Assembly: GCA_963795085.1 (NCBI GenBank)
Contig: CAWCFX010000001.1
Span: 288,001 to 352,000 of the forward strand
DNA from: an uncultured Gemmatimonadales bacterium
GTDB lineage: Bacteria > Gemmatimonadota > Gemmatimonadetes > Gemmatimonadales > GWC2-71-9
DNA: 64,000 nucleotides
Reading direction: 5' to 3'
The notes below the pieces were generated by a model, which saw only the letters and a program-made list of their open reading frames with translations, was not told the origin of the DNA and ran no database searches. Both the position numbers and the translations under genes were made by a program. Each line of letters begins with the position of its first letter. Position 1 is the first letter of the stretch. This document shows, piece after piece, positions 1 through 64,000 of the stretch.

Positions 1-2
1 TC

Positions 3-143
3 GCGGCGGTACAGGGGCTGGGCGGGCGGGAGTCGGTGCTGCTGACCGGAACGGCGGAGATCAAGGAAAGCGCGGAACGCGCGGCGGTGTTCGCGGTGCT
101 GGATGCCACCAACCGGTGGATCGCGGCGCGGCGGCCGAGCTAA
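3..143 (+). CDS. 3' end of a hypothetical protein (runs off window start)
   Basis: Open frame AAVQGLGGRESVLLTGTAEIKESAERAAVFAVLDATNRWIAARRPS ending TAA at 141-143; high-GC codon style. Confidence 0.6.
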   Translation, partial: AAVQGLGGRESVLLTGTAEIKESAERAAVFAVLDATNRWIAARRPS

Positions 144-343
144 GGCATAGCGGTACTGGCGAAAGTCATCGGCGAGTGCCGAGAAAGGAAAATGCGGGAG
201 GGGGCCCGATTGCAGGTCAAGGGAAGGAACTAGCGGACGAAGAGCGGGAAAATTGAGCGGAGCGTCTGGTAAACCTTAGCGGGGTTTGCCACTTCCGATG
301 GGAAACATCCACCTGAAGTCCCGTGTTAGGGGGTGACGCTCAA

Positions 344-409
344 ATGGTATCAGCTACGATCAGGTTTTTGATGAAGGTGTTGGGCGCTGGTGAGAACCAG
401 TCTTGGTAG
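344..409 (+). CDS. Putative 21-aa peptide MVSATIRFLMKVLGAGENQSW (candidate signalling peptide precursor)
   Basis: Read directly: ATG 344, TAG 407-409, SD-like AGGGGGTG at 328-335 (8 nt upstream); directly upstream of the HD-GYP gene; below the ORF-track length cutoff. Confidence 0.55.
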   Translation: MVSATIRFLMKVLGAGENQSW

Positions 410-463
410 CAAACTCGGGTCCCCACCCATTTTTCCGATAACGATTGTTTGGCTACGACACGA

Positions 464-1849
464 ATGCAGACACCTTCAAAGATAGCTGTTCTGGTCACCT
501 GTGTAACGGTTGCCGCCATCTTGGCAGCAGTCGTGTCGTCGGCTATGCCGGGTGGCGAGCCTGGCGGAGCATGGGAGATTGTTTGTTTCATCATAATTGC
601 CCTGATTCTTGAACGAAGTGGCACCTCGCTTCGGATCCAAGGCGCCGGTTCCACTGCCTTCATAATCAATATTTGTGCGGCCGTTCTATTTGGCGCCGGG
701 TGGGGAGCGTTGATCGCTGGCACCGCCATGGCGATTAGCCAGGTCAGTCACAAGAAGCCTCTTGTGAAGGCCTTGTTCAATACCGCTCAGATGGTGCTTT
801 CTATTGTTATCGCCGTCGCTGTCTACCAAGGTTTGGGCGGGTCAGTTCCACCCTCATATCTGTCCGTTTCCCAAGGCGTAGCTACTACTGCGGTGCAAAG
901 AGATTTTGCCCTCTTCTTCGTCTTGGCCCTGACTTACTTTCTAGTCAACTCGCTCCTGGTCAACAGCGCCATTGCGGTTGCCTCTAAACGAAATTTCATT
1001 GAGGTTTGGGGCGCGAATACGCGAGGTGTCATCGGCTATGACATGGCGGCCAGCGCGATATCTATGGTCATGGCCTGGCTGTTTGTCTATAGTCAGCAGA
1101 ACTGGGGCTTTGGCTCGATTGCCATACTTGCCGTTGTCTTACCTATCGCATTTGTTAGGAAGACTTACGGCATGTATCGGGGACTGGAGGCGACTAGTCA
1201 GGAGCTTCTAGAAGTGATGGTTAAGGCAATAGAGTCTAGGGATCCCTATACCTCAGGGCATTCGGAGCGAGTGGCGGCATTGTCTCGGGTAATTGCTCAG
1301 GAAGTCGGTGGCTTCAGCAAGGATGACGTAGATAAGATCTATAAGGCGGCTCTGCTTCACGATGTTGGCAAAATGTACGAGGAGTTCGCGCCTCTCTTAA
1401 GAAAGGAAACGAAGCTTACGCAAGAAGAGCGGGAGCTCCTTCAGACACATGCGGTGAGAAGTGCAGAGCTTGTTGGCATTGTATCATCCTTCAAGGGGAT
1501 GGTCCTGGAATCCGTAAGGAGCCATCACGAAAGGTGGGATGGCCGTGGTTATCCTAGCGGCATCGCAGGGGAATCGATTCCAATCGGAGCCAGGATTATC
1601 ATGGTTTCTGATACAATCGATGCCATGACAACCGATCGGCCCTATCGAAAGGCACTCGGAGTCGATGTGGTAATTGCCGAACTTCAGAAGCACCGCGGCA
1701 CACAGTTTGATCCTGTCTTGGTGGATCTAGTTATCGGCTCCGTTACCATACGGCGCTTGATTACGCTTTCTGCCGCAAGTCCCGCCGTCCAAGGCTCCAA
1801 GCAAGTGGACTTGATAAGGACCGGCCAGTTCCATCGCAAGGTCAACTAG
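464..1849 (+). CDS. Membrane-anchored HD-GYP domain protein (putative c-di-GMP phosphodiesterase)
   Basis: About 7-8 N-terminal hydrophobic segments, then RDPYTSGHSERV, LLHDVGK, HHERWDGRGYP, DAMTTDRPYRKAL; start ATG 464 or TTG 449. Confidence 0.9.
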   Translation: MQTPSKIAVLVTCVTVAAILAAVVSSAMPGGEPGGAWEIVCFIIIALILERSGTSLRIQGAGSTAFIINICAAVLFGAGWGALIAGTAMAISQVSHKKPLVKALFNTAQMVLSIVIAVAVYQGLGGSVPPSYLSVSQGVATTAVQRDFALFFVLALTYFLVNSLLVNSAIAVASKRNFIEVWGANTRGVIGYDMAASAISMVMAWLFVYSQQNWGFGSIAILAVVLPIAFVRKTYGMYRGLEATSQELLEVMVKAIESRDPYTSGHSERVAALSRVIAQEVGGFSKDDVDKIYKAALLHDVGKMYEEFAPLLRKETKLTQEERELLQTHAVRSAELVGIVSSFKGMVLESVRSHHERWDGRGYPSGIAGESIPIGARIIMVSDTIDAMTTDRPYRKALGVDVVIAELQKHRGTQFDPVLVDLVIGSVTIRRLITLSAASPAVQGSKQVDLIRTGQFHRKVN

Positions 1850-4800
1850 GGATTATTTTTCGGGCTGGCATAAATCCCAGTCGTTCCAGGAACTGTCCAA
1901 CCGCAGGAGGTAGCGTTTCCAGTTCTCTCCGTAGGATCTCCTCAAGGCCAGTCGTATCCTGCCCCAAATGATTTCCAGTAACTATGACGGCACATAGAAT
2001 CTCGGTACGGTCGATCCTGTCATAAGTGTTCCGATTCTCAAACATTTTCTGAAGGCGGGGCGGTGGCACTTCCTTCTTGGAATTGCTGCAAGCAAGAAAC
2101 GCGACCCATCTAGCGAAAAGTCCCGCTGTATTTGGGCTTTGCAAGCGTTCCAAGCTGCTTGAAGTAGCCGCCTTGGCGACTCCCATAGCTTCATGAGTCC
2201 TGCCCAAGAGCAGCAAGCAATCAGCTAAGAAGAGCAGGCAGTTCTGCCTGATACGCAAGCTGTCTGTTGTTCCGGCAATTTGTTGGAGTTGCTCAAGCAC
2301 AGGTCGGGTCTCACCTTCGCGCCCCAAGATGGCAGTCGCAACAGCACCGTGGTATAAGCAGTGCGACAGATCATCTGTCTTTCTGTGTCCGTCATGTTCC
2401 AGCGCGGCACCAAGCCACGTTACCGCCTCCCGGTATTGGCCGAGCCTGGTGGAGCATCGGACGAGATTCGCCGCGACCCTGCTGCTCATACGCTCGTTTC
2501 CGACATGTTTCGCAATAACGAAAGCACGATAATGATGGGCGGTAGCATGCTCGTAGCTGCCAACTGCGGCATGTATGTTTCCTAGTGCCTCATGCACGGC
2601 GACCGCAACGGTATTCGCGGAATGCCGATCATCCAATCTTTGGGCTGCACATTCAAGTTCCTGGATAGCCTGGTCTGTGCGGCCTGCATGATAGTGAAGG
2701 ATGCCGCTTGCAACGGTGACGGTCGCATAGTCTTCATCGCTTAGTATAAGCCCTTCAAACGACAAGAGGATACAGGCCATTTGCGTTGATAATGAGGGTA
2801 CAATGGGTACATACACCTGAAGATAGGCTGCACTCCTAAATGCTTGCACCCTAGTGGCAATGTTCGAATCAGCTTGGGCGATTCTCAAGAGATGAACAAT
2901 CAAATCGTCTGTTGAGTCAGCGCTAATTATGCTTAGCCTACGTTTTGCCTCCACTGACAACACGAAAGCGGCAGTTGCTCTTGGATCACTGGGTGAAATT
3001 GGTTGAGAGGATAATACCGCCAGCGTGTCTTCCCATCGACCTTGCTCATGTAGCGCTTCCGCCAGTAGTAGCTGTGCATCAGTCCTTTTAGGCTCCTTGA
3101 GATCACCAAGCGCAGTCACCAGCGCCCGCTCCGCCTCGTGCGGCGCCCCGTGCCGGATGGCTTCCCGCGCACCGCTTAGCAGGTAGGGCGTCGCCCGTTC
3201 CAGTAGTCCCCCGCGGATACAGTGCCATGCGATCTCCAGCCCCGGAATGCTGATCCCCTGCTGCTCCTGGGCCAGGAGCCGCTCGGCGATGCTCCGGTGG
3301 AGGGTGCGCCGCACCGGTGATGGCACCTGCAGGTACGCCTGACCCCGCACCAGCTCATTGCAGAATTCCAGCCCGCGGCCGCCATCCCGCAGGATCCGCA
3401 TGTCGGTCAGCTTGCCCAGCCCGGTCATGGTCTGGCCGATGGTCACGTCGGCCAGCGAGTACAGGTCAATATCGTTGACCCGCGACCCCAGGACCGACGC
3501 CATATTGAGGACGTTCCGCACCGATGGCTCCAGTCCCTGGACCAGGCGTTGCACGATCAGCTTGTAGGTGAGCGAGGGTCCGTCCGCCGTCCGGGGTTCC
3601 TCGGTCATGGCCCCGATTGAAAGAGCCAGGCACTGCTCGCCGTTGGTCTCCCAGTCCTGCACCAGGTACTCGAGCACCATGGGATATCCAGCCGAGGCAT
3701 GGAGCAGCGCTCGCCGGACCGCGGCCGAGGGCTGGGGCCGGTCGGACGGAAGCAGGATCACCAGGAGGTCATCGGACTCCTGGGGCGACATCGGAGGCAG
3801 GTCCAGGATCTGCATCCGAAGCGGTGCATGGCCTTCCCGGAGCCACGCGGCATGGGGAGACTGTCCCAGCTCCGCCGGACGGGCCGCGAGCAGGACCATG
3901 ATGCGCTGGTCCTGGGTCCGCCGCATGACCAGGTGGAGGACCGCCAGGCTGGCGTCGTCGGCGAGGTGGACGTCGTCGATAATCAGGATGACCGGATGCT
4001 CTTCCGCGATGGAAAGGGTGAGCTGCTGGAAGGCCTCCGTGAGCCGGAGCCGGGCGGTTTCCCCCTGGGTCTCCAGCGGGTCGGGAATCGAGGGATACCG
4101 GCGCCGGATCTCGGGGACCGTGCGGGAGAGTTCCGCCAGCCATTCGGGAGGTGTTCCCGAGACGCCGGGCCGGTCCAGCAGCCCCGCCACCAGCCCGGTG
4201 ATGGCGGCATAGGGAATCTCCCGCTCAACCTCGTAGCAGGACACCCGGCTGAGCGCCGCGCCCTCGAGCCCGGCCGCCGTGCCCACCCGCTCGATCAGCG
4301 TGCTCTTTCCCACGCCGGAGTCGCCCAGGACCAGGGCATGGTGAGGATAGCGGCGCATGGTATTCTCCCACGATTCATACAGCGCGCGATACTCCTCGGC
4401 CCGCCCGATGAACGGCCGGCCCCGCCACTGGTCGGTCGGCACGGTGGGGATATTGGTACTGACCGTCTCCCAGTCGCGGCGCCGGAGCCGGATGGCGATG
4501 CCCTCCACCAGCGGCGATGGCGTGGCATGCAGCTGCTCATCCAGTTTTGCCTTCCATGCCTCGTAGATCTTGAGCGACGTGAGCCGGTCGCCATCGAAGG
4601 CCCGCGCTTCCATGCGGGCCCGGATGCCGTCTTCGCTCAGTTCATCGATGTCCAGCAGGTTGTGGCCGATCGACTCGATCCGCTTGAAATCGCCGGTGCG
4701 GCGGCAGCGGTCAATCATGCGGACGAGGGCGTCCCGCACGACTGGCACCCAGCGGGCCCGCTGCCGGTCGGTCCAGAGCATGAATTCGTGGGCGTCGGCG

Positions 4801-5186
4801 ACCTCGAAATCCTGGAGGAATCCGCCGATCGCCAGGCCGGTCCGGAATTCGTCACCGAACAGATCGCCCGCGGCCAGCCGGTCGAGATCCAGCGTGAGGT
4901 TGATGGTGGCCAGGCGGAGATGGTCCCGGTCGCCCACCAGGACCTCGCGACCCAGCTTACCCCGGATCACCGAGGCCGCCGTGGCCAGGGAGTGGCGCCC
5001 TTCGTTGGGGGTGCCGGAGCCCCAGAGCAGGTCCGCCAGTTTCTCCCGCCGGTGGGGAATCCGCGGTTCCAGCGCAAGGTAGATGAGCAGGGCCACATGC
5101 TTCCGCACCCGGAATCGCACGGGCTCACCGCCGGGCGAAATCAGCTGAGGACGGCCCAGACAACGAAGATGATACGGCTGGCCCAT
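1842..5186 (-). CDS. BTAD/SARP-type transcriptional regulator with P-loop ATPase and C-terminal TPR-like repeats
   Basis: N-terminal LRCLGRPQL..ALLIYLAL..RREKLADLLW wHTH/BTAD; Walker A GDSGVGKS; Walker B IIDDVHLAD; GYPMVL; helical repeats at C-terminus; start set at ATG 5186. Confidence 0.85.
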   Translation of the reverse strand: MGQPYHLRCLGRPQLISPGGEPVRFRVRKHVALLIYLALEPRIPHRREKLADLLWGSGTPNEGRHSLATAASVIRGKLGREVLVGDRDHLRLATINLTLDLDRLAAGDLFGDEFRTGLAIGGFLQDFEVADAHEFMLWTDRQRARWVPVVRDALVRMIDRCRRTGDFKRIESIGHNLLDIDELSEDGIRARMEARAFDGDRLTSLKIYEAWKAKLDEQLHATPSPLVEGIAIRLRRRDWETVSTNIPTVPTDQWRGRPFIGRAEEYRALYESWENTMRRYPHHALVLGDSGVGKSTLIERVGTAAGLEGAALSRVSCYEVEREIPYAAITGLVAGLLDRPGVSGTPPEWLAELSRTVPEIRRRYPSIPDPLETQGETARLRLTEAFQQLTLSIAEEHPVILIIDDVHLADDASLAVLHLVMRRTQDQRIMVLLAARPAELGQSPHAAWLREGHAPLRMQILDLPPMSPQESDDLLVILLPSDRPQPSAAVRRALLHASAGYPMVLEYLVQDWETNGEQCLALSIGAMTEEPRTADGPSLTYKLIVQRLVQGLEPSVRNVLNMASVLGSRVNDIDLYSLADVTIGQTMTGLGKLTDMRILRDGGRGLEFCNELVRGQAYLQVPSPVRRTLHRSIAERLLAQEQQGISIPGLEIAWHCIRGGLLERATPYLLSGAREAIRHGAPHEAERALVTALGDLKEPKRTDAQLLLAEALHEQGRWEDTLAVLSSQPISPSDPRATAAFVLSVEAKRRLSIISADSTDDLIVHLLRIAQADSNIATRVQAFRSAAYLQVYVPIVPSLSTQMACILLSFEGLILSDEDYATVTVASGILHYHAGRTDQAIQELECAAQRLDDRHSANTVAVAVHEALGNIHAAVGSYEHATAHHYRAFVIAKHVGNERMSSRVAANLVRCSTRLGQYREAVTWLGAALEHDGHRKTDDLSHCLYHGAVATAILGREGETRPVLEQLQQIAGTTDSLRIRQNCLLFLADCLLLLGRTHEAMGVAKAATSSSLERLQSPNTAGLFARWVAFLACSNSKKEVPPPRLQKMFENRNTYDRIDRTEILCAVIVTGNHLGQDTTGLEEILRRELETLPPAVGQFLERLGFMPARKIIPS

Positions 5187-5520
5187 GAGGTTATTGCCCG
5201 GAGTGTCATCGGAAAAGTGCGGGTCCAGCCTCAACCAAGGATCAAACGCAAGCCCCGGAAGCGGTTGCGCCCTCATAGAGCGTGAACCAGAAATCGCGTT
5301 CTGTCCAGATGCGGATCCTTCAACCCCTTCGGCAAATCGGTTATCTTTGCCCCCGCTGAGGCATACCCATTGCAGCACGTTGGGGCGAGCTTCTGGATGG
5401 ACCTGATCCAGAGCCTCGGCCGAAACGGTAAGTCCAACAAATTCAACGCATTAACTGAAAGCCCCTGGGATACCCCGGGGCCCGACTGTCCCGTTCCTGA
5501 CCCTTGAGGAGTCTCTTCCG

Positions 5521-6420
5521 ATGCGCAAACTGCAAGCTGCTGGATTCGCCGCCGCCCTGGCCCTGTTGGCCGGAGCCTGCGGCAGCGACAACAACGATCC
5601 CGCGATCACCGATGAGCAGGGCGCCGCCATCGGCGAGGCCATCGCCTCCCAATTGGCGACCGCTCCCAGCAGCTTTACCGCGACGGATTTCACCGCCACC
5701 GCCACCGGCGGCGGAATCTTCTTTTCCCGGGGTGGCCTGTCCGTCCGGCGCCCCGCCGGCGGCCCGGCGCTCACCCTGCAGCCTCCCTGTGGTGTGCCGA
5801 GCGATCCCACCGACAGCGACCAGGACGGGGTGCCGGATGACGCGACCTATACCTTCCTCGCCGCCGACTGCTCCGGCCCCGGCTATGAAGTGACAGGCAG
5901 CATCCGGATCCAGGACGTCCAGGCGGCCGTGGGGTACATCGCCACCTATGCCAACTTCAAGACCACGTTCTTCGGGCAGGGCAATGAGTTCGTCTCGCTG
6001 GAGTTCGACGGCAGCCACGGGGTCTCCGGCAGCGTGTCGCTGGCGGCCCTGGCGGAAGACCTGACGGTGACCCTGTCCGCCAACCAGGGCGGGCAGAACT
6101 TCAGCGGTACGGTCAGCAACGACTGGTCTCTGAGCTTCGACGCCAGCAACGACGATCTGGCCATGGACAGCCCGCTGCCGGACGGATCGTTCGACATCAA
6201 TGGCAGCTTCGATTACAACATCAGCGGGACCCGCGCCGGGTTTGACATTACCACCGTGTCGCCGCTGGTGTTCGACTCGAGCTGCGGGCTGGATTGGCCC
6301 TTCAGCACCGGCGAGGTCCGGGCCCACCTGGTAGGAGAGGGCGCCAACGTGTATGCCAAGATCGTGTACACCGGCTGCGGCACGGCACCTGACGTGACGT
6401 TCTTCGGACGGAATTCGTGA
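5521..6420 (+). CDS. Hypothetical lipoprotein (beta-rich)
   Basis: SD GAGGAG; signal peptide with lipobox LAGAC. Confidence 0.8.
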   Translation: MRKLQAAGFAAALALLAGACGSDNNDPAITDEQGAAIGEAIASQLATAPSSFTATDFTATATGGGIFFSRGGLSVRRPAGGPALTLQPPCGVPSDPTDSDQDGVPDDATYTFLAADCSGPGYEVTGSIRIQDVQAAVGYIATYANFKTTFFGQGNEFVSLEFDGSHGVSGSVSLAALAEDLTVTLSANQGGQNFSGTVSNDWSLSFDASNDDLAMDSPLPDGSFDINGSFDYNISGTRAGFDITTVSPLVFDSSCGLDWPFSTGEVRAHLVGEGANVYAKIVYTGCGTAPDVTFFGRNS

Positions 6421-6464
6421 TCCAGGCGGGCGGGTTGCGACCCGCCCGCAGCAGGAAGCAAACC

Positions 6465-6498
6465 AGCGGTGAACGGGACCCTCCTGTTCACCGCTTTT
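6465..6498 (+). terminator. Intrinsic terminator
   Basis: AGCGGTGAAC/GTTCACCGCT stem plus T-run; a second hairpin lies at 6426-6449. Confidence 0.6.
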
Positions 6499-6612
6499 GC
6501 CAGCCGGCGACTCGCCGGGATGCAGGATCTTCAGATGAGACCACCCTCTGCTGTCCGTCCCACACCCTAGAGTCTATCTTTCCAGGCAATTGACTCTCGC
6601 CTGGGTATCCCA

Positions 6613-8277
6613 TTGCTCGTTCCTAAACTCTTCACCATGCTCCGGGGCTACACCCGGGAGCAGCTTATCGCAGACGCGATTGCCGGGGTGATTGTCGGCA
6701 TCGTCGCGCTCCCGCTGGCGATAGCATTTGCGATCGCCAGCGGAGTCCCGCCTGAGGCCGGCCTCATCACCGCCATTGTGGCCGGTTTCATCATCAGCGC
6801 CCTGGGTGGTTCCCGGGTCCAGATCGGAGGCCCCACCGGTGCCTTCGTGGTGATCGTCTACGGAATTGTCCAGGAATATGGGATGGACGGCCTCCGGGTG
6901 GCGACCATCATGGCGGGGATCATCCTGGTCTGTTTCGGACTGGGCAAGCTCGGCAACTACATCAAGTTCATCCCCTATCCGGTGACCATCGGTTTCACCA
7001 CCGGGATCGCCCTCATCATATTTTCCAGCCAGGTCAAGGACTTCCTCGGCCTTGAGATGGGGTCGGTCCCCGCCGATTTTCTGGAGAAATGGTCGGCCTA
7101 CGGCCAGGCGATCGGCTCCATCAACCCGAGTGCCGCGCTCATTGCCGTTCTCGCGCTTCTCATCATCGTGGTGTGGCCCCGAATCAACCGGCGGATCCCG
7201 GGACCTTTCATTGCGCTCCTGGTCACGACCGCGGTCGTTTACCTGCTCGACGTACCGGTCGAGACCATTGAGCAGCGATTCGGCGGCATCAATGCCCGGC
7301 TGCATCCACCCGAGGTTCCGGTTCTTACCCTGAGCGCGGTGACCAGCCTGGTGGGTCCGGCCTTTACGATTGCATTGCTGGCGGCGATCGAGTCCCTGCT
7401 GTCCGCCGTGGTCGCCGATGGAATGATTGGATCGAAGCACCGCTCCAACATGGAATTGGTCGCCCAGGGTGTGGCCAATATTGCCTCCCCTATCTTTGGG
7501 GGAATTCCCGCGACCGGCGCCATCGCCCGGACCGCCACCAACGTCAAGAACGGCGCCCGCACGCCGGTGGCTGGCATGATCCACGCGCTGACCCTGCTCC
7601 TCATTACGCTTTTCTTCGGTCGCTGGGCGGGACTGATTCCCATGGCGACTCTGGCGGCGATTCTCGTGGTAGTGGCCTACCATATGAGCGAATGGCGGAG
7701 CTTCCGTGCCGAGTTCCGGGCCCCTCGGAGCGATGTCATCGTCATGGCCACCACTTTCTCGCTCACCGTCCTGGTGGACCTGACCGTCGCCATCGAAGTA
7801 GGGATGGTACTGGCCGCGTTCCTGTTCATGAAACGGATGGCGGAAGTCACGAACGTGAGCGCGGTGACGGGCGATTACAGGGAAGAGGAGGAAGAGGAGG
7901 GCGCTGACGTCACTGGGACGTGGCGCCGCCCGATCCCGGAAGGGGTGGAAATTTATGAAGTGAATGGCCCCTTTTTCTTTGGAGCCGCCGAGTCATTCCG
8001 GGAAACGCTGAGCCAGGTGGCGGGAAAGCCTAAAGTGCTGATTATCCGGATGCGGAATGTCCCCGCGATCGATTCCACCGGGGTCCACGCCCTCCGCCAG
8101 GTGGTGACCAGGAGCCAGCGGGAGGGAATCCAGGTCTTTCTCTCCGACGTCCTGGCCCAGCCGATGTCAGCCCTTACCCGTTCGGGGCTCATCGAGGTGA
8201 TGGGGGAAGGGAATGTGCGCGGCAACATCGATGATGCCCTCGACGCAGCCCGCCGCCATGTGGGTCCCCCTCTCTAG
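6613..8277 (+). CDS. SulP/SLC26 family anion permease with STAS domain
   Basis: GVIVGIVALPLAIAFAIASG, GGSRVQIGGPTGAF, PATGAIARTATN; C-terminal STAS (GPFFFGAA, DSTG). Confidence 0.92.
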   Translation: MLVPKLFTMLRGYTREQLIADAIAGVIVGIVALPLAIAFAIASGVPPEAGLITAIVAGFIISALGGSRVQIGGPTGAFVVIVYGIVQEYGMDGLRVATIMAGIILVCFGLGKLGNYIKFIPYPVTIGFTTGIALIIFSSQVKDFLGLEMGSVPADFLEKWSAYGQAIGSINPSAALIAVLALLIIVVWPRINRRIPGPFIALLVTTAVVYLLDVPVETIEQRFGGINARLHPPEVPVLTLSAVTSLVGPAFTIALLAAIESLLSAVVADGMIGSKHRSNMELVAQGVANIASPIFGGIPATGAIARTATNVKNGARTPVAGMIHALTLLLITLFFGRWAGLIPMATLAAILVVVAYHMSEWRSFRAEFRAPRSDVIVMATTFSLTVLVDLTVAIEVGMVLAAFLFMKRMAEVTNVSAVTGDYREEEEEEGADVTGTWRRPIPEGVEIYEVNGPFFFGAAESFRETLSQVAGKPKVLIIRMRNVPAIDSTGVHALRQVVTRSQREGIQVFLSDVLAQPMSALTRSGLIEVMGEGNVRGNIDDALDAARRHVGPPL

Positions 8278-8349
8278 ACTTCCGACCGGGCCGCGTTCCA
8301 AATGGGTATGCCTCTCTCCTGAGGCAAACCTCCAAGCCGCTCCCCCCGA

Positions 8350-8515
8350 TGAGACGCTCCTCCAGCTGGAGGCCGCTGCCACCGCCGTGTGGCGCCAGTC
8401 GGAGCACAATCGCGCCAGATTCTGTCCGCTCACCCCCGGCGGGACGAAAACAGCTGGCCCGGGAAGCCCGTGAGCAGCATCGCGCCGAACTCATGGCCGC
8501 TTTCCTGGCGCCTCT
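8350..8515 (+). pseudogene. Degenerate PadR-family regulator remnant
   Basis: LLQLE...WRQSEHNRARFCPLTP in one frame continues as AGRKQLAREARE in another, resembling the PadR C-terminal W..SENNRRA..Y.LT..GRKQL motif; no intact N-terminus. Confidence 0.45.
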
Positions 8516-8626
8516 GCAGTGGGTCTGTGAATGTGGTTCTGATTATCCCTTTGAGAGCAGTGTCCAGGCAGGTTGCCTCCTGGCCACCGGCCCCTTGGCC
8601 CCCAGGCCCCCTGACCCTCTTTCGAA

Positions 8627-8657
8627 GAGGCCTCCGCCCCCTATAGAGGGAATATCG
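8627..8657 (+). repeat. Dispersed 31-bp element, copy 1
   Basis: GAGGCCTCCGCCCCCTATAGAGGGAATATCG, identical at 22351 and 28296. Confidence 0.95.
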
Positions 8658-8743
8658 CTCCTCGGTCGGCCATTTCGGTCACCCGGAAACCGCGAGCACC
8701 AACAGGAAAGCGCGGCAATCGCCGATCGCTCGGATTGGTCCAC

Positions 8744-8771
8744 TTGACACTCCCGGTCGCCAGGCGATACT
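8744..8771 (+). promoter_or_regulatory. Putative sigma70 promoter
   Basis: TTGACA-16 nt-GATACT upstream of the lipoprotein gene. Confidence 0.5.
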
Positions 8772-8834
8772 GGATGAGTGGCCCTCGCTGCACGTCGGGG
8801 GTGGCGGCAAGTTTACATCACTCTGGAGGGCAGC

Positions 8835-9275
8835 ATGTTCAAGTCCATCGTGGCGGGCGGGATCGCACTCGCCCTGATCACGGGGTGTGGCGACGGCGAC
8901 TCCACCGGAGTCAGCCTCGACGACCTGGCCGGCACGTACGCCGCCACCAGCTTTGAGTTCCGGGCCGTGGGCGACCCCACGACCACCTACGACCTGGTGC
9001 AGGATGGCGGCGCCACGATCGAGCTGACCGTGGAAGCCGATGCCGACTATCTGCTGGTCGCCCAGGTGCCGGGATTCCCCGACGACATGGAATCCGGAAC
9101 CCTCGATATCACCGGTGACGACATCACGTTCAACTCCACCGACGTTTCCTCCGGGCCCTTCTCCCTGTCCGGCTCGATCCTGACCATCACCATCACGTCC
9201 GGCGCCGAGTTCGATTTCGACGGGGACGCCACGGATGAGCCGGCCACGGTGCACCTGGTCTTCCAGAAAACATGA
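8835..9275 (+). CDS. Hypothetical lipoprotein (lipocalin-like beta strands)
   Basis: SD GGAGG, ATG 8835, lipobox ITGC, LAGTY motif. Confidence 0.8.
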   Translation: MFKSIVAGGIALALITGCGDGDSTGVSLDDLAGTYAATSFEFRAVGDPTTTYDLVQDGGATIELTVEADADYLLVAQVPGFPDDMESGTLDITGDDITFNSTDVSSGPFSLSGSILTITITSGAEFDFDGDATDEPATVHLVFQKT

Positions 9276-9288
9276 GCAATGGTGCGAG

Positions 9289-9390
9289 CTCACTTCTTGT
9301 CACGAAGGCACGAAGAGCAGCATGAAGAAAAAAGCACGAACCACGGGGCTTCGCGGTTCGTGCTTTTCGTATTCATGTCTTCGTGGTGAG
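9289..9390. terminator. Long imperfect inverted repeat between convergent genes (likely bidirectional terminator)
   Basis: AAAGCACGAACC/GGTTCGTGCTTT core, extended by CATGAA/TTCATG and CACGAAG/CTTCGTG. Confidence 0.6.
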
Positions 9391-9419
9391 TCCCAACGGT
9401 TCGCGGGAGAGGTCTCCGC

Positions 9420-10433
<1,014 letters not shown>

Positions 10434-10906
10434 CTATCGCCAAGTCAGTGAATGATATCCGTCCGACCTCTGACGAATCCCGGGCCGCATGGTTTCAGGT
10501 CCGGACCGCGAAATGTAGCAGGGTTGGACGCCGGCCACTGAGATCAATCGCGATGCGGCGGACCCGTCACGATGACATGAACAGTGGATTGCGGAGCGAA
10601 GCGGTGCGCCGAGGTCGTGGAGGCAGGAATGACTCGGAATGCGTCCGTCGCGGGAGGAGTGCAGCCATGGTCAGGTACCTGGCGAACGCCACCATTGCCC
10701 AAGTCCACCACCGGGGCGTGCGGCACGAGGCCACGGCATTACGTCGATGACATGTACCACGGACCCGGCTCTTACCGAAGGATCATATGGTAAGCAGTTG
10801 TCAGGCATGGCGTTAGCTGCGCATGCCGACCACTTTTCAACGTGGCCGTCCGCCTGCCGTCCGCCTTGCGAAAAATTTCACAAGCCGGTAAATTGGCCCC
10901 CAGTTT

Positions 10907-11146
10907 ATGAGGCAGAAAGACAACTCCGGCCGGGCCCTCGGAGAGGGTTACAAGTATGTCTCGCTCGGCATGACGTTCGCCGGCGGGATCATCCTGTTCA
11001 TGGCCATCGGGTTCCTGCTGGACCGCTGGCTCCACCTGATGCCCCTGTTTACCGTGGCGGGGACCCTGTTCGGGGCCGTGATGAGCTTCATCAGCGTGTA
11101 CCGGAAGCTGCAGGCCGACGAGCGGCGGAACAAGGCGGAACGGTGA
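10907..11146 (+). CDS. AtpZ/AtpI family protein
   Basis: Small 2-TM protein (GFLLDRWL..PLF...G.LFG) at the head of the atp operon. Confidence 0.8.
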   Translation: MRQKDNSGRALGEGYKYVSLGMTFAGGIILFMAIGFLLDRWLHLMPLFTVAGTLFGAVMSFISVYRKLQADERRNKAER

Positions 11147-11487
11147 AGCTGGGCATCGGGCTGGGGCTGCTGCTGACGGCGATGGTCGGCGCGATTCTCT
11201 ACGCCGGGTGGGGCAGGGAGGCGATGGTTGCCGGGGTGATCTTCGGACTGATCGCCACCACCATCCAGGCCGTTTCGGTGGCCATGGTCCGGCCCGCCTT
11301 CCGGGCCGCGTCCAGCATTTTCCTGGGTCGATGGGCCGCCGGGATGTTTCTCCGGATCGTCGGGGTGGCGCTGGTGGGGATCTGCGCCTATCTCAACCCG
11401 GTGTTCTTTCCGCCGCTGCCCACGGCGATCGGTTTTCTCGGGGTTCTCGTACCGCTGCTGTTTCTGGAGGTTCGACTGATTCGATGA
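11143..11487 (+). CDS. ATP synthase protein I-like membrane protein
   Basis: GTG overlapping the upstream TGA; about 4 TM; position before atpB. Confidence 0.7.
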   Translation: MKLGIGLGLLLTAMVGAILYAGWGREAMVAGVIFGLIATTIQAVSVAMVRPAFRAASSIFLGRWAAGMFLRIVGVALVGICAYLNPVFFPPLPTAIGFLGVLVPLLFLEVRLIR

Positions 11488-12341
11488 TGCAGGCGCTCCC
11501 GAATATCGGCGAGGTGGTACTCCACCACACGGCGGATGCGTGGACTATCGACTTCTTTCCCTTCGGCGCGATTCACCTGCCCCGGTGGGAGGACATTCAC
11601 ATCGGGTCCATGGCGATCAACCTGTCGCCTACCAAGCATGTGTATTTCCTGGTGCTGGCGGCGGTGCTGGTCTTCCTGACCATGTGGATCGCCGGCCGCC
11701 AGCTCGCGAAGCAGCAGGCCGGGAAGCAAGCCCCCCGCGGCTTCGCCGGGGCGGTGGAGGCCATGGTCCTCTTCGTCCGGGACGAGGTGGCCATCGCCAA
11801 CGTGGGGCACGAGGGCGCCCACTTCGCGCCCTATATCATGACCCTGTTCTTCTTCATTCTTTACAGCAACATACTGGGGCTGGTGCCCTGGGGCGCCTCG
11901 CCGACCGGCAACCTGGCGGTAACGGGGGCTCTGGCGATCACCGTGTTCCTGACGGTGGAGGTCGCCGGGTTCATGAAGCTGGGCCCCAGGGGATACCTGC
12001 GCACCATCTTCCCGCACGTCGAGGGGATTGACGGCATTGGCGGGGTGGTCATGTCGGTTGCCATGGCGCCCATCGAGATCCTGGGTAAGCTGGTCAAGCC
12101 CTTCGCCCTGGCCGTGCGGTTGTTCGGCAACATGACCGCCGGCCACTTCGTGATCCTCTCGCTGTTCGGGATCATCTTTCTGTTCGGCCACCTGAGCGGC
12201 TGGAACTGGGCTATCGGATTTCTCACCGCCCTGCTGGTCATGGCCATCATGTTGCTGGAGCTGTTCGTGGCTTTCCTGCAGGCCTACGTGTTCGCCCTGC
12301 TGAGCGCGGTCTTCATCGGGTTGATGCAGCACGAACATTGA
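11484..12341 (+). CDS. atpB: ATP synthase F0 subunit a
   Basis: KPFALAVRLFGNMTAGH, ELFVAFLQAYVF; SD GGAGG. Confidence 0.95.
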   Translation: MMQALPNIGEVVLHHTADAWTIDFFPFGAIHLPRWEDIHIGSMAINLSPTKHVYFLVLAAVLVFLTMWIAGRQLAKQQAGKQAPRGFAGAVEAMVLFVRDEVAIANVGHEGAHFAPYIMTLFFFILYSNILGLVPWGASPTGNLAVTGALAITVFLTVEVAGFMKLGPRGYLRTIFPHVEGIDGIGGVVMSVAMAPIEILGKLVKPFALAVRLFGNMTAGHFVILSLFGIIFLFGHLSGWNWAIGFLTALLVMAIMLLELFVAFLQAYVFALLSAVFIGLMQHEH

Positions 12342-12400
12342 CAGTGGGACAGTGGGACAGTGGGACAGTGGGACAGTGGGACAGTGGGACAGTGGGACAG
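12341..12400 (+). repeat. Tandem octamer array (ACAGTGGG) x ~7.5
   Basis: Perfect 8-bp period starting at the atpB stop codon. Confidence 0.95.
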
Positions 12401-12584
12401 AGGGGGTTCCGGACGATATGCGCACCAGTCGTCCGGGTGGTACTCCGCCGAATGGCGGACGAAGCTCGCTGGTCCTCGGGACCATTGGCGGGCCATGGAT
12501 GGGCAGGCGGGCCGGGAGACCCGTCGGGCCATCAGGGGCGCAGATAATCAATCGCAATCTCCCGACGACTCAATGGAGCACCTC

Positions 12585-12866
12585 ATGTTGAACCTGCTCG
12601 CTCTGGTCCAGGAAGTCGGCGTCGACGCGGCCGCCGTCGCCAAGAACACCAACGCGCTGCTCGGCGCCGGCATCGGTATCGGGCTGGCCATCCTGGGCGC
12701 GGGCCTGGGCCTGGGCCGGATCGGTGGCCAGGTGGCCGAGGGGATCGCCCGGCAGCCGGAAGCGGCCGCCGAGATCCGCGGCGCCGGCCTGCTGATCGCC
12801 GTGCTGCTGGAAGGCGCCACGATCATCGCGCTCGTGTTCGCCCTGCTGTTCAAGCTCATCGCCTAA
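12585..12866 (+). CDS. atpE: ATP synthase F0 subunit c
   Basis: GxGxG helix, IARQPE loop, conserved Glu in LLEG; SD GGAG. Confidence 0.95.
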   Translation: MLNLLALVQEVGVDAAAVAKNTNALLGAGIGIGLAILGAGLGLGRIGGQVAEGIARQPEAAAEIRGAGLLIAVLLEGATIIALVFALLFKLIA

Positions 12867-12878
12867 GAGGCAGTCACG

Positions 12879-13430
12879 ATGCGGATACTTCTCGCCCTGC
12901 TGGAGGAAGCCCAGGGCCACGCGGCCGGTGCTCCGGCATCGCCGTTCGAGGTGAATTTCGGCCTGTTCTTCTGGACCTGGCTCGTATTCATCCTCCTGAT
13001 GCTGCTGCTCAAGAAGTTCGCCTGGCCGGCGCTGCTCAAGTCCACGGTGGAACGGGAACAGCGGATCCAGGAACAGCTCGCGCAGGCCGAGAAGGCCAAC
13101 ACGGAAGCCCACGCCCTCCTCGAGCAGCAGAAATCGCTGTTTGCGGAGAGCCGGGCCTCGGCCCAGGCCATGCTGGCCGAAGCCAAGTCGGCCGCGGAGA
13201 AGGAACGGGCCGCGGCGATGGAGCGGACCCGGCAGGAACAGTCGGACCTGATGGACCGCGCCCGCCGGGACATCGGCGCCGAGAAGGAACGCGCCATCCA
13301 GGAGCTCAAGCGGGAGGCGGTGGACCTGTCGCTGGCCGCCGCGTCCCGTCTCATCGGGCAGCGGATGACCGGGGACACCGACCGCAGGCTGGTCGAGGAG
13401 TACCTGGGCTCGCTGGAGATCGCCAAGTGA
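12879..13430 (+). CDS. atpF: ATP synthase F0 subunit b
   Basis: FFWTWLVF..LLKKFAWP TM followed by a coiled coil. Confidence 0.93.
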   Translation: MRILLALLEEAQGHAAGAPASPFEVNFGLFFWTWLVFILLMLLLKKFAWPALLKSTVEREQRIQEQLAQAEKANTEAHALLEQQKSLFAESRASAQAMLAEAKSAAEKERAAAMERTRQEQSDLMDRARRDIGAEKERAIQELKREAVDLSLAAASRLIGQRMTGDTDRRLVEEYLGSLEIAK

Positions 13431-13963
13431 GGCCCTCCACCATCGCGCGGAACTACGCCGAGGCGCTCTACGCGCTGGGGGAGAAGTCGGGCCAGACCGA
13501 ACTGTACGCCGACCTGATGGACGCGGTGGCAGCGGCGATCGAAATGGAGCCAAAGGTATATGCGACGCTCATGTCGCCCCGGGTGCCCAAGCCGGTCAAG
13601 TCGCGGATCCTCGAGGCGGCGCTTCCCGAGGCGCCCCGCGAGTTTGTCCTGTTCCTGCAGGCGGTCGTGAAGCGAGGCCGGCAGGCGCTGTTCCGGCTGA
13701 TCGCGACCGAGTTCATGGGCCTGTTCGATGTGAAGATGAACCGGGTCCGGGCCGGGGTGACGCTGGCGCAGGAGCCGAACGAGGCCATGCGCCAGAGCAT
13801 CGCGGAAGGCCTGCGCCAGGCGCTCAAGAAGGAGGTGATCCCCACCTACCGGGTGGATCCCGAGATCCTGGGCGGGGTGGTGGTCCGGGTCGGAGACCGG
13901 GTCTTCGACGGATCGGTTCGGCGCCGGGCCACCAAGCTCAGGCGGCACCTGCTGACCCGATAG
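13427..13963 (+). CDS. atpH: ATP synthase F1 subunit delta
   Basis: IARNYAEAL, VDPEILGGVVVRVGDRVFDGSV. Confidence 0.95.
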   Translation: MRPSTIARNYAEALYALGEKSGQTELYADLMDAVAAAIEMEPKVYATLMSPRVPKPVKSRILEAALPEAPREFVLFLQAVVKRGRQALFRLIATEFMGLFDVKMNRVRAGVTLAQEPNEAMRQSIAEGLRQALKKEVIPTYRVDPEILGGVVVRVGDRVFDGSVRRRATKLRRHLLTR

Positions 13964-13980
13964 GGGAGGACCGCAGGGTG

Positions 13981-14010
13981 AGCCCGCTCGTTTGAGCGGG
14001 CTTTTTTCTT
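13981..14010 (+). terminator. Intrinsic terminator after atpH
   Basis: AGCCCGCTC-GTTT-GAGCGGGCT plus T-run. Confidence 0.85.
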
Positions 14011-14060
14011 ACCCCGCCGCCCTCGCCGCTGACCCGCTTCCCGGCTAGCTTTCGGAGGGT

Positions 14061-14636
14061 ATGCTGACACCCAGGGATGGCACCCGGCGCGACCTTTTCC
14101 GTCATGCCGCGGGCGACTGGTTCGACCGGCTGCTGGAATCGGCCGAGGAGCGGGTCGTCACCAGGCAGTACTACCGGCCCCCCGGCGCGTTGCCGGAGGT
14201 AGGCTTCCTGGCCGCCTGCACCCGCTGTGGCGATTGCATCACTGTCTGTCCGGTCCGGGCCATCATGAAAGTCCCGGCGGACGGCGGTTTCGCCGCGGGG
14301 ACGCCGTACGTCGATCCCGGATATCAGCCCTGCGTGGTGTGTACCGACATGCCCTGCGCCCGGGCCTGCCCGACCGAGGCGCTGACGGTGCCCGCGGATA
14401 TCTGGGGAAGTATCCGGATGGGTGCGCTGGAACTGCTGACCGAACGCTGCGTGACGTTCCAGGGTACCGAGTGCGGGGTCTGCGCCCGGGCCTGCCCCGT
14501 CGGAAGCGCCGCGCTCGTCATGGATGAGCAGGGCCATCCGGTGCTGCGCGCCGAAGGCTGCGTGGGCTGCGGTGTCTGCGTGCGGGCCTGCGTCACCCAT
14601 CCCTCATCTCTCAAACTGACCTTCCTGGAGCGATAA
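14061..14636 (+). CDS. NapG/MauM-like multi-[4Fe-4S] ferredoxin
   Basis: RPPGA..E..F..ACTRCGDC..VCP and three more Cys clusters. Confidence 0.85.
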   Translation: MLTPRDGTRRDLFRHAAGDWFDRLLESAEERVVTRQYYRPPGALPEVGFLAACTRCGDCITVCPVRAIMKVPADGGFAAGTPYVDPGYQPCVVCTDMPCARACPTEALTVPADIWGSIRMGALELLTERCVTFQGTECGVCARACPVGSAALVMDEQGHPVLRAEGCVGCGVCVRACVTHPSSLKLTFLER

Positions 14637-14986
14637 TGCCGGACGTGCCATATCGGGTGGACAAGCCGTGGGGCTACGAGTTGATCTGGGCCCGCACCGA
14701 CCGCTACGTCGGCAAGGTCCTGCACGTGACCGCCGGCAACGTGCTCAGTCTTCAGTATCACAACTTCAAGGACGAAACCATGCATGTCCTGTCCGGAGAA
14801 CTGATTCTCCGGACCCGACCCGACGGAGAACTGCTGGAGCGCCGGTTCACGGCCGGCGAGTCCGTCCACATCCCTCCGAAGCTGGTGCACCAGATCGAGG
14901 CGGTGGTGGATAGCGACGTGCTGGAAGCCTCAACGCCCGAACTCGACGACCTGGTCCGTCTCACCGACCGCTACGGAAGGAGCTAG
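14636..14986 (+). CDS. Cupin domain protein (mannose-6-phosphate isomerase-like)
   Basis: VDKPWGYE, LSLQYHNFKDET, EASTPELDD. Confidence 0.85.
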   Translation: MPDVPYRVDKPWGYELIWARTDRYVGKVLHVTAGNVLSLQYHNFKDETMHVLSGELILRTRPDGELLERRFTAGESVHIPPKLVHQIEAVVDSDVLEASTPELDDLVRLTDRYGRS

Positions 14987-14991
14987 TCTCA

Positions 14992-15972
14992 ATGCAAGTG
15001 ATCATCCCGCTGGCGGGGAAGGGCACCCGTTTGCGCCCGCATACCCACCTGGTCCCCAAGCCGATGCTCAAGGTGGGCGGCCGGCCGGTCATGGACTGGG
15101 TGATGGACCGGATGGCCGCTCTCGATGTGTCTGAGCTGATTTTCATTACCGGGCATCTCAAGGAGCAGGTGGAGGCCTATTCCAAGAGCCGGTACGGCAT
15201 CCCCGCCCGGTATATCGAGCAGACGGTGCAGGACGGCACCGCGGGCGCGGTCAACCTGGCGCGCCCGTACGTCACGGAGCCGGTGCTCATCATCTTCGTG
15301 GATACGGTCTTCGAAGCCGACCTCACCCTGATCAACCGGACCGACGCCGACGGAATCATCTGGGCCAAGGAGGTCGAGGACTACCAGCGGTTCGGCGTGG
15401 TGGTGACCGACCAGGACGGCTACATGACAAAGATCGTCGAGAAGCCCTCCACCCCGATTTCCAAGCTGGCCAATATCGGGCTGTACTACATCCGCGACGT
15501 GGAGACCCTCTGGAAGGGCATCGACCACACGCTCGCCTCGCCCGCCAACAAGGGCGAGTTTTTCCTCACCGACGCCTTCCAGTACATGATCGAGCAGGGC
15601 CGGAAGATCCTCACCGCCGAGGTGGCCGGCTGGTACGATTGCGGCAAGCTCAACACCCTGCTCGAAACCAACGAGATCCTGCTCAACCAGGGGGCGGCCC
15701 GGCGGCGGGACTTCCCCGGGGTCACTATCCACGACCCGGTGTACATCGAGGACGGGGTGACCGTCGAACGGAGTGAGATCGGGCCCAACGTGACGCTCGA
15801 GGCGGGTACCACGGTGAGGGACAGCCGGCTGGCGCATACCGTGGTGGGGTCCGGGGGGCTGATCGAGTACTCTACCCTGCGCGATTCGATGCTCGGCGAC
15901 CGGGTGACCGTCAAGGGGTTCACCGGCAGCACGACGCTGGGGGCGGACAGCGAAGTGGTGGGCGGCGCCTGA
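14992..15972 (+). CDS. Sugar-phosphate nucleotidyltransferase
   Basis: PLAGKGTRLRPHT..PKPML; C-terminal hexapeptide repeats. Confidence 0.9.
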   Translation: MQVIIPLAGKGTRLRPHTHLVPKPMLKVGGRPVMDWVMDRMAALDVSELIFITGHLKEQVEAYSKSRYGIPARYIEQTVQDGTAGAVNLARPYVTEPVLIIFVDTVFEADLTLINRTDADGIIWAKEVEDYQRFGVVVTDQDGYMTKIVEKPSTPISKLANIGLYYIRDVETLWKGIDHTLASPANKGEFFLTDAFQYMIEQGRKILTAEVAGWYDCGKLNTLLETNEILLNQGAARRRDFPGVTIHDPVYIEDGVTVERSEIGPNVTLEAGTTVRDSRLAHTVVGSGGLIEYSTLRDSMLGDRVTVKGFTGSTTLGADSEVVGGA

Positions 15973-16028
15973 CGGGGCTCCTGCCCCGGTGCCTTGACGA
16001 CCGCTGAACCCCGAGGTCACTTACGGCC

Positions 16029-17288
16029 ATGGACCATGACGACCTGATCTACGACTGGAACCGGCAGCGGGAGGAGTTCGACTACGCCCGGTGCCGGGTC
16101 GAGTTGAACGACGAGACCCTGCGGGACGGGCTCCAGTCCCCCTCGGTGATCGACCCGCCGATGCCGGCCAAGGTCGAGCTGCTCCACCTGATGGCCGACC
16201 TGGGCATTCACTCGGCGGACATCGGGCTTCCCGGTGCCGGCGCCCGCGCGGTGGAGCAGGTGCGGACGCTGGCGCGGGAGATCGTCCAGTCGCGGCTGGC
16301 CATCGAACCCAACTGCGCCGCCCGCACCGTGATCAAGGACGTGGAGCCGATCGCCCGGATCAGCCAGGAAACCGGCATCGCGATCGAGGCGGCGACCTTC
16401 ATCGGCTCGTCCGCCATCCGGCAATACGCCGAGGACTGGACCCTCGACAGCATGTTGCGGGTGAGCGAGGAAGCGGTCACCTTCGCGGTGAAGCAGGGGC
16501 TGCCGGTGATGTACGTGACCGAAGACACCACCCGCGCCCGCCCCGAAACCCTCAAGGCACTCTATGGCAACGCCATCCGCTGGGGAGCCCGGCGGATCTG
16601 TCTGGCCGACACCGTGGGCCATGCGACGCCGCCGGGCGTGCGCGCACTGGTTCGATTCATCAAGGAAGAGATTGTCCGTCCCTCGGGCGAGGCGGTCAAG
16701 ATCGACTGGCACGGTCACCGGGACCGGGGCCTCGGCATCGCCAACTGCCTGGCGGCGATCGAGGCCGGGGTGGACCGGGTCCACGGGACCGCGGTCGGCA
16801 TCGGCGAACGGGTGGGCAATGCCGAAATGGACCTGCTGCTGGTGAACCTCAAGTTGCTGGGCGCCCACCAGCATGACCTGTCGAAACTGGCCCGGTACTG
16901 CCGGGTCGCCTGCGAATCTACCGGGATGCCGCTGCCCATCAACTATCCGGTCGTGGGCGGGGACGCCTTCCGCACCGGTACTGGTGTGCACGCGTCGGCC
17001 ATCATCAAGGCCAAGCAGAAGGGCGACCTCTGGCTGGCCGACCGGATCTACAGCAGCGTCCCCGCGACCGAGTTCGGCCTCCGCCAGGTGATCGAGATCT
17101 CGCCGCTCTCGGGCCTCTCCAACGTAAAGTACTGGCTGGCCGAGCATGGGTATGACCCTGAGGATGGCGTCGTGTGCCAGGCGCTCTTCCAGGCGGCCAA
17201 GACCGCGGACCGGGTGCTGGGCGAAGACGAATGCCACGGCCTCGTCGCCTCCGTGCGCATCCGCGGCGGCGCCGATGTCCGAAGCTGA
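16029..17288 (+). CDS. LeuA/DRE-TIM family synthase (2-isopropylmalate synthase-like, no regulatory domain)
   Basis: DETLRDGLQ, LADTVG, HGHRDRGLG, GIGERVGN, GVHASA. Confidence 0.85.
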   Translation: MDHDDLIYDWNRQREEFDYARCRVELNDETLRDGLQSPSVIDPPMPAKVELLHLMADLGIHSADIGLPGAGARAVEQVRTLAREIVQSRLAIEPNCAARTVIKDVEPIARISQETGIAIEAATFIGSSAIRQYAEDWTLDSMLRVSEEAVTFAVKQGLPVMYVTEDTTRARPETLKALYGNAIRWGARRICLADTVGHATPPGVRALVRFIKEEIVRPSGEAVKIDWHGHRDRGLGIANCLAAIEAGVDRVHGTAVGIGERVGNAEMDLLLVNLKLLGAHQHDLSKLARYCRVACESTGMPLPINYPVVGGDAFRTGTGVHASAIIKAKQKGDLWLADRIYSSVPATEFGLRQVIEISPLSGLSNVKYWLAEHGYDPEDGVVCQALFQAAKTADRVLGEDECHGLVASVRIRGGADVRS

Positions 17289-18873
17289 GCGCATTTATCA
17301 GTCTTACTTCGACCTGCGGTGGCACTTCGACCCCGCGGCGGCGACTGAAGCGGGGGTGGTGGCCCAGAACTCCCGGCTGGGCGAGTACGACACCGAGTCG
17401 ATGCGAGCCCACCTGGCGGCATTCCGCTCCCTTGGGCTGGCCGTCGAAGGTATCGAGGTCGGCAACGTCCAGGACGAGATAGACCGCACCGCCCTGCTCA
17501 ATGACATCCGCAGCACGCTCTTCCAGTTCGAGCACGAGATGCCCCACGTGCGGAACCCGGTCTTCTGGTTGAATCACCTGTTCCGGGCGCTGTACTCCCT
17601 GCTGGATTCCAACGACGCCCCGCGGCCACAACTGGCTTTCCATGCGCTGGAACGGCTTCGCGGCGCGCCGGTGCTGCTCCGGGCGGCGGCCGCCACGCTG
17701 CGCGACCCCGCGCCCATCCTGCGGGACACCGCCGATTCCATGATCGATGGCGGGGAAACCCTGATCGGCACGGTGGCCCAGTTCTGCCGCGATCACGGCG
17801 ACCTCCCTTCCGCGGAGATCGATGCAGCCGCGGGCGAGGCCGAGGCGGCGCTGACCCGGTTCGGCCTGGCGCTCAAGACCGAGCTGGCGACCAGCGACGA
17901 CATCCATGGGTTCGCGATCGGCGAGGAGCAGTTCAACCGACGCCTGCATTTCGAGCATGCGCTGGGATCGTCGGCGCCCGAACTCTGGCGTTACGGCATG
18001 CGCCTCGTGGAGGCAACCGAGGCCGACCTGGTGCTCCAGGCGGAATCGATGGCGCCCGGCACCGGCTGGCGGGACCTGGTGCTGCGGCTTCGGCAGGACG
18101 CGCCGGTCCCGGCCGATACGATCGGCGCGCACCGGGACACGGTGGAACGGGCCCGGTCCTTCCTGCACGACCGGGGGCTCATCTCGGTGCCGGCCGCCCC
18201 GCTCCTGGTCGAGCCGACACCGGAGTTTTTGCGTCCCCTCATCCCGTTTGCGGCCTATTCGCCCCCCGGGCCATTTTCGGCCAGCCGGGAGGGACGCTTC
18301 TATGTCACCGACCACCCGGGGGGCAGCCGGAGGCCGTCCCACCGGTCCCGGTTCGAACTGGCCAGCCTCTGCGTGCACGAGGGGTTTCCCGGGCATCACC
18401 TGCACATGGTGACCTCGCAGGGGCTTCCCTCGCTGGTGCGGCGGGTGTTGTGGAACCCGGCCATGGTCGAGGGCTGGGCGCTTTATGCCGAGGACATGAT
18501 GGGCGAACAAGGTTACTACCAGCCGGCCGAGCGGCTGTTCCAGCAGGTCCACCTGCTCTGGCGCGCGGTCCGGGTGCTGCTCGATATCGGCCTCCACACG
18601 CGCAACATGTCCCCCGCGGCGGCCGTGGTCTACCTCCTGGAAAAAGTGCCGATGGACCCGCGGGAAGCGCTCTCCGAAGTCCGGCGGTACTGCGGCTCTC
18701 CGACGTATCCCTTGTCGTACGCCGTGGGTCGCCGCGACATCCTGGCGTTGCGGGCGGACTATCTTGCGCGCGCCGGTGCGGCCGGTTCCCTGCGGGAGTT
18801 TCACGACGAGCTGATGGCCTATGGCGGCTTTCCGGTATCGCTGGCGCGCTGGGGAATGGGATTGAGCGAGTAA
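17275..18873 (+). CDS. DUF885 family protein (metallopeptidase-like)
   Basis: HEGFPGHHL, EGWALYAE, R.LLDIGLH, EVRRY; ATG 17275 overlaps the upstream gene end. Confidence 0.88.
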   Translation: MSEAERIYQSYFDLRWHFDPAAATEAGVVAQNSRLGEYDTESMRAHLAAFRSLGLAVEGIEVGNVQDEIDRTALLNDIRSTLFQFEHEMPHVRNPVFWLNHLFRALYSLLDSNDAPRPQLAFHALERLRGAPVLLRAAAATLRDPAPILRDTADSMIDGGETLIGTVAQFCRDHGDLPSAEIDAAAGEAEAALTRFGLALKTELATSDDIHGFAIGEEQFNRRLHFEHALGSSAPELWRYGMRLVEATEADLVLQAESMAPGTGWRDLVLRLRQDAPVPADTIGAHRDTVERARSFLHDRGLISVPAAPLLVEPTPEFLRPLIPFAAYSPPGPFSASREGRFYVTDHPGGSRRPSHRSRFELASLCVHEGFPGHHLHMVTSQGLPSLVRRVLWNPAMVEGWALYAEDMMGEQGYYQPAERLFQQVHLLWRAVRVLLDIGLHTRNMSPAAAVVYLLEKVPMDPREALSEVRRYCGSPTYPLSYAVGRRDILALRADYLARAGAAGSLREFHDELMAYGGFPVSLARWGMGLSE

Positions 18874-18999
18874 AACGCCGGGAACCTGGCTCGGCCAAAG
18901 CGGCGCGGGTGCTTTCACTTTTTGCCGGGTTGCATCATATTGTGTTGTGCTGTCATCTATCTCCGGGGGCTTGCCAGGCATCGATCGTCGGCCGCGACG

Positions 19000-20010
19000 A
19001 TGAAAATTACCGTCCTCACCTATCTCGACAGCACTGACGAAGAGTCGAAAGACTACGATCCGGTCGTAAAACAGGTGGGCCGCGCCCTGCGCCGGCTCGG
19101 CCACCGGGTGTCCCTCCTCGGCGTCCACGGCGATGTCCGCCGCCTGGTCCTGGGCCTCTCCCGCCGCAAACCGGATCTCATCTTCAACATGATGGAAATG
19201 TTCGCCGACAACATGTTCGGCGATATCGCCGTTACCGGCACCCTGGACCTGCTCGGCCTGCGCTATACCGGCTGCGGGCCGGGCGACGCCTATCTCACGC
19301 AGGACAAGGCGCTGACCAAGAAGATCCTGGCGTTTCACGACATCAAGTATCCCCAGTTCGCGGTCTTCTCGAAGGCGTCGGACATCGAGATGGTGGGCAA
19401 CCTCCGGATGCCGCTGTTCATCAAGCCGCTCCGGGCGGATGCCTCCATCGGCATCGATTCCAAGTCGCTGGTGACCGACATGAAGGCGCTGATGCGCCGG
19501 GTCGCCGTCATCCACGACGAACTGAACGATTCGGCGCTGGCCGAGGAGTATATCGACGGGCGGGAGTTCTATGTCGGGGTGATCGGGAACCAGGAGCCCC
19601 AGGCCCTGCCGCCGGTCGAACTCGATTTCTCCGGCCTGCCGGAGGGCGCCCCCAAGGTGCTCGACAACAAGGCCAAGTGGGACCCTGAGAGCACGGAGTA
19701 CCGGGGTACCCAGTCCGTCGTCGCGAGCCTGCCCGACGAACTCCGGGCCCGGCTGCAGAAGGTCTCGGTGGAGGCCTACCGGGCGCTCCGGGTGCGGGAC
19801 TACGGGCGAGTGGACCTGCGGCTCACCGATACCGGCGAGATCTACGTGCTGGAGGTGAACGCGGGCTGTTACCTGGCCCGGGACAGCGAGTTCGCGATGG
19901 CGGCGGAGGCCGCCGGGATCGAATACACCACGCTCATCAAGCGCATCGTGGACCTCGCCTGCGAGCGTTACAAGCACTCCGGCAACGCCATCCAGCCGGC
20001 CGAAAAGTAG
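19000..20010 (+). CDS. D-Ala-D-Ala ligase-like ATP-grasp protein
   Basis: QDKALTK, KP...DASIGI, EEYIDGREF.VGVIGN, YGRVDLRL, LEVN. Confidence 0.85.
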   Translation: MKITVLTYLDSTDEESKDYDPVVKQVGRALRRLGHRVSLLGVHGDVRRLVLGLSRRKPDLIFNMMEMFADNMFGDIAVTGTLDLLGLRYTGCGPGDAYLTQDKALTKKILAFHDIKYPQFAVFSKASDIEMVGNLRMPLFIKPLRADASIGIDSKSLVTDMKALMRRVAVIHDELNDSALAEEYIDGREFYVGVIGNQEPQALPPVELDFSGLPEGAPKVLDNKAKWDPESTEYRGTQSVVASLPDELRARLQKVSVEAYRALRVRDYGRVDLRLTDTGEIYVLEVNAGCYLARDSEFAMAAEAAGIEYTTLIKRIVDLACERYKHSGNAIQPAEK

Positions 20011-20013
20011 GCG

Positions 20014-21057
20014 TCAGGGCAGGTAGGTGCCCCGGTGCACGTAGTTCGTTGCCAGCGCCGTCACGATGGTCGTCAGGGCCACGGTGACGGCGGTTTCGTC
20101 TCCCTCGGCGTAGCGCAGGCGCAGGGCGGCCGCCCGATCCGCCAGGTGGCGGATCAGGATCCGGGTTCGCTCCGGAAAGTGGCCCGTCCACCGGTACACG
20201 TTTCCCATCAACTCACCTTCCAGCCGGTGGAACAGGGCGGACGCCGGGCGGAACCTGGCGTTCGCATCGCGCTTGTGGCGCTGGTCCAGTTCGCCGAAAA
20301 TGGCGCGCAGGGATCCGTCCAGGCCGACGGGGAACTGCAGGTCCTGGCTGCCCAGGTGGCGGTAGAGGTCCTCGATGGAGTAGTCGATCTCGCCGACGTC
20401 CTCGTCGAGTTCCTCGTCGGTCACCACCGGGTCCTGCTCCTGGATCCGGGCGATGACCTGGTTTACGAACTGCAGCTTGGCCAGCGCCTCGGGCCAGTCG
20501 CCATACTCTTCAGCCCAATCGCTGCCCGGTTTCATCCACACGGCGAAGGTCTCCGCCCAGTCTTCGTCCGGGTGCTTCTGGGCGTACCACCCGGGCAGGT
20601 GCTGCACGAAGCGACGGCTGAACGGCTTCGGGGCGTACTCCTCGCGGTACGGCCGGGTGATCGGCCCGAACAGCCTGACCCACTCCGGATCCTCGAACAG
20701 CCGGTAGGCATAATTGACGACGTGCCCCATCTCGTGGCGCAGGTACTTGAGGATGTCCTGCGCGCTCATCCCTTCGACGTGGCCGAATCGCCGGGCATGC
20801 ATTTCGGTCAGCTCCGGCTTGGCCAGGTAGAAGGGAATCGCGATAGCCACGGTCTCGAACGGCACGCCCCACTCGGTACTCAGGTAGAACCGGGGCTTGA
20901 GCCGCTGAAATCCGCACCGGGCCAGCTCGGCTTCGAACTCCGCCAGGATGGGTTCGAGTCGGGTGCCCTTGATGGTGAGTCCCAGGTCCCGGATCGGCGT
21001 TGACCAGAGATGGGCCTCGCGCAGGCCGGCTTCCTCGGGGATGGGTGTCGCGCTCAT
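20014..21057 (-). CDS. Putative zinc-binding metallopeptidase
   Basis: LRHEMGH (HExxH), YAQKHPDEDWAETFAVW; TATAAT 7 nt upstream of ATG. Confidence 0.85.
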   Translation of the reverse strand: MSATPIPEEAGLREAHLWSTPIRDLGLTIKGTRLEPILAEFEAELARCGFQRLKPRFYLSTEWGVPFETVAIAIPFYLAKPELTEMHARRFGHVEGMSAQDILKYLRHEMGHVVNYAYRLFEDPEWVRLFGPITRPYREEYAPKPFSRRFVQHLPGWYAQKHPDEDWAETFAVWMKPGSDWAEEYGDWPEALAKLQFVNQVIARIQEQDPVVTDEELDEDVGEIDYSIEDLYRHLGSQDLQFPVGLDGSLRAIFGELDQRHKRDANARFRPASALFHRLEGELMGNVYRWTGHFPERTRILIRHLADRAAALRLRYAEGDETAVTVALTTIVTALATNYVHRGTYLP

Positions 21058-21137
21058 GGGACGTATTATATCTCGGTCTTCTCACACCTCTCTGTGATGA
21101 ACCCCTAACCCGGCCCCCGGGGCCGCACTAGGTCCGC

Positions 21138-22352
21138 TTGACAGCCGTGAACCCCCCGCGATACCCGAACCAGGGCGGCAGTCATATCCCCAAGACAGTC
21201 AAGGGGTTAAGCATTGTCAGCCTGTTCAATGACTTTGCCAGCGAGATGGTCTATCCGCTGTTGCCGGCCTTTATCACCAGGACCCTGGGAGGCAGCCCCG
21301 TCCTGCTCGGGTTACTCGATGGAGCCGCGGAGCTTACCGCCGCCCTGACCAAGCTGGTCAGCGGCCGGTTGGCGGACCGCCCGGGGTGGAAACGTCCGCT
21401 CATTCTGGGGGGATACCTGAGCGCGGTGCTCATCCGTCCCCTCATGGCCCTGACAGGGGCGGCCTGGCAGGTGGTGGGGTTCCGGGTCATCGACCGGGTC
21501 GGGAAGGGACTGCGGACGCCGGCGCGAGACGCACTGATCGCGGGTGTCACCCCGCCGGCAGTGCGAGGCCGTGCCTACGGATTCCACCGGGGAGCCGACC
21601 ATCTCGGCGCGGTCCTCGGTTCGGTGACGGCATGGGGGTTTCTTCAAGCCAACACGGACGTGCGCACCGTGCTGGCCTGGAGCCTTGCCCCGGGCCTGAT
21701 CGCGTTCCTGGTGCTGGTGTTCGTGCTCAAGAGGAAAGAGGTCGATGCCGCCGCGCCCCTGCCGCCAGCGGTGTCTGCGGCCCAGCCGGTGCCGCCCGCC
21801 ACCGGCTTCTGGGCCCCGGTGCTCGCACTGGCCGCCCTCACCTTTTTCCGGCTGCCCGAAGCCCTGCTGATTCTTCGATTGCAGGACCTCGGTGTTGCGG
21901 TGGTCGTGATTCCCCTGGTGTGGGCCGGGCTTCACGTGGTGCGTACCCTGGCCTCGTATCCCGGCGGGTGGCTGGCCGACCGGGTTGGGCCGAGGCTCAC
22001 CATCTTTGCCGGCGGCGCGCTGGCGGCGGCTGTCGCGTTTCTCCTGGGGATGAACCTCTCGCGGCCGGCCGCTATCGGCGCGTTCCTGGGTTTCGGCCTG
22101 ATCGCGGGACTGATGGAATCAGCGGAACGGTTGCTGGTGACGCGGCTCGCTCCGCTTCAAACCGGCCGCGGGTTTGGATACTATCACGCGGTCACCGGCC
22201 TCGCTGCCCTGCCGGCGGGACTTACGTTCGGCTGGGTCTACCAGGATTTCGGGGGAGGGGCGGCGCTGTGGGCATCCTCGGTTTGCCTTGGCATGGCGCT
22301 GGTGTTGTGGCTGGTGGTGAGCGGGGGGCGACGGCTGCACCCGGCGCCCTGA
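21138..22352 (+). CDS. MFS transporter
   Basis: SLFNDFASEMVYPLLP, SGRLADR, DRVGKGLRTPARDALI; about 12 TM. Confidence 0.9.
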   Translation: MTAVNPPRYPNQGGSHIPKTVKGLSIVSLFNDFASEMVYPLLPAFITRTLGGSPVLLGLLDGAAELTAALTKLVSGRLADRPGWKRPLILGGYLSAVLIRPLMALTGAAWQVVGFRVIDRVGKGLRTPARDALIAGVTPPAVRGRAYGFHRGADHLGAVLGSVTAWGFLQANTDVRTVLAWSLAPGLIAFLVLVFVLKRKEVDAAAPLPPAVSAAQPVPPATGFWAPVLALAALTFFRLPEALLILRLQDLGVAVVVIPLVWAGLHVVRTLASYPGGWLADRVGPRLTIFAGGALAAAVAFLLGMNLSRPAAIGAFLGFGLIAGLMESAERLLVTRLAPLQTGRGFGYYHAVTGLAALPAGLTFGWVYQDFGGGAALWASSVCLGMALVLWLVVSGGRRLHPAP

Positions 22353-22381
22353 GGCCTCCGCCCCCTATAGAGGGAATATCG
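22351..22381 (+). repeat. Dispersed 31-bp element, copy 2
   Basis: Identical to 8627-8657; overlaps the MFS stop codon. Confidence 0.95.
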
Positions 22382-22470
22382 GGCGAGAACCCGGGACGGT
22401 GGTAACCGGTCTTACGCGTGCGTCAGCGGAATAGCGCGGGCATGAACTCAGCGGTATGTCCCGCGACCGC

Positions 22471-22600
22471 GGCCCTCTTGCCCTCTTGCCCCCTTCAGTT
22501 CCCCTGACCCCCTGACCCCCTGACCCCCTGACCCACCTGACCCACTGACCCACTGACCCACTGACCCACTGACCCACTGACCCTTGGCCCCCTTAGCCCC
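22471..22600. repeat. Graded tandem octamer array (GCCCTCTT, CCCCTGAC, CCCACTGA, CCCTT(G/A)GC units)
   Basis: About 8-bp period with drifting unit sequence; reaches the SGNH stop codon. Confidence 0.9.
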
Positions 22601-23216
22601 CGAGGGCCGCGCGTGCCTCCCCCAGGATTTCGCTTGTCCACAGCCGATACATCTCGCCCGATGGGTGCAGTCCATCTTCCGCGGTGAGACCGGGCTCCGT
22701 CTCCGCCAGCCGGGAGAGGAGAGTCACATCCACATATCGCACCCCGGCCTGGCCGGCTTCCTCCCGGTTCACCCGGTTAAAGCGATCGATCGCGGCGCCG
22801 ATCGCCCTGCGGTCCTGCCCCGCGGCGAAGGGGGTAACGCCCCAGTCGGGAATGGAAATGACTACGACCCGACGGGGGCGTCTACCAGCCAATCCCACGG
22901 CCCGGTCGAGCAGCCGCTTGAACTCCTCGCGGTAGTTGCCCTCGTCCCGCCCGCGATACTGGTTGTTGACGCCGATGAGAAGCGTGACCAGGTCGAAGGG
23001 GCCCTGGGGTGCCTCCTCGACAATGGCCGTCTCCAGCTCGTCGGTCGTCCAGCCGGTCCGGGCGATGATGGTGACGGAGTCCAGCGGTATCCCCTCTCTC
23101 CTCAACCCGATGGCCAGCTGGGCCGGCCAGCGCTCGCCGGGGCTGACGCTCTCGCCCACTGTGTAGGAATCGCCCAGCGCGAGCAGCTGGAACACCAGTC
23201 CGGCCGTCAACAGCAC
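22593..23216 (-). CDS. SGNH/GDSL hydrolase
   Basis: GDSYT, ARTGWTT, IGVNN, DGLHPS. Confidence 0.92.
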   Translation of the reverse strand: MLLTAGLVFQLLALGDSYTVGESVSPGERWPAQLAIGLRREGIPLDSVTIIARTGWTTDELETAIVEEAPQGPFDLVTLLIGVNNQYRGRDEGNYREEFKRLLDRAVGLAGRRPRRVVVISIPDWGVTPFAAGQDRRAIGAAIDRFNRVNREEAGQAGVRYVDVTLLSRLAETEPGLTAEDGLHPSGEMYRLWTSEILGEARAALGG

Positions 23217-23377
23217 CGGCTGCCGGCGCCCGAGTACCGCGTCTCCAGGTACCGGTCATAGAACTCCCGCTCGGTGAGGGGGGGCCGGTCGGCGTGGTAC
23301 GTCCGCGCGTGCGCGAGGTAGCGCTGGTAGTCCGGCATTCCGCTGATGCGCCGGATCAAGGTGAGCAGTTGCCTCAA
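23207..23377 (-). CDS. YbdD/YjiX family small protein (CstA-associated)
   Basis: Not in the ORF track; TTG start with SD AGGAG; (M)RQLLTLIRRISGMPDYQRYLAHARTYHADRPPLTEREFYDRYLETRYSGAGSRCC; directly after cstA. Confidence 0.88.
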   Translation of the reverse strand: MRQLLTLIRRISGMPDYQRYLAHARTYHADRPPLTEREFYDRYLETRYSGAGSRCC

Positions 23378-23393
23378 GATTTTGCTCCTGTCG

Positions 23394-25427
23394 CTAGGCC
23401 GTGAGCGCCGATTCCACGAAGGGGGCTTCGGAGGTGACGGCTGGTTTCTTCCGGGCGAGCACCAGGTACCATTCCCGGACCGACATGATCACTACCAGGA
23501 CAACGACAATCATGAACGCCCCGGCGACCACCGCGTCCAGCCGGTCGTTGAAAATGAGCCGGGCGCCCCGGGCCGATTCCATGGTACCCAGGGCGACCTG
23601 GTCCCGTACCCAGGCGGCGTGAGAGAGAAAACCCAGCTTGGGCTCGGGCGAGAAGATCTTCTGGTACCCGGCGGTGAGGGTCACGATGAGCAGCCAGGCC
23701 AGCGGGACCACCGTGACCCACGCGAAGCGCGCCTTTCCGCTCTTGATCAGGATCGTGGTTCCCACGCAGAGCGCGATGCCGGCCAGGAGCTGGTTGCTGA
23801 TGCCGAACAGGGGCCAGAGCGAATTGATCCCTCCGAGCGGGTCCAGGACGCCCTGCACCAGGAAGAATCCCCATCCCGCCACGACCAGGGCCGAGGTGAT
23901 GATGATGCTGGGATACCACGATGTGCGGCCCAGCGGCGCCCAGAGGTGACTCCCCAGTTCCTGGAGCATGAAGCGGCCGACCCGGGTGCCCGTGTCCACG
24001 GTGGTCAGGATGAACAGCGCCTCGAACATGATGGCGAAATGGTACCAGAGGGCCATCATACTCGGTCCGAACACCCCGCTGAAGATCTGGGCCATGCCCA
24101 CGGCGAGCGAGGGCGCCCCCCCGGTGCGGGCCAGGAGCGAGGACTCGCCGACCGACGCCGCCAGGGCCTCCATCTGGCCGGGGGTCACCACGAACCCCCA
24201 CTGCCGGATCGTCTCGGCGGCAGCGTCCAGGCTGCCGCCCAGCACCGCGAGGGGCGCGTTGATGGCGAAGTACACTCCCGGGTCGAGCACCGCCGCCGCC
24301 GTCATGGCCATCACCGCTACGAAGGATTCCATCAGCATGCCCCCGTAGCCGATCACCCGGGCGTCTTCTTCCCGGCGCAGCATCTTCGGGGTGGTCCCGG
24401 AAGCCACCAGCGCGTGGAACCCGCTGATCGCCCCGCAGGCGATAGTAATGAATGCAAAGGGAAAGAGCTTCCCGGCGAAGACCGGACCGGTTCCATCAAT
24501 GAACGGGGTCAGCGCCGGCAGCTTGAGCGGTGGCAGGATCACCAGGATACCCACCGCCAGCAGCAGGATGGTCCCTATTTTCATGAAAGTGGACAGGTAG
24601 TCCCGGGGACAGAGCAGCATCCAGACCGGCAGGACACTCGCCACGAAACCGTAGGCGATCATCCAGCCCGCGATCTCGGTCCCGCTCAGCGTGAAGACCG
24701 GGCCCAGCACCGGGGACTCGGCCACGTACCGCCCGGCCACCAGCGCCACCAGCAGCATGACGACGCCAAAGGCCGATGCTTCGATAGTCTTTCCCGGGCG
24801 CCACACCTTCATCCAGAACCCCATCAGGATGGCGATGGGAATGGTGCAGGCAATGGTAAACACGCCCCAGGCGCTGTCACGCAGCGCGTTGACCACGACC
24901 AGGGCCAGCACCGCGAGCAGGATGATCATGATGGCAAGCACCGCCGCCATCGTGAGCAGGCCGGTGACCGGGCCGATCTCCTCCTTGGCCATCTGCCCCA
25001 GCGATTTCCCGTCCCGGCGCATCGAGGCGAACAGGATCACGAAGTCCTGTACCGCGCCGCCCAGCACCACGCCGAACACGATCCAGAGGGTGCCCGGGAG
25101 GTAGCCGAACTGGGCGGCGAGGACGGGACCGACCAGCGGTCCGGCCCCGGCGATGGCGGCGAAGTGGTGGCCAAAAAGAACCCACCGGGTGGTGGGAACG
25201 AAATCGCAGCCGTTGTTGAGGCGCTCGGACGGTGTGGCCCGGCGGTTGTCGAGGCCGAGGACCCGGGTGGCGAGGAAGCGGCTGTAGAAGCGATAGGCCA
25301 CCAGGTAGGTGCCCACCGCGGCCAGCACCAGCCACGCGGCGCTGACCGATTCGCCCTGGTGTAACGCCAGGACGCCCCAGCCGGCGGCGCCGGCCAGTGC
25401 GATGAGAAACCAGAGGGTGCGGTGCAT
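23394..25427 (-). CDS. cstA: Carbon starvation protein A (peptide/pyruvate transporter family)
   Basis: FGHHFAAIAGAGPLVGP, PVWMLLCPRDYLS, IACGAISGFH, LWPLFGISNQLLA; start set at ATG 25427. Confidence 0.93.
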   Translation of the reverse strand: MHRTLWFLIALAGAAGWGVLALHQGESVSAAWLVLAAVGTYLVAYRFYSRFLATRVLGLDNRRATPSERLNNGCDFVPTTRWVLFGHHFAAIAGAGPLVGPVLAAQFGYLPGTLWIVFGVVLGGAVQDFVILFASMRRDGKSLGQMAKEEIGPVTGLLTMAAVLAIMIILLAVLALVVVNALRDSAWGVFTIACTIPIAILMGFWMKVWRPGKTIEASAFGVVMLLVALVAGRYVAESPVLGPVFTLSGTEIAGWMIAYGFVASVLPVWMLLCPRDYLSTFMKIGTILLLAVGILVILPPLKLPALTPFIDGTGPVFAGKLFPFAFITIACGAISGFHALVASGTTPKMLRREEDARVIGYGGMLMESFVAVMAMTAAAVLDPGVYFAINAPLAVLGGSLDAAAETIRQWGFVVTPGQMEALAASVGESSLLARTGGAPSLAVGMAQIFSGVFGPSMMALWYHFAIMFEALFILTTVDTGTRVGRFMLQELGSHLWAPLGRTSWYPSIIITSALVVAGWGFFLVQGVLDPLGGINSLWPLFGISNQLLAGIALCVGTTILIKSGKARFAWVTVVPLAWLLIVTLTAGYQKIFSPEPKLGFLSHAAWVRDQVALGTMESARGARLIFNDRLDAVVAGAFMIVVVLVVIMSVREWYLVLARKKPAVTSEAPFVESALTA

Positions 25428-25577
25428 AGGCCTGAATCTAGGAAGGGCGGAAGAAACAGGCCAGACAAATGGTCGAGCGGCCAGTGCTAAATGGCCAATG
25501 ATCAGACTCGCCCGGACCGACCCTGTGGGCCTGGCGGCCAACCTTGCCACCCCCGACCTGCCGCCGTACCTTGGCGC

Positions 25578-26438
25578 ATGCCCTACCACTCGAGCTACGG
25601 CTCCGAATCCGGTTGGATCCGGGAACGCCGGTCTTCCGGGGCCACCCTGGAGCAGCCCCAGCCGCAGCCCGTCGCCGCCGGATTTCGCGGCAAGGTCGCC
25701 GTCGTCACCGGGGGCGCCACCGGGCTGGGCCGGGCCATTGCCATGGAGTTCGGCCGGCTCGGCTGCCACGTCGCCTTCTGTTTCGTGGACTTGCCCGGCC
25801 GCGACGTCACCGAACAGGCGGTGCTCACCGAAACCGCGCTCACGGCCATGGGCGCCACGGTGCATGCCGCCCGGTGCGATGTCCGGGACCGGCACGCGGT
25901 CGAGCGGTTCGTCAGCGAAACCCGGGCCCGCCTTGGCGGCGTTCACTATCTCGTGAACAACGCGGGAATCGCGATGGATGGCGCGCTCTGGCGGCTGAGC
26001 GAATCCGCCTGGCGGGATGTGCTGGAGACCAACGTGACCGGGGCCTTCAACTGCATCCGCGCGGTCGCGCCGGCGTTTCGGGAACAGCACTGGGGCAAGA
26101 TCGTCAGCGTCAGCGCGCACCAGGCCGACCGGCCCGGCTTCGGCGTCGCCAACTATGCCGCGAGCAAGGCAGCGCTGGTCGGGCTGACCAAGGCGGCCGC
26201 GGTCGAGCTGGGCCCGGTGAACGTCAACGTCAACGCGGTGGCCCCCGGCTTCATCCGCACCGAGCGGATCACCCAACTCCCCAAGGAGATCCTGGAGCGG
26301 GCCCAGCGCACCAGCGTCCTGGGCCGGCTGGCCGAGACGGAGGATATCGCCCACGTGGTATCGTTCCTCTGTTCCGACGAAGCTCGCCACATTACCGGTC
26401 AGACGCTGGTCGTGGATGGAGGGCTCAGCCTGGAGTGA
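25578..26438 (+). CDS. SDR family oxidoreductase (FabG-like)
   Basis: TGGATGLG, NNAG, YAASK, NAVAPG; TTGCCA-17-TACCTT just before the ATG. Confidence 0.9.
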   Translation: MPYHSSYGSESGWIRERRSSGATLEQPQPQPVAAGFRGKVAVVTGGATGLGRAIAMEFGRLGCHVAFCFVDLPGRDVTEQAVLTETALTAMGATVHAARCDVRDRHAVERFVSETRARLGGVHYLVNNAGIAMDGALWRLSESAWRDVLETNVTGAFNCIRAVAPAFREQHWGKIVSVSAHQADRPGFGVANYAASKAALVGLTKAAAVELGPVNVNVNAVAPGFIRTERITQLPKEILERAQRTSVLGRLAETEDIAHVVSFLCSDEARHITGQTLVVDGGLSLE

Positions 26439-28257
26439 TCCACCCCCCACGATCCTTACGAAACCCCCTCTGCCGACACCGGGTTTGAGCCAGCGTCGCG
26501 CCTCCGCTCCCCGCCTGCTGATCGTCGGCCTCTGGTTCGGACTCCTCACCGGGTTCGCCGAAGTGCTGGCCATGGCTCTCAAGCTCTATGTCGTCGGGGA
26601 GTTTCTCACCCTGAGCCCCCACGCGGTCTGGATGGCACCCGTAGTGGACGCGATCCTGTTCGTCGGCATCACCGCGACTCTCCTCCTGGTGCGATCGCTT
26701 CTGCCCCGGTTCGGCGCGGCGGAAATCGCCGGCGTTCTCGTGTTCGCCGGGATGGTCGCGGTGCTGCTCCCCTTCCGGGGCCTTCATATCGCCGCCTCTC
26801 TCCTGATCGCCGCCGGCGTGGGCGTGCAGGCTGCCCGCCTGGTGCGGGGCCGGGAGACCGGACTGACCCGGATCGCCGCGCGCGGCGCCAGTGGCCTCCT
26901 GGTCGTCACCCTGGTCCTGGCGGTGACCATGCTGGTGCGGGAGCGGTCAGAGACGAGCGGGGAAACATCCGGACTGCCGGCCCCGGCGGGCGCGCCCAGC
27001 ATTCTCCTGGTTATCCTGGACACGGTCCGGGCCCGCAGCATGAGCCTCTACGGGTCGCCCCGCCCGACCACCCCGAAGCTGGCCGAGTTCGCCGCGCGGG
27101 GCCTGGTGTTCGAGAGAGCCATCGCGCCGGCGCCCTGGACCCTGCCCAGCCACGCCAGCATGTTCACCGGGCGGTATCCCACGGAGCTGGCCACCAACTG
27201 GAATACCCCGCTCGAAAAAGGTCCCGCCACTCTCGCCGAGGTGTTGTCGGAACGGGGATACGCCACCGCGGGGTTCGTCGCCAACTATCGCTATACCGGG
27301 TGGGAAACCGGCCTGGGTCGAGGCTTCCGCCATTACGATGACTATCGGATCACCGTGGGCGAGATGCTCCGAAGCGCCGCGCTTACGTCCGGTGTGCACA
27401 AGACCCTCGGGAGCCGGCTCGGCCTTCCCCCATTGCGTCCGCGGGTGGACGCGACCGACATCAACCGTCGTTTCCTCGACTGGCTGGACCGGCGCTCCGC
27501 GCCGGGACCGTTTTTCGTGTTCCTCAATTACCTCGACGCGCATGATCCGTATGACGCTTCCCCTGGATTCCAGGAAGCCTTCGCGCCTGGACCTCGGGAA
27601 GCCCGGCCCCGGGACGGCGTCCATGTGACCGAGCCGCAGGCTGGGCCGGAGCTCCGCCTGTACGAAGCGGCGATCGCCTACCTCGATTCCGCCGTCGGCG
27701 GGATGCTGGACGAACTGGAGCGGCGTGGAGAGCTGGCGAACACGCTGGTCGTGATCACCTCGGATCACGGGGAGGAATTCGCCGAGCACGGGATCATGGG
27801 GCATGCGGCCAGCCTGTACCGTCCCTCGGTTGAGGTGCCCCTGGTGCTCTGGTATCCCGCCCGCCTCGCGGCGGGACGGTTGCCGGGACCGGTCAGCCTG
27901 CGCAACCTGCCGGCCACCATCCTGGACCTGTCCGGCAGCGTCGAGCCGCGAATTCCGGGACGCTCCTGGCGGCGCCTCTGGGACGGCACCGCATCGGAGG
28001 GCGACACCGTGATATCCCACATCCGCAGGCTGATCAACCAGCCCGAGTGGTGGCCGGCCAGCCAGGGCGACATGATTTCGATGGTCGGCGGCGGCTATCG
28101 CTACATCCTGACGGAAGGGAGCGCCCGGGAGGAGCTGTTTGATTTTGAGGCTGACGTGGAGGAACGGCGGGAGCTCTCGGGAACGCCGGCGGACAGTATG
28201 CTTCCCGCGTTCCGCGCGGCGGTGCAAGCCTTCACTCGCTCGGCCCCACGCCATTAA
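26416..28257 (+). CDS. Sulfatase-like hydrolase with N-terminal membrane domain (start uncertain, possibly TTG 26485)
   Basis: About 5 TM, then LDTVRA, WTLPSHASMFTG, YLDAHDPY, TSDHGEEF. Confidence 0.88.
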   Translation: MEGSAWSDPPPTILTKPPLPTPGLSQRRASAPRLLIVGLWFGLLTGFAEVLAMALKLYVVGEFLTLSPHAVWMAPVVDAILFVGITATLLLVRSLLPRFGAAEIAGVLVFAGMVAVLLPFRGLHIAASLLIAAGVGVQAARLVRGRETGLTRIAARGASGLLVVTLVLAVTMLVRERSETSGETSGLPAPAGAPSILLVILDTVRARSMSLYGSPRPTTPKLAEFAARGLVFERAIAPAPWTLPSHASMFTGRYPTELATNWNTPLEKGPATLAEVLSERGYATAGFVANYRYTGWETGLGRGFRHYDDYRITVGEMLRSAALTSGVHKTLGSRLGLPPLRPRVDATDINRRFLDWLDRRSAPGPFFVFLNYLDAHDPYDASPGFQEAFAPGPREARPRDGVHVTEPQAGPELRLYEAAIAYLDSAVGGMLDELERRGELANTLVVITSDHGEEFAEHGIMGHAASLYRPSVEVPLVLWYPARLAAGRLPGPVSLRNLPATILDLSGSVEPRIPGRSWRRLWDGTASEGDTVISHIRRLINQPEWWPASQGDMISMVGGGYRYILTEGSAREELFDFEADVEERRELSGTPADSMLPAFRAAVQAFTRSAPRH

Positions 28258-28295
28258 GTTCGAGCACCCGCCGGGCCTTCGGCGGCCTGCCCCCA

Positions 28296-28326
28296 GAGGC
28301 CTCCGCCCCCTATAGAGGGAATATCG
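28296..28326 (+). repeat. Dispersed 31-bp element, copy 3
   Basis: Identical to 8627-8657. Confidence 0.95.
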
Positions 28327-28343
28327 GTTCCCATGTCGCCATC

Positions 28344-29021
28344 GTGATAACCCAGATACTGCAGCACCGGGCTGAAAAACCGCGACGCTGGGCCGGGGTC
28401 CTTCTCCTTGCCATGCTGGCCGGATGCGGCCGCTCGGCGGCGGAAGGGGAGGGGAAAACACCGCCCCCGGTGCCCGACCGGGCTCTCTTCACCGCGCCCC
28501 TGGCCGGCGAGAAGGTCCCCGTCCTGCCGGTGAGCATGATCATCGTGAGCCCGCCGTTCAGTAGTGACCCGCTCTTCGCGCAGCGGCCCGCCGCGCTCCA
28601 GTGGGCCGATTCGCTGCTGCAGGTGGCCCTGGAAAACCGGGCGCCCGACATCAACTGGGTCTTTCCCGCCGACCTCCGGGCCATCGCCAAGCGGGCGCCG
28701 ACCGTGGCCCCCGATCCCGACAAGATGGGGCAGAGTGTCATGGCCGCGCCCCGGCTGGACTTCATGCCGGACCCGCTCCGCAGCTATGCCCGGAGCCTGG
28801 TCGCGATCGCGGGCGGCCGTCACTTGCTGATCCCCGCCGCCTTCGCGATCAACCCGGCGGCCGCGGGCGGCGTCAAGGCAGACCTCTCGATCGTGCTCAC
28901 CGATGTGCGGAATGGCCGGGTCGTCTGGCGCACCCTGGCCGTCGGCGAGGGCGCCACTCCGGCGGAAGCGGTGGCTGATGCGCTGGTCGGCATGATTCCC
29001 CTGCCCACCGGATCCGAATGA
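28344..29021 (+). CDS. Hypothetical lipoprotein (start uncertain)
   Basis: Lipobox LAGC; D...G.VVW motif; stop overlaps the next ATG. Confidence 0.75.
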   Translation: MITQILQHRAEKPRRWAGVLLLAMLAGCGRSAAEGEGKTPPPVPDRALFTAPLAGEKVPVLPVSMIIVSPPFSSDPLFAQRPAALQWADSLLQVALENRAPDINWVFPADLRAIAKRAPTVAPDPDKMGQSVMAAPRLDFMPDPLRSYARSLVAIAGGRHLLIPAAFAINPAAAGGVKADLSIVLTDVRNGRVVWRTLAVGEGATPAEAVADALVGMIPLPTGSE

Positions 29022-30034
29022 CCCACCGGGTTACCCTGATTCCCGGCGACGGGATCGGCCCCGAGATCACGGCGGAAACCGTGAAGGTGCTGGAACGCAC
29101 CGGCCTCGCCTTCGACTGGGATGAGCAGATCGCCGGGATGACCGCCGTGGACGCCACCGGCACGCCGCTGCCCGACGCGACCCTGGACAGCATCCGGAAG
29201 ACCCGGCTGGCGCTCAAGGGGCCCCTGACGACCCCGGTTGGCACCGGCTTCCGCTCGGTCAACGTCGCCCTGCGGAAGGAGTTCGAACTCTTCGCCAACG
29301 TGCGGCCGGCCAAGTCCATCGTCCCGGGGGGGCGCTTCGAGGACGTGGATATCGTGATGATCCGGGAGAACCTGGAAGGGCTGTACGTCGGGGTGGAGCA
29401 CTTCGTCCAGGTCGGCGATGACCCCCGCGCGGTGGGGGAGTCGCTCGCCATCGTCACCCGGGCGGGGTGTGAGCGGATCGTCCGCTATGCCTTTGAGTAC
29501 GCGCTGCGGCGGGGACGGCGCAAGGTCACGATCGTGCACAAGGCGAACATCCTGAAGATGGTCAGCGGCCTCTTTCTCGAAGTCGGCCGGGCGGTCCAGC
29601 AGGAATATGCCGGCCGGATCGAGTCCAACGACATGATCGTGGATAATGCCGCCATGCAACTGGTGATTCGTCCCGAGCAGTTCGACGTCATGGTGACGAC
29701 CAACATGTTCGGCGACATCCTGAGCGACGAGATTTCCGGCCTGGTGGGCGGGCTCGGCCTGGCCCCGGGTGCCAACATCGGAACCCACGCGGCCATCTTC
29801 GAAGCGGTGCACGGCAGCGCACCCGATATCGCCGGCAAGGGAGTCGCGAACCCGTCGGCCCAGATGCTGGCCGCCGCCCTGATGCTCGATCATCTGGGCG
29901 AGGTCGAGTGGGGCAACCGGGTACGTCGCGCCATCGAGCGCACGATCGTGGACGACAACATCCGCACCCGCGACCTCGGCGGGAGCGCCAGCACCAGCGG
30001 GTTCGGCGATGCCGTTGTCCGCCGGCTTACCTGA
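29018..30034 (+). CDS. Isocitrate/isopropylmalate dehydrogenase family (probable NAD-IDH)
   Basis: IPGDGIGPEI, SVNVALRK, RENLEGLY, HKANILK, NMFGDILSD, EAVHGSAPDIAG. Confidence 0.92.
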   Translation: MTHRVTLIPGDGIGPEITAETVKVLERTGLAFDWDEQIAGMTAVDATGTPLPDATLDSIRKTRLALKGPLTTPVGTGFRSVNVALRKEFELFANVRPAKSIVPGGRFEDVDIVMIRENLEGLYVGVEHFVQVGDDPRAVGESLAIVTRAGCERIVRYAFEYALRRGRRKVTIVHKANILKMVSGLFLEVGRAVQQEYAGRIESNDMIVDNAAMQLVIRPEQFDVMVTTNMFGDILSDEISGLVGGLGLAPGANIGTHAAIFEAVHGSAPDIAGKGVANPSAQMLAAALMLDHLGEVEWGNRVRRAIERTIVDDNIRTRDLGGSASTSGFGDAVVRRLT

Positions 30035-30317
30035 GGCCCCCTGCGCCCGCTGCGGGAAGCGGGCCTCTATCGCCTGGGGGGAGCTCTGCCCGCTCTGCCA
30101 GGCCGAACGGGAACTGAGCGCGATCAAGGTCTCCCGCTGGGCCGCGTTGGCGGTGGCGCTGCTCGTGGGATTGTACGCCGTGCTCCGCATACCGCCGGAG
30201 CACAAGTGGTACGCCGCCGTGGCGGTCGCGGGGGTGTATCTCATCACCCGCCGTATCGCCACCCGGATGGCCCTGGAGTTCCTGCCTCGACCCTGGCAGG
30301 GGACGGGCGAGAAGTGA
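30009..30317 (+). CDS. Small membrane protein with CxxC..CxxC motif
   Basis: CARC...CPLC then two TM helices; fills the operon gap. Confidence 0.65.
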   Translation: MPLSAGLPEAPCARCGKRASIAWGELCPLCQAERELSAIKVSRWAALAVALLVGLYAVLRIPPEHKWYAAVAVAGVYLITRRIATRMALEFLPRPWQGTGEK

Positions 30318-30375
30318 GATGTGCACGGGGGGCTGGTTGAGGCATCTCCCCGATCCCACAAACTCTGGAGACAAC

Positions 30376-31743
30376 ATGTCTGTTCGCCATAGCATGCAGG
30401 CCCGCGGTGCGCGGGCGTTCGGTCTGCTGTTCCTGCTCACGGTGCCCGGCTCCCTGGCCACCGCCCAGACCAGCCTCACGATCTACAATGATGGTCGAGT
30501 CCTGGTTCGCCGCACGATGCCCGCCCCGGTGTCCCGGGGCACCTCGACGGTGTCGCTCCCCCTGGGCCACCTGGACCCGGCGACACTCTTCTCGCTCGAT
30601 TCGGCCGTGGTCCTGACGTCCTACACCTATGACGGGGCGGTAGACGAGGCGAGCATCCTGCGGCGGGCCATCGGCCGGACGCTCACTTTCGTGTCAGGAA
30701 AGGATACCGTAACGGCGGTGGTGGTCGGCGTGGACCCCATGCGGTTCCGGATGCCGGACGGCCGGATCCGCTTCAACGCCCCGGGGGTGCCGCTCTATCC
30801 CGCGGACCTGGTAGTCCTGGAACCGACGGTGAATCTCAATGTGCGGAGCCCATCTTCTCGCGACAATCTCCGGCTGGGCTACTTCACGCCCGGCGCCTCC
30901 TGGCAGGCGAACTACGACCTGGTGCTCCGGCGCGGCGCTGCCACCATCCAGGGCGATGCGACCATCAGCGTGGAGCGGCTTCGGGTGGAAGAGGCCGAAG
31001 TACAGTTGTTGGCCGGGTCGGTTTCGGGCGCGCCCAAGTTGTACGACCAGGGCCAGCGACCGATGATGATGGCGGCAAGAGAGGCCGCGGCGGATGCTCC
31101 CAGCGAGCAGCAGGTGGGCGAGTTCCACTTGTACACCCTGCCCGGCCGCCACACCCTCCTGCCCGGCGTCACCAGCTCGGTAGCGCTCTTTGATCCGGCC
31201 CAGACCCGCTACGAGCGGGTCCTGGTGGTGCAGGGCGCGCTGCCCTGGTATGGCATGCTGCCGCAATATCCCGATCCCCAGGATCTCCCGGTCGAGGTCA
31301 GCTATACCATCAAGCGTCCCCGCGGCACCATGTTCGGCGACCGCCCGCTGCCCGGAGGCGTGGCCCGGATGTACGAGGCCGACAGCACCGGCCGGCTTCA
31401 GCTTGTCGGCGAGGCGGGGATGGATCATGCACCGGCCGGCGAAGATCTGCGGCTCGCCGCCGGCATTGCCTTCGACGTGACTGCGAAGCGGGTCCAGACC
31501 ACCTACACCACCCGGCGCGACAGCCTCACCACCTGGGCCACGGCGGACTATTCGGTGACCCTGACCAACGCCAAGGACTCGGCGGTGACCGTGGAAGTGC
31601 TGGAGCGCCGGCCCGGCGAGTGGAGCGTACTCGCAAGCTCGGTCCCCGGCGAGAAGGTTTCGTCCTCCACCACGCGGTTCCGGGTCGTCGTGCCGGCCCG
31701 GGGTGAGACGGTCCTGACCTACCGCGTCAGGGTGAAGTGGTAG
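30376..31743 (+). CDS. DUF4139 domain secreted protein
   Basis: Signal peptide, LTIYNDG, SWQANY, FHLYTLP, PLPGG; SD GGAG before ATG 30376. Confidence 0.82.
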   Translation: MSVRHSMQARGARAFGLLFLLTVPGSLATAQTSLTIYNDGRVLVRRTMPAPVSRGTSTVSLPLGHLDPATLFSLDSAVVLTSYTYDGAVDEASILRRAIGRTLTFVSGKDTVTAVVVGVDPMRFRMPDGRIRFNAPGVPLYPADLVVLEPTVNLNVRSPSSRDNLRLGYFTPGASWQANYDLVLRRGAATIQGDATISVERLRVEEAEVQLLAGSVSGAPKLYDQGQRPMMMAAREAAADAPSEQQVGEFHLYTLPGRHTLLPGVTSSVALFDPAQTRYERVLVVQGALPWYGMLPQYPDPQDLPVEVSYTIKRPRGTMFGDRPLPGGVARMYEADSTGRLQLVGEAGMDHAPAGEDLRLAAGIAFDVTAKRVQTTYTTRRDSLTTWATADYSVTLTNAKDSAVTVEVLERRPGEWSVLASSVPGEKVSSSTTRFRVVVPARGETVLTYRVRVKW

Positions 31744-32411
31744 GCGCCCGGCTGACCCAGCCCCCCGAGTTGCTGCTCCGGCAGCGGCTCGAGTGCCTGG
31801 GACTGACCGGCATGCGTTCGCTCAAGCTCCATACCAACCGTACCGTCATGCTGTCGTGGGGTGACGGTACGCTCCGGATTCACCAGGGGTACGCCATGGC
31901 GCCCGACCGGGTCCTGCAGGCCATCGTCAGGTTCCTCAAGCCCAGAGTCCCCCACCGAATCCGGCGAGCCCTGGAGCAGCAATTCCTGTCGTTTCCCGCC
32001 GACCTCCACGCGCCGCCCCGGGCTCGCACCGGCCGGGCCGAGCGTCCCCGGCCGGGAGACCTGGGTCTTCTGCACCAGCTCGCCCGATCGCATGCGCGGC
32101 TGAACCGCCAGCATTTCCAGGGAACGCTGGGCGAGGTTTCCTTTCGGCTCTCCGGACGGATGAAGACACGGCTTGGCGAATACGCCGTCAACGTCCGCAC
32201 CGGGGAATCCGTCGCGATTACCATCAGCCGTTCCCATATCCGGAACGATGTCTGGGAAGAGGTGGAACACACGGTGCTCCATGAAATGGTGCACCAGTGG
32301 CAGGTGGAGTCAGGCCACCCGCTCGATCACGGACCGGAATTCAGAAGAAAGGCCCTCGAGGTGGGAATCCAGCCCAGCGCCACCCGCCGCCTGAACCGCA
32401 AAGCCTCCTGA
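31737..32411 (+). CDS. SprT-like metalloprotease domain protein
   Basis: RMKTRLG, TVLHEMVHQW, DHGPEF. Confidence 0.85.
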   Translation: MVGARLTQPPELLLRQRLECLGLTGMRSLKLHTNRTVMLSWGDGTLRIHQGYAMAPDRVLQAIVRFLKPRVPHRIRRALEQQFLSFPADLHAPPRARTGRAERPRPGDLGLLHQLARSHARLNRQHFQGTLGEVSFRLSGRMKTRLGEYAVNVRTGESVAITISRSHIRNDVWEEVEHTVLHEMVHQWQVESGHPLDHGPEFRRKALEVGIQPSATRRLNRKAS

Positions 32412-32458
32412 CCCACCGAACCAGCGACCCACTGACCCACTGACCCACTGACCCACTG
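32407..32458. repeat. Tandem octamer array (GACCCACT) x4 plus degenerate units
   Basis: Same unit as the 22.5 kb and 47.3 kb arrays; starts at the SprT-like stop codon. Confidence 0.9.
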
Positions 32459-32520
32459 TATCCCTCCCGCCCGGCCGTCCGGCCGCCTATTTTGCGGCCT
32501 GAATCTCGAAACGAGGCACT

Positions 32521-33720
32521 ATGGCAACCGCCGCGGCTACCGCCCGCTTCACCGGCGTGGACTTCTACGATTTGGATTCGCTCCTCTCCGAAGAGGAGCG
32601 GGCTGTCCGCGACACGGTGCGAGCCTGGGTGGATGAGAACCTGATGCCGGTGATCGGCGAGGCGTATGTCGAAGGCAAGTTCCCGCTCCACCTGGTGCCG
32701 GGCATGGCGGAGCTGGGCATGTTCGGCGCCAACCTCCCGGAAGCCTATGGCTGTGCCGGCCTCAACAACGTCGCCTACGGCCTCATCATGCAGGAACTGG
32801 AGCGGGGCGACTCGGGGGTCCGGTCGTTTGCCTCAGTGCAGGGCGCCCTGGTGATGTATCCCATCTACGCCTTCGGCTCCGACGAGCAGAAGAAGCACTG
32901 GCTCCCCCGGCTGGCCCGCGGCGAGGATATCGGCTGTTTCGGCCTGACCGAGCCTGACTACGGCTCCAACCCCTCCGGCATGATCACCACCGCGCGGGAG
33001 ACCTCCGATGGATGGGTGCTCAACGGCTCCAAGATGTGGATCACCAATGGCTCCCAGGCCAGCGTGGCCGTAGTGTGGGCCAAGACCGGCGATCTCGACG
33101 ACTCGAAGTCCATTCGCGGTTTCATCGTCCCCAAGGAACTCAAGGGATTCACGGCCCGCGACCAGAAGGGCAAGCTCTCACTCCGCGCCTCCGACACCAG
33201 CGAGCTGGTGTTCCAGGACGTGCAGCTTCCCAAGGACGCGATACTCCCCAGGTCCGGCGGTATCAAGAGCCCGCTGATGTGTCTGACCCAGGCCCGCTAC
33301 GGCATCTCCTGGGGTGCCATCGGCGCCGCCATGGCCTGCTACGACGAGGCGCTCCGGTACTCCCAGCACCGGGTCATGTTCGACCGGCCGATCGGGCAGA
33401 CCCAGATTCAGCAGGTGCGCCTTGCCGACATGCTGAGCGAGATTACCAAGGCACAATTGCTGACCCTCCAGCTGGGCCGCCTGAAGGATGCCGACCGGAT
33501 GAAGCCGGAACAGGTCTCCCTCGCCAAGCGCAACAACGTCAACATGGCCACCGAGTGTGCCCGGGAGGCTCGCCGCCTGCTCGGCGCCAACGGCATCCTG
33601 GCCGAGTACCACTCCATGCGCCACATGGCCAACCTCGAATCGGTCTATACCTACGAGGGCACCCACGACATGCATTCGCTGATCCTGGGCCAGGCGGTCA
33701 CCGGGCTGTCCGCGTTCTAG
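32521..33720 (+). CDS. Acyl-CoA dehydrogenase (glutaryl-CoA dehydrogenase-like)
   Basis: ELERGDSG.RS, CFGLTEPDYGS, KMWITNG, YEGTHDMH. Confidence 0.92.
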   Translation: MATAAATARFTGVDFYDLDSLLSEEERAVRDTVRAWVDENLMPVIGEAYVEGKFPLHLVPGMAELGMFGANLPEAYGCAGLNNVAYGLIMQELERGDSGVRSFASVQGALVMYPIYAFGSDEQKKHWLPRLARGEDIGCFGLTEPDYGSNPSGMITTARETSDGWVLNGSKMWITNGSQASVAVVWAKTGDLDDSKSIRGFIVPKELKGFTARDQKGKLSLRASDTSELVFQDVQLPKDAILPRSGGIKSPLMCLTQARYGISWGAIGAAMACYDEALRYSQHRVMFDRPIGQTQIQQVRLADMLSEITKAQLLTLQLGRLKDADRMKPEQVSLAKRNNVNMATECAREARRLLGANGILAEYHSMRHMANLESVYTYEGTHDMHSLILGQAVTGLSAF

Positions 33721-33856
33721 ACGCACGCCGGCTCGGCCTTCTCCCCCGGGTGCACCGCCCGGCCGCAGGCCTACCTATGCCCGCTCTCCACAACTAGTTT
33801 TGCTCCGAGCAGCCCTCTCCGGGCTATTTCGCCACGCTTGACACGAGGTAAGTCGT

Positions 33857-34607
33857 TTGAAAATAGCCGTTTGCCTCAAGCGGGTCCCCGATACCACCGC
33901 CAAGATCTCCATTGCCTCCGATGGGAAGTCCATTGACGAAGCGGGGATCAAGTTCGTCCCCAATCCCTATGATGAATTTGCGGTGGAGGAGGCGATCAAG
34001 CTCAAGGAAACCGCCGGGAGCGGGGAGACCACGGTGATCGGCCTGGGGAGCGAAGCCACCGCCGAAACCCTGCGGACCGCGCTCGCCATGGGGGTGGACA
34101 AGGCGGTGCTGCTGCAGTCGGCCGGCTCGGCCGACGGCTTTGAGGTCGCCCGGGCGCTGGCTGCGGAACTCCAGGCCGGTGGCTACGACCTGATATTCTT
34201 CGGCAAGATGGCGGTGGACGATTACAACCACCAGGTTGGGCCGATGGTGGCAGAGCTTCTCGAGCTCCCCTGCATCACGACGGTCGCGCACCTGCGGATC
34301 GAAGACGGAACGGTCCACGCCGAGCGCGAAATCGAAGGCGGCATGGAAGTCGTCAGTTGTTCATTGCCCGCCGTGCTGACCTGCGACAAGGGTCTGAACA
34401 ATCCCCGGCTGCCGTCGCTCAAGGGAATCATGGCCGCCAAGAAGAAACCGATGGAGACCAGGCCGGTCACCCTCGGCGCAGGCACGCTCGAAGTCGTCGG
34501 GCTGGCGCTGCCGCCGGAGCGCGCCGCAGGCAAGATCGTCGGCGAAGGGGTGGACGCGGTACGCCGCCCTGGTCAACCTGCTCCGCACCGAAGCGAAGGT
34601 GCTCTGA
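33857..34607 (+). CDS. etfB: Electron transfer flavoprotein beta subunit (apparent 1-nt frameshift near 34562)
   Basis: VCLKRVPD, NPYDEFAVEEA, REIEGG, PRLPSLKGIMAAKKKP; typical C-terminus ALVNLLRTEAKVL* lies in another frame. Confidence 0.88.
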
Positions 34608-35578
34608 TGGCCGCCATTCTCGCCGTCACCGAACAGCGTTCCGGAAGTCTTCGGAAAGCGTCGCAGGAAGTCGTCAGCGCGGCCCGGGCCATCGCCGACC
34701 AGATGGGCGCCAGCGTGGATGCCCTGGTGCTCTCGAACGGAAATGCTGCCGGCGCCGGGGAACTGGGCGGTGTCGGCGCGGACCGCGTCCTGACCGCCAG
34801 CCACGCCGACTTCACGCTCTACAACCCCGATGGCTACGCCGCTACGATCGCGTCCATCGCGGGGCAGTACCAGGCCATCGTGTTCACCGCCACCGCCACC
34901 GGGCGTGACCTGGCGCCCCGGGTCGCGGGCCGCCTGAAACAGGGCCTGGCGACCGATGTCACCGCGATCGCCGTCGAGGGCGGCAAACTGGTGGTGACCC
35001 GGCCGGTGTACGCCGGCAAGGCGCTGCAGAAGCTGCGGCTCAACGGCAGCCCGGCGATTCTCTCGATCCGCCCCAACACCTTTCCAGTGACGCCGAGCAC
35101 CAAGGCCGGGGCGGCCGAGTCGGTCGCGGTCCCGGCGTTCACCGCCCGGGTGATGGTCGAGGAGATCAAGGCGGCGGCGGCGGCGACCCTCGATGTCGCC
35201 GAGGCGGCGGTGGTCGTGTCAGGCGGGCGGGGGCTCAAGGAACCGGCCAACTTCAAGCTGCTGGAGGATCTCGCCGCGGCCTTCGGCAACGCGGCGGTCG
35301 GCGCCAGCCGGGCGGTGGTCGATGCCGGGTGGAGGGAGCACGGCGCCCAGGTGGGTCAGACCGGCAAGACGGTGAGCCCCGGGCTCTACATCGCCGTCGG
35401 CATCTCCGGAGCGATCCAGCACCTGGCGGGGATGCGCACTGCCAAGGTGATCGTCGCCATCAACAAGGACAAGGACGCGCCCATCTTCAAGGTGGCGGAT
35501 TACGGGCTGGTGGGCGACCTGTTCGAGATCGTGCCGAAATTGACCGAAGAGGTCAAGAAGCTCCGGGCCGAGCACTGA
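34607..35578 (+). CDS. etfA: Electron transfer flavoprotein alpha subunit
   Basis: [39 protein letters not shown] within TGATG. Confidence 0.93.
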
Positions 35579-35589
35579 CCGTTCCCCCG

Positions 35590-36441
35590 ATGCTTCCGGG
35601 CCTGGTCGAGGACAGCCGCCGCCTCGCGGCGCTTACCCTGATGGAGGATGGGGGACGGGACCTGACGACCGACGTCACGGTCCCGTCGGCGTCTCCGGCC
35701 ACGGGCCGGCTCGAGTTCCGCTCTCCCGGCGTGCTGGCCGGCACCGTCTATGCTGATGCGGTGGCGACCGCCTGTAACTGCCGGATCGAGTGGAGCCAGC
35801 GCGAGGGAGACCGCCTTCGGGGGGGGGGAACCGTCGGGATGCTCTCCGGCGACCTGGCGCTTGTCCTTCGCGCCGAACGGCCCGTCCTGAACCTGCTCCA
35901 GCGTGCCAGCGGGATCGCGGCGCTGACCCGTCAGTTCGTGGACCTCATGGAGGGTACCCGCTGCCGGGTGCTGCATACCAGGAAGACCGCGCCGGGCCTC
36001 CGTACCTTCGACCTCAACGCCGTGCTGGCCGGCGGCGGGTCGCTGCATCGCACCGACCTGGCCGACGTGGTCATGGTCAAGGACAACCACTGGAAGGCCC
36101 TGGTCCGGCAGGGCCGTTCCCTGGCGGAGGCGGCGGAGGCGGCCCGGAGCCGGGGTGCCGCGCGGATCTATGTCGAGGTGGAGCTGGAACACCAGGTGAG
36201 GCTGGCGTGCGGTGCCGGTGCGGACCGGTTGCTGGTGGACAATCAAACGCCGGAAATGGTGCGGAACTGGGGCGACCTGGCCCGTTCCCTCCACCCCGGT
36301 ATCGAGATCGAAGCTACTGGCGGGATTTCCCTTGCCACTGCGCGATCCTACGCCGAGGCTGGGGCGGATTTTGTTTCAATCGGTGCGCTGACCCACAGTG
36401 TCGTTGCGGCCGACATCTCGCTCGAGATTGCGCCGGAGTAA
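35590..36441 (+). CDS. nadC: Nicotinate-nucleotide pyrophosphorylase (carboxylating)
   Basis: ER..LNLLQRASGIA, TRKTAPGLR, HR..L.D..MVKDNH, EATGGI, SIGALTHS. Confidence 0.92.
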   Translation: MLPGLVEDSRRLAALTLMEDGGRDLTTDVTVPSASPATGRLEFRSPGVLAGTVYADAVATACNCRIEWSQREGDRLRGGGTVGMLSGDLALVLRAERPVLNLLQRASGIAALTRQFVDLMEGTRCRVLHTRKTAPGLRTFDLNAVLAGGGSLHRTDLADVVMVKDNHWKALVRQGRSLAEAAEAARSRGAARIYVEVELEHQVRLACGAGADRLLVDNQTPEMVRNWGDLARSLHPGIEIEATGGISLATARSYAEAGADFVSIGALTHSVVAADISLEIAPE

Positions 36442-36453
36442 CGGCACCACGAC

Positions 36454-37590
36454 TCATCTCGAGCATTTCGGGCTACCCTCCATCCACCCCGGTGGGGTGC
36501 TTTCCCCCACGGCCATGCCGCAGAGCATTGGTTGGGTCTGATGGACCAGGACGCCGACCCACCCTCGCTTATCTGCCGCCATCAGGTGGAGACTGGCTCC
36601 TTCCGCAGTTTCCCACGTCAGAACTGAGGCATTGCCCGCGTAGGACCCATTATCCCCATAGTACATCTCCTGGGCCATCACGAGGTTCCGGATTGCGGTC
36701 GCTAGGGTTTCTCTGACACTACCCTCTACCGCGGGCTCCGACCTCAATGGAGCCGTACGCTCACCTGCCGTCACCACCCGTTCGGTTTCTCTTTCCTCGA
36801 ACCGGTACAACTGAATATGCTCGACATCGTTCTCCCCCCAGTGTCGAAGCAGAATGAAATCACGGCCGACTTGATGAATCTCGGTGCCGTCCGGTATGAC
36901 GATGCGCCCCATGGGTACACCGCTGGACGAAAAGATCTCCCACGGCCGGGAATCACCTGGGGTGGAGGTGCGCTCCTGAGACCAGATCCTGCCGTCCGTT
37001 GCGATCTGCACGTACCGGTATGATCCGGCGGAAAGAGAGGGAAGTGCATCCAGCGCCGTGCCGACTCCAGCACGCAGCGATGTATCCACCGGTCCGGCCA
37101 CCCAGGCATTTCGATGCAGCCAGACCCAGAGCGGGAAATCACTGACCCCCTGGGAGGTGACTCGGGATTCGCCCACCGGCGAGCCAGAGGTGTCGAACAC
37201 CGAGAGTCGGAGATTCCCCTGATCGAACACCGCGAATGTGCCGTCAGCCATCCCCACCACCTGCATCGACCCGGCAAATTCTCCCGGCCCTTCGCCCCTC
37301 CTGCTGATGGTTCGGGTGAACTGCCCGATGCTGTCGAAGACCCGAAGTTCGTTCGTGGCCGAGTTGGCGATGACGATTCTTCCATCGGCGAGCCGGACCG
37401 AGCCGGAAGCACCAGCCAGCTCGTAGCCCTCGTCGCCCTCGGCAACACCAATATCCACAGCGGGGCGATCGCCTAGCCGCCAGTCAGGAACCTGGGGTAC
37501 CGCACTTCCTGGTTGAGGTACGTTCTCCCCGCATCCGAAGAGCAGGAGACTACCGGCCAAGACGGGAGCCCACCTGGTCGTCTGTCTCAT
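36454..37590 (-). CDS. Lipoprotein with beta-propeller-like region and C-terminal pilin-like segment
   Basis: Lipobox LFGC; RRGEGPGEF propeller motif; IRNLVMAQEMYYGDNGSY and a terminal Cys pair. Confidence 0.7.
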   Translation of the reverse strand: MRQTTRWAPVLAGSLLLFGCGENVPQPGSAVPQVPDWRLGDRPAVDIGVAEGDEGYELAGASGSVRLADGRIVIANSATNELRVFDSIGQFTRTISRRGEGPGEFAGSMQVVGMADGTFAVFDQGNLRLSVFDTSGSPVGESRVTSQGVSDFPLWVWLHRNAWVAGPVDTSLRAGVGTALDALPSLSAGSYRYVQIATDGRIWSQERTSTPGDSRPWEIFSSSGVPMGRIVIPDGTEIHQVGRDFILLRHWGENDVEHIQLYRFEERETERVVTAGERTAPLRSEPAVEGSVRETLATAIRNLVMAQEMYYGDNGSYAGNASVLTWETAEGASLHLMAADKRGWVGVLVHQTQPMLCGMAVGESTPPGWMEGSPKCSR

Positions 37591-37619
37591 GATCCTGACG
37601 CTTGCTTGAAGAGTAGTAT

Positions 37620-38729
37620 TCAACTAACCGTCCGGCGGGTGGAATAGACGACCGCGATACCCAGCAGCAGCACCGTAAGCCCCGCAATCCGAACAACCGA
37701 GCGCCGTTCAGGCAGCGGCCCCGGCCGCAGCGTGCCGCGACGCCCTACCGCCCACTGGTGGGTCCATTCTCCCAGCTCTTTCCCTGTGGCATCCTTGAAG
37801 GCCTGATCAAAGGGCAGTGTCGAGCGCCAGAACTTCCCGAACGCCGCCGGTCCCAGGGTCTCATGCAGGTCCGCGAGATAGGATCCGGAGAGGGCGCCAA
37901 ATGGTGCCCGCCATGGCAGTGATGGCGCGCGAAACCCCGGTCGCATCGGGCGAACGGCGCTATCAGCGGGATGCACCGCGGATGCACACTCTTCGACCCG
38001 GCCATTCACGCATTGCACCCCGAGGGGCATGGTCCCGTACACCGCCCATTCCATTTCGAAGAAAAGGGGATACTCGATTTCCACAGGACTGTCGATGGGG
38101 CGTGTCCGCGAAGCGGGGTTGAAGTAGGTCGCAAAGTCGATACCGCGCCCACCCAGCCATCGCTCGATGTCAGGCCCCGGCCTCCCGTACATTCCAAAGA
38201 AAAGACAGGGCCCCAACTCACGTGCGAATCGCCGTTGCTCCACCTGCTCGGGCCCATGGTGCAGACTCCGCCAGGAAAAGGTGGTAACCATGGTGAGGCA
38301 GCTGTGCCCGTCCGTGACCGCCGGCAGCAGGTACTGAGTCTGCCAGAGCATGTCTGCACTATCCCCTCCCAGCACGATGCCGATGGCCATCGAGTCGTGA
38401 GATTCCACCAGGGGCCACCAGCGCAGCAGGGCTTCGGAATATCGGGCTCGCTCAGCCGGGGTGGCCGCTCCGACCGCGATTACCCTGGGTCTTCCCGGCG
38501 GAAGGGGGTGCTGTCGGATCTCGGCAATCACCGCATCGTTCAGGTGAGCGCTTCTCAGGCTTGCCCGGGCCCGTTCCAGTTGGCTGGTGAGGCGCTCGAG
38601 CCTGGATGGCTCGCGGGGCACGAATCGCCGGCTCAAGGGATCCTGAGGGGGAGGCGGCAGGAGCGACACGGCCACGACTCCCGAGATCAGGGCCGTCGCG
38701 GCCAGCCAGCGGGAAAAGGTCAGCGCCAT
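37620..38729 (-). CDS. Hypothetical membrane-anchored protein
   Basis: ATG 38729 after AGGAG; N- and C-terminal TM; Cys pairs. Confidence 0.75.
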   Translation of the reverse strand: MALTFSRWLAATALISGVVAVSLLPPPPQDPLSRRFVPREPSRLERLTSQLERARASLRSAHLNDAVIAEIRQHPLPPGRPRVIAVGAATPAERARYSEALLRWWPLVESHDSMAIGIVLGGDSADMLWQTQYLLPAVTDGHSCLTMVTTFSWRSLHHGPEQVEQRRFARELGPCLFFGMYGRPGPDIERWLGGRGIDFATYFNPASRTRPIDSPVEIEYPLFFEMEWAVYGTMPLGVQCVNGRVEECASAVHPADSAVRPMRPGFRAPSLPWRAPFGALSGSYLADLHETLGPAAFGKFWRSTLPFDQAFKDATGKELGEWTHQWAVGRRGTLRPGPLPERRSVVRIAGLTVLLLGIAVVYSTRRTVS

Positions 38730-39844
38730 CGTGAGCTCCTGAGGCCGAAAGACAGGAGGATCACCGACCATGCGACAGCAGCGAAGGCCTGCCCGCCGCG
38801 CATCGTGGTTGGCGGTGGCCGGGCCGCGATCACCCGCTGGTGCCAGTCGGCAAGCACCTGTTCCCTCGCCAGGCCGGATGACCGGCGGAAACGTGCCTCC
38901 ATGGGTTGACCGGCCGAACTCAGCAGAACGGGGTAGGACCCGGGTCCACCATGCTCCAGCACCACCCGGAGAAAGGTCGTGCGCGTAGGCGGGAGCAATG
39001 AGCTCGGAATAAGATCCGGAACACCCCGGAGCAGGGCGAGGCAATCCTGGTCCGAACCTTCCACACATCGGTCGTACGACTGGCGGGACTCTCCCGGCTG
39101 AAGAAAGGCACTGAGTTGAACCACCAGCTGTCTCCGGCCGGCCGGGCTGTACCATTCGGCCGCCGGATCGGCGGGTCGGGCGAGGGCCAGCGCTTCCCCG
39201 CAGGCCCGCGAGTCCGTCAGACACCGCTGCGCCACCGGCGCGGCCGAGGTAGCCAGGTCCAGGTAGGCGGCCGCAAAGGCGCCGCTCAGGTCGGTGGTGA
39301 TCGGGGGTGGTGACTTCATCCAGTCGCGAAGCGCCTGGTCCTGGTGGAGCCACAGGTCCTGGCTGACCTGGGCAAGCAGGCTGATGGCCAACCCGCGAAC
39401 CGGATCCTCCTCCGTCGCGAACACCAGCCTGGTGTGCGGAGGAAACCAGACGCGCCCCGGGGGAGAGTCCGTTGGTGGCTTCGGCAACACCGAGATCGGA
39501 TACTGGCGAAGAATGGCGGCAACGCTGTCCTGGTATGTCAACGACAGGACATCCCATGCCATCCGGCCCCCTTGCTCCACCGTTTCCCCGAGCTCGGCGA
39601 TCGTCAGTAACTCGAGCCCGCCTGAGCGGACCCGGATGAACCTCGCCATGGCTCGGTCCGCTTCGAGCGCGCGGAGCGAGTCCTCCTCCCGCCGCGCCTG
39701 TGCGACCTCGCCCTCCAGCCGCCGAACCCGCGCTTCCAATTCCCCGGCGGACTGGCCCTGAAGCGTAGCCGGGAGAATCACCAGTGCAGCCAGGAGCAAT
39801 ACCCTGCACCCTGCACGCTGCACGCTGCACCGTTTCTCAGACAT
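38720..39844 (-). CDS. Hypothetical secreted/membrane-anchored protein
   Basis: Signal peptide, coiled coil, two Cys pairs, C-terminal TM; overlaps its neighbours. Confidence 0.75.
   Translation of the reverse strand: MSEKRCSVQRAGCRVLLLAALVILPATLQGQSAGELEARVRRLEGEVAQARREEDSLRALEADRAMARFIRVRSGGLELLTIAELGETVEQGGRMAWDVLSLTYQDSVAAILRQYPISVLPKPPTDSPPGRVWFPPHTRLVFATEEDPVRGLAISLLAQVSQDLWLHQDQALRDWMKSPPPITTDLSGAFAAAYLDLATSAAPVAQRCLTDSRACGEALALARPADPAAEWYSPAGRRQLVVQLSAFLQPGESRQSYDRCVEGSDQDCLALLRGVPDLIPSSLLPPTRTTFLRVVLEHGGPGSYPVLLSSAGQPMEARFRRSSGLAREQVLADWHQRVIAARPPPTTMRGGQAFAAVAWSVILLSFGLRSSRWR
39803..39830. repeat. Heptamer tandem repeat ([C/G]CTGCAC) x4
   Basis: CCTGCAC CCTGCAC GCTGCAC GCTGCAC. 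Confidence 0.85.
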
Positions 39845-40520
39845 CGATCAGCATCCAGCGGCCGGTGAAGATCTCGAACGGACCCGGCCACACGAAGAGA
39901 CTGTTGGTGATGGGACTCAGGATGTCGATCTCAATTCCGGCCGCGCCGAGCAGCAGGTGGACCGCGACGATGGCGGCCCCGATGCCGAGCACGATTCCGG
40001 CTGTTTTTGGTGTTCCGGCGGAGATGGCGAACAAGGCGGTGTAGGAGAGAACCGCTGCCAGAGAGAAGCGGAGCGCCAGCGACCCGGCATATCCATTCAA
40101 CCCGACCGGGATTCCACTCGTGCCGGTGGCCAGCATTCCGCCTATCCAGAGCGCGATAATTGGGGGAGCGATCAGGAGCAGTCCAGCCAGGTAACGCAGC
40201 CAGACGTAGCGCCACCGCTCAATCGGCAGAGAGAGCGCGTACACATGCCTTCCCCGGTGATCGGAGCTCCAGGCCGTCAGGCTCAACAACACCCCGATCG
40301 TCGCGGCGAGAATAGGATACCCAATGCCGAACGCCTGGAGCCTGAACACCACCTCGTAGTTGCTGTGGGCCTGTCCGATGCTTTGCACGGAGAGCGCGGG
40401 AACCGCAAATGCCGCCGCGGTCAACAGCAGCAGGAACATCCGGGCCCACTTCCACTGGGTATAGAGGATCTGGGCAAACACCGTGGACTGCTTCCCTGGA
40501 ACCATCGGAATCGTGGTCAT
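39837..40520 (-). CDS. Putative ABC transporter permease
   Basis: About 6 TM; YALSLPIER motif typical of ABC-2-like permeases; follows the ATPase gene. Confidence 0.75.
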   Translation of the reverse strand: MTTIPMVPGKQSTVFAQILYTQWKWARMFLLLLTAAAFAVPALSVQSIGQAHSNYEVVFRLQAFGIGYPILAATIGVLLSLTAWSSDHRGRHVYALSLPIERWRYVWLRYLAGLLLIAPPIIALWIGGMLATGTSGIPVGLNGYAGSLALRFSLAAVLSYTALFAISAGTPKTAGIVLGIGAAIVAVHLLLGAAGIEIDILSPITNSLFVWPGPFEIFTGRWMLIDV

Positions 40521-41455
40521 ACGCCCGCCCTGGCCCCAACCGGAGCCGGAGAACGGGGCAGGGTGGAGCTGGTCCGTGCCGTGCGCAGCAGTTCCACGAA
40601 GGCTTCCTCCAGGTCGAGATCAATGATTTCCCGCAACATCCCGCCCTGCCGGGCGAAGTAGGATCCCATGTCTGCCTCCCACCCCCGAACCGACCAGGTT
40701 TCCCCCCCTCCCTGGCGCGACTCGCGCCCGAGGACAGTGAACGGAGCATCCACATGACTCTCTGGTGGGTTGGTGACTACTACCCGCTTGATGCCGTTCT
40801 TGAACATCAGCATCGGCAATTCGGTAATCAGATGACCCCGGTCCAGCACCCCGACCCAGTCGCAGACCCGCTCCAGCTCGTGTACCAGGTGGCTGGAGAT
40901 GAAGACAGTCGCCCCCCGATCGGAGACGTAGTCGAGCAGGGCGCTGAGCAACTCCCGGCGTACCACCGGGTCGAGGCCATCGGTCGGCTCGTCGAGCACC
41001 AGGAGCTCCGGCTGCTGTGCCAGTGCCAAGGTGATCATCAGCTTTCCCATCTCGCCTTTGGAGAGACTGCGGATTCCCCGACTTCCCTCCAGTCCAAAAC
41101 GGTGCAGCAGGTCGCTGGCCCAGGTTCCATCCCAGGTGGGATAGAAAGCGGCGTGAAAGCGCACCGACTCATCCACCGTGAGACTGAAATGCAGGTGCGG
41201 GCGCTCCGGCACATATCCGATTCTGCCCAGCGCATAACGAACTCGGCGAGGGATGGCCTCACCGAGCACGGTCATGTTTCCACTGGCTGGACGGAGCAGC
41301 CCGAGGAGCAGGCGGATCGTCGTTGTCTTGCCGGAGCCATTGGGACCAAGGAAACCATAGACGGCACCGGACCTGACCTGGATGGTGAGGTTCTCCAGGG
41401 CAAAGGATTTTCCCGGCCGGTAGCTCAGGTCCTTCGTTTCGATGGCATTAGTCAT
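40517..41455 (-). CDS. ABC transporter ATP-binding protein
   Basis: GPNGSGKTT, LSKGE, LDEPT, SSHLV. Confidence 0.95.
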   Translation of the reverse strand: MTNAIETKDLSYRPGKSFALENLTIQVRSGAVYGFLGPNGSGKTTTIRLLLGLLRPASGNMTVLGEAIPRRVRYALGRIGYVPERPHLHFSLTVDESVRFHAAFYPTWDGTWASDLLHRFGLEGSRGIRSLSKGEMGKLMITLALAQQPELLVLDEPTDGLDPVVRRELLSALLDYVSDRGATVFISSHLVHELERVCDWVGVLDRGHLITELPMLMFKNGIKRVVVTNPPESHVDAPFTVLGRESRQGGGETWSVRGWEADMGSYFARQGGMLREIIDLDLEEAFVELLRTARTSSTLPRSPAPVGARAGV

Positions 41456-41831
41456 TGGACCGTCCTCCCAGTTCGTCGTCCAGCGCGACCTTCAGCTCCG
41501 CGAACGGAATCCCCAGTCGGCCGGCCTCGGCCAGCATGCCGCGAATCAGTTGTCGCGCCTGAATGCTGCGTTCCTCCGCTCGTTGCTCCGAAGGAATCGC
41601 CTTCACGAAGCTGCCGGCTCCCTGGCGCAATTCGACAAACCCGGCGCCTTCCAGATCGCGGTAGGCTTGGACCGCGGTGGCGGGGTTCACCCGGAGTCGG
41701 GCGGCCAGCTGCCGGACCGAGGGGAGGGGGTCACCCGGGGCAAGATCCCCCGCCGCGATGGCGACCCGGATGCGTTCAGCGATCTGGGCGTAGAGCGGGG
41801 TGGGGCTCCGGGGGTCGATGCGTTCGAACAA
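41448..41831 (-). CDS. GntR family regulator (YtrA subfamily)
   Basis: PLYAQIAE, LPSVRQLA..LRVNPAT..QAYRDLE..G, short C-terminus; SD AGGAG. Confidence 0.92.
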   Translation of the reverse strand: MFERIDPRSPTPLYAQIAERIRVAIAAGDLAPGDPLPSVRQLAARLRVNPATAVQAYRDLEGAGFVELRQGAGSFVKAIPSEQRAEERSIQARQLIRGMLAEAGRLGIPFAELKVALDDELGGRSND

Positions 41832-41840
41832 TTCACTCCT

Positions 41841-41888
41841 AGTGTATCACTGTAGCAATACAGTGATATCTCAAGGCTGTTTTGTCAA
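41841..41888 (-). promoter_or_regulatory. YtrA-type operator palindrome overlapping a putative promoter
   Basis: TATCACTGTA-GCAA-TACAGTGATA (41845-41868); minus-strand TTGACA at 41888-41883. Confidence 0.75.
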
Positions 41889-42000
41889 GCGGCTGGGGCA
41901 CCCTGGCCGGACTCTCCGCTCACGCGACCCGAACTCCGGCTGTATATTCCGCCTCCGCCGGAGCGCTGCCTCCTTTCTCATCTTATTGAACATCAAGGGT

Positions 42001-43662
42001 TTGTCCGTGTCCAAGATTCTCCCGCTCCGTTACCAGCCAGGCCTCCCTCTCGATCGCCTGATTCTCCGGGAACCGCCCCACTCCGAGGCCATTGAAATGG
42101 ATGTGGTCTTCGTCGGGGCCGGGCCGGCCGGGCTGGCTGGCGCCATCGAACTGGCCCGGCTGGTCAAGCAGGACCAGGATGCGGGCGGCACCCTGGGCGA
42201 GGTCAGCATCGCGCTGCTCGAGAAGGCGGGCAGCCTGGGAGAACACAACCTCTCCGGCGCCGTGGTCAATCCCCGGGCGATGCGCAGTCTCTTCCCCGGC
42301 TTGTCGGACAGCGAGTTTCCCTTCCGGCAGCCGGTGACCGGCGAGTCGGTCCAGATGCTGACCGCCAGCCGGGCGCTGACAATCCCGGTGCCGCCGACGA
42401 TGAAAAACCACGGAAACCACATCGCCAGTATCTGCGAGATCGTCCGCTGGCTGGGTGAGAAGGCAGAGGGCCTCGGCGTCAATATCTTTCCGGGGTTTCC
42501 GGTGGACTCGCTCCTGGTCCAGGAGACCCGGGTCATCGGCGTCCGTACCACGCCGAGCGGTCTGGAGCGAGACGGATCCCGGGGCCCCAACTATGCCGAG
42601 CCCACCGACCTGACGGCGAAGGTCACGGTGCTGGCCGAAGGCACCCGGGGACCGCTGGGCCAGGCCTGGCGGCAGTGGCAGGATATCGGCTCGCCCAATC
42701 CCCAGATGTTCGCGCTCGGCGTCAAGGAGATATGGCAGGTCAAGGCGCCGGTGGACCGCATCATCCATACGCTCGGTTGGCCGCTGCCTCCCGACGCTTT
42801 CGGCGGTAGTTTCCTCTACCCGCTGTCTCCCGAACTCGTAGCCCTGGGGCTGGTCGTCGGCACCGATTATCGCGACGCCAACCTCGATGTTCACGTCCTC
42901 CTCCAGCAGATGAAGCTGCACCCGTTCTTCCGCCCGGTGCTGGAAGGCGGCGAAATGTTGGAGTGGGGCGCCAAGACCATTCCGGAAGGCGGCTACCACT
43001 CGCTCCCCGAGCGGTTAAGCGGGGATGGCCTCGTGATGATCGGCGATACGGTGGGATTCGTAGATGTCCCCTCGCTCAAGGGGATTCACTACGCGATGGA
43101 GTCGGGCATGCTGGCGGCACGGGCCATCTTTGCGGCGCTCAAGGCGGGCAGTGCGAGCGGGGCCTCCCTGGCCGCCTATGACCGGTCCATCCGCGAGAGT
43201 TACATCGTCCAGGACATGAAGAAGACCCGGAACATGCGGCTGGCGTTCAAGTCCGGCTTCGTCGCCGGGGGGGTCAAAGCCGGCCTGATGACGCTCACTG
43301 GAGGCCGGTTGCTGGGCGGCCGGATCACAGCCCCGGAGGATGCGGCAGAAGAGAAAGTGGTGACGCCCGCTCAGCCGTTCGTGCCGGACAACGTGCTGAC
43401 CTACAGCAAGGTGGACGCGGTGTTCAAGTCTGGCAACCAGACCCGCGATTCCATTCCGGCCCATCTGGTGGTGGGAAAGGACGTTGGCGGCGATGTCGCC
43501 GAGTTCTACAGCCACGTGTGTCCGGCCGGAGTGTACGAGCGGGTGGGAGACGAGTTGCGGGTCAACGCTCCCAACTGCGTGGACTGCAAGGCTACCGACG
43601 TCCTGGGCCCGCGCTGGACTCCCCGCGAAGGAGGCAGCGGCCCCAAGTACCGGACCATGTGA
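42001..43662 (+). CDS. ETF-ubiquinone oxidoreductase
   Basis: VGAGPAGL, HNLSGA, KTIPEGG, KGIHYAM.SG, CPAGVYE..NCVDCKAT; start TTG 42001 or GTG 42007. Confidence 0.92.
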   Translation: MSVSKILPLRYQPGLPLDRLILREPPHSEAIEMDVVFVGAGPAGLAGAIELARLVKQDQDAGGTLGEVSIALLEKAGSLGEHNLSGAVVNPRAMRSLFPGLSDSEFPFRQPVTGESVQMLTASRALTIPVPPTMKNHGNHIASICEIVRWLGEKAEGLGVNIFPGFPVDSLLVQETRVIGVRTTPSGLERDGSRGPNYAEPTDLTAKVTVLAEGTRGPLGQAWRQWQDIGSPNPQMFALGVKEIWQVKAPVDRIIHTLGWPLPPDAFGGSFLYPLSPELVALGLVVGTDYRDANLDVHVLLQQMKLHPFFRPVLEGGEMLEWGAKTIPEGGYHSLPERLSGDGLVMIGDTVGFVDVPSLKGIHYAMESGMLAARAIFAALKAGSASGASLAAYDRSIRESYIVQDMKKTRNMRLAFKSGFVAGGVKAGLMTLTGGRLLGGRITAPEDAAEEKVVTPAQPFVPDNVLTYSKVDAVFKSGNQTRDSIPAHLVVGKDVGGDVAEFYSHVCPAGVYERVGDELRVNAPNCVDCKATDVLGPRWTPREGGSGPKYRTM

Positions 43663-44837
43663 CGGTGCGGCGCCCGAGCGGGTCGTTTCACCTCCACCGG
43701 CTATGGCGGACCCCGGACCCCCTTCTGCTGGATGCCGGCGCCGAAGGGGAAGTGCTGGTGGCCCGGATCCGGCTGTTTATCTGTGCCACCCTGGTCCTTA
43801 TCCCGGTCTTCGGGCTCCGGGGTTCGACCAGCGACGAGACCATGGTCGGGGTCGGGGCCACGCTGGTGGCGCTCATCATCGCGATCGCGGTGTACTTGCT
43901 GGTCAAACAGGATTTCTACCGGCCCTGGCTCGGCATGCTCACCAGCCTGCTCGACGTGACGCTGGTGAGCGCGGCCCTCGCGATGTTTCTCCTTCTCGAG
44001 CAGCCCCACACGTCAGTCAACAGCCGGGTCATCTTCGAGGCCTATTTCCTTGCCATCGGCGCGACCAGCCTGCGCTATGATATCCGGATCTGCCTGGCGG
44101 CCGGGGCCCTGGGCATCGCCCAGTATTTCAGTATTGTCTGGTTCGCCTCGTCGTACTGGGACCTGAACAATCCCCTCTTCGCGCCCTTCCGCTACGGATT
44201 TTTCGACTGGGGGTCCCAACTCTCCCGGCTCATCCTGATGTTCATCGCCGCGGTGCTGAGCGCGGTCGTCGTGCTGCGGGCCCAGCGGCTGCGGCGGCTC
44301 TCGACCAGCGACCGGCTGACCGGGTTGATGAACCGGGGCTATTTCGACGAGCGGATGACGTCAGAGGTGAGCCGAGCCCGGCGCTACGGCCACCCGATGT
44401 CGGTGGCCATGATTGACGTGGACCACTTCAAGCGCTTCAACGACACCATGGGCCATGCCGCCGGGGACGCGGCCCTCCAGGTCCTCGCCGATACCATCAG
44501 GCACTCGCTCCGGCAGAGCGATATTGTGGCCCGCTACGGGGGCGAGGAGTTCGTGGTGATCATGCCGATGACTACCCTGGCCCAGGCGGCCGAGAAGCTG
44601 GACGCCATGCGCCTGGCGGTTGCCAATCTTGTCATCGACGTCCCCAAGCGGGGGGCGCAGGCCCAGCTCACGATCAGTGCCGGCGTGGCCTGTCTTCCCG
44701 AGGACGGCGTTCAGGATGACGACCTCCTGGACATTGCGGATCGCCGGCTCTTCCTGGCTAAACAGGGGGGGCGGAATAAAATCGGCCGGGCAGGGGGGCA
44801 GAACCAGATGCGGGATGGTAGGGCGACAAGGCCTTGA
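43659..44837 (+). CDS. Membrane-bound diguanylate cyclase
   Basis: About 6 TM, DRLTGLMNR, DVDHFKRFND..GH..GD, RQSD I-site, RYGGEEF; GTG overlaps the upstream TGA. Confidence 0.92.
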   Translation: MTVRRPSGSFHLHRLWRTPDPLLLDAGAEGEVLVARIRLFICATLVLIPVFGLRGSTSDETMVGVGATLVALIIAIAVYLLVKQDFYRPWLGMLTSLLDVTLVSAALAMFLLLEQPHTSVNSRVIFEAYFLAIGATSLRYDIRICLAAGALGIAQYFSIVWFASSYWDLNNPLFAPFRYGFFDWGSQLSRLILMFIAAVLSAVVVLRAQRLRRLSTSDRLTGLMNRGYFDERMTSEVSRARRYGHPMSVAMIDVDHFKRFNDTMGHAAGDAALQVLADTIRHSLRQSDIVARYGGEEFVVIMPMTTLAQAAEKLDAMRLAVANLVIDVPKRGAQAQLTISAGVACLPEDGVQDDDLLDIADRRLFLAKQGGRNKIGRAGGQNQMRDGRATRP

Positions 44838-44961
44838 TTGTAACAGAATCGTAGTATTATTCACATCTTAGCAATGTTTTGCAGTTTGGCAACACCTGTC
44901 GGCATAATGTGTTATGCTGTTCAGTAAGGTTATCAAGATTATTGTGAATAGTTTGTTGATA

Positions 44962-44989
44962 TTGACCGCCCTCCCGATCATCCTATGTT
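44962..44989 (+). promoter_or_regulatory. Putative sigma70 promoter with no downstream CDS
   Basis: TTGACC-16 nt-TATGTT behind an AT-rich patch. Confidence 0.5.
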
Positions 44990-44994
44990 AGCCC

Positions 44995-45246
44995 CCTGCA
45001 TTCGTGTTGTTTGAGAAGGCCCCTTCGCCAGAGGGTCGTTGTGGTTCGATTCGACCGGTCCACCCCGGTATGGAAAGGGGTGGGCGCCGGTCGGAGCCTT
45101 GTCGGGTTTGGTGAGCAGGCGCACGGCGGAGGATTGGCGGCCCCCACAAATTGACCTTGCGGCACGGCGGTACGTCAGCAGAAGAAAGGCCTCAGCGCCT
45201 TTACCCCAACGGCCCTGCTGACGTACCCCGCGCTGCTTTTTTTATT
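44995..45246 (+). ncRNA. Candidate structured ncRNA of unknown family
   Basis: Lies between convergent genes; promoter upstream; consecutive hairpins; ends in GGTACGTCAGCAG/CTGCTGACGTACC stem plus T7. Confidence 0.45.
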
Positions 45247-46081
45247 CCTGGAAGGTGTTACAACTTTCCGGCCTCCCCGATTCCAGCCCCCGCCGGAGCC
45301 ACTCCACCCGTTGTGAAGAACTTCCGTGGGTCCAGGTTTCGGGGCTGGCGGCGCCACCTCCCATGCGCTGCAGGCGGTCATCTCCAATGGCCGCTGCGGC
45401 ATTCAGACCTTCCTCAACGTCCCCCGGCTCGAGAGTGACCTGTCCCGCAGTCTGGTGGCCCCAGACCCCGGCATAGCAGTCCGCCTGCAGTTCCAGCCGC
45501 ACTGAAAGGTCATTCGCGGCATCGGGCCGCTGCTGTTGAGCGGATCGGACCTGGTCGCTGATCCCGGTCAGTTGCTGGACATGATGGCCGATCTCGTGCG
45601 CGACGACGTAGGCCTGAGCGAAGTCTCCCGGGGCGCCGAACCGTTCATGCAGTTCACCGAAGAAGCCAAGGTCGAGGTAGACCTGCTGGTCCGCGGGGCA
45701 GTAGAACGGCCCCGATGCCGACTGGCCCACCCCGCACGCCGTGGACGTGGCATCCCGGAAGATGACCAGCCGGGCATCCTGGTATCGCTGGCCCGCTGCC
45801 GAAAAGATGCGTGACCAGGTGGCCTGGGCATCGTCCAGCACGTCGGACATGAAGTCCATCTGCAACTCTTCTTCCGGCGTTCCCACATAGGGCGTACCGT
45901 CGGCGGCGGGAGCCACCCCCGGGTCGCCCCCGCCGCCCGCCATCGAGAGGAAATCCTTCCCGAAAACCAGGCTCAGGACCAGGAGGAGGACGGTGCCACC
46001 CACCCCCATCCCCACGCCGCCCATTCGCATGCCCCGGCGGTCTTCAATGTTCGCGCTCCGGCCACCCCGTGTCCATCGCAT
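45242..46081 (-). CDS. Neutral zinc metallopeptidase (YpfJ family)
   Basis: S.NIEDRRG, GPFYCPAD, AHEIGHHVQ, ELQADCYAG, THGSS.QR. Confidence 0.92.
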   Translation of the reverse strand: MRWTRGGRSANIEDRRGMRMGGVGMGVGGTVLLLVLSLVFGKDFLSMAGGGGDPGVAPAADGTPYVGTPEEELQMDFMSDVLDDAQATWSRIFSAAGQRYQDARLVIFRDATSTACGVGQSASGPFYCPADQQVYLDLGFFGELHERFGAPGDFAQAYVVAHEIGHHVQQLTGISDQVRSAQQQRPDAANDLSVRLELQADCYAGVWGHQTAGQVTLEPGDVEEGLNAAAAIGDDRLQRMGGGAASPETWTHGSSSQRVEWLRRGLESGRPESCNTFQE

Positions 46082-46228
46082 AACCACTCCCGGAAGGGTT
46101 TCCCCGAATAAACGCTGGCCGGCTGAACGCCGCTGTGGCAAATGACCCGGAAGCGAGATTCGGATAGCGGATTCCCAAGCGCGGCCTGCAGGTCAGCCAG
46201 AAATCGGGAACTTTCATCTGCAATCGCT

Positions 46229-46768
46229 TCACCGCAGTTTCGCCGCCCACTGTTTCCGCAGCTTGGCGACCTTGGGGGCCACCACCGCCCGGCAGTATCC
46301 CTGGTCCGGGTTCCGGGCGTAGTAGTCACGGTGGTACGCCTCGGCGGGATAAAACGCGATCAAGGGAGCCACCTCGGTGACGATCGGTGCGGGGAAGACC
46401 CGCTCCTCGTTCAGCAGCGTGATCATGGCCTCGGTTTCGATCCGCTGGCTGGCTGTCTCATAGAAAACGGCCGACCGGTACTGGGTGCCCGTGTCCGCAC
46501 CCTGGCGATTGAGAGTGGTCGGGTCATGGATAGTGAAAAAGATCTCAAGCAGCTCCCGAAAACGTATCTGGGCCGGGTCAAAGGTGAGCCGGACCGCTTC
46601 GGCGTGTCCGGTCTCTCCGCCGCATACCGCCTCGTAGGTCGGGTCGGCACCCTTGCCGCCGGTGTAACCGGATTCGACCTTCTCTACCCCGCGGACATTG
46701 AGAAAGACGGCCTCCAGGCACCAGAAACACCCGCCCGCCAGCGTCGTGACCTCTTGTGCTTCGCTCAT
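46229..46768 (-). CDS. msrA: Peptide-methionine (S)-S-oxide reductase
   Basis: GGCFWCLE, HDPTTLNRQGAD.GTQYRS, AEAYH. Confidence 0.95.
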   Translation of the reverse strand: MSEAQEVTTLAGGCFWCLEAVFLNVRGVEKVESGYTGGKGADPTYEAVCGGETGHAEAVRLTFDPAQIRFRELLEIFFTIHDPTTLNRQGADTGTQYRSAVFYETASQRIETEAMITLLNEERVFPAPIVTEVAPLIAFYPAEAYHRDYYARNPDQGYCRAVVAPKVAKLRKQWAAKLR

Positions 46769-46770
46769 CT

Positions 46771-47193
46771 TCATCCTTCGCCGAAAATTTTGATGATTAC
46801 CCGCTTGCGGCGCTGACCGTCCCATTCCCCATAAAAGACCCGCTGCCAGGGTCCGAAATCGAGGCGGCCGGCGGTGATCGGGATGATCACCTCGTGGCCC
46901 ATCACGAGGCTCCGGAGGTGCGCTGCGGCGTTGTCCTCCCCCGTCTCATTGTGCTGGTACCGCCCGGGGTCCCAGGGGGCCACCGTATGCTCCAGCCAGT
47001 GAAGGATGTCTTTCCAGAGGCCCGATTCATGGTCGTTGACGAATACCGAAGCGCTGATGTGCATGGCCGAAACCAGCACGAATCCTTCCCGGATGCCGCT
47101 CGCGGTCACCTGCTCGGCCACCTGGTCGGTGATGTCGATGATCTCCTGACGCTTCCTGGTCTCGAACCAGAGGTAGTGGGTGTGGGTGGGCAT
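46771..47193 (-). CDS. YjbQ/UPF0047 family protein
   Basis: [36 protein letters not shown]. Confidence 0.9.
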
Positions 47194-47205
47194 GGATGAT
47201 AAAAA

Positions 47206-47336
47206 GGGGCCAGGGGGCAAGGGGGCAAGGGGGCAAGGCAGCCCGGAGCGCCGCGACCCACTGACCCACTGACCCACTGACCCACTAAACCCACTAAACC
47301 CACTAAACCCACTAACCCACTAACCCACTAAACCCC
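47206..47336. repeat. Compound tandem array: (GGGGGCAA)n, then (GACCCACT)n, (AAACCCACT)n, (AACCCACT)n
   Basis: 8/9-bp periods filling the MFS-yjbQ gap and including the MFS stop codon. Confidence 0.92.
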
Positions 47337-48695
47337 CGGAAGCACCTCCAGTGCCCGCTCCGCCTCCCTCGCTTCTCGCTGCCCGGCGTCCACATCAACC
47401 TTGAGAAGGAGCCAGGCTCCCAGGACAAAGAACCCGATGACTGAGAGGATCGACAGTCGAGTGGAGCCGGTGGCGGCGATGACCACCGCGATAATGGCTG
47501 GGCCGAAGACGCCGGCAAACTTCTCGAAGACCGCGAAGAATCCGAAGAACTCGCCCGACTGGTGCCTGGGGATCATGCTGGCGAAGAGCGACCGGCTGAT
47601 CGCCTGGGTGCCGCCCTGGACCATCCCGACCAGCACCGCCAGGATCAGAAAGTGGAGGGCCGTCGTCATGAAGTAGCCCAGGATGCTGATCCCGGCATAG
47701 ACCAGCAGGCCCAGGAAGATGGACTGCTTGGTGCCGATCCGATCGGCGAGCATCCCGTACAGGAAGGCAAAGGGGACCCCTACGAACTGGACCAGGAGGA
47801 TGGATGCGATCAGGGCGCCCCGCCCGATGCCCACCTCGGTGCCGTAAATGGTCGCCATTCGGATGATGGTGCCGATGCCGTCGTTATAGACCAGGAACGC
47901 CAGCAGCATCAGGAAGGCGTTCCGGTATCCGCGGAGTTGCCGGAAGGTTGCCGACAACTGGCGCAGGGCGGCCGAGAGCGGGGGACGCGGGGGACCTGGA
48001 GCGGCCCGCCGGGCCGGTTCGGCCACCCGCCGGAAAAGCGGAATGGAGAACAGCAGCCACCAGACCGCGACCGAGAGGAAGGCCAGCCGGGTGGGCAGGG
48101 TTGCCTGTTCCGGCGAGATGCCGGCGCCGTGCGGCAGGCCGAACCATTCCGGCTTCTGGATCCAGGCCAGGTTGAGGGCCAGCAGGAGTCCGGAGCCGAG
48201 GTAGCCCAGCGCATACCCGGCGGTAGAGACCCGGTTGATCTCTTCGGGCCGGGCCACGTGCGGCAGCAAGGCGTCATAGAACACGAAGCTGCCGTTGGCT
48301 CCGATGTTGGCGGCCACGAAGAGGCTGGCCGCGAGCAACCAGTCACCCCGCTGGATGAAGAACATCATGCCGACCGCGGCCACGCCCATCAGCATGAAGG
48401 CGGCCAGCAGCCGCTTCTTGGCGCCGGCATAGTCGGCGATCGTCCCCAGCAGGGGGGAAAGCGCCGCGATGAGGGCGAGGCCGATGGTCGTGGCGATGGT
48501 GAAGCGGAAGGTGGCGACCCGGGGCGGGAGATCGGCCGCCGCGACGGCCGAGAAGTAGATCGGGAAGATGGCGGTAATGATTACCACCATGAACGCCGAA
48601 TTGGCCCAGTCGTACATCGCCCAGGCCACCAGGGCCGGGCGATGGAGGCCGAGACGGGCGCGCCAGGTATGGTCGGGCAGGGTCGGGTTGGTCAC
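47328..48695 (-). CDS. MFS transporter (UMF1/ATG22-like)
   Basis: WAMYDWANSAF, FYDALLP, YNDGIGT, QGGTQAISRS, EFFGF. Confidence 0.9.
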   Translation of the reverse strand: MTNPTLPDHTWRARLGLHRPALVAWAMYDWANSAFMVVIITAIFPIYFSAVAAADLPPRVATFRFTIATTIGLALIAALSPLLGTIADYAGAKKRLLAAFMLMGVAAVGMMFFIQRGDWLLAASLFVAANIGANGSFVFYDALLPHVARPEEINRVSTAGYALGYLGSGLLLALNLAWIQKPEWFGLPHGAGISPEQATLPTRLAFLSVAVWWLLFSIPLFRRVAEPARRAAPGPPRPPLSAALRQLSATFRQLRGYRNAFLMLLAFLVYNDGIGTIIRMATIYGTEVGIGRGALIASILLVQFVGVPFAFLYGMLADRIGTKQSIFLGLLVYAGISILGYFMTTALHFLILAVLVGMVQGGTQAISRSLFASMIPRHQSGEFFGFFAVFEKFAGVFGPAIIAVVIAATGSTRLSILSVIGFFVLGAWLLLKVDVDAGQREAREAERALEVLPGV

Positions 48696-48767
48696 CGGGA
48701 AGGGCGGGGAAGAGAAGGCTCAAAGGTACTGCGGGCGGACCGGCGCAACAACGCGCCGGGCCGCAGG

Positions 48768-49715
48768 TCATCCCTGCGAGGCCGGCCTCGCGATGGCGGC
48801 GGCCCGCCGGGTCTTCCGGATGGACAGCAGGACCGCGCCGGTCAAGGTCAGCAGGATGATGCCCAGCGATAGCGTGATCGGCAGGTGGACCCATTTGGCC
48901 AGCACCATCTTGATCCCCACGAAAATCAGAATGGCCGCCACGCCGGGTTTCAGGTACTCGAACTTGTCCAGCATTCCAGCCAGGATGAAGAACAGGGAGC
49001 GCAGGCCGAGGATGGCAAACACATTGGACGAATAGACAATAAAGGGATCCCGGGTGACCGCAAATATCGCCGGGATGCTGTCCACCGCGAACACCAGGTC
49101 GGTGGTCTCGATGATGATCAGCACCAGCAGGAGCGGCGTGGCGACCAGTTTGCCCCGGTGCCGGGTAAAGAAGCTCTGCCCGTGGTACGAGGTGGTAAAC
49201 GGCAGGATGCGCTGGGTCAGGCGGACCACCGGGTTCTTCTCCGGCTCGATCCGGGTCTCGCCGGCCTTGAGCATCTTGATGCCGGTGAAGATGACGATGG
49301 CCCCGAAGACATAGATGACCCACTCGAACTGTTCCAGCAGCAGAGCGCCCAGCAGGATCATGATGAATCGCATGACGATCGCGCCGATGATGCCCCACTT
49401 GAGCACCCGGGGCTGCAACTCGGCGGGCACGCTGAAATACTGGAACACCAGGATGAACACGAACAGGTTGTCCACGCTCAGCGACAGCTCGATGATATAG
49501 CCGGTGTAATACTCGAGCGCGTGCTGGGTGCCTTCCCGGTGAAGCAGGAACAGCCCGAAGAGGAGCGCCAGGCTGACCCACCCGGCACTCCAGCTGGCGG
49601 CCTCCTTGAAGCTGAGCACATGCGACTTGCGGTTGAACACGCCGAGGTCCAGCGCCATCAGGATGATGACGATGGCGCTGAACCCGATCCAGACGCTGAA
49701 CCCGTGATCGCCCAC
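48768..49715 (-). CDS. TerC/Alx family membrane protein
   Basis: ELSLSVDNLFVF, DLVFAVDSIPAIFAVT.DPFIVYSSNVFAILGLR. Confidence 0.93.
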   Translation of the reverse strand: MGDHGFSVWIGFSAIVIILMALDLGVFNRKSHVLSFKEAASWSAGWVSLALLFGLFLLHREGTQHALEYYTGYIIELSLSVDNLFVFILVFQYFSVPAELQPRVLKWGIIGAIVMRFIMILLGALLLEQFEWVIYVFGAIVIFTGIKMLKAGETRIEPEKNPVVRLTQRILPFTTSYHGQSFFTRHRGKLVATPLLLVLIIIETTDLVFAVDSIPAIFAVTRDPFIVYSSNVFAILGLRSLFFILAGMLDKFEYLKPGVAAILIFVGIKMVLAKWVHLPITLSLGIILLTLTGAVLLSIRKTRRAAAIARPASQG

Positions 49716-50549
49716 TTAGCGGCCCGCCGCCATCGCCTCGAGCCGGGCTACTCGCTCCTCGGTGGGTGGATGGGTGCTGAAGAGCTTCATCACGCCGCCG
49801 CCATGGGCCGCGAGCGGGTTGACCTGGGCCAGCGCGGCCACCGCCGGCTGGACATGCATGGGAATCCGGTGGGCCATGGCGTCCAGCCGGCGAAGCGCGT
49901 TGGCGAGCGGCAGGGGCCGGCCCAGGATATCGGCGCCCACCCGGTCGGCTTCGAACTCGCGCTGCCGGCTGACCGCGAACTGGATGAGCATCGCCGCGAT
50001 AGGCGCGACGATGATCGCGGCGATCTGGAGCACCGGGTGGCCGCCCTCATCGTCCCTGCCGCCAAACATCAGCAGGTAGGGCAGGTAGCCGATGGCCCCG
50101 GCGATGCCGGCAGCGACGGTCGAGATCAGCATGTCCCGGTTCTTGATATGGGCCAGCTCGTGGGCGATCACGCCTTCGAGTTCTTCGGGCGGCATGTACT
50201 TCATGATACCGGTGGTGACCGCCACCACCGCCCGGCTCGGGCTCCGGCCGGTGGCAAACGCGTTGGGCTGCTCCTGCGCCGCGACCGCGACCACCGGCAT
50301 GGGAAGCCCGGCTCGCTGCCGCAGCCGGTCCACCATCGCGTACAACTCCGGCGCCTCCTTCTCCGTGACGACCTGGGCCCGGTACATCTTCAGCACCAGT
50401 TTGTCGGAAAAGAAGAACATGATAAAGTTGAAGAGGGATCCCAGTACCAGCGCCATGACGAGGCCGCTGCTGCCGCCGACCACCTGCCCCACCGCCATGA
50501 AGAGGGCGATCAGGCCCCCCATCAGCAGGAAGGTCTTCATGTTGTTCAT
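49716..50549 (-). CDS. htpX: Zinc metalloprotease HtpX
   Basis: PNAFATGR, AHELAHIKNRD, SRQREFEAD, FSTHPP. Confidence 0.95.
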   Translation of the reverse strand: MNNMKTFLLMGGLIALFMAVGQVVGGSSGLVMALVLGSLFNFIMFFFSDKLVLKMYRAQVVTEKEAPELYAMVDRLRQRAGLPMPVVAVAAQEQPNAFATGRSPSRAVVAVTTGIMKYMPPEELEGVIAHELAHIKNRDMLISTVAAGIAGAIGYLPYLLMFGGRDDEGGHPVLQIAAIIVAPIAAMLIQFAVSRQREFEADRVGADILGRPLPLANALRRLDAMAHRIPMHVQPAVAALAQVNPLAAHGGGVMKLFSTHPPTEERVARLEAMAAGR

Positions 50550-50567
50550 GTGACGCCTCCACAGGGT

Positions 50568-50619
50568 TAAAACACAAAAGCGAGACCTCGCCGCGGCATG
50601 CGCCGGACGAAGGTCTCGC
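50568..50619 (-). terminator. Riboswitch-controlled intrinsic terminator
   Basis: Minus strand GCGAGACCT...AGGTCTCGC followed by TTTTGTGTTTT; its 5' arm is the aptamer 3' strand. Confidence 0.8.
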
Positions 50620-50734
50620 TCTGACGACTCAGCGGATTGGTTCCGCTCGTCCCTGCTGGACCGTGCCCGGCGAGAAGCCGAACAGTCTTGACGATCCAGC
50701 CGTCCGCCCCAGGGCGGATAAGCTACTCCCCTTC
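50609..50734 (-). ncRNA. yybP-ykoY (Mn2+) riboswitch
   Basis: Minus strand GAAGGGGAGTAGC...CGTCAAGAC...GCGAGACCTTC signature; upstream of htpX-terC. Confidence 0.88.
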
Positions 50735-50793
50735 AACGGCTGGAAAGTACCTGCGCCGAGCCGTTCCGTCAATCCGGCCACCGCCAGAACTCA

Positions 50794-51279
50794 TTGCTCC
50801 CGGGCGACTTAAAGACGTACTTTGCGGGAATGAGCGCTCCCCGAGCATTGACGACCCTGGAACGCGGCCAGTTGGCGTCCTTTGCCCGGGCCCTCGATCT
50901 GGACCGGGTCCTGATCTACGATCGCACCACCCGGGCCGCCCGCGCCATGACTTTCCTCACCCGCGCCGCTCCCATTGCCATCGGTTACCGCATCTTCACC
51001 CCGGGGCCCCTCCGCTTGCCGGTCCTGGCCCACGAGCTGGCCCACGTCGCCCAGTACCGCCGGTGGGGCTGGCTGCGCTATCTCGCCAGGGGCGCCTGGA
51101 ACCAGGTCGTTCTCCGGACCCTGATGCGGCGGGATGTATATCGGTGGGAGCCGGAGCCGGGAAGGGCGTTCGAGGAATACGGCATGGAGCAGCAGGGGCA
51201 GATCGTGCAGGAGAGTTTCGAGGCCGGCTCACCGCGTCAGGCCGCAGCCCTCCACCTGTCACCGTACCGGCCTCCTTGA
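50794..51279 (+). CDS. DUF4157-like HExxH protein
   Basis: IAIGYRIF, LAHELAHVAQY, YGMEQQG. Confidence 0.75.
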   Translation: MLPGDLKTYFAGMSAPRALTTLERGQLASFARALDLDRVLIYDRTTRAARAMTFLTRAAPIAIGYRIFTPGPLRLPVLAHELAHVAQYRRWGWLRYLARGAWNQVVLRTLMRRDVYRWEPEPGRAFEEYGMEQQGQIVQESFEAGSPRQAAALHLSPYRPP

Positions 51280-51383
51280 CGGACGGTCCTTCTGCTTCGT
51301 CTCCGAGGGCCGAGGCGCACCAACGCCGAGGCCATCGAATCAAACTACTCGACATTCCAGGATCCGCTGCCTGTTCACCGGGG

Positions 51384-52634
51384 TTAGAACGGCGGGGTTC
51401 CCGCCGCCACCGGATCATCCCTCAGGATCGCTACCACCTCCGACCCCGCCGCCGTCTCGAATTGTCCTTCCGGAATCACCAGCAAGGCATTGGCCTTGAC
51501 CATGGAGGTCAGGATACCCGACCCCTGGGGGCCGGTGAGGGCAGCCTCCCGGCCATTTTCTGTCTCGGTGACTACGGCCCGGAGGAAATGCTGCAGCCTG
51601 GGCTTGAGCGAGACCGGGGCCGCCATGCGCACCGGCACTCCGCGCCGGAAGGGCAGGGCATGGCCCGCCATCGCCCGGATGGCGGGCCGGACGAATAGCT
51701 CAAAGGTGACCATGGTGCTGACCGGGTTGCCAGGAAGGCCGACCCAGGGAACCGGCCCCAGCAAGCCAAACCCAACCGGCGCTCCGGGCCGCATCCTCAG
51801 CTTCCAGAACTTGAGCTCGCCATCCATGTCCGCGATGACCTCGCGCAGGAAATCATGCTCCCCCACGCTGATCCCGGCGCTGGTCACCAGCAGGTCGCAT
51901 TCCCGCGCCGGTTCCAGGTGGGTCCGCAGGCTTTCCCGGCTGTCGGCTGCGATCCCGAGGTTTACCGGCTGGCCGCCCGCCAGGCGCACCAGCGCCATGA
52001 GGGTGTGGGTATTGGAACTGGCAATCTTTTCACCCGACAGGATCCGGTCGGCCTGGTCCACGTCCACGATTTCGTCTCCGCTGCCCAGGATAGCCACCCG
52101 GGGCTGCCGGTACACCAGGGGCTGGGCCACCGCCAGTGAGGCGAGCACGCCCAACTCAGCCGGTCCCAGAGCCATTCCCGCTTCCAGCGCGAGCCCGCCC
52201 CGGGCCAGGTCCTCTCCCGCCTTTCGCCAGTTGACGCCGACATCACGGTCGCGGGAGACCGACACGGTGTCGGCGCCGTAATCGGTGTCCTCCTGGCGGA
52301 TCACGCTGTCGGCCCCATCCGGAAGCCGGGCGCCGGTAAAGATGCGGGCCGCCTCGCCGGATACCACGGGATGCCGGGGTGCCTGGCCAGCCGCAATGTG
52401 CTGGGTGACCCGGAGCCGCACCGGCCTCTCCGCCGAGGCGCCGCGCACGTCTTCGCCCCGGACGGCGTAGCCGTCCATGGCCGAATTCGTATGGGGAGGG
52501 ATGTCCAGCGGGGCGATCACCGGCTCGGCGAGCACCGCGCCGAGCGCGTCATCGAGGGGTACCCGGAGGGCGGGCTGCCGCGCGACGTGCTGCAGGATCT
52601 CCAGCGCCGCCTCGCGGGCCGTCAGCCCGGTCAT
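51384..52634 (-). CDS. moeA: Molybdopterin molybdotransferase
   Basis: NSAMDGYA, IFTGA.LPDGAD, GDE, SAGISVGEHD, LPGNPVS. Confidence 0.93.
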   Translation of the reverse strand: MTGLTAREAALEILQHVARQPALRVPLDDALGAVLAEPVIAPLDIPPHTNSAMDGYAVRGEDVRGASAERPVRLRVTQHIAAGQAPRHPVVSGEAARIFTGARLPDGADSVIRQEDTDYGADTVSVSRDRDVGVNWRKAGEDLARGGLALEAGMALGPAELGVLASLAVAQPLVYRQPRVAILGSGDEIVDVDQADRILSGEKIASSNTHTLMALVRLAGGQPVNLGIAADSRESLRTHLEPARECDLLVTSAGISVGEHDFLREVIADMDGELKFWKLRMRPGAPVGFGLLGPVPWVGLPGNPVSTMVTFELFVRPAIRAMAGHALPFRRGVPVRMAAPVSLKPRLQHFLRAVVTETENGREAALTGPQGSGILTSMVKANALLVIPEGQFETAAGSEVVAILRDDPVAAGTPPF

Positions 52635-53155
52635 ACCGGAGCGGCCTTCTCCCAGGCGATGGCCGCAAGGAGCTGGAGCCAGATAGTATCCTTGAACCGG
52701 AGCACCGGGCACCCGGCGTCGAAATGCGCGTCATCGGTCACGACAGCAGCCCACTCCGCGGCGTTGGATGCGGCGGGGTCGTAGATCGGCGTTGTTGCGA
52801 CCGCCGAGCGGAACACTTCGATCTTGGGGAGTGGATGAGCCTTGAATCCCTCGACCAGGACAATATCCGCCTCGGCCAGGTACCGGCGGGCGAGCGTCAC
52901 CGGGTCGGTGTCATCTGGGCTGCGTTCGATCACCGCCCGCACCTCCGGCGAAGCAATCAGCACCCGCTCGGCTTTGCCTTCGTGAAAGTGGCGCCAGGTA
53001 TCGGTGCCGGGAGTATCGAGGGCCGCGGGGTGGGACGCGTGCTTGATGGTCATGATCCGGCGGCCGCGCCGGGCCAGCTCGCTCGCCAGGGCAACGACCA
53101 GGGTGGTCTTGCCCGCGTTCTTCCGGCCTATGATTGAAATGATCCTCGTTGCCAC
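52631..53155 (-). CDS. mobB: Molybdopterin-guanine dinucleotide biosynthesis protein B
   Basis: GRKNAGKTTL, IKH, DTPGTDTW, VLVEGFK...PKIEV; GTG start. Confidence 0.9.
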   Translation of the reverse strand: MATRIISIIGRKNAGKTTLVVALASELARRGRRIMTIKHASHPAALDTPGTDTWRHFHEGKAERVLIASPEVRAVIERSPDDTDPVTLARRYLAEADIVLVEGFKAHPLPKIEVFRSAVATTPIYDPAASNAAEWAAVVTDDAHFDAGCPVLRFKDTIWLQLLAAIAWEKAAPV

Positions 53156-53745
53156 AGCGCGTTCGCCTCGGCGAGGTCGTCTGGAGTGTTGAGGTTGAAG
53201 AACAGGGAGGCCGGGTCGCCCAGCTCCCGGACCCGGGCGACAGGGAGGATACCCGTGTTGACTTCCTGATGGAAGGCGATTGCCCGGCGGTCGCCCCGGT
53301 CCAGCGCGGCCTCGATGGCGGCGCGGCAGGCGGGCCCGTAGGCGGCGCAGAGTGGCTCGACGCCGCGGCGCCCATCGCTTTCCGGAAGAAAGGCGTCGTG
53401 GTCGGCGAGGCCACGGGCAAGGGCACGGATGAGAGCCACGGTGACGAAGGGCATGTCCCAAGCGGCGACGACCACCGGCGCCGGGCCCTCCGCAACCGCG
53501 GTCAGGATGCCGCCCAGCGCGCCGAGTCCGGGACGGGTATCCGAGACCACCCGGAGGCCGGGCTTCCAGTCCGCGGCATCAGGAGCATTGGCGACCAGGA
53601 GGGGAAGATCGCCCAGCGCCTCGGTCAGGACATCGGCCAGTCGGTCGAGGATGCGCCGGCCTCCGACAATTTCCAGCCCCTTGGGCCGGCCGCCGTACCG
53701 GGTGGCGCCTCCGCCGGCGAGGATGGCTCCGCGGACTCGAGGCAC
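53128..53745 (-). CDS. mobA: Molybdenum cofactor guanylyltransferase
   Basis: ILAGG..TRYGG.PKG, DMPF, EPLCAAY, FNLNTPDDL. Confidence 0.9.
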   Translation of the reverse strand: MPRVRGAILAGGGATRYGGRPKGLEIVGGRRILDRLADVLTEALGDLPLLVANAPDAADWKPGLRVVSDTRPGLGALGGILTAVAEGPAPVVVAAWDMPFVTVALIRALARGLADHDAFLPESDGRRGVEPLCAAYGPACRAAIEAALDRGDRRAIAFHQEVNTGILPVARVRELGDPASLFFNLNTPDDLAEANALWQRGSFQS

Positions 53746-53767
53746 GCCGTTGCAGCCGGCCGCGGCC

Positions 53768-54565
53768 CTAGTACCGTCGGCCTCGACGCCGCTCCAGGAC
53801 CACATCGAACCCGAAGGTCATGCTCCATACGTGCTGGTAGCTGAGCTTGTGCGGCGGTTCCAGGTTGGGAGTTCCGAAGGTGGGTCCGGTCACCTCGTCG
53901 ATACCCACGATGTTGTCGCGCACTTCCCAGCGCAGCTGGTACCCCCGTCCCAGCGCGGCCGTAAAGCCGGCGCCCAGGCCCACCACCGGGCTGACCTGCC
54001 GGCGGCTGGGATCGTCGTACACGGTGAACCGGGTGTCTTCCGAGCTCCCGTTGCTGAAAAACCCGTCGGTCTGGATCGGGCTGTGCTGGCTCACCACGAC
54101 CCCGACATGGAGCCGGGCGTAGGGCGAGATGACCCGCCGGCTCATGACCCGGTACATGGTGCCAACGCCCAGGCTCACTGCGCTGCCGGGGGAATCGCCG
54201 TTGATGCTGTTACAGATCTCCGCGGCGCGCCCGGAACCACTGGAGAAGGTGATCTCGCAGCCATCCTCGAAGCCCAGGCCCAGCAGCATCGCCTCGCCGG
54301 TGATCCCCCAGTGTTCGCTGGGGAAATAGGTGCCATGGAAGACAATCGCCAGCGATCCCCTGGTGCGGCGCGCCAGCGACAAGGTGTCCACCGTACTGGC
54401 CGCCGTGAAAATCGGCTGGTTGCCGATGGACCAGAGATTGGTGCCGGTGGTGGCGCCGGCCGAGAGCCCCAGGCTGAGGCGGGCCTGGTCGGCGGTACGC
54501 TGGGCAAAGAGCGGCGTCGGGGCTATCAGGACCAGGGAAGCGAGGGCTAGCCAGCGTATGCGCAT
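53768..54565 (-). CDS. Putative outer-membrane beta-barrel protein
   Basis: Signal peptide, alternating beta strands (SPYARL, LRWEVRD). Confidence 0.7.
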   Translation of the reverse strand: MRIRWLALASLVLIAPTPLFAQRTADQARLSLGLSAGATTGTNLWSIGNQPIFTAASTVDTLSLARRTRGSLAIVFHGTYFPSEHWGITGEAMLLGLGFEDGCEITFSSGSGRAAEICNSINGDSPGSAVSLGVGTMYRVMSRRVISPYARLHVGVVVSQHSPIQTDGFFSNGSSEDTRFTVYDDPSRRQVSPVVGLGAGFTAALGRGYQLRWEVRDNIVGIDEVTGPTFGTPNLEPPHKLSYQHVWSMTFGFDVVLERRRGRRY

Positions 54566-54984
54566 CACGGCCTCAGCAAGTTGTGGTGTTCTACCGCAAG
54601 ACAATAGTCCATGACCACCGGGATCCCTGCTGTCTCGACCTGGCGGGCGGCCTCGTCGTGAACGACGCCGAGTTGCAGCCACAGTAGCCGGGGCCGGACC
54701 GCGAGGATCTGGGGCACCAGCCCCGGCAGCGCGGCGGGCTGCCGGAAAACGTTGACGATATCGATGGGTCCGCCTGCCGCCGCCGAAGCCAGATCGGGGT
54801 GCACGGTCTCCCCCAGGATGGGTACCGAGGTTGCCGGCCGCACCGGGATGATCGTGTACCCGGCCTGCTGCAGATAGCGCGACACCGAGTGACTGGGGCG
54901 GGCCGGCCGGGGACTCAACCCGACCACCGCGATGCGCCGGGCCTCCCTCAGGATCCCCTCGGCCGCCGCAGGCAGAATCGGCAT
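54565..54984 (-). CDS. CoA-binding domain protein (YccU-like)
   Basis: IAVVGLS..P.RPS..V..YL, DIVNVFR, WLQLGV, VVMDYC. Confidence 0.88.
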   Translation of the reverse strand: MPILPAAAEGILREARRIAVVGLSPRPARPSHSVSRYLQQAGYTIIPVRPATSVPILGETVHPDLASAAAGGPIDIVNVFRQPAALPGLVPQILAVRPRLLWLQLGVVHDEAARQVETAGIPVVMDYCLAVEHHNLLRP

Positions 54985-55703
54985 CAGCTGCAGGCCTCGG
55001 CGCCGTGCACCTGGGGCGCTCCGCTCACCGCCCGCCCGATCAGCCGCATGCCAGTGCGGCGGGCGATTTCTACCGCGAGGGTGGAAGGCACCGACGGGGT
55101 CGCGATATAGGCGATGCCGGCCCGGGCTCCCTTCCACGCCAGTTCGGCGGAGATCCGCCCCGTCACCAGGAGACCCAGGCCCGCGACCGTGTCCCGGGCC
55201 AGCAGCGCCGCCCCCACCACCTTGTCCACCGCGTTGTGCCGGCCGATATCCTCGGCGTGATACCGAAGCTGGCGCCCATCGGTCAGCGCGGCGGCATGGA
55301 TGCCGCCGGTGTCGCGGTAACGCTCGCCCCGGGCAAACAGCTCCTTGAACGCGGTCCGCAAGGCCCCGAGGTCGGGGAGCGGGGCCCGCGACGGCTGGGA
55401 CACCGCGGCGGCCGGGTCCGCCAGGAAAGTGGAGACGGCCCCGCACCCGGAGGCCAACACAGGCCGCCGGCCTTCGGCTTCCACCAGGGAAACCCGGTGG
55501 GCGGGAATGGTGACCCAGAAGCCGAGATCGGTGGCACAGGGCCGCAGCGTCAGCCCGTCGATGGTATCGACGTAGCCCTCACCGTGGAGCCACCCCACCG
55601 CGAGTTCCTCCAGCAGGTCGGGCGTGCACATCCAGGTGACCGCCGGGCGACCATTGACCTCCAGCCACACCGGGACCTCTTCCACCACCGCCTCGGCCGA
55701 CAT
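54984..55703 (-). CDS. fdhD: Formate dehydrogenase accessory sulfurtransferase
   Basis: SGCG, TGGIHAAAL, EDIGRHNAVDKVVG, TGRIS. Confidence 0.9.
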   Translation of the reverse strand: MSAEAVVEEVPVWLEVNGRPAVTWMCTPDLLEELAVGWLHGEGYVDTIDGLTLRPCATDLGFWVTIPAHRVSLVEAEGRRPVLASGCGAVSTFLADPAAAVSQPSRAPLPDLGALRTAFKELFARGERYRDTGGIHAAALTDGRQLRYHAEDIGRHNAVDKVVGAALLARDTVAGLGLLVTGRISAELAWKGARAGIAYIATPSVPSTLAVEIARRTGMRLIGRAVSGAPQVHGAEACS

Positions 55704-55734
55704 CCGGCCCCCGCGTTTGGGCGCCGGCTGGATG

Positions 55735-56148
55735 TCAGGGCTTTCCGGTGCAGTCGGCATGCAGCGTGGGATCCTCCGCGACGCGAACCCTGAGGAGACG
55801 CAGACCGGCCGGAAGCCGGGCCGCGATGCGGGCATACAGAAGGGAAGCTAGCGCCTCGCAGGTCGGGAGGGGACGGCCGGACGAGAATTCGGGGAGATCG
55901 GTGTTGAGCCGGCGGCCGGAAAGGCGGTCGAGGACCTCCTCCTGGAGCACCCCGTCGAGCCAGGCGAGATCGACGATCATGCCGGTGGCCGGGTCCGGCG
56001 CCCCCGCCACGGTCACCGCGCAGGAGTACTGGTGTCCGTGGTAGTCGGCCACCGGCCCGAAGTGGCCCCGATTCTCCTGGTCGCTCCAGTCGGCGCGCCA
56101 CATCCGGTGGGTCGCGGGGAAGGAGAGAGAACGGGTGAGGGAGAGCAT
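55735..56148 (-). CDS. 6-pyruvoyl/6-carboxy-tetrahydropterin synthase family (QueD-like)
   Basis: F.ATH, HGHQY, GMIVD, PTCEALA. Confidence 0.82.
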   Translation of the reverse strand: MLSLTRSLSFPATHRMWRADWSDQENRGHFGPVADYHGHQYSCAVTVAGAPDPATGMIVDLAWLDGVLQEEVLDRLSGRRLNTDLPEFSSGRPLPTCEALASLLYARIAARLPAGLRLLRVRVAEDPTLHADCTGKP

Positions 56149-56222
56149 GGCTGATCAGCGAGTGATCCTGGGGGATGGATCAAGGATGGCACGATCAAGG
56201 GCGAGGCGGTGATCGCGAACCA

Positions 56223-56945
56223 TCAGAATGCGAAGCCAATACCACCAATCACCCACCAGCCGCTGGTCCATTCGTTGTCCTTCCCATTGGTGATCACGGC
56301 GTTGGGATCTTCCTCGGTGCCCGGTTCGGCTTCCGGCTCGTCCAGGTAGGCGGCGGGGTACTTGAGCTTCCAGAAGTGGCGCCGGGCCTCCAGCCGGAGC
56401 TGGATCTTCTGTCCCAGGAAATAGCGTACCCCCGCGCCCGGGGAGATTGAAAAGCGTTTGCCGAAATCGAACCCGCTGGTGTCGGCCCCGGTGTTGCTGG
56501 CAATGGCGTATCCGAGGCCGCCGGTGATGAAGGGCTGCAGGTTATGCCAGGTCTTGCCGCCGGTCAGGTTGAACTGCAGCGCGGCCTCGATGAGGACGAC
56601 GCTCTGGTCCACCGGCCCGGTCACCCGGGAGGCCACGCTGTCGTCGGCGTCCACGATGAACCGCTCGAGATCCATGTAGGAGGCCGTCAGGCCCCCCTCG
56701 ATGAACCCGCTCATCCGGAATCCGAAGCGGAGGCCGTACGTGTTTCCATGGTGAGGGCCGATCCGGAGTTCGCCGCCCTCGCCGCCGAGGCGTCCAAAGA
56801 GCGGTGTCACCGAGGAGCCGAAGCGGACGTCGCGGTAGGGCGACCGGGACGGCGGGTGGCCCACCTGGCTCCAGGCCGCGGGCGCTGTCGCCAGCAGGAA
56901 CGCGGCCACCAGGAGGCCTCGCCGTCCAAACACACATGCCGCCAT
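56223..56945 (-). CDS. Putative outer-membrane beta-barrel protein
   Basis: Signal peptide, PFITGGLG, LRLEAR, C-terminal GFAF. Confidence 0.75.
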   Translation of the reverse strand: MAACVFGRRGLLVAAFLLATAPAAWSQVGHPPSRSPYRDVRFGSSVTPLFGRLGGEGGELRIGPHHGNTYGLRFGFRMSGFIEGGLTASYMDLERFIVDADDSVASRVTGPVDQSVVLIEAALQFNLTGGKTWHNLQPFITGGLGYAIASNTGADTSGFDFGKRFSISPGAGVRYFLGQKIQLRLEARRHFWKLKYPAAYLDEPEAEPGTEEDPNAVITNGKDNEWTSGWWVIGGIGFAF

Positions 56946-56947
56946 GA

Positions 56948-58507
56948 TCAGTCTCCCATCGCTCGAAGGTCCCGGCCCGTCATCTCCGGCGGCGGCTCCA
57001 GGCCCAACAGGTTAAGAACAGTCGGTCCCACATCGCAGAGGGCGCCCCCGGCCCGCAGTTCCGTGGCCCCGGCATTGACGGCGACGAACGGAACCGGGTT
57101 GGTGGTGTGCGCGGTATGGGGCCCGCCCGTTTCCGGATCGACCATCTGCTCGCAGTTGCCGTGGTCCGCCGTCACCAGCAGGGCTGCACCGGTGCGCTCC
57201 ACGGTAGCCAGCACCCGCCCCAGGCACTGGTCCACCGTCTCCACCGCCCTGATAATGGCCGGGATCACCCCGGTGTGGCCCACCATGTCCGCGTTGGCGT
57301 AGTTGCACAGGATGAAATCGTGCTGCCGGGCCTCGATCGCGCCGCAGAGCACATCGGTGATGCCGGCGGCGCTCATTTCCGGCGCCAGGTCGTAGGTCGC
57401 CACCTTCTGGGAGGCGACCAGCCGCCGCTCTTCGCCGGCGTAAGGCACTTCGTTGCCACCGTTGAAGAAATAGGTAACGTGGGGGTATTTCTCCGTTTCC
57501 GCCGTGCGCAGCTGCGTCCGTCCCCGGTCGGCCAGCACCTCGGCCACGATCCTGGCCATACTGAACGGTGGGAAGGCGGCCGGAATCGGATAGGTCTGGT
57601 CGTACTGGGTCATGGTGACCATGGACAGGCGCGGGCGGTTCGCCACCGGAAACCCGGCGAAGTCGCGGATCATCAGGGCGCTGACGATCTGCCGCATCCG
57701 GTCGCTTCGATAATTGAAGCAGAAAACGCCATCGCCGTCGCGGAGCGTGGCGACCGGCTGGCCGCCGTCCTCCAGCACAATGGGGCGGACGAACTCGTCG
57801 GTTTCTCCCCGGGCGTAGGCGGCCAGGACCGCGCCGGCCGGATCCTCCGCCCGAACCCCGGTGCCGTGGACCATGGCGTCGTACGCCAACCGGGTCCGGT
57901 CCCAGCGCTTGTCGCGGTCCATGGCGTAGTAGCGCCCGGTCAGGGTCGCGATGCGGGCCCGCCCGCCCGATATCCGCCGAAGATCCTCCTGCAGGGTCCG
58001 CACTACGTCGCCCGCCGAGGTGGGCAACGTGTCGCGCCCGTCGAGAAACCCGTGGATGGCGATGCGCCCAACGCCCTGCCGGACCCCGAACTCGACCGCC
58101 GCGAGGAGATGGTGGTCGATCGCGTGCACGCCGCCCGGCCCCAGCAGCCCCATGAGATGCAGGGTTCCCCCGGCCCCGGCGAGGGCGGTGCCCAGGTCCA
58201 CCAGCGAAGGAAGGGTGTAGAAATCTCCCGTCTCGATGCTCTGGGTGATCCGCACCAGGTCCTGGGGAACCACCCGGCCGGCGCCCAGGTTGAGATGGCC
58301 AACCTCGCTATTGCCCATCTGCCCGGGCGGAAGGCCGACCGCCAGCCCGCTGGCGTCGAGCAGGGTCCGGGGACCCCGTTCCCAGAGTCGGTGCCAGACC
58401 GGAGTCGCGGCGAGCTCGATGGCGTTGGCCTCGGACTCAGGGCGATATCCCCATCCGTCCAGGACCACCAGTACCACGGGCGCCCGCAGTCCTCCCAGGT
58501 TTGACAT
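56948..58507 (-). CDS. gpmI: 2,3-bisphosphoglycerate-independent phosphoglycerate mutase
   Basis: LDGWG, GQMGNSEVGH, AETEKYPHVT, NADMVGHTG, ADHGN. Confidence 0.96.
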   Translation of the reverse strand: MSNLGGLRAPVVLVVLDGWGYRPESEANAIELAATPVWHRLWERGPRTLLDASGLAVGLPPGQMGNSEVGHLNLGAGRVVPQDLVRITQSIETGDFYTLPSLVDLGTALAGAGGTLHLMGLLGPGGVHAIDHHLLAAVEFGVRQGVGRIAIHGFLDGRDTLPTSAGDVVRTLQEDLRRISGGRARIATLTGRYYAMDRDKRWDRTRLAYDAMVHGTGVRAEDPAGAVLAAYARGETDEFVRPIVLEDGGQPVATLRDGDGVFCFNYRSDRMRQIVSALMIRDFAGFPVANRPRLSMVTMTQYDQTYPIPAAFPPFSMARIVAEVLADRGRTQLRTAETEKYPHVTYFFNGGNEVPYAGEERRLVASQKVATYDLAPEMSAAGITDVLCGAIEARQHDFILCNYANADMVGHTGVIPAIIRAVETVDQCLGRVLATVERTGAALLVTADHGNCEQMVDPETGGPHTAHTTNPVPFVAVNAGATELRAGGALCDVGPTVLNLLGLEPPPEMTGRDLRAMGD

Positions 58508-58534
58508 GGCTCTCCGGAGTTTCTACAATGCGAT

Positions 58535-59605
58535 ATGCCGACTGACGCGCCGCAATCTAGCCCGGCCCTGAGCCGGCTACCAGCCTGTATCCTGGCTGTC
58601 CTGCTGCTCCTTTCCGCTCCTGTCGTTGCGCAGGAGCGGTTTCGTGTGACCAGTGACGTCTCCTTCCGGAAATCGGCCAATGGCGTGGTCCTCGGCACCC
58701 TGGCTCGCGGGACCGAACTCACGCTCCGGAAGACCGAGGGGAGCTGGGCCGAGTTCCGGCTGGAGGGCTGGATCTACAACCAGTCCATCAGTCCCGATTC
58801 GCGCGACGGCTTCGATGTCGTCACCCGGAGCCGCGAGAACATCCGGGCGGAGCCGAACGGCACCGTGGTCGCGCGGGCGTCGCTCGGCGCCCTGTTCCAC
58901 CGGGATGAGCAGCGCAACGGCTGGAGCCGGGTCCGCCGCGACGTATGGATTCCCCGTGCCGCGATCCAGTCGCTCAGCAATCCCCCCGCTACGGCCCAGC
59001 GGCCCCCGGCGCGCGATACGGCCCGGCGCGCTGCCCCGGCGGCTCGCGATACCGCGGCCGCGATCGGTGCCGGCCTCACCGGGGCGGCCCCTCCTGGCAG
59101 CCACGTGGAGCTCGCCGGCGCCACCCGGCTCCTGACCACTCCGGACGGCACCAGCCTGGGAACGCTCGAAAAAGGCGGCCGGGCTCGGGTGGTGAGCCGC
59201 TCCGGCGAGTGGGTGCGCGTCCAGGTGGAGGGCTGGGTGCGGGAAGGCGATACCCGCCCGGCCAGTGACAGCGGCACCCTCGCGGGGATCACCGCCGCCG
59301 AGGTGCGGGCCGCGCCGGCCCAGTTCGTCGGTAAAGTGGTCGACTGGCGGGTGCAGTTCCTCGCGGTTCAGAAAGCCGACGAGCTCCGCCCCGAGATTCC
59401 CTCCGGCCGGCACTATCTCCTGACCCGTGGCCCGCTCCCGGAATCCGGGTTCGTCTACGTGATCATCCCCGCCGACCAGGTCGAGCGATTCCGGAGCCTG
59501 ACTCCGCTGCAGGAGATCATGGTGCGGGGAACCATCAAGGCCGCCTCCACCCGCTACCTGCCTAACCCGGTGCTGGAGCTGGTGGCGCTGGTCAACACCC
59601 CGTGA
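58535..59605 (+). CDS. Secreted protein with bacterial SH3-like repeats
   Basis: Signal peptide; repeats such as EGSWAEFRLEGWI and SGEWVRVQVEGWV. Confidence 0.78.
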   Translation: MPTDAPQSSPALSRLPACILAVLLLLSAPVVAQERFRVTSDVSFRKSANGVVLGTLARGTELTLRKTEGSWAEFRLEGWIYNQSISPDSRDGFDVVTRSRENIRAEPNGTVVARASLGALFHRDEQRNGWSRVRRDVWIPRAAIQSLSNPPATAQRPPARDTARRAAPAARDTAAAIGAGLTGAAPPGSHVELAGATRLLTTPDGTSLGTLEKGGRARVVSRSGEWVRVQVEGWVREGDTRPASDSGTLAGITAAEVRAAPAQFVGKVVDWRVQFLAVQKADELRPEIPSGRHYLLTRGPLPESGFVYVIIPADQVERFRSLTPLQEIMVRGTIKAASTRYLPNPVLELVALVNTP

Positions 59606-59639
59606 GCAATCCGCTCCCGCCACCTGTCAATAACTTCCG

Positions 59640-60026
59640 ATGAACGATCTGCTGAAACAGCGCATTCTCCGGCGGCTGGAGGCCCTGAGCGACGAGCGGG
59701 GGTTCCAGGTGATGGACTATATCGAGTTCCTCGAGAGCAAATATGCCGAGCGGCAGGCCCCCACCAACTTCTTCGCCAAGGTGGCGGACACGGTGGAGGA
59801 CACCATGCGGGCCGGTAAGATTCCCATCAAGGCGATCAGCGGGACCATGAACCTCATGGACAGCGCGGGCAAACTGATGAAAGGCCTCTCCGCGGCGGGC
59901 AAGGCGGTGATGGACGAGGCAGTGCGGGCCGCGGAGAGCGGCCGGCGCGAGCCCGAGTTCCCGGAAGTGCCGCGCCCGCCCGCGGCGCCCGCCCTCCCTC
60001 CGGACCGGGCCAAGCCGGCGGGATAA
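59640..60026 (+). CDS. Hypothetical protein (DUF2281-like N-terminus)
   Basis: LEALSDE..FQVMDYIEFLESK; good codon bias. Confidence 0.75.
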   Translation: MNDLLKQRILRRLEALSDERGFQVMDYIEFLESKYAERQAPTNFFAKVADTVEDTMRAGKIPIKAISGTMNLMDSAGKLMKGLSAAGKAVMDEAVRAAESGRREPEFPEVPRPPAAPALPPDRAKPAG

Positions 60027-60030
60027 ACGC

Positions 60031-60060
60031 TTGACCCGCCCGGTCCCAGCCGTCTATTCT
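60031..60060 (+). promoter_or_regulatory. Putative sigma70 promoter for guaB
   Basis: TTGACC-18 nt-TATTCT. Confidence 0.45.
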
Positions 60061-60142
60061 TCGAGATGGAACCCTTTGTCACTTCAGGCCTGCCGGACTC
60101 GCCCCGATGCGAGCGGCGGGCCTTCGGCTATCGGGGCGGCCA

Positions 60143-61600
60143 GTGAGCGGCATTCGCTCCGGAGTCGCCCTGACGTTCGATGATGTCCTGCTCGCGCCCC
60201 GCTATTCATCCGTCCATCCGCGCAACGTTTCCGTCAGCAGCTACTTTACCCGCCAGATCCCCCTGAACATGCCGTTTGCCTCGGCCGCCATGGACACGGT
60301 CACCGAGGCCGAGATGGCCATGGCCATGGCCCGGGCCGGCGGCATCGGGGTCCTGCACAAGAACATGACCATCGAACGGCAGGCCGCCGAGGTGGACCGG
60401 GTCAAACGCAGCGAGAGCGGGATGATTCTCAATCCCATCACGCTGGGCCCGGAACGGCCGCTGCGGGAAGCGGTCGCGCTGATGGGCCGGTTCCGGATTT
60501 CGGGTGTACCTATCGTCGATGGCCAGGGCCGCCTGGTCGGGATCATTACCAACCGCGACCTCCAGTTCGAGCGCAACCTGGACCAGCCGATCCGGGTCGC
60601 CATGACCGCCGAGAACCTGATCACCGTCCCGGTGGGCACCAACCTGGACGAAGCGGAGCGGATCCTGGCCCGACACCGAATCGAGAAACTCCCCGTAGTG
60701 GACGACCAGGGCGTACTGCGGGGCCTGATCACGGTCAAGGATATTTTCAAGCGGCGGGAACATCCGGACGCCAACAAGGACCAGCACGGCCGGCTTCGGG
60801 TGGCGGCCGCGGTCGGGGCCACCCCGGACATTAACGGCCGGGCCAAGGCGCTGATCGATGCCGGGGTGGATGTGCTGGTGGTGGATTCCGCCCACGGCCA
60901 CAGCGAGGGGGTCCTGAAGGCCGTGGAATCGCTGCGGTGCGCCTTCCCCGATGTGCAGCTGGTGGCCGGCAACGTGGCGACCGAAGAAGGATCGCGGGAA
61001 CTGGTCCGCCGCGGCGTGGACGCGGTCAAGGTAGGCGTCGGGCCCGGTAGTATCTGCACCACCCGGGTCGTCACTGGGGTCGGCATGCCCCAGATCACCG
61101 CCATTATCGAAGCGGTGCGCGGCGCCGGCGAGGTGCCGGTCGTCGCCGACGGCGGCGTCAAGTACTCGGGCGATGCCGTGAAAGCGCTGGCGGCCGGGGC
61201 GTCCTCTGTCATGATGGGCGCGATGCTGGCCGGCACCGAGGAAAGTCCCGGCGAGTCCATCCTGGCGGAGGGCCGCCGGTTCAAGATGATCCGCGGCATG
61301 GGAAGCCTGTCGGCCATGCAGGACGGGTCGGCCGACCGGTACTTCCAACAGGGAGAGATGGGGCCGTCCAAGCTGGTACCGGAGGGCATCGAGGGCCGGG
61401 TGCCCTACAAGGGCCCGGTCGGCGATGTGCTCTTCCAGATGCTGGGCGGGCTGCGGAGCGGCATGGGGTACTGTGGAGTGGCGGACATCGCTTCGCTCCG
61501 GACCGAAGTGGAGCTGGTCCAGATCACCACGGCCGGCCTCCGCGAATCGCACCCGCACGACGTCACCATTACCCGGGAAGCTCCGAACTACAGCCGATAG
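60143..61600 (+). CDS. guaB: IMP dehydrogenase
   Basis: [11 protein letters not shown] pair, [21 protein letters not shown]; start GTG 60143 or ATG 60107. Confidence 0.96.
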
Positions 61601-61772
61601 GCCCAGGGAGCAGCACGCAGTGAGCGGGTGGTGGTCGCGGGCCCTCGTCGCGACCGTCCATAGCCCTGAACCATCCGCGATTCCAGTCCGGGTCGCGCGC
61701 CCTTCCGATGCAGCAGCCGGCACCTTTCGCCATCCGCATTACCGGTTTCCGGCAATTTCACGGGGTGATCGT

Positions 61773-63275
61773 ATGAGCTTGTGGGCCACCAAGTCCATCA
61801 CCGAGTTGCGCCGAGAGGCCGATGCCACATCGGAGCGGTCGCTCAAGCGCCACCTGGGGAAATGGGGGCTGACCGCGCTGGGCATCGGGGCCATCATCGG
61901 CGCGGGGATCTTCGTGCTGACCGGGCAGGCCGCGGCGCTTCATGCCGGGCCGGCGGTGCCGCTCGCGATGATCATCGTGGGCATCGCCTGTACCTTTGCC
62001 GGGCTCTGCTACGCCGAGATGGCCGCGGCCGTCCCCATCGCCGGGAGCGCGTACACCTACAGCTATGCGACCATGGGCGAGCTGGTGGCCTGGATCATCG
62101 GCTGGGACCTGGTCCTGGAGTACGCCGCAGGAGCCGCCACGGTCGGCGTCGGGTGGTCGGGGCACCTGGTCAGCCTGCTCAGCCAGCTGGGCATCACCCT
62201 CCCCGGCCACCTCACCAATGCGCCGACCCAATGGTGTACGGACGGGCAGGTGACGGCCGCCGCCGCCGGGTGCAGCCATGCCGGGCTCAATTTTACCGGG
62301 GCCTTCGTCAACCTTCCAGCGGTGTTCATCGTGGTCCTGATGTCCGCCGTGCTGGTGATCGGCATCAAGGAATCGGCGAGGGTGAACAACCTGATCGTGC
62401 TCCTCAAGGTCGCCATCATCCTGCTGATCGTGCTGGTGGGCGTTTCTCACGTCAATCCGGACAACTGGAAGCCCTTCGTTCCCCCCAATACGGGCGAGTG
62501 GGGCACCTACGGGTGGTCCGGCGTGCTCCGGGGTGCCGGGCTGGTCTTCTTCGCCTACATCGGGTTCGACGCGGTGTCCACCGCCGCCCAGGAAGCCAAG
62601 AATCCGCAAAAGGATCTGCCCTTCGGGATCCTGATGTCCCTCGCCATCTGTACCCTGCTCTACGTCGTCGTCTCGGCGGTGCTGACCGGCATGGTGCCTT
62701 ACCAGGAGTTGAACCTGCCCGCCCCCATGGCGTACGCCATGGAACGGGTGGCGGCGCCGGGCTGGGTCCGCCTGTTCGTGGATGTCGGGGCGGTGCTGGG
62801 TCTGGGATCGGTCATCCTGGTCATGCTGCTGGGGCAATCCCGGATATTCTATTCCATGTCGCGCGACGGCCTGCTGGGGAAATGGGCCGGGGTGGTGCAC
62901 CCCCGGTTCCGTACGCCCTATCTTTCCACCATCTTTACCGGCATCGCGGTCGGGCTGGCAACCGGGATCCTGCCGCTCCAGTTGCTGGGGCAACTGGTCA
63001 ACATCGGCACCCTCCTGGCCTTCGCCCTGGTCTGTGCCGGTGTTCTGGTGCTCCGGAAGAAACGGCCCGACCTCGAGCGCCCGTTCCGTACCCCCTGGGT
63101 TCCGTTCGTTCCGGTCATGGGTATTCTTTGTTGCGTTGGCCTGATGGCCACCCTGCCGGCCGACACCTGGATCCGGCTCATGGTATGGCTGGCCATCGGG
63201 TTCCTGATCTATTTCGGATACAGCCGGAGAAACAGCGTTCTGCAGCAGCAGATTCAGTCCGCCCGCAAGCGGTAG
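61773..63275 (+). CDS. APC family amino acid permease
   Basis: GIGAIIGAGIF, CYAE.A..VP.AGSAYTY, FFAYIGFDAV. Confidence 0.93.
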   Translation: MSLWATKSITELRREADATSERSLKRHLGKWGLTALGIGAIIGAGIFVLTGQAAALHAGPAVPLAMIIVGIACTFAGLCYAEMAAAVPIAGSAYTYSYATMGELVAWIIGWDLVLEYAAGAATVGVGWSGHLVSLLSQLGITLPGHLTNAPTQWCTDGQVTAAAAGCSHAGLNFTGAFVNLPAVFIVVLMSAVLVIGIKESARVNNLIVLLKVAIILLIVLVGVSHVNPDNWKPFVPPNTGEWGTYGWSGVLRGAGLVFFAYIGFDAVSTAAQEAKNPQKDLPFGILMSLAICTLLYVVVSAVLTGMVPYQELNLPAPMAYAMERVAAPGWVRLFVDVGAVLGLGSVILVMLLGQSRIFYSMSRDGLLGKWAGVVHPRFRTPYLSTIFTGIAVGLATGILPLQLLGQLVNIGTLLAFALVCAGVLVLRKKRPDLERPFRTPWVPFVPVMGILCCVGLMATLPADTWIRLMVWLAIGFLIYFGYSRRNSVLQQQIQSARKR

Positions 63276-63297
63276 TTTTCCCTCAACCTGGGTCTCT

Positions 63298-64000
63298 ATG
63301 AACCTCCTTCGAACCAAATCGCTCGCCGACCTGATGCCGGAGGACGACGAGCATAGTCTGAAGCGGGCGCTGACCGCCACGAACCTGGTCCTCCTCGGCA
63401 TCGGGGCGATCATCGGCGCCGGCATCTTCGTGCTCACGGGGACGGCGGCGGCCCAGTTCGCGGGGCCGGCGATCGTGCTCTCCTTCGTGCTGGCGGGCGC
63501 CGGGTGTCTCTTCGCCGGGCTCTGCTACGCCGAGTTCGCCTCCATGATCCCGGTCGCGGGGAGCGCCTACACCTATGGGTATGCCACCATGGGCGAGTTC
63601 GTCGCCTGGATCATCGGGTGGGACCTGATCCTGGAGTACCTCTTCGCCGCCTCCACCGTGGCCGTGGGCTGGTCGGGGTACTTCACGGCATTCATGAGCG
63701 GGATCGGCCTGCACATCCCGGCGGCGCTAGCCGGCGCGCCGTTCGGCGTCGAGGGAACCCACACCCTGGTGCGGTCGCAGATCTGCATCGACCCGGCGAC
63801 CGGCGGTGTCGCGGTGGATGCGACGGCCCATGCCATCCCGGTGGCCGACTGCGTTGCCGGCGGATTCCAGCTGGCGCACGGGATTCTCAACGTCCCGGCC
63901 ATGCTCCTGGTGCTGGTGCTGACCGCCCTGCTGGTCTTCGGCATCAAGGAATCCGCCCGGTTCAACAACATCATCGTGTACGTCAAGGTGGCCATCGTGC
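63298..64000 (+). CDS. Second APC family amino acid permease (partial, runs off window)
   Basis: ATG 63298: MNLLRTKSL...LKRAL..TNLVLLGIGAIIGAGIF; missing from the ORF track because there is no stop in the window. Confidence 0.9.
   Translation, partial: MNLLRTKSLADLMPEDDEHSLKRALTATNLVLLGIGAIIGAGIFVLTGTAAAQFAGPAIVLSFVLAGAGCLFAGLCYAEFASMIPVAGSAYTYGYATMGEFVAWIIGWDLILEYLFAASTVAVGWSGYFTAFMSGIGLHIPAALAGAPFGVEGTHTLVRSQICIDPATGGVAVDATAHAIPVADCVAGGFQLAHGILNVPAMLLVLVLTALLVFGIKESARFNNIIVYVKVAIV

Follow-up and report, generated by a model that had tools for sequence, protein, structure and literature searches.

The window analyzed here, 64,000 nt from an uncultured Gemmatimonadales bacterium (contig CAWCFX010000001.1, positions 288,001-352,000 of the forward strand; all coordinates below refer to this window), holds one copy of a locus that is conserved through the Gemmatimonadota. 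Its gene order is an Fe-S/GGDEF cyclase, a 246-aa protein, a leader with a micro-ORF, a MASE9-HD-GYP gene, and, in convergent orientation, a SARP-type STAND regulator that has a TPR sensor. What recurs across the phylum is the micro-ORF, the MASE9-HD-GYP gene, the convergent regulator, and a low-GC block that ends inside the regulator. We regard this locus as a good candidate for an undescribed peptide-to-second-messenger switch, in which a widespread, little-studied soil phylum would combine a gene-encoded peptide with a membrane c-di-GMP phosphodiesterase and a STAND regulator. Peptide signaling cassettes are textbook matter in Firmicutes and, to our knowledge, barely known elsewhere; we also know of no ligand for MASE9 and of no inducer for the TPR sensors of large SARP regulators.

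The Micro-ORF and Its Peptide

344-409, plus strand: micro-ORF for a hydrophobic peptide of 21 aa (P0001) ending in E-x3-W, defined by conservation in relatives and by a coding signature

A sequence-only reading of this DNA had pointed to a 21-codon ORF with a good Shine-Dalgarno (SD) sequence and a terminal Trp. The ORF lies at 344-409, behind a purine-rich ribosome-binding site at 329-336, and related loci have kept it: an SD-led micro-ORF of 16-37 aa precedes the HD-GYP gene in 12/12 and 68/69 of them. The latter count joins 59 loci recognized by a strict rule (SD, 14-45 aa, and W among the last three residues) to 9 of the remaining 10, and the same strict rule retrieved an ORF in only 2/69 reverse complements and 44/1380 shuffles. 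Across 13 pairs, differences at codon positions 1, 2, and 3 number 65, 42, and 103, respectively, while single changes are synonymous in 67 cases and non-synonymous in 27. The micro-ORF, which is single-copy and has its stop about 35-70 nt ahead of the HD-GYP start (12 loci), is a real gene for a hydrophobic peptide of 16-37 aa that ends in A-[E/D]-x3-W.

The most conserved residues of the peptide are those of its C-terminal end, where the motif A-[E/D]-x3-W-(0-1 residue) is recurrent. Of 78 peptides, 67 have at most one residue after the last W and 41 carry an acidic residue at W-4; overall, the number of residues after W takes the values 0, 1, 2, 4, and 5, and all three stop codons are used. 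An uncharged run of at least 18 residues is present in only 10/78 peptides and the shortest peptides have 16 aa, so that many of them cannot span the bilayer as a classical helix.

A Structured Leader RNA

188-216, plus strand: 5' arm of a long-range RNA helix (uninterrupted core 200-209), pairing with 407-437 (core 415-424)
231-237, 242-248, and 255-261 (within 231-264), plus strand: three copies of a 7-nt direct repeat, near-invariant columns in 74 aligned leaders
268-290, plus strand: leader hairpin P2, with an 8-bp stem and a 7-nt conserved loop, defined by covariation
291-296, plus strand: anti-SD stretch, predicted partner of the micro-ORF ribosome-binding site (helix P3, four predicted pairs)
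329-341, plus strand: strong ribosome-binding site of the micro-ORF and 3' strand of helix P1, near-invariant in 74 leaders
407-437, plus strand: 3' arm of the long-range helix, with its core at 415-424; it separates the micro-ORF stop from the HD-GYP start

The RNA elements around the micro-ORF go beyond the earlier reading: a covarying hairpin, a ribosome-binding site predicted to be masked, and a long-range helix, which holds the unit in a clamp and reaches to just short of the HD-GYP start. That the peptide mRNA carries a covarying hairpin (P2) emerged from RNAalifold applied to 23 family-level leaders, in which 7 of the 17 pairs predicted in the whole leader have compensatory double changes; all 7 fall in the 8-pair P2 stem, where G-U pairs are frequent. 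This structured mRNA element with clear covariation is undescribed. The pairs of helix P1, whose 5' strand is the third copy of the direct repeat, are invariant and hence uninformative for covariation. Of the P3 pairs, one has a single double change and the other three differ on one strand only, which is consistent with pairing. The ribosome-binding site of the micro-ORF is predicted to be masked by the upstream anti-SD stretch.

Comparison of cognate with non-cognate duplexes in 73 loci showed that a long-range helix connects the stretch ahead of the repeats with the one just past the micro-ORF stop, directly before the HD-GYP start. Counted from the first base of the stop codon, the 3' arm sets in 0-8 nt downstream in the listed loci, and in distant loci, read by eye, about 13-17 nt separate its G-rich core from the HD-GYP start. 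At the usual distance, this start has no obvious ribosome-binding site. The first two direct repeats are 10-11 nt apart, equivalent to one helical turn, and may be regarded as putative protein-binding sites together with the third. A leader-peptide attenuator of the trp/tna kind was considered and rejected: no terminator-like site is present directly after the micro-ORF, and shuffled sequences fold at least as well as the 62 nt that follow its stop (mean z +0.3, 79 loci).

The Membrane Phosphodiesterase and the Convergent Regulator

449-1849, plus strand: MASE9 membrane sensor (about aa 43-235) joined to an HD-GYP c-di-GMP phosphodiesterase domain (aa 255-423), from Pfam; start TTG 449 or ATG 464
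1842-3116, minus strand: TPR sensor end of the regulator (about aa 754-1178), hypervariable and low in GC3, from the GC3 change-point and an AF2 model
3117-5186, minus strand: conserved high-GC part of the regulator, with winged-helix DNA-binding domain, BTAD-like region, and STAND NTPase (AAA_16), from Pfam and an N-terminal profile

The gene described earlier as a multi-TM HD-GYP gene has proved to be just that, with both of its parts above the Pfam cut-offs: MASE9 (PF20972) covers the N-terminal multi-pass region with 38.1 bits (cut-off 24.3) and HD_5 (PF13487) follows with 118.8 bits (cut-off 27.2). The HD and GYP motifs are kept, since H304-D305, H359-H360-E361, D364, and G367-Y368-P369 are invariant in 12 orthologues. 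A search of the genome found no other MASE9 gene (39.5 bits for this one). The authors who defined MASE9 proposed that ligands bind within the membrane.

The regulator ORF spans 1842-5378 on the minus strand; its alignments with homologues set in at residue about 60-70, which makes the ATG at 5186 the probable start. It is convergent with the HD-GYP gene and the two stops overlap by 8 nt (1842-1849), as the earlier reading had noted; this linkage extends to 72/74 loci, and the two loci lacking the regulator still carry the peptide and the HD-GYP gene. Of the BTAD-ATPase-TPR architecture that had been proposed, the ATPase and TPR parts are supported by Pfam (AAA_16, 84.3 bits; TPR_19, 42.3 bits), while BTAD reaches only 18.1 bits, below its cut-off of 22.1. 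A profile built from 20 regulator N-termini matches the winged helix of EmbR (residues 15-88, E=1.1e-7) and, in the BTAD-like region, also touches designed TPR proteins.

The AF2 model of the TPR end (pLDDT 94) is predicted to be all-alpha, with 21 helices forming a TPR superhelix of the peptide-binding type. Its best Foldseek matches include Rap with and without peptide, phi105 Rap with peptide, LGN, and MalT domain III, although these matches are generic (TM 0.4-0.6), and no column is invariant among 58 homologues. The earlier likening of the TPR end to peptide receptors therefore holds for the fold and fails for the protein, which is a SARP-STAND regulator. Its membership of the RRNPP family is rejected, given a winged helix and a STAND NTPase where that family has an Xre-type HTH or phosphatase domain and lacks the NTPase.

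A Low-GC Block That Diverges Jointly

GC is about 0.47-0.57 from position 144 to about 3000 and 0.65-0.71 beyond; by gene, it is 0.527 in the HD-GYP gene and 0.519 in the C-terminal part of the regulator versus 0.679 in its N-terminal part. The boundary lies within the regulator gene, where GC3 falls from 0.81 to 0.50 at residue 754 (about window position 3116). The suggestion that the peptide, the HD-GYP gene, and only the TPR end of the regulator share one low-GC block was correct, and the situation is general in relatives. Such a persistently low GC with a mid-gene boundary offers a clean case for studying the upkeep of polymorphic sensor modules.

In close pairs, the MASE9 segment retains 41-61% nucleotide identity versus 71-83% for the HD domain. 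Partial Mantel correlations given the flanks (n=27) are r=0.45 for peptide versus MASE9, r=0.43 versus the TPR end, and r=0.15 versus the regulator N-terminus, with the qualification that the permutations ignore relatedness and the p-values are not probabilities. Hence the peptide follows both variable sensors and not the regulator N-terminus, in line with the co-variation anticipated earlier; but its correlation with MASE9 is only slightly stronger than that with the TPR end or the HD domain, and in one pair with identical peptides (L061/L062) the TPR ends differ at 56% of positions. The cassette tree also conflicts with that of the flanks, since L038 joins L060, whose peptide is similar. Peptide, MASE9, and TPR end thus belong to a low-GC block that diverges faster than its flanks, jointly, and with a tree unlike theirs, which gives substance to the earlier idea of an exchangeable block. 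Of the three outcomes that were to refute the earlier reading (no small ORF in homologous loci, no linkage of HD-GYP gene and regulator, no co-variation), none was observed. The correlation of the peptide with the protein domains may nonetheless reflect only linkage and the shared rate or history of the block.

Possible Roles of the Peptide

The explanation that we prefer, taken as a whole and at somewhat less than an even chance, gives the peptide a role in trans, as partner of the membrane sensor MASE9. A ribosome reaching the end of the micro-ORF would open the long-range helix at its 3' arm, by which the synthesis of peptide and phosphodiesterase would be switched on together. The peptide would then be a ligand or small-subunit partner of MASE9 and set the hydrolysis of c-di-GMP, in the manner of an agr or comQXP peptide with its membrane sensor or of the small-protein modulator MgrB with PhoQ. 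The regulator, via its own variable TPR sensor, would govern how the unit is transcribed, and the three direct repeats may be where it acts.

Several observations favor the partnership with MASE9: the peptide stays paired with the HD-GYP gene in the two loci where the regulator is missing, and the L061/L062 pair, the one with identical peptides, has nearly equal MASE9 segments (p-distance 0.06) and distant TPR ends (0.56). The correlation of peptide with MASE9 given the flanks (r=0.45), the grouping of L038 with L060 in the cassette tree, and the proposed binding of MASE9 ligands within the membrane point the same way. The shortness of many peptides relative to a bilayer-spanning classical helix speaks against it. 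Moreover, the need for a translated ORF at the leader could follow from the RNA architecture alone, and a partner that stays inside the cell would leave the hypervariability and low GC unexplained, unless recognition is under diversifying selection.

The agr (AgrD/AgrC) and comQXP (ComX/ComP) systems are pherotype cassettes of Firmicutes, in which a short peptide gene lies beside a polytopic membrane sensor and co-diverges with it. The locus of Gemmatimonadota, a phylum outside the Firmicutes, shares with them the adjacency of peptide gene and membrane sensor, the fast divergence of both together next to a conserved output domain (a correlation that linkage alone could give), and the separate history of the block. 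It differs in having an HD-GYP phosphodiesterase instead of a histidine kinase as output, no processing or modifying enzyme equivalent to AgrB or ComQ in the locus, a second hypervariable sensor in the TPR end of the STAND regulator, and a heavily structured peptide mRNA. MgrB, SafA, and AcrZ are small membrane-protein modulators of sensors and pumps. They too are tiny hydrophobic proteins encoded beside, or co-regulated with, a membrane sensor; they are, however, longer, possess a full transmembrane helix, and are not hypervariable, whereas many peptides here are too short for such a helix.

An unlikely alternative has the peptide leaving the cell, perhaps cut down to its acidic-x3-W end, and then being re-imported and bound by the TPR sensor, the regulator then activating transcription in response to a quorum or kin signal, as in RRNPP systems (Rap, NprR, PlcR, PrgX, ComR/Rgg). 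SHP and ComS peptides are short, leaderless, and hydrophobic, with a conserved acidic residue and an aromatic C-terminal end, features that the present peptides share. The high-confidence TPR superhelix, with Rap receptors and the STAND sensor MalT domain III among its best matches, and the correlation of peptide divergence with the TPR end given the flanks (r=0.43) are also on its side, although the fold matches are generic. The candidate receptor combines a SARP winged helix, a BTAD-like region, and a STAND NTPase, unlike RRNPP receptors, to which we found no sequence relation beyond fold-level likeness of the TPR part. Identical peptides in L061/L062 face very different TPR ends, the absence of an invariant TPR column leaves no conserved groove visible for the conserved peptide end, and two loci keep the peptide without the regulator. 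Finally, the genes of the conserved locus include no exporter, peptidase, or oligopeptide permease, so that the earlier caveat on processing and export genes in the window extends to relatives.

The domain order of the regulator, with winged helix, BTAD-like region, STAND NTPase, and TPR, is that of AfsR-type large SARPs (SARP-NOD-TPR; PMC10936776), which it also resembles in the direct repeats one helical turn apart near its putative target. It departs from them in its phylum, in being convergent with a c-di-GMP phosphodiesterase gene (72/74 loci), in its hypervariable TPR end with a GC3 break inside the gene, and in a BTAD match below the Pfam cut-off. Three conserved direct repeats precede the peptide gene, and since the repeats to which SARPs bind are direct and have a spacing of 11 or 22 bp (PMC10936776), a positive feedback loop is conceivable in the RRNPP-like scheme.

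It is equally doubtful that the ORF works purely in cis, its translation opening the long-range helix for the HD-GYP start (coupling) or its nascent chain stalling the ribosome in response to a small molecule, with the released peptide functionless; were it so, the locus would represent a new kind of translational gate on a second-messenger enzyme. The position of the helix 3' arm, 0-8 nt past the first base of the stop and just ahead of a start without obvious ribosome-binding site, and the predicted masking of the micro-ORF's own site would suit this mechanism. Arrest peptides have their most conserved residues at the C-terminal end, as is the case here. Coupling, however, needs no conserved peptide, yet hydrophobicity and motif are kept phylum-wide with a 67:27 synonymous excess; a stalling geometry would hardly go with a variable number of residues after W and the use of three stop codons, downstream of the ORF there is neither a terminator nor a stable local hairpin (mean z +0.3), and co-variation with protein domains is not expected of a cis device.

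We would give no better prospects to self or kin recognition, in which each lineage of Gemmatimonadota would own a cassette of peptide, MASE9, and TPR end; selection would keep the cassettes diverse, and lineages would exchange them. The exported peptide would be read both at the membrane, by the phosphodiesterase, and in the cytoplasm, by STAND-dependent transcription, wiring recognition to c-di-GMP. The cassette has no dedicated processing or modifying enzyme: apart from the GGDEF cyclase, the 246-aa protein, and the regulator, its only conserved neighbor is a lipoprotein, which some loci have.

A masked ribosome-binding site and long-distance pairing have been described for hok and aapA1 mRNAs. 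The unit examined here resembles them in its small hydrophobic ORF, predicted masked site, and end-to-end pairing that clamps the mRNA, and one may imagine a domesticated type I toxin-like membrane peptide, silenced in this way and released under a stress signaled by the regulator. This is very unlikely: the locus is single-copy, syntenic over the phylum, and integrated with neighboring protein genes, unlike mobile multi-copy type I loci, and the peptide co-varies with the adjacent sensor domains. Type I toxin mRNAs are the subject of PMC9841398, PMC6733600, and PMC8594479. Least probable of all is phage sensing, in which the hypervariable STAND TPR would recognize a phage protein in the manner of Avs proteins and switch on peptide and phosphodiesterase as effectors: binding of phage proteins by TPR sensors of STAND proteins is documented (PMC13581612), and sensor hypervariability, low-GC block, and STAND-TPR architecture would fit, but PADLOC returned only generic HD and TPR matches, the chromosomal context beside the conserved cyclase is fixed with no variable island, and the effector domain is a DNA-binding SARP domain.

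The Upstream 246-aa Protein

1-143, plus strand: 3' end of a conserved 246-aa gene of unassigned family, directly upstream and syntenic (full gene at L046:9404-10144)

This gene lies upstream of the cassette in 71/92 loci searched, many of the others having no upstream DNA, and is present in 209/301 sampled Gemmatimonadota genomes. A Pfam search with its product gave no match at E<=10. In the AF2 model (pLDDT 86), the C-terminal domain appears to resemble the regulatory domain of LeuA/citramalate synthase.

Organization and Distribution of the Cassette

The sequence-only reading had described a 21-codon, Trp-ended open reading frame (ORF) with a good Shine–Dalgarno (SD) sequence, a membrane HD-GYP gene downstream of it, and a convergent regulator of BTAD-ATPase-TPR make-up whose stop overlaps the 3' end of the HD-GYP gene. 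This observation, with its low-GC block, was confirmed in all four of its parts.

344–409, + strand: micro-ORF of 21 codons, Trp-ended, with a strong purine-rich ribosome-binding site in front
449–1849, + strand: MASE9-HD-GYP gene, 466 aa; MASE9 above the Pfam cut-off, HD_5 at 2.7e-34, HD and GYP motifs intact
1842–5378, other strand: regulator ORF, with a STAND NTPase (AAA_16), TPR repeats and a sub-threshold BTAD match

The two genes converge on overlapping stop codons (1842–1849), and the HD-GYP gene is the only MASE9 gene of its genome. The winged helix of EmbR is matched by a profile built from 20 regulator N-termini. The regulator likely starts at ATG 5186, as proposed before, because homologues align from residue about 60–70.

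Within the family, relatives of the regulator are full-length with 39–54% identity, a same-genus fragment reaching 72%, and an HD-GYP homologue lies convergent behind the regulator in 13 of 19 relatives' loci, including L027, whose genome (G018) is unpublished. Scanning each species by a single genome produced 80 loci, 72 under Gemmatimonadota names, with several Gemmatimonas sp. records among those that carry the locus, and six under other names, all of the latter on contigs of at most 5.4 kb. The linkage between enzyme and regulator holds across these genomes: once duplicates and loci whose sequence stops less than 3 kb past the HD-GYP gene are set aside, 72 of 74 have a convergent regulator. 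Of the 66 regulators that are full-length, 29 have a stop overlapping that of the HD-GYP gene, and in 53 the two stops are no more than 60 nt apart.

Some loci depart from this arrangement. Two of them, L096 and L119, keep the micro-ORF and the HD-GYP gene with no regulator homologue within 4.9 kb downstream. In L036, L039, L049, and L069 the regulator frame is in pieces, with open frames of 731, 831, 457, and 805 aa, respectively, and further matching pieces behind the broken frame in some of them; either a decaying TPR end or faulty assembly may account for this. In two same-genus loci (L024 on G004:C105 and L127 on G002:C171) the contig ends inside the variable block, at regulator residue 427 and HD-GYP residue 299, respectively, which might reflect strain heterogeneity at the locus, or just chance. 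Four public DNA runs yielded only short pieces of contig at low depth, uninformative about alleles.

The Micro-ORF and Its Peptide

A short Trp-terminal ORF recurs before the HD-GYP gene in homologous loci, as had been anticipated. An ORF of 21–27 codons with the same ribosome-binding site occupies this place in 12 of 12 relatives' loci, its stop lying 35–70 nt before the HD-GYP start in most of them. When a strict rule (ribosome-binding site, 14–45 aa and W among the last three residues) was applied to those of the 80 loci that retain 200 nt or more of upstream sequence, it was satisfied in 59 of 69, against 2 of 69 reverse complements and 44 of 1380 shuffles; of the ten loci that fail it, nine nonetheless carry a hydrophobic, SD-led ORF of 19–29 aa whose W lies further in or is absent. 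Codon statistics mark the micro-ORF as a gene: 13 pairs matched in length, with 70–99% nucleotide identity, carry 65, 42, and 103 differences at codon positions 1, 2, and 3, respectively, and codons with a single difference comprise 67 synonymous and 27 nonsynonymous changes.

The 78 peptides collected are 16–37 aa long (median 23.5), and their ORFs use all three stop codons. The last W is the terminal residue in 19 of them and is followed by one residue in 48, while three have no W; an acidic residue occupies position W-4 in 41, and Ala is the most frequent residue at W-5. Hydropathy has a median of +1.05, and no more than 10 peptides have an uncharged stretch as long as 18 residues. The peptide of G002, a genome of the same genus, is longer than that of the window and has the same pattern in its last five residues.

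A Structured Leader mRNA

The region around the micro-ORF carries the following features, given here in window positions.

231–237, 242–248, and 255–261: three near-invariant copies of a 7-nt repeat, the first two 10–11 nt apart
268–290: hairpin of 8 pairs with compensatory changes
188–216 with 407–437: 5' arm and 3' arm of a long-range helix, or clamp, with its core at 200–209 with 415–424

In an alignment of 74 leaders, the repeats and the hairpin are accompanied by a pyrimidine stretch complementary to the near-invariant ribosome-binding site. For 23 family-level leaders, RNAalifold predicts 17 pairs, seven of which have compensatory double changes, all within the 8-pair hairpin, where G-U pairs are many. 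It also predicts an outer helix and one masking the ribosome-binding site, both unproven because they are nearly invariant.

The long-range helix joins the stretch just after the upstream 246-aa gene with one beginning 0–8 nt past the initial base of the stop codon that ends the micro-ORF. Cognate arms average -40.8 kcal/mol in duplex energy, versus -31.2 for non-cognate arms and -30.2 (standard deviation 6.4) for shuffled partners, and none of 10,000 partner permutations attained the cognate mean. Helices of 10 bp or more without interruption form in 51 of 73 cognate pairs versus 146 of 575 non-cognate ones, and the helix sequences differ strongly between clades. No stable local fold or terminator was found after the micro-ORF, a consensus promoter and terminator scan of window positions 1–2200 returned none near it, and a search of positions 1–700 against Rfam (E ≤ 1) gave no match.

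The clamp sits directly before the HD-GYP start, a position from which it would gate that gene. A ribosome that terminates on the micro-ORF would sit over the 3' arm, and therefore translation of the micro-ORF and the clamp should exclude each other. A regulator-dependent transcription start downstream of the 5' arm would instead yield an unclamped, active mRNA. Between 231 and 282, across the repeats and the hairpin loop, (G/U)AG triplets follow one another at intervals of about 2 nt, a pattern like that of the binding sites of TRAP-like RNA-binding proteins; given this resemblance, the 7-nt repeats could be recognised in RNA instead of in DNA.

Evolution of the Low-GC Block

The earlier claim that a low-GC block takes in only the TPR-like end of the regulator proved correct. 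In the window, GC is about 0.5–0.57 from 144 to about 3000 and 0.65–0.71 beyond, and the GC3 of the regulator changes at residue 754, being 0.81 ahead of it and 0.50 past it. Nearly all loci share this profile, with GC of 0.50–0.64 in the MASE9, HD and regulator C-terminal parts, about 0.65–0.75 in the 246-aa gene and about 0.6–0.75 in the regulator N-terminal part. Across 67 full-length regulator genes (including one duplicate record), the GC3 change-point has a median at the residue equivalent to 724 of the window's protein (interquartile range 625–790), mean GC3 being 0.79 before and 0.62 after it. A one-off horizontal transfer into the window's genome is rejected as the cause, because the drop is also present in nearly all loci and in same-genus G002, while the recurrence of a mid-gene boundary across the phylum is counter-evidence to low expression. 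The boundary is compatible with either repeated exchange or suppressed recombination in a diversifying module.

Sequence divergence follows the same partition. Family members match the window's proteins at identities of 59–79% for the 246-aa protein, 35–62% for the regulator N-terminal part, 57–69% for the HD domain, 26–52% for MASE9, and 22–33% for the TPR end. In close pairs, nucleotide identity is 75–92% in the flanks and 71–83% in the HD domain, but 41–61% in MASE9 and 32–65% in the TPR end. The proposal that the peptide co-varies with MASE9 and the TPR region found support in 27 loci, hand-picked among those with all four genes complete: given flank distance, the partial Mantel correlation of peptide distance is 0.45 with MASE9, 0.43 with the TPR end and 0.35 with the HD domain (p 0.0003 each), and 0.15 with the regulator N-terminus (p 0.064), these p-values being only a guide because the permutations ignore relatedness. 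The trees of flanks and block conflict (LG+G4, fast searches): on the flank alignment the block tree is rejected at delta lnL 331 (AU 1e-7), and on the block alignment the flank tree fails likewise, at delta lnL 230 (AU 4e-64), a conflict to which model error may contribute because the TPR part is near saturation. No recent transfer of the cassette between loci L038 and L060 is visible in their identity profile.

Possible Functions of the Peptide

The conservation, the RNA covariation and the block-wise evolution of the cassette are solid. The reading that we tentatively prefer is that of a peptide-sensor cassette, in which peptide and phosphodiesterase would be made together from the gated mRNA, the MASE9 sensor would have the peptide as its ligand or partner, and the regulator would control the unit via its own variable sensor. 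Why MASE9 rather than the TPR end? The peptide and HD-GYP genes are physically paired throughout, and the partial correlation is slightly higher for MASE9. Loci L061 and L062, the exception among the close pairs, encode identical peptides and differ in 6% of MASE9 residues and 7% of those of the regulator N-terminus, versus 56% in the TPR end. Moreover, the two loci lacking a regulator, L096 and L119, keep the peptide. The shortness of many peptides counts against a MASE9 partner. In their preprint, the definers of MASE9 suggest that a ligand binds within the membrane, and one poorly expressed Streptomyces protein is named as the only studied member (bioRxiv 10.1101/2021.11.05.467447).

An RRNPP-like route, with the peptide read by the TPR end, is unlikely. 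The model of that end (pLDDT 94, 21 helices) has its best structural matches in Rap, both apo and peptide-bound, LGN, MalT domain III and other peptide-binding TPR proteins (TM 0.4–0.6), matches that are generic for TPR superhelices. The end has no invariant column across 58 homologues, and co-folding that of locus L052 with its 37-aa peptide scored 0.00, uninformative either way. The sequence-only reading had drawn on the peptide-binding TPR domains of RRNPP regulators. By a domain test the system does not belong to the RRNPP group; the regulator's architecture fits that of large SARP regulators, and the enzyme is a plain member of the MASE9-HD-GYP proteins. The closest likeness to agr and comQXP cassettes lies in the pattern of variation. 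Those systems have a processing enzyme and a kinase, both missing here, whereas the Gemmatimonadota cassette has in addition a second variable sensor and a structured mRNA. Our literature search on MASE9, HD-GYP-linked small peptides, peptide signalling in Gemmatimonadota and ligands of SARP-STAND-TPR proteins turned up no account of the locus, of its peptide or of the RNA element.

We consider it equally improbable that the ORF is purely cis-acting. The clamp next to its stop codon would suit such a role; the co-variation of the peptide with both sensors would not be expected of it. Coupling in cis and a role in trans can coexist. A type I toxin-like peptide is very unlikely; BLAST found no second copy of leader plus ORF in the window's genome. 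Least probable of all is a phage-sensing module, PADLOC giving only generic matches.

Neighboring Genes

The genes flanking the cassette are the following.

L046:7604–9316 (coordinates of locus L046): cyclase with 4Fe-4S ferredoxin and Fe-hydrogenase-like domains fused to GGDEF, upstream
L046:9404–10144, ending at window 143: 246-aa gene, no Pfam family, upstream of the cassette
5521–6420, + strand: lipoprotein (signal peptide with lipobox), no Pfam family, divergent from the regulator
6613–8277, + strand: SulP/STAS anion transporter
9420–10433, - strand: MoxR-type AAA ATPase

The SulP and MoxR genes show no synteny with the cassette in other loci (SulP in 0 loci), and weak homologues of the lipoprotein lie beside the regulator in 10 other loci. 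The 246-aa gene, the most conserved of the locus, is syntenic upstream in 71 of 92 loci and occurs in 209 of the phylum's 301 sampled genomes, a sample that includes two unpublished ones (G082 and G176). Its protein is modelled (pLDDT 86) with an alpha-beta-beta-alpha-beta N-terminal domain and a C-terminal double beta-beta-beta-alpha domain, which in the prediction resembles the amino-acid-binding regulatory domain of LeuA and citramalate synthase; on this model, it may be a small-molecule-binding partner in a c-di-GMP cluster. The cyclase is syntenic upstream in 37 loci and, given its Fe-S domains fused to GGDEF, is probably redox-sensing, so that the locus would pair such a cyclase with a peptide-linked phosphodiesterase.
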